From IMG/VR virus record IMGVR_UViG_3300020045_000678, positions 1 to 30,049 of that record: a stretch of DNA of 30,049 nt; one strand, 5' to 3'. The notes under the pieces are model-generated. The model was not told the DNA's origin. It was given only the letters and a program-made list of their open reading frames with translations, and did not search any database. A program made the position numbers and the translations under genes. Origin of the DNA: a virus (lineage: Duplodnaviria > Caudoviricetes). Below, in pieces: positions 1 through 30,049 of the stretch (positions are counted from its first letter, which is position 1; the number at the start of each line of letters is the position of its first letter).

Positions 1-4
1 TAAG

Positions 5-69
5 TGATCCACAGGGCAAGAACCATGCCAACACATAGTTATACACAAACCATACACAGATTATCCACA
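5..69 (+). promoter_or_regulatory. Cluster of DnaA-box-like 9-mers
   Basis: TTATCCACA 61-69 (perfect) and TTATACACA 39-47 (fits TTATNCACA); degenerate TGATCCACA 5-13 and CCATACACA 50-58. The boxes at 39/50/61 are 11 bp apart. Confidence 0.65.
16..30 (-). promoter_or_regulatory. Sigma54 (-24/-12)-like motif
   Basis: Reverse complement reads TGGCATGGTTCTTGC, i.e. GG-N10-GC, matching TGGCAC-N5-TTGC with one mismatch. Confidence 0.45.
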
Positions 70-259
70 ATAGGGGTAATGCTAACGGATCAACTATCTA
101 TTATAATGGCTTTAAGGTGTGTTAACGTGCGTAATAGGGGCATGTGTGTGTATTTATATTGGCGGTATTCATAGGTGTATCCTACCACATTTAAAACGTG
201 TTTTTCACTATTCAATTTCCCCATAATAAAATATATTTTAAATATTGAGTAGAAATGTG

Positions 260-288
260 TTGACTTTTGTCTAAAAATATGGTATAAT
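260..288 (+). promoter_or_regulatory. Sigma70-type promoter for the packaging/structural operon
   Basis: TTGACT(260-265)-17 bp-TATAAT(283-288), with extended -10 TG. Confidence 0.8.
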
Positions 289-315
289 ATTATTATATTA
301 AGTAGTTAATTAATA

Positions 316-502
316 GTGTTTCTGCTGAAACGGAAACACATGAAAAGAAACCTACCCAAAAGGTTTCTTTTATAAAATGGAAAGCTCTCCAAAAGCTTTC
401 CATTTATTATATAAATGTTCAAGAAGTGTTTTAGGCACTTCTTTCACTATGAACGCTCTGTAGAGACGGAGCGTTAATTAAATTGTCGGAACTTGTAGTT
501 CC
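316..502 (+). other. Tandem hairpin array in the terS 5' leader (structured leader or ncRNA)
   Basis: Six consecutive stem-loops at 316-339, 343-371, 375-405, 421-443, 452-475 and 488-502. G-U pairs form only on the + strand. Confidence 0.65.
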
Positions 503-534
503 TCCTTCTTTATTATAAAGGTAAAAGGTGTCTA

Positions 535-978
535 ATGGTTAAAGAACTTCCAGTGTCTAAACCCCCAAGGGGTGGTAAGAGAGTCGGTGCTGGCAGACCA
601 TCGCTGGTCAGAGAAAACAACGCTAGAGCAGCGGAGGGGCTACCACCAGTTAGATTCCCACCAAAGAAACCTAAAAGTAGGGCTGACCTACCAGTAGAAA
701 CAAAGCTACGCAGACAAGAGATTTTAGCTGAGATGTTGTCTATTCGTTCTGAACACATCGTTAAGAGAGTTTTAGATAAAGCTCTAGATGACAATGATAA
801 AGACCAAATGGAATGTATTAAGATTGTGATGGATAGGATTCTTCCTAAAGATTACATTGCTAAGAGTGGTGGACGTTCTGGAGCTATCCAAATTAACATC
901 AGTGGTATTGGTCAGATAGAAACAGCCATAGAGGAAATTGTCCCTGAACAAGACTATATTGAAGGGGAAATATCATAA
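535..978 (+). CDS. terS: Putative terminase small subunit
   Basis: Immediately upstream of terL; basic N-terminus with RGGKRVGAGRP, helical core, IQINISG C-terminal strand; AAGGTG RBS. Confidence 0.65.
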   Translation: MVKELPVSKPPRGGKRVGAGRPSLVRENNARAAEGLPPVRFPPKKPKSRADLPVETKLRRQEILAEMLSIRSEHIVKRVLDKALDDNDKDQMECIKIVMDRILPKDYIAKSGGRSGAIQINISGIGQIETAIEEIVPEQDYIEGEIS

Positions 979-2231
979 CCACACTTAACGTAAAGCTTCA
1001 TGCAAAACAGCTAGAAGTGTTTAATGACAAGGCTCGATTCAGAGTTGTTGCCGCAGGGAGGCGTTTTGGTAAATCTCGACTAGCCGCATGGGAACTTCTG
1101 ATACATGCTCTACAAAGTACAGATAAAGATGTTTTCTATGTAGCTCCAACCTATCAACAAGCTTCTGATATTATGTGGAGTATGTTAAAAGAATTGGGTC
1201 ATGAAGTTATTAAGATGGCTTATGAACAAACTAAAGTTCTTCTTCTAGTTAATGGTCGTAAGATATTCCTTAAAGGGGCAGATAGACCAGACACTCTACG
1301 GGGTGTTGGACTTGCTTTCTTAGTAATTGATGAATATGCCGATATTAAACCTATGGTGTGGGAGCAAATCCTTAGACCAGCTCTAGCAGACGTTCAAGGT
1401 GGAGCCATGTTTATTGGTACTCCTAAAGGACGTAATCACTTCTATGAGTTGTTTAAATATGCAGATACAGGGAAAGATGAAGAGTGGTCAACACACCACT
1501 TTACTTCTTATGATAATCCTCTTATCCCTAAAAAGGAAATTGAAGCCGCTCAAGTGTCTATGTCTAGTTTTGCTTTTAGACAAGAGTTTATGGCGTCTTT
1601 TGAAGCCGCATCTAGGGATGTGTTTAAACCTGAATGGATAGTCCACGATGATGAAGAGCCAGAAGACGGTAAATACTTTGTCGCAATTGACTTAGCTGGT
1701 TTCTTAGATGAAGATAAGCAGTCAGGGAATAAGAATAAAAAGCTAGATGATACAGCCATTGCTGTCGTCAAAGTAGGGGAATATGGTTGGTGGGTGGCGG
1801 AGATTCGCTCTGGTAGATGGGGTATTAAAGAGACAGCAGAAGAGATTATGGCTGTTGCTCTTAAGTATGAACCTACAGCTATAGCCATTGAGAAAGGTAG
1901 TTTAAAGAATGCCTGTCTCCCCTACATCAAAGACCTCATGCGTACACATAACAATTACTTTAGAATAGATGATGTTACTCATGGAAATCAAAAGAAAACT
2001 GATAGGATTGTATGGGCATTACAAGGTAGGTTTGAGCATGGTAAAATCTCTCTTAACTATGGAGATTGGAATAACAAGTTTGTTGACCAACTTACAAACT
2101 TTCCTAATAGTCAGATTCATGATGACTTGGTTGATGCTCTTGCTTATATTGACCAAATTCAAGTAGTAGAGTATTACCAAGATTACGAAGACGATGAGTA
2201 TGAAGTGCTAGACTCTATAAGTGGATATTAA
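975..2231 (+). CDS. terL: Terminase large subunit; probable start is ATA at 975 rather than GTG at 1017
   Basis: Walker A AGRRFGKS, Walker B LVIDE, GTPKG motif, RNase H-like IDLAG and HDDLVDALAY. The in-frame extension TTLNVKLHAKQLEVF contains the Q-motif and follows the SD AAGGGG. Confidence 0.95.
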   Translation: MTTLNVKLHAKQLEVFNDKARFRVVAAGRRFGKSRLAAWELLIHALQSTDKDVFYVAPTYQQASDIMWSMLKELGHEVIKMAYEQTKVLLLVNGRKIFLKGADRPDTLRGVGLAFLVIDEYADIKPMVWEQILRPALADVQGGAMFIGTPKGRNHFYELFKYADTGKDEEWSTHHFTSYDNPLIPKKEIEAAQVSMSSFAFRQEFMASFEAASRDVFKPEWIVHDDEEPEDGKYFVAIDLAGFLDEDKQSGNKNKKLDDTAIAVVKVGEYGWWVAEIRSGRWGIKETAEEIMAVALKYEPTAIAIEKGSLKNACLPYIKDLMRTHNNYFRIDDVTHGNQKKTDRIVWALQGRFEHGKISLNYGDWNNKFVDQLTNFPNSQIHDDLVDALAYIDQIQVVEYYQDYEDDEYEVLDSISGY

Positions 2232-2239
2232 GGAAAATT

Positions 2240-4198
2240 ATGAGTGATGAAAAATTAGTTGGTTGGGTAAATGAGAAGTTAGACTTATGGAGAAGTCATA
2301 GGGACGATAATTATCTAACTAAATGGGATGAATACGAGCGTATCTGGCGTGGGGTTTGGTCTGGGTCAGATAAACAGCGTGAGTCAGAGCGTAGCCGCAT
2401 TATTTCTCCAGCTACACAGCAAGCCATTGAAAGCCACACATCAGAGATTGAAGAGGCTCTATGGGGTACTGGTGCCGATTTGTTTGATATTCGAGACGAC
2501 ATTGGAGACCAAGACCCTACAGACATCGAATCTGTTAAAGCTTACATGAAGCAATGCTTTAAGAAGAACAAACTTCGTAAAAATGTCTCTGATATTCTAT
2601 TACTAGGTAGTATTTATGGTACTGGTATCGGTGAACTTGTCTTATCAGAAGAGTTTGAATATGTTCCAGACACACAGCCTATTGCAGAATCAGATGCTAG
2701 TATGGTTGGTGTGACTAAGAAAGAGTATGTTTCTGTAGTTTTACGCCCTATTAACCCTCGTAATTTCATCATTGACCCTTCTGCTACTTCTATTGAAGAG
2801 GCTATGGGTTGTGCTGTCGAAGAATACATGGGTGCTCACATCATTGCTAAAGGTATGGAAGATGGTGTCTACTTTACTAAAGACCTTTCTCCAGAACATG
2901 ACGACCTTAGCCTAGAATCTTCATCTATCGACCAACCAGCACAAGACGGGAGAGTTAAAATCCTTCGTTATTATGGTTTAGTCCCTCTAAAACTACTAGA
3001 TGATTTAGAAGAAGAGAAAGATGAATTAGAAAAAGAGTTTGAGGATGAGGGAAACGCCCTTTTAGAGGAGTATGGAGAGCTTGTAGAGGCAATTATTGTT
3101 ATAGGCAATGGTTCTGTATTGCTTAAGGCAGAAAAAACTCCTTACATGATGAAAGACCGACCTATGGTCGCTTATCAGGATGATACCTCTCCTAATAGAT
3201 TCTGGGGTCGTGGTATTGCTGAGAAGGGCTACAATATGCAAAAAGCTATTGATGCTCAATTACGTAGTCACATGGATAGTTTAGCTCTAACTACTGTCCC
3301 TATGATGGGTATGGATGCGACACGTCTTCCTAGAGGTAGTAAATTCGAGGTAAAACCTGGAAAATCTGTGCTTACTAATGGTAATCCTTCTGAAATTCTT
3401 ATGCCCTTTAAGTTTGGTCAAACAGACCCAGCTAATATCGAGACAGCAGGTAAGTTTGAAGGGATGCTCTTACAAGCAACAGGTACATTAGACACTTCTA
3501 ACATGCAAGGACAAGTAGCTGGTGGAGAACTTTCTGTAACACTATCTGGAATTATTAAAAAGAACAAACGTACTCTAGTAAACTTCCAAGAATCCTTCTT
3601 AATTCCGTTTATTGAAAAGGCGGCATGGAGATTCATGCAATTTGACCCTGACCATTTCCCAGTGAAAGACTTTAAGTTTGTTCCTATGGGTACGTTAGGT
3701 ATGTTAGCTCGTGAAGTTGAGCAACTACAATTCATTAATCTTCTAAAAACACTAGGTACTGATAATGCTATTATGCCTATGTTGCTACAGGGTGTCATTG
3801 AGAATAGTGCTCTTCCTAATAAAGAGGTGCTTCTAAAACAATTACAACAATCAATGCAACAAACTCCTGAACAAGAGCAACGTCAACAGATGGCTATGCA
3901 AATGGAACTCCAAACAGCTCAAGCTGAACTTGGTAAACTTGTTTCTGAGGTTGAGGTTAATAAAGCACTTGCTACTAAGTATATTATTGAAGCTAAATCT
4001 AAACCAGAAGAAGTAAGAGCTAAAATGATTGCCGCGGCGTCTACAAATCTACCAAATGACGACGATAAGGTCGGGGCTGAGTTTGATAGACGAGTTAAAA
4101 TTGCTGAGTTAATGCTGAAAGAGGCTGATATGGATAATAATGCTAAGATTGTCCAACAACAAATGACGCAAACTGTCAAGGAAGGGTCTAATGGCTGA
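2240..4198 (+). CDS. Portal protein
   Basis: 652 aa directly after terL; NFIIDP and FWGRGIAE motifs; Q-rich coiled-coil C-terminus as in podovirus portals. Confidence 0.88.
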   Translation: MSDEKLVGWVNEKLDLWRSHRDDNYLTKWDEYERIWRGVWSGSDKQRESERSRIISPATQQAIESHTSEIEEALWGTGADLFDIRDDIGDQDPTDIESVKAYMKQCFKKNKLRKNVSDILLLGSIYGTGIGELVLSEEFEYVPDTQPIAESDASMVGVTKKEYVSVVLRPINPRNFIIDPSATSIEEAMGCAVEEYMGAHIIAKGMEDGVYFTKDLSPEHDDLSLESSSIDQPAQDGRVKILRYYGLVPLKLLDDLEEEKDELEKEFEDEGNALLEEYGELVEAIIVIGNGSVLLKAEKTPYMMKDRPMVAYQDDTSPNRFWGRGIAEKGYNMQKAIDAQLRSHMDSLALTTVPMMGMDATRLPRGSKFEVKPGKSVLTNGNPSEILMPFKFGQTDPANIETAGKFEGMLLQATGTLDTSNMQGQVAGGELSVTLSGIIKKNKRTLVNFQESFLIPFIEKAAWRFMQFDPDHFPVKDFKFVPMGTLGMLAREVEQLQFINLLKTLGTDNAIMPMLLQGVIENSALPNKEVLLKQLQQSMQQTPEQEQRQQMAMQMELQTAQAELGKLVSEVEVNKALATKYIIEAKSKPEEVRAKMIAAASTNLPNDDDKVGAEFDRRVKIAELMLKEADMDNNAKIVQQQMTQTVKEGSNG

Positions 4199-5066
4199 TT
4201 TAATTAAGTCCATCTTTGCAATGGACGATAAACAAACAGACGAACTCTTAGCCTCGATTCTAACTCGTCCTACCAAAGAATTAGCTACTAAAATAGCTGA
4301 TTTGGATTCTAAAATCGCTAATGTTAAAACCTTAGTCCCCGAAAAGGGGGACAAGGGAGATAAAGGTGATGCTGGAGCCGTAGGTAAGAATGGACGAGAT
4401 GGTAGGGATGGTCGAGACGGATTTAACGGTAAGGATGGTCGGGCAGGTGTTGATGGCAAAGACGGGCAGGATGGAGAGAACGGTGTCTCTATTGTTGATG
4501 TTGAGATTGCTTTAGATAATCACCTTGTTATTACCCTCTCTAACGGAGAAGAAATAGATGCAGGTACTTTATCTTCTAATGACGGTCAAGACAACTTCTT
4601 TATTTCTACATCTCCTCAGTCTTCTGGTGGTGGGTCTTCTCTCTCAATTAAAGATGAAGGTGTCTCCTTAACCTCAGCAGTAACAGAGATTAATTTTACT
4701 GGTACTGGAGTAACCGCTTCTTCTGTGGGTGATGTAGTCACTGTAAACATTGCTTCTGGCGGTGGTGGTGCTTCTCAGGGCATTGGTGAATGTACCTTTA
4801 ATTTTGGTAGTGGTAAAGGTTCAACTAAGTCTAGTCAAATCTTTGTCCCTGCTATTGGTATGTTATCTACTAGCGAAGTTAAAATTTATATAGACGGAAC
4901 TGATAGTACAGTAGACCACAACGAAGAAGAACATAGATTAATAGGTTCTGTTGGATTTGGAGCTTATCCAAACTTTAAAGACGATGATGGGTTTTTTGCT
5001 GAGGCTTTTAGCACATTACAACTAACTGGAACGGTAAAATGTCGTTTTAGCTGGATTACAATTTAG
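4191..5066 (+). CDS. Collagen-like (Gly-X-Y) structural protein
   Basis: GDKGDKGDAGAVGKNGRDGRDGRDGFNGKDG repeat; LSIKDEG..INFTGTGV fibre-type segment. Confidence 0.75.
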   Translation: MADLIKSIFAMDDKQTDELLASILTRPTKELATKIADLDSKIANVKTLVPEKGDKGDKGDAGAVGKNGRDGRDGRDGFNGKDGRAGVDGKDGQDGENGVSIVDVEIALDNHLVITLSNGEEIDAGTLSSNDGQDNFFISTSPQSSGGGSSLSIKDEGVSLTSAVTEINFTGTGVTASSVGDVVTVNIASGGGGASQGIGECTFNFGSGKGSTKSSQIFVPAIGMLSTSEVKIYIDGTDSTVDHNEEEHRLIGSVGFGAYPNFKDDDGFFAEAFSTLQLTGTVKCRFSWITI

Positions 5067-5075
5067 GAGATTTAA

Positions 5076-6509
5076 ATGGCAGGTATTAAAATTGAAAGCG
5101 GTTCAAACACAGCAGGTTCTCCTAATGTGGATAGTAATTATAACTTAAATGTAGCTTTAAGTAATGTTCCAGCTAGTGTTGGTGGAGTTCGTCTTTTTAG
5201 TGAAAACGATGCTGGTAATGTTACTGGTGTCCCCTATTTAAAATCTCCTGAAACATCTCCTGACTTCCGTTTGCGCGTAGGTGTGGATAGTGTTTGGGAC
5301 GATGATAACTTTAATTATACAGCTCAAAACTTTAATAAGCATAAGTATACGTCTAATACCCTAACGATGACGTGGGCTGGCGGTTTCTTAAACACTAATG
5401 GTGCTAACGTAACAACCACAGCTACTGGTTGTCAGTTGCAAACCTACCGTCACTTCCCTATTCAAGGTAGTGGTGCTGTTTATTTTGAAACTGCTATGGC
5501 TCTTTCTAATACACCAGTAACAAACTGGACGTTAGATTTTGGTGGCTTCCTCCCTGCAACAGCTTCTACATCAATTCCATTAGATGGTGTTTATTTCCGA
5601 GTAAACTCTACAGGTGTTTTTGGCGTAGTCAATGTCAACGGTACAGAATCAACAACCGCAGTGTTTGATTTCACTCCAGCAATTAACCACGTATATAAAT
5701 ATAATATTACAATGTCTGATTCAGAAGTTGAATTCTGGATTGATGATGTTCTTTATGGTGAAAAAGCTAAACCAGTAGCCACAGGTTCTACTATTTATGC
5801 TGGCTCTGTTCCTTTTGCTATTAGACACCATCATACAGGTGTTACTTCGGCAGTTATTAATGCTAAGTTTTCAAACTACACAGTTTCTATTAGTGACATG
5901 GATAATGTGCGTGCATGGGCTAGTAATAAAGCAGGGCACGGTTTATCTGGTTTAAATGCTCCTTCTGGCGGTGCCGCTGGACAAACGGCTAATAATGTAA
6001 ACTCCACAGTGCCAGCCACAGCTACTCTATCTAATACAGCCGCAGGTTACGCAACATTAGGAGGTAGGTTTGTCTTTGCCGCCATAGCTGGGTCTGAGAC
6101 AGATTATGCTTTGTTTGCCTATTTAAATCCAGTCCCAACTACCCTATTGACAGGTCGAAACTTAGTTATCAGAGGTATTTGGATTGAAACTTATAATGCT
6201 GTAGCGGCTGTTGCCGTAACTCCCACAGTATTAGAATGGACTCTTGGCGTTGGTTCTACAGCAGTGTCGCTAGCTACAACAGATGCAGCTGCAACACGCT
6301 CTCCTAAACGTATTTCATTAGGTAGTCAATCATTTGTAGTAGGAACTTTAGCTGGCGCTAACTCAGAGCGTGTCGATATTAACTTAGATGCTCCAGTAGT
6401 AGTAGAGCCTAGTACATACGCCCATGTTATCTTAAGAGTTCCTTATGGTACGGCTACAGCAACAGAATTGTTCCGTGGTCAAGTTGGTATTAACGCTTAT
6501 TGGGAATAG
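5076..6509 (+). CDS. Large beta-rich virion protein (fibre/decoration, possible lectin-like domain)
   Basis: 477 aa, T/A/G/S/N-rich; VEFWIDD motif resembling a ConA/LamG-like fold; strong AGGAG RBS. Confidence 0.5.
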   Translation: MAGIKIESGSNTAGSPNVDSNYNLNVALSNVPASVGGVRLFSENDAGNVTGVPYLKSPETSPDFRLRVGVDSVWDDDNFNYTAQNFNKHKYTSNTLTMTWAGGFLNTNGANVTTTATGCQLQTYRHFPIQGSGAVYFETAMALSNTPVTNWTLDFGGFLPATASTSIPLDGVYFRVNSTGVFGVVNVNGTESTTAVFDFTPAINHVYKYNITMSDSEVEFWIDDVLYGEKAKPVATGSTIYAGSVPFAIRHHHTGVTSAVINAKFSNYTVSISDMDNVRAWASNKAGHGLSGLNAPSGGAAGQTANNVNSTVPATATLSNTAAGYATLGGRFVFAAIAGSETDYALFAYLNPVPTTLLTGRNLVIRGIWIETYNAVAAVAVTPTVLEWTLGVGSTAVSLATTDAAATRSPKRISLGSQSFVVGTLAGANSERVDINLDAPVVVEPSTYAHVILRVPYGTATATELFRGQVGINAYWE

Positions 6510-6521
6510 TTTAAATAATAC

Positions 6522-6550
6522 TTGACAAACTCTTTTATTTATGGTATAAT
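6522..6550 (+). promoter_or_regulatory. Consensus sigma70 promoter for head genes
   Basis: TTGACA(6522-6527)-17-TATAAT(6545-6550), with extended TG. Confidence 0.85.
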
Positions 6551-6568
6551 GTTATTATACAATACACT

Positions 6569-6597
6569 ATTATAACACATTTCAATGAAAGGTGCAA
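6569..6597 (-). promoter_or_regulatory. Antisense sigma70-like promoter facing the head promoter
   Basis: Minus strand TTGCAC(6597-6592)-17-TATAAT(6574-6569), with extended TG. Confidence 0.55.
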
Positions 6598-6601
6598 TAG
6601 C

Positions 6602-6844
6602 TTGGAGAAAGAATTAGCTAAGTATTATGAAGAAAGATTTTCTACAATGTCTACCAAAGGATGGCAAGATTTTGTAGAAGACACTAAAGAAATCTACGAC
6701 GTTTACAACAATCTCTTTAATGTTTCTAGTGCTGAGGATTTATACTTTAAAAAAGGACAACTGGATATTCTTAATTGGATACTCACCTTAAAAGAAGTTT
6801 CCACTAAAACATACGAGGATTTACAACGTGAAGAAGATATTTGA
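6602..6844 (+). CDS. Small phage protein (TTG start)
   Basis: 80 aa; KGW..FVED and LYFKKGQLDIL segments; lies between the portal and scaffold genes; AAAGGTG RBS. Confidence 0.7.
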   Translation: MEKELAKYYEERFSTMSTKGWQDFVEDTKEIYDVYNNLFNVSSAEDLYFKKGQLDILNWILTLKEVSTKTYEDLQREEDI

Positions 6845-7058
6845 TTTTAAATGTACCCAGTGCTCTCATGAATTTGAGGAACTCACTGAGTATAAACAAA
6901 TAGCTGAATGTCCTTTGTGTAGTGGTGAGGCTAATAAGATGATTACTAGTCCCTCCATTAAACTTGAGGGTATTACAGGTAGTTTTCCAGACGCGGCAAG
7001 CGCATGGGTAAAAAAACATAAACAACAACTTGCTAAAGAGACAAAGCTACAAGGCTAG
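6828..7058 (+). CDS. FmdB-like zinc-ribbon protein
   Basis: FDFKCxxCxHxFE...CPxC motif. Confidence 0.75.
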   Translation: MKKIFDFKCTQCSHEFEELTEYKQIAECPLCSGEANKMITSPSIKLEGITGSFPDAASAWVKKHKQQLAKETKLQG

Positions 7059-7098
7059 TCCTTTCTAGATAATGCTTTACGCACTGGAGAAATAAAAT

Positions 7099-7860
7099 AT
7101 GGCAGATTTAAACGAAGACGAATTTGAAACATCTCTTGACTCTTTGGAAACAGAGAATAACCAAGTTACAGATGAAGTTGTAGAGGACATTTTACCTGAG
7201 AAATATAAAGGTAAGTCAGCTAAAGAAATCATTGCAATGCACCAAGAAGCTGAAAAGCTAATTAGTAAGCAGGGTGGTGAGGTCGGAGAACTTCGGAAAG
7301 TAGTAGATGATTTTATTAAATCGCAAACTTCTAAAGAATCAACAACTATCGAATCAGACTTTGATGAAGATGAATTTTATACAGACCCTAAAAAAGCTGT
7401 AGCAAGGGCAATTGAAAACAACCCAGATGTTAAGGCGGCGAAACAAGCTTCCGTAGCAATGAAACGTGAACGAGTTTTATCTGAACTTGGAAACAAACAT
7501 CCAGAGTTTATGGAGACAGTGCAAAATGCTGACTTTGTAGAATGGATTAAGGCTTCTAAGGTTCGTACAGAACTGTATGCACGGGCAGAATCTCAATTTG
7601 ACTTTGACTCCGCTGACGAACTTCTTTCGTCTTGGGAAGAGAGAACTAAAGTGAATAAACAAATAGCTGAAACTGCGGATTTAGACCGCAAACAACAAAT
7701 TAAAGCGGCTAGTGTTACTTCTAAAGGAAACTCTGAACCTGTAGGTAAGAAAATCTATCGTCGAGCTGATATTATTGATTTGATGCAAAAGAATCCCGAA
7801 CGGTATCGTGCTTTATCAGATGAAATTCTAAAAGCCTACGCCGAAGGTCGGGTAAAATAA
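7099..7860 (+). CDS. Capsid scaffolding protein
   Basis: Acidic helical protein directly before the major capsid gene; LPEKYKGKS motif and EILKAYAEGRVK C-terminus. Confidence 0.8.
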   Translation: MADLNEDEFETSLDSLETENNQVTDEVVEDILPEKYKGKSAKEIIAMHQEAEKLISKQGGEVGELRKVVDDFIKSQTSKESTTIESDFDEDEFYTDPKKAVARAIENNPDVKAAKQASVAMKRERVLSELGNKHPEFMETVQNADFVEWIKASKVRTELYARAESQFDFDSADELLSSWEERTKVNKQIAETADLDRKQQIKAASVTSKGNSEPVGKKIYRRADIIDLMQKNPERYRALSDEILKAYAEGRVK

Positions 7861-7880
7861 ATTAACTAAAAGGAAATAAA

Positions 7881-8804
7881 ATGGCTTTAGGTGCTAATCA
7901 CGTAACCACAACTACTGCGGCTACGTTCATTCCAGAATTATGGTCTGATGAAATTATCGCGGCATACAAGAAAAATCTTGTAGCTTCGAATCTCTTTAAA
8001 AAAATGGACTGGGTTGGTAAAAAAGGCGATACTATTCATATCCCTTCTCCAACTCGTGGTACAACTTCTCAGAAAGCTTCTCAAACAGCAGTTAACTACC
8101 AAGCGGCTACCGAAGCTGACGTACCTGTTGTTATTGATCAGCATTGGTACTATGCTCGTATTATCGAGGATATTGTAGAGAAACAAGCATTAGCTTCACT
8201 ACGTCAGTTTTATACAGACGATGCTGGTTATGCTTTAGCTCGTCAAGTAGATACAGCAATGATTCAATTGGGTCGTGGCTTTAACTCAGGCGGTGGTACT
8301 AGTGCTTATTCAGGTGCTTTGTCAGGTGCTGATGGTACTACTGCTTATGTAGCTGGTGCTAACACTGGTTTAGGTGCTTTAACTGATGCGGCAATTCGTC
8401 GTACAATCCAACGTCTTGATGATAATGACGTACCAGTAGAAGGTCGCTTCTTACTAGTTCCTCCTTCTAGCCGTAACACATTGATGGGTATTGCTCGATA
8501 TACAGAGCAAGCATTCGTTGGTGAGGTTGGTGGGAACAACACTATCCGTAACGGTGAAATTGGTAACTTGTATGGTATTCCAGTGTTTGTTACTTCTAAC
8601 GCTGATACTACTTCTGGTTCTACAGCTTGCCGTATTGCTTTGATGGGTCACAAAGATTCTGCTGTGTTAGTAACACAAATGAATGTTCGTACTCAAACAG
8701 AGAACGACATTGACTGGCTAGGTACTAAATATGTATCTGACATTCTTTATGGTACTAAAGAATTGCGTGATGGTTCTGCCTTTGCTTTAGCTGTACCAGC
8801 CTAA
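7881..8804 (+). CDS. Major capsid protein
   Basis: FIPELWSDEI, KGDTIHIP, GEIGNLYGIPV and YGTKELR motifs; strong RBS; followed by a terminator. Confidence 0.93.
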   Translation: MALGANHVTTTTAATFIPELWSDEIIAAYKKNLVASNLFKKMDWVGKKGDTIHIPSPTRGTTSQKASQTAVNYQAATEADVPVVIDQHWYYARIIEDIVEKQALASLRQFYTDDAGYALARQVDTAMIQLGRGFNSGGGTSAYSGALSGADGTTAYVAGANTGLGALTDAAIRRTIQRLDDNDVPVEGRFLLVPPSSRNTLMGIARYTEQAFVGEVGGNNTIRNGEIGNLYGIPVFVTSNADTTSGSTACRIALMGHKDSAVLVTQMNVRTQTENDIDWLGTKYVSDILYGTKELRDGSAFALAVPA

Positions 8805-8815
8805 GTAGTCTAAAT

Positions 8816-8843
8816 AAGACCCCCTTCAAAAGAGGGGGTTTTT
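8816..8843 (+). terminator. Rho-independent terminator after the major capsid gene
   Basis: AAGACCCCCTTC-AAAA-GAGGGGGTTTTT. Confidence 0.85.
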
Positions 8844-8861
8844 ACGTTCAAAGGAAATAAA

Positions 8862-9011
8862 ATGAAATTTAAATGTATCCTATCTGGTTGTGAATATGAT
8901 TTTACTAGTGAGCATGACATTGACACTATGTTAAAACACCCACAATATGCTGTTGTAGAAGACGTGGAAAAAGTGGAAGTTAAAGTAGCTAAAAAAACTA
9001 AGGGGGAATAG
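8862..9011 (+). CDS. Small hypothetical protein (49 aa; not in ORF track)
   Basis: AAGGA RBS; MKFKCILSGCEYDFTSEHDIDTMLKHPQY...KTKGE. Confidence 0.7.
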   Translation: MKFKCILSGCEYDFTSEHDIDTMLKHPQYAVVEDVEKVEVKVAKKTKGE

Positions 9012-9012
9012 T

Positions 9013-10356
9013 ATGGCGATATATCGTGGTAGTGGTGGCGCAAATGAAGCTACAGACGCGGCTACAAATCAAGCTTCTGCCGCCGCTGAATATGCCAGAC
9101 AAGCTAGTGAAAGTGCTTTAGACACACAAGAATTATATGACTTATTTGATGACACTTATTTAGGTGCTAAGTCAACAATCCCCACATTAGATAATGATGG
9201 GAATGCTCTAGTAGTTGGAGCTTTATACTTCTACACCGTAGAGAATAAATTAAAAGTGTATTCTGACATTGGTTGGATTGATAGTGCTGTGGCGTCCCCT
9301 AGTAGCTTTGTTAGCCAAGCTTTTAGTGGTACAGGAGCACAAGTAAACTTTACACTTTCTGCTATTCCTAGTTCAACACAATCTCTCATAGTTTTTGTGG
9401 CTGGTATTAGACTACGCCCTACTTTAGACTACACTGTTGCTTCAACTACATTAACTTTTGTAGTGGCTCCTGCTTTAGGTACAAATAACATATCAGTTCT
9501 TAACGTTACCACACTAGCTTCTGGAACTCCTGATGATAATACAATAAGTACAGTAAAGTTACAAAATGGTAGTGTAACATTAGATAAGTTAGCATTAAAC
9601 TCTGTAGATTCTAGTAGAATTGTAGATGGTTCTATCGTAGTCTCTGACCTTTCTCCAACAGTGTTAACTGCCACTAATATCGTAAATACTCCAGCAGGAG
9701 GTTTAGCTTCTACTACAGTACAAGCGGCACTTAATGAACTGGACACTGAAAAAGCTAGTTTATCTGGGGCTACTTTTACAGGGGATATTATCGTTCCTGA
9801 TGAAGTTTACGGGGCTGGGTGGAATGGTTCTTTAGAAACCCCAACTAAGAATGCTGTCTACGACAAACTACAAACTTTTAATTTTGGTCGTGTTCTAGCT
9901 CAAGTAGTCACGTTTCAAACAGGTACGGTTGCTACTGGTATTGTTCCTCTCCCTCACGATAATACTATTCCCCAAAATACTGAGGGCGACCAGTATATGA
10001 GTTTGGCTATCACGCCAACGAATGTGGCTAATACATTGGAAATTGAAGTTGACCTATTCGGTCAAGAGAGTACAAATACAAGTGATGGTTTTGCGGTTGC
10101 ATTATTTCAAGACTCTATAGCAAATGCGCTAACTGCTGGTGGCGCGCAGTTAGAAGGCGTTGCTGGTGCTGGAAGTCATACTGGCGTGCATTTGAAACAC
10201 TTTATGACAGCAGGAACTACTTCTGTTACAACTTTCAAAGTTAGAGCTGGCTTAAATGGTGCTGGAACTTTTGTATTTAATGGTACTGGTGGCTCTACTC
10301 AAGTATTTGGAGGCGTAATGGCTTCAAGAATAACTATCAAGGAGTATCTACCATGA
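9013..10356 (+). CDS. Tail fibre protein
   Basis: MAIYRGSGG N-terminus; DNDGNALVVGALYF; FSGTG..FTLS module; repeats of the SVTLDKLA type; TVQAALNEL. Confidence 0.75.
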   Translation: MAIYRGSGGANEATDAATNQASAAAEYARQASESALDTQELYDLFDDTYLGAKSTIPTLDNDGNALVVGALYFYTVENKLKVYSDIGWIDSAVASPSSFVSQAFSGTGAQVNFTLSAIPSSTQSLIVFVAGIRLRPTLDYTVASTTLTFVVAPALGTNNISVLNVTTLASGTPDDNTISTVKLQNGSVTLDKLALNSVDSSRIVDGSIVVSDLSPTVLTATNIVNTPAGGLASTTVQAALNELDTEKASLSGATFTGDIIVPDEVYGAGWNGSLETPTKNAVYDKLQTFNFGRVLAQVVTFQTGTVATGIVPLPHDNTIPQNTEGDQYMSLAITPTNVANTLEIEVDLFGQESTNTSDGFAVALFQDSIANALTAGGAQLEGVAGAGSHTGVHLKHFMTAGTTSVTTFKVRAGLNGAGTFVFNGTGGSTQVFGGVMASRITIKEYLP

Positions 10357-10706
10357 TTAAATTAGTTAAAAATCCACAAGGTGAAGTAGTGGCTTTTGGC
10401 GGGCATGAAGGGTATGAACCTACTGTACCTGATGGCTACACTTTAGAAGAAGTTGAAACATATACGCCTACGCCAACAGTAGCAGAACGTAAAGCCATTA
10501 AACAACGTGAGATTGATACTTTAGAATCAAGTCAATTTATGACACGCGGAGAACGTGAAGGATGGATTGCTATGGTTCTCGCACAGGCTACAGCACAATC
10601 AGTGCCAGAGCCTACATTATATTTAGCTAACTCATTCTATAAAAAGCTGAAAGACATCAACACGCAGGTTACTATATTACGTGCCGAGTTGAAAGCGATT
10701 GTATGA
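10353..10706 (+). CDS. Putative tail fibre assembly/chaperone protein
   Basis: ATGA-coupled to the fibre gene; 117 aa; EIDTLES...R motif. Confidence 0.45.
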   Translation: MIKLVKNPQGEVVAFGGHEGYEPTVPDGYTLEEVETYTPTPTVAERKAIKQREIDTLESSQFMTRGEREGWIAMVLAQATAQSVPEPTLYLANSFYKKLKDINTQVTILRAELKAIV

Positions 10707-10984
10707 TTTGGCTGATTATATTTAATCCATTAACCTTACTGTTAGTATATATTTTATACACTAAATCAAGCGTTATATATAAAAAAATAATTACTGTGTT
10801 TGGCGGTTTAATTGATGTAATTGTAAATATAACTTGGTTCACTATTATATTTGCTGAATTTCCAAAAGAGTTGTTGCTGACTAAACGAGTTAGTCGTCTT
10901 AAATCATCTTCTGGTTATCGTGGCTGGATTGCTAACATGCTATGTAAACTTCTTAATTACTTTGAGAAAGACCATTGTAAATGA
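10703..10984 (+). CDS. Small membrane protein
   Basis: Two hydrophobic segments; DVIVN..LLTKRVSR..DHC; ATGA-coupled. Confidence 0.6.
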   Translation: MIWLIIFNPLTLLLVYILYTKSSVIYKKIITVFGGLIDVIVNITWFTIIFAEFPKELLLTKRVSRLKSSSGYRGWIANMLCKLLNYFEKDHCK

Positions 10985-11187
10985 GATTACTTATTATGGC
11001 AATGTTACCAATGTGGGTATTAGGCACATTTATATTCATTCAATTACTACGTCCACTCAAACCTCCTGCGGATACGTCTAACCGTATTAATCGTATAAGA
11101 CTGGTGTGGTTCTCTTTAACACGACCTGAGTTATTTGTAGAGACATTTGAATGGTTAAAACATGACGAGTTAGATAATCTTAAATAA
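10981..11187 (+). CDS. Small membrane-anchored protein
   Basis: N-terminal hydrophobic helix; ATGA-coupled. Confidence 0.55.
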   Translation: MRLLIMAMLPMWVLGTFIFIQLLRPLKPPADTSNRINRIRLVWFSLTRPELFVETFEWLKHDELDNLK

Positions 11188-11198
11188 AAAGGAATTTT

Positions 11199-11663
11199 AT
11201 GTTTGGTGCTTTGTTTAGCTTCTTAGGAGGCTCTGTCTTTAGGATGATTTGGGGTGAAGTTTCTGCGTATGTTACCAAGAAACAAGACCATGCCAACGGA
11301 TTATCTTTATTAAAATTACAAGATGAAGTTAATGGTAATCAGTTTGAACGTGAGTTAGAAAAAGCTAAAGTGTTTGCTGAACTTGGCATTAAAGAGATTG
11401 AAGCTAAAACTGAATCTGCACTATTAACAAAAGATGCTGATGCTTTTACAGAGGCAATGAAAACAATTAACTCTAAAATTGATGTTCCTTGGGTAGATGC
11501 TTGGAATGGTATTATCAGACCTTTAGCGGCTACTACAGCTATCCTTCTTTGGTGGTTCTGTTTATACACACAAGGGTTTGTTCTTGGTGAATGGGATAAA
11601 GAATTAGTTGGAGTTATTCTTGGTTTCTATTTTGCTCACAGGGTATTTATAAATAAAAAATAA
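11199..11663 (+). CDS. Putative holin (GTA-type 3TM-like)
   Basis: WVDAWNGIIRP followed by two TM helices, ending ILGFYFAHR. Confidence 0.6.
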   Translation: MFGALFSFLGGSVFRMIWGEVSAYVTKKQDHANGLSLLKLQDEVNGNQFERELEKAKVFAELGIKEIEAKTESALLTKDADAFTEAMKTINSKIDVPWVDAWNGIIRPLAATTAILLWWFCLYTQGFVLGEWDKELVGVILGFYFAHRVFINKK

Positions 11664-11671
11664 GGAAGATT

Positions 11672-12313
11672 ATGACGTACATTGATATTGTAAATAGAGT
11701 GTTACGTCGCCTACGTGAGAATGAGGTGACTACCATTAACGAGACTCCTTATTCTCGTCTAATTGGCGACTTGGTGAATGTAACTAAACGAGACATTGAG
11801 GATGCTTGGGATTGGAGTGCTCTAAGAGGAACACTAACAGCAACTACAGTGGATAACTTATTTAACTATGTTCTAGCTGGTGGTAGTAACAGACTTCGTA
11901 TTATTGATGTTATTAATGACACTACTAATGTAGTTTTAACTCAAAGAACAACCAGATGGTTTAATGATACATTCTTAATCCTTCCAGTGCAAAAGGGAGC
12001 GCCTACAGATTTTAATTTGAATGGTGTTGACCCCGATGGCGATGCTCAGATAGACTTCTATCCAATTCCAGATGAAACCTATTTAATTAGAATTAATGCT
12101 ATTTATCCACAAGCAGAACTAGAGAATGATAGTGATGTTATTCAAGTAAATTCTCAACTTGTTATTGAAGGCACTCTAGCAAGGGCTATCAGTGAGCGTG
12201 GTGATGATGGCGGCTATACAGAGCAAGAACAGCGTTTCCTAAAAATGTTAGCTGACTTGATTTCAATTGAGGCTAACCAACGCTCAGATGAAATTACATG
12301 GGGAGCTTCCTAA
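11672..12313 (+). CDS. Tail adaptor / tubular protein A-like
   Basis: MTYIDIVNRVLRRLRE, WDWSAL and FYPIPD motifs; podovirus synteny. Confidence 0.75.
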   Translation: MTYIDIVNRVLRRLRENEVTTINETPYSRLIGDLVNVTKRDIEDAWDWSALRGTLTATTVDNLFNYVLAGGSNRLRIIDVINDTTNVVLTQRTTRWFNDTFLILPVQKGAPTDFNLNGVDPDGDAQIDFYPIPDETYLIRINAIYPQAELENDSDVIQVNSQLVIEGTLARAISERGDDGGYTEQEQRFLKMLADLISIEANQRSDEITWGAS

Positions 12314-13905
12314 TGTCAGGGGCATTAAAAACTACATCAATATCAGCTCCAGGATTTTTGGGATTAAATACTCAAGATAGTGGAGCTTCTTTAGAAAGTG
12401 GTTATGCTACTAAAGCATATAACTGTGTCATAGATAAGTTTGGTAGGTTAGGTGCTCGTAGAGGGTACACTCCTATTACAGATGATAATGGAACCTTATT
12501 AGACACAGATGCAATCAAGTCTCTATTTGAGTATAAAGATGTGGATGGAAATATCTCTTACCTATCTTCTGGAGGTGGTAAACTCTTTGTTGGGTTAGAT
12601 ACTCTAGTAGAACAGAAAGTTCGTAATGTTACAGATACAGCAGACATAGCACTAACTACTTCAAATGATAATTGGCAATATGCTAATCTTCCATTTGGAG
12701 CTGGAATTTCTGCTACAGGAGAAGTGTTTTTAGCTCAGAACGGAAATGCTCTTTTATGCTACAACAAAATGACTCCTCCTAATTATATCTTTCAAAGAGT
12801 GGGAGATATTGGGAGTGTTCCTACAGGATTCTTAGTTGGAGATTTTGACCCTAATTGCATTCTAAGTGCTTTTGGTAGAGTTTGGGCGGCAAGTCCTTCT
12901 GGAAGTAGAACTACAGTTTACTACTCACAACTATTAAATGGTCATGAGTTTGCTGGGGTAGGGTCTGGAGTATTAGATATTGCTTCTGTAGTAGGAAATA
13001 ACGACGAAATCGTTGCAATTGCTGACCACAACAGTTTTTTAGTCATTTTTTGTAGGAATAATGTCGTAATTTACTCGGATGCCTCTAGTCCTTCCACAAT
13101 CGCTCTACAAGACGTTATCACTGGAGTTGGATGTATAGCTAGGGACAGTGTGCAAAAGACAGGCACAGACCTTGTATTCTTGTCGAAAACTGGAGTGAGA
13201 AGTTTAAATCGCACAATTCAAGAGAAATCTATGCCTTTACGGGAACTTTCTCTAAATGTTCGTGATGATATTATCTCCTACATAGATGGTGAGGATTTTA
13301 GTAACATTAAAAGTGTTTATTTTGAACGCGATGCTTTCTATCTACTTTCTTTCCCAGCAATAAAGCATGTTGTTTGTTTTGACATGAGAAACCAACTTCC
13401 TAACGGAGCGGCAAGAACAACTCTTTGGAACAATTTATCACATACAGCCTATTGTAAAACTGAGGATAGAAGAATTCTACTAGGTAATCTTGGTGGGATT
13501 TATAAGTATGAAGGATATAGTGATAATGGTAATTCTTATAGGTTAGAGTATTTTACTACTAACACAGATTTAGGACTACCATCCACTTTGAAATTCCTAA
13601 AGAAAGCGGCATTAACTGTCATCGGTTCTGAAACACAAGATTTTATTGTTAAATATGGATTTGACTATAGTTACACCTTCTCTTCTCGTGTTATTTTAAA
13701 TGACCTTTCTTCTGTAGTTTCTGAATATGCTATTTCAGAATATGGGATAGGAGAATGGACAGGGGGTTTAAGGATTAACACTTTCTCAGTTAATCTTGGA
13801 GGTAGTGGTAAGATAGTTCAATTTGGAATTGAGAGTGAGGTTAACGGTGCTCCTGTGAGTATTCAAAAAGCAGACCTCTATATTAAAACAGGGAAACTGG
13901 TATGA
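12313..13905 (+). CDS. Tail nozzle / tubular protein B-like (start probably 12313)
   Basis: About 530 aa, beta-rich; APGFLGLNTQD and GVGCIARDSV motifs; TAATG coupling to the upstream gene. Confidence 0.75.
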   Translation: MSGALKTTSISAPGFLGLNTQDSGASLESGYATKAYNCVIDKFGRLGARRGYTPITDDNGTLLDTDAIKSLFEYKDVDGNISYLSSGGGKLFVGLDTLVEQKVRNVTDTADIALTTSNDNWQYANLPFGAGISATGEVFLAQNGNALLCYNKMTPPNYIFQRVGDIGSVPTGFLVGDFDPNCILSAFGRVWAASPSGSRTTVYYSQLLNGHEFAGVGSGVLDIASVVGNNDEIVAIADHNSFLVIFCRNNVVIYSDASSPSTIALQDVITGVGCIARDSVQKTGTDLVFLSKTGVRSLNRTIQEKSMPLRELSLNVRDDIISYIDGEDFSNIKSVYFERDAFYLLSFPAIKHVVCFDMRNQLPNGAARTTLWNNLSHTAYCKTEDRRILLGNLGGIYKYEGYSDNGNSYRLEYFTTNTDLGLPSTLKFLKKAALTVIGSETQDFIVKYGFDYSYTFSSRVILNDLSSVVSEYAISEYGIGEWTGGLRINTFSVNLGGSGKIVQFGIESEVNGAPVSIQKADLYIKTGKLV

Positions 13906-14540
13906 ATTATATTAAAGCTACAAACTTCTATTTAAAAGACTCTCTTGTCACTGGAGACCCTGCTAAGATTATTCGAGGCACTGAGGTTGATGCTGAGTTC
14001 AATGCTATTGCTACAGCTATTATAAGTAAGGCAGATTTAGTTTCCCCAGCTCTGTCAGGTACTCCTACAGCCCCTACACCGAGCCTTGGTGATAACTCTA
14101 GTAGACTAGCTACCACAGCTTTCGTGCTTGTTAATGCTCTTCCAGCAGGGGCAGTTATTCTTTGGAGTGGTTCTACGGCATCTGTTCCAACAGGTTATTT
14201 ATTATGTGATGGTACGTTTGGTACTCCAGATTTACGTAATAAATTTATAATTGGTGGTGGAGGTAGTTATGCTGTAAATGCTACTGGAGGGTCTAAAGAT
14301 TCAATAGTTGTAGAACACACCCATACTATTAATGACCCACAACATAATCATGCTAATAACTCAGGTACTCAACTAGGTGGTGGTGGTACACTAGACATTG
14401 GTATTGATAATGTGGGTATTAATGCTACTGCTCGTACAGGGAATAGTGCAACTGGAATAACTCTTAATTCAACAGGTGTTACTGGTGTAGACGCTAATCT
14501 TCCTCCTTATTATGCTCTAGCTTACATTATGAAGTCTTAG
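13902..14540 (+). CDS. Tail needle/short fibre with tail-collar domain
   Basis: EFNAIATAI..KAD, SGTPTAPT, VPTGYLLCDG..TPDLRNKF and NLPPYYALAYIMK motifs. Confidence 0.8.
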   Translation: MNYIKATNFYLKDSLVTGDPAKIIRGTEVDAEFNAIATAIISKADLVSPALSGTPTAPTPSLGDNSSRLATTAFVLVNALPAGAVILWSGSTASVPTGYLLCDGTFGTPDLRNKFIIGGGGSYAVNATGGSKDSIVVEHTHTINDPQHNHANNSGTQLGGGGTLDIGIDNVGINATARTGNSATGITLNSTGVTGVDANLPPYYALAYIMKS

Positions 14541-14541
14541 T

Positions 14542-14841
14542 ATGAGACTAAAGATAATTGATAATGACCTTTTAAGAATATCCTTTGACTATATTAAAAT
14601 TAGTGGTGTCAAAAGTATTATAGCTCATTGTTATATCTATGAGTATAATAAAAATACAAAAAAAGAAATATTACAAACTATTATAGATTTAGCTAAAACA
14701 CAAACAAAACCTATTTATGTTCTCTGTGATGAGAATGATAAGAAACATTTAAAATGGGTTTTAATGTGCGGGTTTAAACCTACAGGAAATTCTGTAATTG
14801 TTAAAGACGAAGAAAAACTATTATTTAAATGGAGTTTTTAA
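14542..14841 (+). CDS. Small putative GNAT-like virion assembly protein
   Basis: Position before the ejection genes; DKKHLKWVLMCGF resembles the end of a GNAT fold. Confidence 0.45.
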   Translation: MRLKIIDNDLLRISFDYIKISGVKSIIAHCYIYEYNKNTKKEILQTIIDLAKTQTKPIYVLCDENDKKHLKWVLMCGFKPTGNSVIVKDEEKLLFKWSF

Positions 14842-15756
14842 ATGGATGACGCACCAGATATTCCAGACTTACAGATGACACCTACAACAGTTTCCACAGG
14901 ATTTGGTACTGGAAGCTACGACCCCGCTACAGGAAATGCTGGATACACATTAAACCCGACATTAGCTAAGTTTAGGGATATGTTCTATGGAGCCGCTGGT
15001 AATATGGCTCCTACACAACAACAATTACAATATGGTAAAGACGTAAGTAATTATGGTCAAAACCTATTCAACCAAGCCGCAAACCTAAATACAGGTCAAA
15101 TGGCACAGGACTATTACACACAACAACAACAAGCTTTAAACCCTCAGCGTATGCAAGAGAACTCTCAATTGGGAGACACTCTGTTTAAACAAGGTAGGAC
15201 TGGGGCTGGTATTGGGGTTAGTGGTGGTTATGTAAATCCTGAGCAATTTGCATTACTAAAAGCTAGAGAAGGTCAAAACGCTCAATTAATGCTAGGTGCA
15301 GAAGACAGGGCTAGAGGAATTCAACAACAAGACATTTCTAATGCTTTTAACTATTCTAATGCTGGCAGTGCTCTACAAATGCAACCATATCAAAATGTGG
15401 CTAGTTTGTTTGGGTTAGGTACTGGTATTGAAGGCTTGGGAGCTAATACTCTAAGCCAAGTAGGGCAGTTTGGTCAAATGCAACAACAATGGTCTCAAGC
15501 ACAACAACAAGTAGCCGCCGCGCAAGCCGCCGCTGAGGGTGGTGGTTTTATGAGTGGTCTTACTGGTGCTTTAGGTCAAGGCTTAGGCACTTACTTTGGC
15601 GGTAGTGTTGGCGGAGCTATCGGAGGTAAAGTGGGTGGTATGATTGGTGGTGGGAATTCAGGAGGCGGTGGACTATTCTCTAGCCTATTCTCTGGTGGAG
15701 ATTATCAAATGCCTCAGTCACAATCTTTTGACTACTACAATTCAATGGGAGGTTAA
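14842..15756 (+). CDS. Putative internal virion / DNA ejection protein
   Basis: Q/G/A-rich, with a glycine-rich hydrophobic C-terminus; synteny. Confidence 0.6.
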   Translation: MDDAPDIPDLQMTPTTVSTGFGTGSYDPATGNAGYTLNPTLAKFRDMFYGAAGNMAPTQQQLQYGKDVSNYGQNLFNQAANLNTGQMAQDYYTQQQQALNPQRMQENSQLGDTLFKQGRTGAGIGVSGGYVNPEQFALLKAREGQNAQLMLGAEDRARGIQQQDISNAFNYSNAGSALQMQPYQNVASLFGLGTGIEGLGANTLSQVGQFGQMQQQWSQAQQQVAAAQAAAEGGGFMSGLTGALGQGLGTYFGGSVGGAIGGKVGGMIGGGNSGGGGLFSSLFSGGDYQMPQSQSFDYYNSMGG

Positions 15757-15758
15757 GG

Positions 15759-17258
15759 ATGGCTGATATTGTATCAAGTTTATTTGGATTGTCTACAAAC
15801 GACATCCAACAAAAAAGAAATGAAGAGTTTAAAGCTTTCCAAACCTCTATGGTAAATCAGGCTAGAGGCAGTAGGGCTAAAGTTGGAGCTAGTTTTGGCG
15901 CTGGCTTAGGTGCGGGGTTAGGTAAAGCCGCGGCTGGATGGTTAGGTATTCAAGACCCTGAGTTAGAACGTGCGGCTACTATTGAGAAGGTGTTAAAAGA
16001 TACTCAAGACCAACTTGGTGACGGTGTTCAAGACCCAGCTACCCTATACCCCACTCTACAAAAGAATCTAAATGATGCTGGTTTCACTCGTGAGGCTATG
16101 CAATTAGGTGAAGTTTCTCAAAAAGCAATTCAACAAAAACAATTGAATGAAGCTAGTATTCAAGAGAAACAAGCTAATGCTCAAACTAAAGCTTTTGAAT
16201 TGCAAGCAAAACAAGGTGAGGCAGAAACTGTTAAGCAATATCAAACTGAGTTAGCAACTTTAGACCCAGAGTCTCCCACCTATCAACAAGATGCTATGAA
16301 GGTGGCTCTTAAGTATGCTCCTCCAGAAAAAGTGTACTCTACTTTACAAACTTCTCAAGATAAAGAAGCTTACAGAGTATGGGCTTCTAAGTTACAGGAC
16401 GACGCACAGCAAGCCAAGATTGAGGCGGCAATAGCTAGAGGTGCTTCTGCCCAAGAATTAGCTATCTTAAAAGGCTCTATAGATAAAGAGAAAGTTATAT
16501 TAAAAGCTAAGATAGCGCCAGAAGCTGGGGATAAACCTCTTTCTGGTCGTGAGGCTAGGTACGCTGACGTTGTAGGTATTGCTGGTAATGAGGCTATTGG
16601 TAGTATTCTGAATATTGTAAATCTTCCATCTGCTGTAACTGGCGGATTCTGGGGGAGTGGGTTAGCTAAGATGCAAGCTGGTACAGGGATGTTAGATGCC
16701 CCAGTAGGAGCTTTAAAAAATGAACTAACTCCAGAAGCAGTTCAACGATATAATGCAGAGATTAGGAATATTGGTAAAAACTTCTCTCGCTTAGTTAATG
16801 GCGGATTACAAGCTTCTCAGGCGGATATGGATAGTTTTGAGAATCAATTTAGAATTCAGGAGGGAGATAAACCCCTAACTGCGTTAACTAAACTAGCTCA
16901 AATGCGTCAAACTTTTGAACGTGCGGCTGAGGTTAAGGAAGTATCTGCGGCAACCCCTAAAGAACAACTTGAGTTGTGGAAGTTGTGGAGAAAACAGGTA
17001 GAAGAGGCTATTCCTATCACTGTTAACGATGTTAATAACATTGCCAATTCTAAAGATAAAAGTAAGACTTTTGCACAGGCTTTACAAGAGGCTCAGAAAG
17101 CTGGTGAGGTTACTTTCAGACCTGCTAAAGGCTGGGAGCCACGTTCTCAAAAAGACATAGATGAAATTGAGAAGGCTATGAAAGTTGTTAGCATGGGTAG
17201 ATTATCTAAAGCAAAGGCAAAATCAATCTTAATTAGACAGGGCATAAAGGTAGAATAA
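15759..17258 (+). CDS. Putative internal virion / DNA ejection protein
   Basis: Glycine-zipper GAGLGAGLG followed by Q/A-rich coiled coils; synteny. Confidence 0.55.
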   Translation: MADIVSSLFGLSTNDIQQKRNEEFKAFQTSMVNQARGSRAKVGASFGAGLGAGLGKAAAGWLGIQDPELERAATIEKVLKDTQDQLGDGVQDPATLYPTLQKNLNDAGFTREAMQLGEVSQKAIQQKQLNEASIQEKQANAQTKAFELQAKQGEAETVKQYQTELATLDPESPTYQQDAMKVALKYAPPEKVYSTLQTSQDKEAYRVWASKLQDDAQQAKIEAAIARGASAQELAILKGSIDKEKVILKAKIAPEAGDKPLSGREARYADVVGIAGNEAIGSILNIVNLPSAVTGGFWGSGLAKMQAGTGMLDAPVGALKNELTPEAVQRYNAEIRNIGKNFSRLVNGGLQASQADMDSFENQFRIQEGDKPLTALTKLAQMRQTFERAAEVKEVSAATPKEQLELWKLWRKQVEEAIPITVNDVNNIANSKDKSKTFAQALQEAQKAGEVTFRPAKGWEPRSQKDIDEIEKAMKVVSMGRLSKAKAKSILIRQGIKVE

Positions 17259-18796
17259 TGAGTGAATTTGACCAATATTTAACAGAGGAGTCTTCAAGTG
17301 ACTTTGATAAGCTCTTAGCACAACCCACAGTTGCGCCTACAGTTAAGGATTTAGCTGAGAAACAAAAACCTGTGGGGTTCTTTGAAAATCTAGTTACAAG
17401 TCAACCTGAACAGCCCTTTGATTGGGGGAATGTGTTAACCTCTGGGGCTGTTGGGGCTGGTATCGGTTCGTTAGTTGCTGGACAAACAGCAGGTGGTGGG
17501 GCAGTTGCTGGAGGTATTGCTGGACTATCCAGTGGTGTAGCTTCTGAGGTGTTTCGTTCTAAGGGTGCTCCTCCATTAGTTACATTTGCGGCTGAAGCAG
17601 GTGGGGGGATTGTCCCTGTATCAATTGCTAAATTAGGCTCTAAAGCAATTGGAGCTGTTAACTATCGTGCTGGTAGATTAGCAGATTTAGCCTTAAACGA
17701 GAATAAGAAATTTACTACGGAAGAAATCAGAGCTACTTTAAGAGCTAAAGAACAGATGTTTGGGAAAGCCACTTTTGACGGTCTATATACATCTCAACAT
17801 TCTGACGCAGAGCAATACGCTTTAAAGAAAGAGTTTGGATTAGTTGGTAATGAAACCCAGAAAGCTAGTGACGTTGCGAGACAAGACTTTTATGCTAAGA
17901 TTAAAGGTTTAAAAGATAATGTAGAAGTTACTAATCCAGAAGCTGGAATGGTTCCTTATGGAACAAGGGCTGGAGATACTTTAACAAGTAAACCAATAGT
18001 TTTTGCTGACAGTCCTGAATTTAAAGAACTGCAAGCTGACTTAATTGCTCTTAGACAACGTGGTGGACTATCGGATAAAGGGGATTTAGCTCATATTACT
18101 CAAGTTGCAGGTTTAGAAAAGTCTGCCAATCCTAGAATCACTCCATTTTCTACTAAGGATATGCTTAATTTAATTCAAAATGGTGGTATTTACACAGCGA
18201 GTAAAAAAGGAGCTGAGGCTGAGACTAAGACTAAGATTACTGAGGCTTCTAGGAAAGCTCTGGAGAGTAGGTTTGACGAATTCTTACAGCGTAATGTTGG
18301 AGATGCCGCATATTCTACTCTTAAGGGAATAGAACGTAGAGAGTTTCAAGCCGCGGCTAAGGATAGTGTAACTACTCTGGTGGACAGTAAGTTTAGAATG
18401 GGTAGTGAAGCTTATGAGCAGTCTCTCAATAATCTTAAACGCTCTCCAGAAGGGAAAGCTCTATTAATGCAAGCTGTTAATCAACACTTTCTAAAGTTTG
18501 GTCAAGAGCAAGCCACTAAAACTGGTAAAATTGTAGGTATGGAATCTACTCCACAGAAGCTGACTGCTGAGTTACATAGATTACGTCCTGCTTTAGTTGA
18601 TAGTGGTATTTTAGCTAGAAGTGATTTTCAAGCTATACAAGACAAGATTAAACTACTACCTAAGACAATTGATAGTAATAAACGAAATCAAATTATTGCT
18701 ACCTATCTTTCTAGGGCTATGGCTGGTACTGCTGGTGCTGAGGTAGCTAATGCCTCTCGTGATTTTCAACCTCTTGATATATTTAGAAAGCAATAA
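17258..18796 (+). CDS. Putative internal virion / DNA ejection protein
   Basis: MSEFDQY N-terminus, glycine-zipper, helical body; last large gene of the module. Confidence 0.55.
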   Translation: MSEFDQYLTEESSSDFDKLLAQPTVAPTVKDLAEKQKPVGFFENLVTSQPEQPFDWGNVLTSGAVGAGIGSLVAGQTAGGGAVAGGIAGLSSGVASEVFRSKGAPPLVTFAAEAGGGIVPVSIAKLGSKAIGAVNYRAGRLADLALNENKKFTTEEIRATLRAKEQMFGKATFDGLYTSQHSDAEQYALKKEFGLVGNETQKASDVARQDFYAKIKGLKDNVEVTNPEAGMVPYGTRAGDTLTSKPIVFADSPEFKELQADLIALRQRGGLSDKGDLAHITQVAGLEKSANPRITPFSTKDMLNLIQNGGIYTASKKGAEAETKTKITEASRKALESRFDEFLQRNVGDAAYSTLKGIERREFQAAAKDSVTTLVDSKFRMGSEAYEQSLNNLKRSPEGKALLMQAVNQHFLKFGQEQATKTGKIVGMESTPQKLTAELHRLRPALVDSGILARSDFQAIQDKIKLLPKTIDSNKRNQIIATYLSRAMAGTAGAEVANASRDFQPLDIFRKQ

Positions 18797-18797
18797 T

Positions 18798-18959
18798 ATG
18801 GATGACTTAGAACAACATAAGCAAGTTATTAAAGAGGCTATAAAAGAGTGGTTGGACGAGAAGTTTGCTGACTTTGGTAAATGGACGATTAAGAGTTTAG
18901 GAGCAATCTTATTTACAGCTCTTATCGTCTACTTAGTTAATCATGGATTTATAAAATGA
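18798..18959 (+). CDS. Small single-TM protein (possible lysis accessory); start probably 18798
   Basis: VIKEAIKEWLDEKFADFGKW followed by a TM helix; ATGA-coupled to the next gene. Confidence 0.6.
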   Translation: MDDLEQHKQVIKEAIKEWLDEKFADFGKWTIKSLGAILFTALIVYLVNHGFIK

Positions 18960-19351
18960 ATATTATTCTTAAACGGTTTGAGTTTGGTGATACTTATACG
19001 ATAGGTAGATTATATGTTAATAATGTGTACCAGTGCTTTACTTTGGAAGATGCAGTTAGAGATACTAAGATTGCAGGGACGACAGCTATTGGAGAAGGTA
19101 CGTTCAAGGTTGTAATAACACGCTCCAATAGGTTTGGTAAGGATATGCCACTACTTCTTAATGTTCCTAATTACGAAGGTGTTAGGATACACTCTGGAAA
19201 CACTTCTAAGGATACTGAGGGTTGTATCATTCTAGGAGAGACTTGGGATAAGGGAGATTTTGTAGGGGGTAGTAGAGTAGCTTACAATAAGTTCTTTACT
19301 AAGTTAAAAGAGGGTTTAGAGAATGGTGTAGTATCTATGACAGTAGAATAA
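18956..19351 (+). CDS. DUF5675-family protein (candidate endolysin, L,D-transpeptidase-like)
   Basis: TIGRLY..CFTLED, TAI..G, VRIHSGN..DTEGCI motifs. Confidence 0.75.
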   Translation: MNIILKRFEFGDTYTIGRLYVNNVYQCFTLEDAVRDTKIAGTTAIGEGTFKVVITRSNRFGKDMPLLLNVPNYEGVRIHSGNTSKDTEGCIILGETWDKGDFVGGSRVAYNKFFTKLKEGLENGVVSMTVE

Positions 19352-19354
19352 GAA

Positions 19355-19386
19355 AAAGCCCCAAGGAGCAATCCAAGGGGCTTTTA
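19355..19386. terminator. Bidirectional terminator between the convergent modules
   Basis: AAAAGCCCC-AA-GGA-GCAA-TCC-AA-GGGGCTTTT. Confidence 0.85.
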
Positions 19387-19392
19387 TTTTAA

Positions 19393-21300
19393 CTATACTT
19401 CGCAGTAACCAGAAACGCAAGCCAAAGTTTGTGCTCCTTCTGTATTATCACTTGTTTCTACAAACCCATCCCATGAGAAATCTTTAGGTTGCTGAGAAAG
19501 CATTAAAGCATACTCGTCTTCTGTAATCTCTTCATAAGGGGCTTGTTGGTATGTGTGATTAGAATGTGGGAGAAAACTGATGCCACTAATCTCGTCAAAG
19601 TATTTCCATACCCAAGCACCAACTTCAACCCATTCGTCATCTTTAACAGTGATTGTAACAGAAGGTTTATGTTCACACCAATGTCGTTGGTAGATTAACC
19701 ATAATTCTAATTGCTCAATCGCTGTCTTATCATTACGAGTTAAACTTCCCTCTGGTGCTTTAATAGGAAAGCTAAACACCGCGGTAGACTCTGGGCGGAA
19801 AACTTCATCTTCCACTTGACAACCTTTGTCTTTAAGATAGGGATAAATCGGGTCTTTTTTATCCATTCGTATACGTCGAATGTAATAAGGACTATGCCTA
19901 GTGTGAATCCCGCTTGCGCTATCCACAAGTTGGGAAACCGTCCCACTTGGTTTAACACAAGTAATTGCCACAGAAGCAGAAACCCCAAGTCGTTCAGCAA
20001 ATTCCTCATTTGTATTTCGTGCTACCTCTCGTAAATCTTCTAATGTTTTAGCTAAGAACTCAGTGGTATGTCCATCTGTACTGTTAAGTAACGAGTTGTC
20101 CATAATACCAGTGAGGCTAACACCTAAAAGGCGCTCTTCTTCTGTATTCTTTTTCCATTCTTCCGAAAGGAATTGGAAATCTGTAAGAGTAGATTGAATA
20201 GTCCCTAATATTGATGCAAGACGTACTTTTCTTGCAAGACTATCAAAGGTATCCTCTGCTCGTACCACAACTTCCGTAAGGTTGCAGAACTGTTTATCAC
20301 GTAGAATAATCTCTGAACATGGGTTTGTTCCGTAGCTAAACTCTTTACTTCTTCGTCCCCACTTACTTGCTTGAGCTTGAGAAGCAACGCGATTAAATAT
20401 TCCTCGTTCACCAGATTTGGATTTAACCAAACTAAGCCACTCTTCCATGAAGGTCTCAGCGTCAGGTTTCTCCGTGTAAGCAACGGAATTGTTTGCAAGC
20501 CCTCTTTGCGGATTCTGCTCATACCACGCTCCAATTTTAGCATCACGCATACGTTTATCTGTAAGATTAGATAGAGAGATTAGGGCAGAGCGTCTAACAC
20601 CGCCTACAACTACAATCTCACCAATCATACACATAATATCATGTACTTCTATACTAGTAAGTTTCCTTCCAGCCGCGTCTTTGAATGATGCAACGCAGAA
20701 GTCAAAAAGTCTTTTAAGTGGTTCATGACCAGAAGCTCGTCCCCCAAAAGTTTTAAGTCGCTCTCCAGCTCCTCGCACTCTTGAATAGTCAACTCTGGGA
20801 ATGTCTCCCTCCCATAAGGAGCTGAGAAGTTTTTTATAAGCTTTTGCCCATCCAAGCTTGCTATCAGCGACGACAATAACATCATCTACCTCCCTAAATG
20901 TTTGTGGAATTAATGGTAGTTGGTTTACCTCTTGACGTTCACAAGAGAAGCCAACACCAGTGCCATTCATGAGAATGTAAAGTGCCTCACTGAAAGCACG
21001 CTTATTATTAACAGCCAAATAAGAACAGTTGTAAGCCGCAATGTTATCCCTTTCTACAGCCTTCCCTGCAGACATTAACAAACGCATAGAAGGCATTACT
21101 TCGAGATTTAGAATAGCTGTTCGTAATTCTCCAAGTTCTCCATTCCAATAAAAGTCTTGTTTTTGTAGCCTTTTATCTACATAATTAATGAGGCGGTCAA
21201 CTGTCTCTTCCCAACTCTCCCTACGATGTTCTTCTTCCAAAAATCTACTATATCTTGACCGATGTATGATACTTTGATAGGTACTAGGCAACTCAATCAT
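19393..21300 (-). CDS. nrdJ: Class II (B12-dependent) ribonucleotide reductase
   Basis: YNCSY, VVVGGVRRSA, TNPCSEI, CNLTEV, KPSGTVSQL and C-terminal CVSGYC; no beta subunit in the window. Confidence 0.9.
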   Translation of the reverse strand: MIELPSTYQSIIHRSRYSRFLEEEHRRESWEETVDRLINYVDKRLQKQDFYWNGELGELRTAILNLEVMPSMRLLMSAGKAVERDNIAAYNCSYLAVNNKRAFSEALYILMNGTGVGFSCERQEVNQLPLIPQTFREVDDVIVVADSKLGWAKAYKKLLSSLWEGDIPRVDYSRVRGAGERLKTFGGRASGHEPLKRLFDFCVASFKDAAGRKLTSIEVHDIMCMIGEIVVVGGVRRSALISLSNLTDKRMRDAKIGAWYEQNPQRGLANNSVAYTEKPDAETFMEEWLSLVKSKSGERGIFNRVASQAQASKWGRRSKEFSYGTNPCSEIILRDKQFCNLTEVVVRAEDTFDSLARKVRLASILGTIQSTLTDFQFLSEEWKKNTEEERLLGVSLTGIMDNSLLNSTDGHTTEFLAKTLEDLREVARNTNEEFAERLGVSASVAITCVKPSGTVSQLVDSASGIHTRHSPYYIRRIRMDKKDPIYPYLKDKGCQVEDEVFRPESTAVFSFPIKAPEGSLTRNDKTAIEQLELWLIYQRHWCEHKPSVTITVKDDEWVEVGAWVWKYFDEISGISFLPHSNHTYQQAPYEEITEDEYALMLSQQPKDFSWDGFVETSDNTEGAQTLACVSGYCEV

Positions 21301-21461
21301 TTAAATCCTTTATGTAAACTAACTACGGCATTAACTATATTAACATCGTAGGCGTAATTTGTTTTATTCATTATTCTTAATATTTCTATCGCCTTATCTA
21401 ACTTATTTTCAGATGTCTTTAAGTCATTTAGAATAGGCTCTAGTATTGGTCTATTCGTCAT
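21297..21461 (-). CDS. Hypothetical protein (54 aa; not in ORF track)
   Basis: MTNRPILEPILNDLK...HKGFK; ATGA overlap with the nrdJ start. Confidence 0.55.
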   Translation of the reverse strand: MTNRPILEPILNDLKTSENKLDKAIEILRIMNKTNYAYDVNIVNAVVSLHKGFK

Positions 21462-21624
21462 CGTCTTCTAACTCAAGAAGTTCTAGTAACTTGTCTCGTT
21501 TATCTTCTAATTCGTCACTAAACGCTTCCACTAATCTATCAGAAGTTATTTCCAGAATGTCTAGTAAAGTAACTTCGTCAATCTGCTGACTTACTTTTTC
21601 TTTTAACTCACTGTGTGTCAACAT
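21451..21624 (-). CDS. Small acidic phage protein (57 aa; not in ORF track)
   Basis: MLTHSELKEKVSQQIDEVTLLDILEITSDRLVEAF...; fills the gap in the operon. Confidence 0.7.
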   Translation of the reverse strand: MLTHSELKEKVSQQIDEVTLLDILEITSDRLVEAFSDELEDKRDKLLELLELEDDDE

Positions 21625-21814
21625 GTAACATCCATTTCTTAATCTCTTCTAACTCTTGGATTGAACTATCAATAACCCCTTGAACGTATAATAAAGCCCC
21701 TTCCGAGGCTTCATAAGACGTGGGGGACACTGTCATATCAAGAGCTACAGTATCTAAGGTTCTAGCTACATGGCTTAACTTATTAGCCAACTCTTTTGTT
21801 TTCATAAGCCTCAC
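21608..21814 (-). CDS. Hypothetical protein
   Basis: Tiles the operon with overlaps; true start may be a few codons downstream. Confidence 0.5.
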   Translation of the reverse strand: MRLMKTKELANKLSHVARTLDTVALDMTVSPTSYEASEGALLYVQGVIDSSIQELEEIKKWMLHVDTQ

Positions 21815-22013
21815 CTTCCATTTGTTTTAGCAACTCAATAAAATGTATTGCTTTGTCTAAATCTTCAAGACCACCTTTATCTCTCCACCTACAAAGATAC
21901 TTAATAGCTGTCGATTCTATATAAGGGATGTTATTAACATGACAAAACTCAACAGGCTGGATTTTAAATTTCTTATAATGTCCACCAGCCACTTGTTTTT
22001 CTAACGCACTCAT
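21783..22013 (-). CDS. DUF3310 / T7 gp1.7-like protein
   Basis: QVAGGHY..IQPVEF...AIKYLCRWRDKGGLEDLDKA. Confidence 0.85.
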   Translation of the reverse strand: MSALEKQVAGGHYKKFKIQPVEFCHVNNIPYIESTAIKYLCRWRDKGGLEDLDKAIHFIELLKQMEGEAYENKRVG

Positions 22014-22759
22014 TAAACAATCTCCGAAGTTTTAGCTTGTTTTCTATTAAGAATTTTGTTATCTTTAAACCAGCCTCCACACGAATTGCATTGATAGCGT
22101 TGGAACTGGCTAGCCAAAGTGTAACTAAACCCACGTTTATGAACATGTGAACTACCACAACGAGGGCATAGAAGAACATCACCACCGTTAATGACAGAGT
22201 AGTTAGCGTGTCCTTTAATCCATGGCAGTAGTTTTTCATATACTTTCTCCAATACCAAAACATCTTGAATGTTATACGCTTTCATTTCCTCCCATGCCAG
22301 AGGGTCTCCGTGCATACAACCAACCCAAAGAGTGAATCCACTATTCTGCATTTTCTCTCCTACTCCAAGAGCCTTAGCAACATACTCTAGTTTATTAGAG
22401 GGGAATTTAAACTGTCTTTTAGCTGTTTCTAACAAGTCAATTTGCTTATAAGGTGAGGGTGGCATTAAACCAACTTCTAAAAACTCACGATTGATGTGAG
22501 GCATGTCATGTCGCTTACCATTATAGTGAATTACAGCATCGGCTTCGTCTAAAAGCTCATGTAACCCTTTCATCATATGTCTCTGAGAATGGGTTTGAAC
22601 ACTGTCAAAGAACACTTTCTCACTACCTAACCATTTAGCGGCATAACAGAGCATTTTAGTAGTAGAAACTAGCTGATTAATTGCTATATTCTGCTCCCAT
22701 AAGCCCCAGATATACCCTAGATTAGGTGTGTTTTCTATATCTAACAGAAGAATTTTCAT
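22013..22759 (-). CDS. DEDDy/RNase H-like 3'-5' exonuclease with C-terminal Zn ribbon
   Basis: LLDIE, HYNGKRHD, SNKLEY, YNIQDV; CPRC..CNSC. Confidence 0.85.
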   Translation of the reverse strand: MKILLLDIENTPNLGYIWGLWEQNIAINQLVSTTKMLCYAAKWLGSEKVFFDSVQTHSQRHMMKGLHELLDEADAVIHYNGKRHDMPHINREFLEVGLMPPSPYKQIDLLETAKRQFKFPSNKLEYVAKALGVGEKMQNSGFTLWVGCMHGDPLAWEEMKAYNIQDVLVLEKVYEKLLPWIKGHANYSVINGGDVLLCPRCGSSHVHKRGFSYTLASQFQRYQCNSCGGWFKDNKILNRKQAKTSEIV

Positions 22760-23019
22760 TACTTCCCTTCACTGTAGTCTTTCTCAATCTGTTGGTAGAG
22801 TTGGTCTAAATCGTACCCTACATTTCCGTTTTGCCCAACGATATCAATCCTATCCTCGTCCCACTCTTGGGAACTGTCCAGAGATTTATCGGGGGGAGGT
22901 TTAATTCCCCCCAACTTAGGCTTCTTTTTACCGAAGACTAATTCCCATCGTTTATTTTCTTCTTCTTGTGAAATTTGTTTAGGGCGTCTTCCACTACCCT
23001 TCCCACCATCCGAACTCAT
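22759..23019 (-). CDS. Hypothetical protein
   Basis: SDGGKGSGRRP N-terminus; RIDIVGQNGN; coupled overlaps. Confidence 0.6.
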   Translation of the reverse strand: MSSDGGKGSGRRPKQISQEEENKRWELVFGKKKPKLGGIKPPPDKSLDSSQEWDEDRIDIVGQNGNVGYDLDQLYQQIEKDYSEGK

Positions 23020-23210
23020 TGCATAGACCCTTCTGGGATAGCTAAGTCTAGGTTGAGTTGTTCTGGTGCTTCTTGAACAGATAATAAACCCTCTGCTAGC
23101 AGATGATTGATTGCGTAGGTCATGAGAAAGCTAACTTGGTCGTCTGTCAAAGCCCAACTCGTGTCATAACCCCCTTCTTTATTCTTCTTTACTTGTTTTA
23201 TTACTATCAT
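23016..23210 (-). CDS. Hypothetical protein
   Basis: 64 aa; ATGA-coupled. Confidence 0.55.
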   Translation of the reverse strand: MIVIKQVKKNKEGGYDTSWALTDDQVSFLMTYAINHLLAEGLLSVQEAPEQLNLDLAIPEGSMQ

Positions 23211-23223
23211 TATTATTATTTTC

Positions 23224-23415
23224 CTAAATAAATTTATATATCACTATGACGGAGTTGTACTTATCATAAATCTCTATGCTGTCTTCCGTAGGTTTCGCAT
23301 AAAGGTGATGTAAGAAGAAGTTTCTATATACATCAAGAGAATTTCTAGGTAGATTTACTATTTCTGGCTCTTGTGTTTTTTCTACTTTCATTTTCAGCCT
23401 TAGTCTTTTTATCAT
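23224..23415 (-). CDS. Hypothetical protein (start uncertain)
   Basis: Fills the gap between the HNH gene and the next gene. Confidence 0.4.
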   Translation of the reverse strand: MIKRLRLKMKVEKTQEPEIVNLPRNSLDVYRNFFLHHLYAKPTEDSIEIYDKYNSVIVIYKFI

Positions 23416-23734
23416 GACAAGTGGTACACAAAACCTGTAGATTTTCTATAGGACAGAATAGGTTTTTAACATATTCATCCCAAGACACAAACCCATCATC
23501 TGGATTTACTATAGGGTTTACGTGGTCTACTTGCACATCCACGGTTGGAAACTCTTGTTTACAGGAGTTACAAAGATAGTGAGCAGATTGTCTCCCACTC
23601 TTTACGTTTGTTTTCTTACCTGTAAAAGCCTCTTTTAAACAATCGTACTTAGGGGGATATTTCCGAAACCCCCCACGTAACGTAGAGGTTATGAAGGTAC
23701 GAAGTCGTCCTGCACTCCATTCGGTGGTTGCCAT
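23345..23734 (-). CDS. HNH-family nuclease
   Basis: CNSC..VQVDHVNP...NLQVLCTTCHDKKT. Confidence 0.8.
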   Translation of the reverse strand: MATTEWSAGRLRTFITSTLRGGFRKYPPKYDCLKEAFTGKKTNVKSGRQSAHYLCNSCKQEFPTVDVQVDHVNPIVNPDDGFVSWDEYVKNLFCPIENLQVLCTTCHDKKTKAENESRKNTRARNSKST

Positions 23735-24405
23735 ATCTCTCCCTTAAAGGCTCTTATTTTTAGTTGTTGTCCTATAGCTGTAATTTGCTCTAATGTAGTG
23801 TGTGGAGAACGTTTTGCATACTCAGACACTACAATATCGAACATTAAGTCTTCTTCTAAGAGGGAGGGGAGGATTTTCTCTGCTGTTTTCATAGCAACCC
23901 CCTTAATCCCCTTGATATTATCTACATCATCCCCAACTAGTAGCTGTCTGTAGAAGAATAATAGAGCGTCTTCTGAGGTTGTGTAAAACTTCTCTTGCTT
24001 GACAAAGTTATACTTATGTCCAACAACACCATATAGAATGTCCTTATCGTTAGAGCATCCTACAGTGTTTTCTGGGTCTTGTGCCTGAGCGATTCCAATC
24101 AAGTCATCCGCCTCTTCACTAATCCCCTCAACAGCGTTCATATGCTCTACCATAAAGTCTCGCATAGCTAAGAAGTGTTTAGGTTTTTCACTACTACGAT
24201 TTCCCTTATACTCAGGGTTAATTTTAGTACGAAAGTTCTCAGCACGACTACAAGAGAGATATAAAACAACTTCGGTAGCATCTACAGCATCAGCAATACT
24301 ATGAACATACTCCACCAACCCATCTATAGCCTCTTCCACTGGGAGTTCTTCGGTTTTAAACCCTAACCTATACAAAAGAACATCTGCGTCTATAAGAGCC
24401 TTCAT
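23689..24405 (-). CDS. 5'-3' exonuclease (T7 gp6/FEN-like)
   Basis: LIDAD, YKGNR, EADD, DKD, GD..DNIKGIKGV. Confidence 0.9.
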   Translation of the reverse strand: MKALIDADVLLYRLGFKTEELPVEEAIDGLVEYVHSIADAVDATEVVLYLSCSRAENFRTKINPEYKGNRSSEKPKHFLAMRDFMVEHMNAVEGISEEADDLIGIAQAQDPENTVGCSNDKDILYGVVGHKYNFVKQEKFYTTSEDALLFFYRQLLVGDDVDNIKGIKGVAMKTAEKILPSLLEEDLMFDIVVSEYAKRSPHTTLEQITAIGQQLKIRAFKGEIWQPPNGVQDDFVPS

Positions 24406-24722
24406 TATAGATTTGGTCGTAATTCAAAATCACTCTGAGGGTAGAAAAACTCAAAGATTTTCTTCTCTTCTGGAATCTGAATTACAATGTGAACACGACC
24501 ATCTGATAAAAGCTCCCAACAACCCTCATAAGACTCACTTGTAGGGACGTTGATAGCAAAAGACTGGTAAAGGTCTAGTTTATTTGTGTTTGTAAACACT
24601 CGACAAGGTTTGTCTGTTAAAACTAGTTGTTGAGTTTCATTTTGTTGCCTATATCTTTCGATAGAGATAGCAGAATGAGATAATGTTGGTACTAATAACA
24701 TTAAAGCTAAAATAAATTTCAT
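24405..24722 (-). CDS. Secreted/periplasmic protein with signal peptide
   Basis: MKFILALMLLVPTLSHSA signal-like N-terminus; LVLTDKPC...EGCW. Confidence 0.65.
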   Translation of the reverse strand: MKFILALMLLVPTLSHSAISIERYRQQNETQQLVLTDKPCRVFTNTNKLDLYQSFAINVPTSESYEGCWELLSDGRVHIVIQIPEEKKIFEFFYPQSDFELRPNL

Positions 24723-24896
24723 TTAATTTTCCTTAAATTAGTGGTTCTTCGACTAGGAAACTCCCAATCCTACGACTTCCCCATTGCCGTTAATATACTA
24801 CAAGGTTGCGCTTGGACACACACGACAGCCTATCAGTTTAAGTGGTAGGAAAGTAGTGCTGCCTCATTAAGTATGTCTATAGGCGTGTAGTATGTA

Positions 24897-25352
24897 TTAA
24901 TCTGGCAAATCGTCTGGTTTTGTTGACTTACCTGAGTTCTCAAACACAAAATCGGTCAACTCATTAGCTAAATTTTTAACCTGTTCTTTATCTACAGTTT
25001 TTGCTCCAACTGTGAGGATAGAGACAGCGGCTGATAAGGAACTTTGGCGGACAATGAGGCGTTGGCGGATTGTGCGTTCATCCTTTCCCTCAAAATCTCG
25101 ACCTGCGTAACCAGCATTTGAACTTGCTGTTGAAGGCTTATTATTTGCTCCTGTAGGAAGACTAGGTTGTCCTTCTGACCAGCCTTTGATGATGGATTTA
25201 ACATCGTAAAAACCCCCTGCATTTTTCTCTTGTTCGAGTGTGAATTGTTCACCTGCAACTAAACCTTCTAGTTGTGCTTTAAGTGGAGCATTAAATCGTA
25301 AACCCTGAATTGGCTTTGCAATTGTACGAACATCACCACCATCAGATTTATA
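24897..25352 (-). pseudogene. N-terminally truncated SSB-like protein (151 codons, no upstream start)
   Basis: Open frame YKSDGGDVRT...EKNAGGFYDV...RQRLIVRQSSLSAAV...KPDDLPD*. An in-frame stop lies 3 codons upstream, inside the junction insert. SSB call is inferred from the acidic tail and position. Confidence 0.6.
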
Positions 25353-25488
25353 ACAGGTTATTTAAGAGGTTGTCAACAACTTTATTCCATACCGTCAACA
25401 GCATCCCACTGACCGTCCTCATAACCATCCATGTATCCTTTCTCACCACCTACCAAATAACCTAAACCAAATAATACTCCACCCACTA
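25349..25488 (-). repeat. Diverged inverted copy of 26249-26388 (small gene plus promoter)
   Basis: Manual alignment gives 10 substitutions and 1 indel over about 140 bp; flanked by TATAACA at 25349-25355 and 25491-25497. Confidence 0.9.
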
Positions 25489-25491
25489 AAT

Positions 25492-26094
25492 ATAACACTT
25501 GACATTCCTAAAGAACCATATAAATGGCTTAAATCTTATGGTATTACTGATGAAGAGATTGTAAATAACAATTTAATGTGGGGAAATGGAATGTTAATTT
25601 TCCCCTATTACGAAAGGGAGAATAATGAAATATCCAAACAGTCCAGCGGGGAATCTGTGTCAGTATTTGGAGACAAATCACCCAATGATAGTCTCCAATA
25701 TTGGCAAGGTAGGTATTTTCCTACACAAAGCCCTAAAGTTATTAATAGGGGTTTCCCTGATAAGTATGTTAACTTTCGCACTAACTTGCGTAATGATGGT
25801 AGTGGGGGGGATGGTCGCATTATTGTTGTGGAGGATTCTTTATCTGCTATAAAAGTAAACCGAGTGGAAAATAGCATGGAGTTACTAGGTAGTAACCTAT
25901 CAATGCACAAAGCTCTAAGGTTGTCAAGAGTTTTCTCTCACTTGACTTTATGGTTGGATAGTGATAAACTATTAACAGCAACTAAATTTGTAAACAAGTA
26001 TTCTAGTTTATTTGACAAGTGTGATTATATTTACACTGAGAAAGACCCAAAAGAATATTCAACAGAAGAAATAAGGAAAATATTAAATGAATAA
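25492..26094 (+). CDS. Toprim DNA primase, N-terminally truncated (no Zn-binding domain)
   Basis: Primase-like sequence runs upstream of the called ATG at 25576 (TLDIPKEPYKWLKSYGIT); LIFP, WQGR, IIVVEDSLSAIKV, LWLDSD, KDPK motifs. Confidence 0.75.
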   Translation: MTLDIPKEPYKWLKSYGITDEEIVNNNLMWGNGMLIFPYYERENNEISKQSSGESVSVFGDKSPNDSLQYWQGRYFPTQSPKVINRGFPDKYVNFRTNLRNDGSGGDGRIIVVEDSLSAIKVNRVENSMELLGSNLSMHKALRLSRVFSHLTLWLDSDKLLTATKFVNKYSSLFDKCDYIYTEKDPKEYSTEEIRKILNE

Positions 26095-26239
26095 TGATGT
26101 TTTAGAAGTGTTACAAGAGTTGGAAGAACTAGTAAAGCAGTTCAAGGATGGGCGTGAAGGTATTAAAGAAGAGTTACTAGACTTTATTGGGTATCAACGT
26201 AGTATTTACAGTGGTTCTAAGGGAGAATGTGCATGTTAG
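26087..26239 (+). CDS. Hypothetical protein (50 aa; not in ORF track)
   Basis: TAAGGA RBS; MNNDVLEVLQELEELVKQF...ECAC. Confidence 0.55.
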   Translation: MNNDVLEVLQELEELVKQFKDGREGIKEELLDFIGYQRSIYSGSKGECAC

Positions 26240-26355
26240 GTTATTTTATAGTGGGTGGAGTACTCTTTGGTTTAGGCTATTTGCTAGGAGGCGAGAAAGG
26301 CTATATGGATGGTTATGAGGACGGTCAGTGGGACGCTGTTGACGGTATGGAATAA
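26233..26355 (+). CDS. 40-aa membrane peptide (not in ORF track)
   Basis: MLGYFIVGGVLFGLGYLLGGEKGYMDGYEDGQWDAVDGME; GGAG RBS; coding status supported by mostly synonymous differences from its inverted copy. Confidence 0.75.
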   Translation: MLGYFIVGGVLFGLGYLLGGEKGYMDGYEDGQWDAVDGME

Positions 26356-26360
26356 AGTTG

Positions 26361-26389
26361 TTGACAACATCTTAAAAACCTGTTATAAT
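26361..26389 (+). promoter_or_regulatory. Consensus sigma70 promoter for the helicase-polymerase operon
   Basis: TTGACA(26361-26366)-17-TATAAT(26384-26389), with extended TG. Confidence 0.85.
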
Positions 26390-26411
26390 TTATTATATAA
26401 TATATATTAAT

Positions 26412-26468
26412 TAAGACCTATATAGGTCTTATATTAAAACATAAAGTCTTTTAATAGACTTTATGTTT
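26412..26468. repeat. Palindrome pair in the helicase leader
   Basis: Perfect 20-bp palindrome TAAGACCTATATAGGTCTTA (26412-26431); 13-bp stem AAACATAAAGTCT/AGACTTTATGTTT (26437-26468). Confidence 0.8.
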
Positions 26469-26494
26469 ATTATAATTAATAGAAAGGACTTAAT

Positions 26495-27754
26495 ATCAAT
26501 CTTGATTTAGTATTATTAAAGTTGTTTTTAAATAAAGCTATATTTACTAAGTACTCTAAAATATTAAATTTAGATTACTATAAACAAAATAACAAAGAGT
26601 TCTTTAAACTCTTCTTATCACTCTTCAAGTTTCATGAACAGTCTACCGAAGAATCTGTCTTAGACGACTTTGTGGTGTTCTACTATACTCTCTACCCGAT
26701 GGTTAAACCAGAGGAAAGACAATTCCTAGATAACATCTTCGAGAAGGTTGGTGTCTTAGAAGTTGACGAAGCTTTAACACTCGACTACCTTAACAAACAT
26801 CTTAACCAAACGGTGGCAACCAGTGTCGCAATCAAGGCTTTAGAGGTTTCTCAAGGAAGAGCTGAAATGTCGGAGGTGTTCGAGCTATTAGATAGCGTCC
26901 AAAACGAACAGGAAGCCCCCTCAGAGGACTTATTTATCTCAGATGACCTAGAGCTATTGGTTAATGATGTTATAACGTCTCAGGGGCTTCGCTGGAGATT
27001 AAACACCATGAACAAAATGGTGGGGAGTCTTCGTAAAGGGGATTTTGGATTTGTGTTCGCTAGACCAGAAACTGGTAAGACAACTTTCTTAGCTAGTGAA
27101 GTTACATTTATGGCAGAGCAAGCCAAACAACAAGGGCTTGGAGCTGTCTTATGGCTTAACAACGAAGAGCAGGGGAGTAAGGTGATGTTACGATGTTACC
27201 AATCTGTCTTTGGAATCACTCAGCAAGAGTTGTTCACCAACTTAAACTATTACAAGGATGAATATGAAAAACGAATAGGACATCATCTCAGGATTTATGA
27301 CAATGCTAAACTGGTTAAGGCTGACGTAGAGAGAATCTGTAAAGAGTTAAACCCATCCCTAATCATCTGTGACCAACTTGATAAAGTTTATTGGGCTGAT
27401 AACGAACGGCATGACTTGAAGATGAAAGCTATCTACCAATGGGGGCGTGAATTGTCTAAGATGTACGGTGCTTTTATTGGGGTTTGTCAAGCTGGTGGTG
27501 AGGGTGAAGGGAAAAAATACCTTAACATGGATGATGTTGACAGCTCTAAGACAGCAAAACAAGGTGAGGCAGATTTCATGATTGGCATTGGTAAGACACA
27601 CACAGACGGTGAGGAATTCTTACGATTTCTATCTATCTGTAAAAACAAGTTAGCAGGTGATGTTGACACAATTCCAGAACTTCGTCATGGTAAAATGCCT
27701 GTTATTATTCAGCCTGAAACGGCTAGGTACAAAGATAGTGTGGAGTTAAAATGA
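26495..27754 (+). CDS. DnaB-like replicative helicase; probable ATC start at 26495
   Basis: Walker A ARPETGKTT, NNEE, IICDQLDK, KQGEAD, KNK. SD AAAGGA lies 6 nt before an in-frame ATC; the track start is TTG 26522. Confidence 0.9.
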   Translation: MNLDLVLLKLFLNKAIFTKYSKILNLDYYKQNNKEFFKLFLSLFKFHEQSTEESVLDDFVVFYYTLYPMVKPEERQFLDNIFEKVGVLEVDEALTLDYLNKHLNQTVATSVAIKALEVSQGRAEMSEVFELLDSVQNEQEAPSEDLFISDDLELLVNDVITSQGLRWRLNTMNKMVGSLRKGDFGFVFARPETGKTTFLASEVTFMAEQAKQQGLGAVLWLNNEEQGSKVMLRCYQSVFGITQQELFTNLNYYKDEYEKRIGHHLRIYDNAKLVKADVERICKELNPSLIICDQLDKVYWADNERHDLKMKAIYQWGRELSKMYGAFIGVCQAGGEGEGKKYLNMDDVDSSKTAKQGEADFMIGIGKTHTDGEEFLRFLSICKNKLAGDVDTIPELRHGKMPVIIQPETARYKDSVELK

Positions 27755-27975
27755 AAGACCATGAAATAAGAGAATTAGTGTCTGAGCTAACCCAAGTTGC
27801 TAAGGATTACGCACTAACACAACAACTTAGGAGTAGAATTGGTGAGGTTGTTATTAAGCACGTTAAAAAAGCAACGCCTACAACTTCTACTTGGGACAAA
27901 TATGAAAACGTAGATAGGCAGGGAGGTAGCTTTAGTCAGTCTGAAATGGATGCCTATAATGCTAATAATTACTAA
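27751..27975 (+). CDS. Hypothetical protein
   Basis: 74 aa; coupled to both neighbours; GGAG RBS; DRQGGSF motif. Confidence 0.6.
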   Translation: MKDHEIRELVSELTQVAKDYALTQQLRSRIGEVVIKHVKKATPTTSTWDKYENVDRQGGSFSQSEMDAYNANNY

Positions 27976-29162
27976 TGAAACTTGTCTTTGATATAGAAGC
28001 TACGGGTGCTCAACGCAATCATGCACACCCCTATGATATGCGTAATGTGGCGTGTAACATAGGGATTAAGAATATAACCACAGGAGAGACTAAGATATGG
28101 AAAATTCAATATGATGAAAACCCTTATGGAGAAGCTCTTAGAGAAATACAAGAGTGGGTGTCCAATAGCACACTTCTCATTGGCTTTAACGCTAAGTATG
28201 ATTTGCATTGGTTTAGTCGCTACAATATTGTGGTTTCTAATTCATGTAGGGTATTTGATTGTCAACTGGCTTACTATATTATAACTAACCAGCAACATCG
28301 TTATCCCTCTTTAGACGGGGTTGCCTACCATTATGGCTTACCTCAGAAGTTAGACGTAGTTAAAACTGAATATTGGGATAAGGGGCTAGATACAAATGAC
28401 GTTCCTTATGAAATCCTATCAGAGTACTTAGAGCAGGATTTAAACGTCACACACAGCGTTTACAATGCCATAGAAGTGGATTTATCTACCTCTAGCTATG
28501 AAATGAATCAGCTTATTAAGATGTCTAATATGGATTTAGTTGTACTACAAGACATTGAGAGAAACGGTTTGTTGGTAAATGTTGAGAAGTCTAAACAGAA
28601 AGCTCTGGAGATTAATGAGGAACTTAGTAACATTGACGAGTATTTACGTCAACTGGCTGGTGTGGATTGGTTTAATCCTAATAGTGGAGATATGCTTTCT
28701 GCTTTTCTTTATGGTGGTGACATTCTACGTGATGGAAAAGAGGATTATATATTCACTTATAAATCTGGACGAACAGCTACAAAACAACGCTCTGTTAAAA
28801 TACCACATCATTTTGTCGGGATGTTTAAACCATTGGAAAAAACTGAGTTGGCAAAAGATGGATTTTGGGCAACAAACGAACCAACGCTAACCACTCTATT
28901 AGAGAAAGCCAAAGGTGAATATGCCTATGTGTTAGAAACTATCCTACACAGGGCAAAACTAGAGAAACGTAGAGGGACATATTATGAAGGGTATTTAAAG
29001 CGTATGGTTGAAATGGGTTGGGATGATAATATAGTACATACGTCGTATAACCAATGCGTCGCAACCACAGGTAGGCTCTCCAGTACAAAACCCAATGTTC
29101 AGAATTTAGAGAAACAGGTAGGTGAAATCATTGTTAGCAGATTTAAAAGGAGAATAACATGA
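27975..29162 (+). CDS. polA: Family A DNA polymerase, N-terminal part (3'-5' exonuclease plus thumb)
   Basis: ExoI FDIE, ExoII FNAKYD, ExoIII YLEQD; TTGRLSSTKPNVQN. Confidence 0.9.
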   Translation: MKLVFDIEATGAQRNHAHPYDMRNVACNIGIKNITTGETKIWKIQYDENPYGEALREIQEWVSNSTLLIGFNAKYDLHWFSRYNIVVSNSCRVFDCQLAYYIITNQQHRYPSLDGVAYHYGLPQKLDVVKTEYWDKGLDTNDVPYEILSEYLEQDLNVTHSVYNAIEVDLSTSSYEMNQLIKMSNMDLVVLQDIERNGLLVNVEKSKQKALEINEELSNIDEYLRQLAGVDWFNPNSGDMLSAFLYGGDILRDGKEDYIFTYKSGRTATKQRSVKIPHHFVGMFKPLEKTELAKDGFWATNEPTLTTLLEKAKGEYAYVLETILHRAKLEKRRGTYYEGYLKRMVEMGWDDNIVHTSYNQCVATTGRLSSTKPNVQNLEKQVGEIIVSRFKRRIT

Positions 29163-29884
29163 TTTGTAACTTAGATGCGGCTCAGTTGGAATGGCGTGTA
29201 GTAGCCCATAACTCTGGTGACAAGGTGGCAATACAAGAGATTTTAGATGGAGCTGATTTCCACTCGGATAATCAAGCCAAATTTAAACTCCCCTCTAGGT
29301 TAATTGCTAAAGTGTTCTTATTTAGAGCTATTTTTAAAGGGAGTGCCTATGCCTACTCAGTCGATAATGACTTTAAGCATCTTGGTGGGCAGAAGTTCTG
29401 GCAAAACATCATTGATAGGTTCTATGATAAATACTCTGGGATATACCAATACCACGCGTCTCTTATCCGAGAGGCTACAACCACAGGGCAAGTAGTTAGT
29501 AACTCTGGACGTATCTATCGTTTCGAGCCTAAGATGAAACGTGGGTTGCTAACCTATCCAGAGAATGACATTGTGAATTTTCCAGTACAAGGATTTTCAG
29601 CAGATTTGATGTCTTTGGCTAGGATTAGTGCTTGGAATAAACTGAAACCTGAGAGAGAATCAGGGAAAGTGCTCTTTGTAAACACTGTGCATGACAGCTT
29701 AAAGCTGGATATGAATTTAAACATTAAAGAAGCTATGGAGGTAGGATATAAAGTACGTGAGAGTTTTCGTGATATTCCTAGGAACTATAAAAAGATTTAT
29801 GGTAAAGACCTTTTAGTTCCTATGGATGCAGATTTTAAAGTTGGGATTAATGATTTGTGGTTGCATAAAATAGATTTAGGATAA
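29159..29884 (+). CDS. polA: Family A DNA polymerase, C-terminal catalytic part
   Basis: Motif A DAAQLEWR, motif B RLIAKVFLF, NFPVQG, motif C TVHDSL; own AGGAG RBS. Confidence 0.9.
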   Translation: MICNLDAAQLEWRVVAHNSGDKVAIQEILDGADFHSDNQAKFKLPSRLIAKVFLFRAIFKGSAYAYSVDNDFKHLGGQKFWQNIIDRFYDKYSGIYQYHASLIREATTTGQVVSNSGRIYRFEPKMKRGLLTYPENDIVNFPVQGFSADLMSLARISAWNKLKPERESGKVLFVNTVHDSLKLDMNLNIKEAMEVGYKVRESFRDIPRNYKKIYGKDLLVPMDADFKVGINDLWLHKIDLG

Positions 29885-29885
29885 T

Positions 29886-30049
29886 ATGCCACTTAAAGAT
29901 AAAGACAAACAAAAAGAATATAGAAAACAATACTATATAAATAATAAAGATAAGGCTATTGCAACTAGCAGAAAGAGAAATAAAGAGAAGCTTGTAGAAA
30001 ATAGAAGATGGCATCAATCTTACCATGCAAAAAATCCACATTCTCGACG
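29886..30049 (+). CDS. Partial ORF, likely HNH-type endonuclease N-terminus (runs off the window)
   Basis: AGGA RBS; MPLKDKDKQKEYRKQYYINNKDK... basic helical leader typical of phage homing endonucleases; catalytic domain not visible. Confidence 0.5.
   Translation, partial: MPLKDKDKQKEYRKQYYINNKDKAIATSRKRNKEKLVENRRWHQSYHAKNPHSR

Follow-up and report, generated by a model that had tools for sequence, protein, structure and literature searches.

A lineage-specific array of six predicted hairpins ahead of the packaging genes of an uncultured phage

The leader of the lambda pR' promoter contains 6S RNA and the terminator tR', which is read through with Q. In T4, the late genes e and soc have ribosome-binding sites masked by hairpins, and sponge RNAs of the CsrB/RsmZ type carry several GGA motifs in hairpin loops. 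In the accessible text of PMC9378689, the putRNA of HK022 is described as a pair of bulged stems that abut, with a triplex and, at the junction, a G that is critical, and FinP is described in that of PMC9977716 as a cis-antisense RNA to a ribosome-binding site. The accessible part of Fremin et al. (2023; PMC10690425) reports 14 candidate structured RNAs (csRNAs) upstream of a putative large terminase, and that of PMC3997798 cites work on 5' stem-loop stabilisers.

The DNA analysed here (the window) is a whole virus record of 30,049 nt, without a terminal repeat, in which six hairpins (H1 to H6) tile the gap between a strong promoter and a gene in the position of the small terminase (terS). As with lambda pR', a non-coding leader of ~200 nt lies between a strong promoter and late genes, but no terminator-grade hairpin is present here. 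With HK022 putL and putR the locus shares stem-loops that immediately follow a promoter for the host polymerase where a long phage operon begins, although here these are six plain predicted stems, unbulged, 3 nt apart and not conserved in the family. The likeness to the csRNAs of Fremin et al. is that of a non-coding structured element heading the packaging operon of an uncultured phage, but the csRNAs were found, according to the accessible part of that study, by covariation across genomes, whereas the array was without homologue in IMG/VR searches. Four short motifs of the array were absent from the three of six supplementary files of that study that were searched, a set that does not include the alignment files. 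No publication on the leader element was found in a search carried out mostly outside subscription journals.

A resemblance of the H2 and H3 loops to those of ColE1 RNA I/II was considered and set aside. When Rfam 15 was searched, the window gave no match at the gathering threshold, and positions 1–1000 gave 13 sub-threshold matches, the best with 32.8 bits where 67 were needed; the ColE1 RNA I/II family was absent from these 13. The expectation that the RNA was uncatalogued was thus borne out at threshold. Below it, H2 and H3 align to the two stem-loops of FinP (RF00107), with C-rich loops and a short spacer, at 30.8 bits (E 8e-4 in 1 kb) compared to a threshold of 45 bits. In contrast to FinP, the hairpins here belong to the sense strand, and no convincing promoter was detected for an antisense RNA: the perfect −10 hexamers of the − strand at 517 and 411 have −35 matches of at most 3/6, and the promoter scan reported none.

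Anatomy and folding of the leader

The promoter (260..288, + strand) is of the sigma-70 type, with 11/12 consensus positions, a 17-nt spacer and an extended −10 TG, and would be expected to start transcription near 295. Downstream of it on the same strand, a first copy of TTAATTAA (306..313) is located 17 nt past the −10 hexamer. It is followed by H1 (316..339; 9 bp with one U.G and a 6-nt loop), H2 (343..371; a perfect 11-bp stem with loop ACCCAAA, an A-tract 5' and a U-tract 3', of sub-terminator score), H3 (375..405; a perfect 12-bp stem with loop CTCCAAA), H4 (421..443; eight Watson–Crick pairs and up to two U.G), H5 (452..475; 10 bp with one U.G), the second copy of TTAATTAA (474..481) and H6 (488..502; 6 bp, then a pyrimidine run). 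All six stems of the sequence-only reading were found in the promoter–terS gap with the sizes given there, as were the related 7-nt loops of H2 and H3 and both copies of TTAATTAA. This motif occurs four times in the contig against ~2.5 expected, so its count alone is not unusual. Possible leader peptide frames of 28 and 20 aa on the + strand and of 11 aa at 340–375 were discarded, having neither a regulatory codon run nor a linked alternative fold.

H2 and H3 repeat with a 33-nt period and have 11/14 arm-plus-loop positions in common (p ~0.002 after 15 comparisons), so that H3 is likely a tandem duplicate of H2. The differences between their stems are double-sided in three cases and breaking in none, a two-sequence count that was reached by 62/500 shuffles. 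H1 and H5 have an apical motif with the same U.G, but their likeness was not significant (p ~0.05 before correction). An alignment of five hairpins (H2, H3 and look-alikes) was rejected, as it was out of register and its pair count was uninformative.

As + strand RNA, the leader folded with a z of −6.31, with 0/200 shuffles as good, and among 150 segments of 200 nt taken from the contig, 201–400 folded best, followed by the leader of the strong promoter ahead of the helicase. The stem cores of H1–H6 had pair probabilities >0.9 and persisted in every prefix folded, and the folding check thus confirmed the six stems. The strand is another matter. The + strand is indeed preferred by the U.G pairs of H1, H4 and H5, which had been read as a sign of selection at the RNA level. 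For H2 and H3, in contrast, it is the − strand that gives the slightly lower energy (−11.0 vs. −10.6 kcal/mol for H2 and −15.6 vs. −13.8 for H3). Moreover, H2, H3 and H6 are perfect palindromes and the whole − strand folds nearly as well (z −5.79), so that the evidence for the strand is weak. No antisense target of at least 12 nt was found for the leader elsewhere in the contig. The two copies of TTAATTAA are predicted to pair, closing H1–H5 into one domain with a probability of ~0.8 for transcript ends at 490–505, which falls to ~0.5 with the end at 535 and to 0.04 with the end at 560; therefore, the closed domain depends on the model.

As single-stranded DNA, the leader reached a z of −8.13, which would fit a DNA-level or R-loop element, in which the DNA is opened by transcription across the array and its AT-rich spacers, so that replication can be primed or the terminal repeat duplicated in packaging. 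The same layout is repeated at a second promoter (26361..26478, + strand, 12/12) before the helicase, with TTAATTAA 17 nt past the −10 and two near-perfect hairpins, one of them H3-like (weak model match, E 0.18). This reading is also helped by DnaA-box-like 9-mers upstream here and in 15/58 relatives, by AT-only tracts in 34/58 and, as a lead only, by the resemblance of the N-terminus of the terS-like protein to an AT-hook. We consider it improbable all the same: neither the position nor the sequence of the array is kept in the relatives, TTAATTAA is found at that distance in 0/65 of them, and the half-site spacers vary between 10 and 12 nt, a poor fit to a rigid operator. The conserved landmark is instead a G-tract, which in 56/58 relatives precedes the promoter by 89 to ~900 nt, and it is this tract rather than the array that we infer to mark the packaging region. 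Since the array is located downstream of the promoter and is absent from terminase-sharing relatives, the earlier proposal of a packaging-site structure is weak.

Two further observations concern the helicase promoter: ATC 26495, preceded by a purine tract, may be the start of the helicase frame, and in L234 the same place has converging promoters around an AT-only tract.

The array immediately follows a host-type promoter and opens a long operon, a position that also suggested a put-like cis antiterminator, or a terminator or attenuator array, that would delay the late genes. In keeping with it, the operon has a strong internal terminator after the capsid gene (+12.5), no further 11/12 promoter lies between 6,522 and 26,361, and H2 is framed by an A-tract and a U-tract. 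However, when intrinsic terminators were scored, the leader hairpins reached −22 to −49 compared to +12 to +25 for the clear terminators of the contig, which are located after the capsid gene and between the converging arms. By this score none of the leader hairpins was an intrinsic terminator on either strand, whereas a simple terminator scan flagged H6 on the + strand and H2 on the − strand. With neither a terminator-grade hairpin nor a fold competing with H1–H6, an attenuator is unlikely, and the late-gene switch of the sequence-only reading was not supported. As Rfam gave no match either, and as unbulged stems 3 nt apart differ from the two adjacent bulged stems and triplex of putRNA (accessible text of PMC9378689), we give this whole class of explanation very little weight.

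The last part of the leader is a weak anti-SD/SD element, CC...GG (504..528, + strand), over the purine tracts 517–521 and 523–528. The anti-SD-like CCTCCTT at 501–507 is present as had been noticed, but its expected pairing with the tract before terS is weak and limited to 504–506, which pair with 526–528 at ~0.7; 501–502 are held by H6. The element was the only part of the leader common to the window and its relatives: a CC...GG element over the ribosome-binding site was detected in 21/48 leaders (window included), compared to a mean of 0.52 and a maximum of 3 in shuffled sequences, with stems of 3–5 bp only. It is similar to the masking described for T4 e and soc in that a small stem lies over the SD of a late gene. 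Here, in contrast, the masking half is within the transcript of the same promoter, so that it would produce a constant damping of translation without discriminating early from late transcripts.

The phage contig and its distant relatives

PHROG scans (14 proteins) revealed a large terminase, portal, scaffold, capsid and tail proteins, ribonucleotide reductase, primase, helicase and a split DNA polymerase. No close cultured phage was found, the capsid matches being at most 35% identical. The 147-aa ORF that follows the leader (535..978, + strand) is called terS by position only, as it lies before terL; its N-terminal segment is Gly/Arg-rich. It belongs to no PHROG or Pfam family, had 0 matches among 50,697 phage records, and its structure model (pLDDT 60, low confidence) matched uncharacterised phage proteins only; AT_hook was found on 15% of the members of its look-alike cluster. 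The large terminase (975..2231, + strand) has its probable start at ATA 975, overlapping the terS stop, and in relatives the terL start at the same place is ATG, GTG, TTG or ATA (the latter in L091 and L195).

Elsewhere in the window, the DNA polymerase (27975–29884) is split into two adjacent frames of 395 and 241 aa, each matching polymerase families, and 24722–25576, between the two replication arms, is a stretch of ~850 nt without an ATG-started frame of at least 90 aa. At the left end, contigs of the wastewater runs X2, X3 and X5, from two studies, join position 1 to position 164 on opposite strands, so that the first ~150 nt of the window (1–163) look inverted with respect to those strains; this could be either an assembly artefact of the contig end or a real inversion. 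If inverted, the DnaA-box-like 9-mer at 61 would face the same way as in most relatives.

In 28/58 relatives a pqqA gene was detected by pattern upstream of the same promoter (including L026:1037–1114 and L037:1067–1138), and it was confirmed with Pfam in the two tested, while none was found in the window. The accessible part of a Lake Baikal study (10.1101/2020.04.02.019802) describes pqqA in phages assigned to Methylophilaceae. Because of both observations, a methylotroph host is a reasonable inference for the phage family.

The search for relatives of the terS-like gene yielded 65 proteins, and a profile search located 219 loci, the window among them. The closest TerS relatives were P0002 and P0066, both at 81%, and P0003 at 73%. 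The representative set contains 65 relatives after dereplication, with an 11/12 promoter and at least 200 nt of upstream DNA; their start codons are predicted, a few being hand-corrected. In most relatives, the 800 nt before the terS-like gene contained a promoter of at least 11/12. Leaders were of 65 nt or less in 39/65 and the mRNA was apparently leaderless in 6/65, the family thus expressing this gene without the array. An ATG six bases past the −10 of the terS promoter, for an apparently leaderless mRNA, was seen in L042, L014, L160, L035, L173 and L157.

The array was not found in the 65 representatives, and no leader homologue was detected by BLAST in 218 related loci or by a one-sequence covariance model in 99 loci (best E 0.022) and 5 near-complete records. 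IMG/VR pattern scans gave one match for the H2/H3 core and four for the H1 core, all of them in coding frames without the array. BLAST of positions 1–1000 vs. GenBank phages revealed the promoter only, and that of the leader vs. plasmids short pieces only (best E 4e-4 over 45 nt). Two distant loci were matched in the genome collection. Loci collected through TerL (L002–L009) were not informative, as these phages have another upstream layout.

Under a strict rule, the window contains five hairpins in 246 nt, compared to three in the 3,630 nt of the ORF-free leaders of 54 relatives, with a maximum of one each; this count leaves out 11 relatives with a reading frame in the leader, among which L207 and L217 have structured AT-rich leaders. 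The array was denser and richer in G+C than the leader of any relative. As for what takes its place, the same slot contains genes for tRNA-Met (L028 and L071), HSP20, endonuclease VII and DUF6321, and Rfam at the gathering score detected one tRNA and nothing else in 20 relatives. A single 5' hairpin right past the start site, in which the stem sequence varies and the pairing is kept, was seen in L079, L087, L084, L188, L090, L195 and L184, and is missing in sister sequences; L114, L143 and L144, of one distant clade, have in common a long hairpin with a variable apex in the terS leader. The array is a lineage-specific elaboration of a slot that is empty in some relatives and in others holds a lone hairpin, a tRNA, small genes or AT-rich tracts.

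When such AT-rich tracts were sought in 64 relatives, they were located at a divergent strong promoter in 22, in the leader in 7 and at a tandem promoter in 5, and none was found in 30; the window falls just below the criterion. Among 18 divergent loci viewed, most ran into a terminator-like hairpin without a reading frame. The divergent − strand promoter lies just upstream of the terS promoter in L171:1200–1288, L088, L075, L079, L194, L197, L188, L157, L040 and others, and is followed by ~90–150 nt of almost pure A/U that run into the terminator-like hairpin ending the pqqA gene. The divergent tract is a candidate for a family-wide AU-rich small RNA or for a promoter-coupled unwinding element. 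That of L026 contains an H3-like hairpin (weak match, E 0.094).

These tracts bear on an alternative in which the array is cargo, a self-contained RNA of ~180–200 nt formed by H1–H5 and closed by the pairing of TTAATTAA, made from the strongest promoter, freed by processing or pausing and, as a trans-acting decoy, titrating a host RNA-binding protein. Its closing helix is well predicted (~0.8) for transcript ends at 490–505, the repeated loops would suit a sponge, and the slot holds a tRNA-Met and the HSP20, endonuclease VII and DUF6321 genes in relatives, 22/64 of which drive an AT-rich tract from a divergent strong promoter. Yet the closing helix consists of A-U pairs alone and loses nearly all its probability (0.04) once the sequence extends to 560, no terminator closes the array, and the L026 match is weak. 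Furthermore, in contrast to sponges of CsrA such as CsrB/RsmZ, all four GGA triplets (332, 379, 468 and 488) are in stems. We therefore regard such a cargo RNA as rather unlikely. The array may still have a protein-binding or sponge role. The wider proposal, that the five-arm RNA closed by TTAATTAA is the structured counterpart of family-wide, promoter-driven AU-rich non-coding RNAs, transcribed next to the terminase genes of methylotroph-infecting phages and soaking up a host RNA-binding protein in the course of infection, is to our judgement slightly less probable still.

Close strains and probable selection on the array

Close strains were represented by five wastewater runs (X1–X5) of two studies, all of them assembled contigs and none recorded as RNA. 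Among the matches listed, pieces of X4, X1 and X3 cover 294–495 (202 nt) with 0 differences. The baseline was taken from terL and the portal in ten pieces picked among the matches listed for X1–X3, from which more diverged pieces were left out; it amounted to 81 differences in 2,734 nt (~3%), so that ~6 would be expected over 202 nt (Poisson P 0.003, among the matches listed). On both sides of the leader, the X3 pieces showed 19 differences at 1–133 and 26 at 528–761. The three identical pieces come from one study and are mutually unlinked. Other pieces were less uniform: those of X2 and X4 over 437/467–578 have three unplaced differences each, and a depth-2 contig of X5 lacks one base at 476, within the second TTAATTAA. 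A more distant X5 contig aligns over 164–377, with 31 substitutions and 18 gap letters (counts only), and rejoins at 535, so that H1–H2 are recognisable in it and H3–H6 are not. Hairpin conservation, to which the sequence-only reading had pointed as the check on its proposal, was therefore full in the very close strains but nil at 45–65% TerS identity.

The identity of the leader could have another origin. Divergence along the window is patchy, with an abrupt onset near 578, so recent recombination could also yield it. This is how strain identity is accounted for if the array is a near-neutral build-up of palindromes, in which inverted repeats of a non-coding, AT-rich zone by the genome end become perfect through template switching as the DNA is replicated. 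Template switching yields double-sided changes without selection. Also, both strands fold symmetrically, and in the relatives strict hairpins number 1.6/kb in the non-coding DNA that precedes the promoter vs. 0.3/kb in coding DNA, with G.T not in excess over A.C mismatches (2 vs. 3). On the other hand, no leader among the relatives comes near the array in hairpin density or in G+C content, H2 and H3 have kept their loops, and U.G pairs, of the kind that template switching tends to remove, are still present. Taken with the 0 differences over 202 nt in close strains, these data make a neutral origin distinctly doubtful in our opinion. The array is real, uncatalogued and lineage-specific, and it is probably under selection as RNA.

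A proposed fixed leader of the packaging-gene mRNA

The explanation that we put first, tentatively and with somewhat less than even confidence, is that the array is a lineage-specific structured 5' leader of the late mRNA of the packaging genes and serves as a fixed scaffold rather than a switch. The host RNA polymerase would start near 295 and the hairpins would fold one by one as they are transcribed. The repeated apical loops of H2 and H3, and perhaps those of H1 and H5, could then be docking sites for a putative RNA-binding protein of the host or the phage, and the bound protein would shield the long late mRNA from the 5'-end scanning of RNase E. In addition, the CC...GG element would partly mask the ribosome-binding site, so that little small terminase would be made even from so strong a promoter. 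Of the possibilities raised by the sequence-only reading, that of an undescribed RNA ahead of terS is the one upheld, in the form of an uncatalogued structured leader with a weak anti-SD element.

According to the accessible text of PMC9943677, RNase E bypasses plain stem-loops and is hindered by bound proteins. As it would pass plain stem-loops, and as H1 is preceded by ~20 weakly paired bases, hairpins alone would give little protection, and a bound protein would be needed to shield the mRNA. The same ~20 bases weaken the proposal of a 5'-terminal stabiliser alone, which was set aside.

If the array were instead a cargo RNA, it would mean that a large uncultured phage family uses its strongest promoters to make non-coding decoy RNAs, phage genes of a kind that annotation centred on proteins misses. 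If the reading as a fixed leader is true, the array would be another fast-evolving structured leader on a phage packaging operon, and its main use would lie in the relatives, in which the same promoter is followed by a natural gradation of leaders, from none at all to 600 nt.
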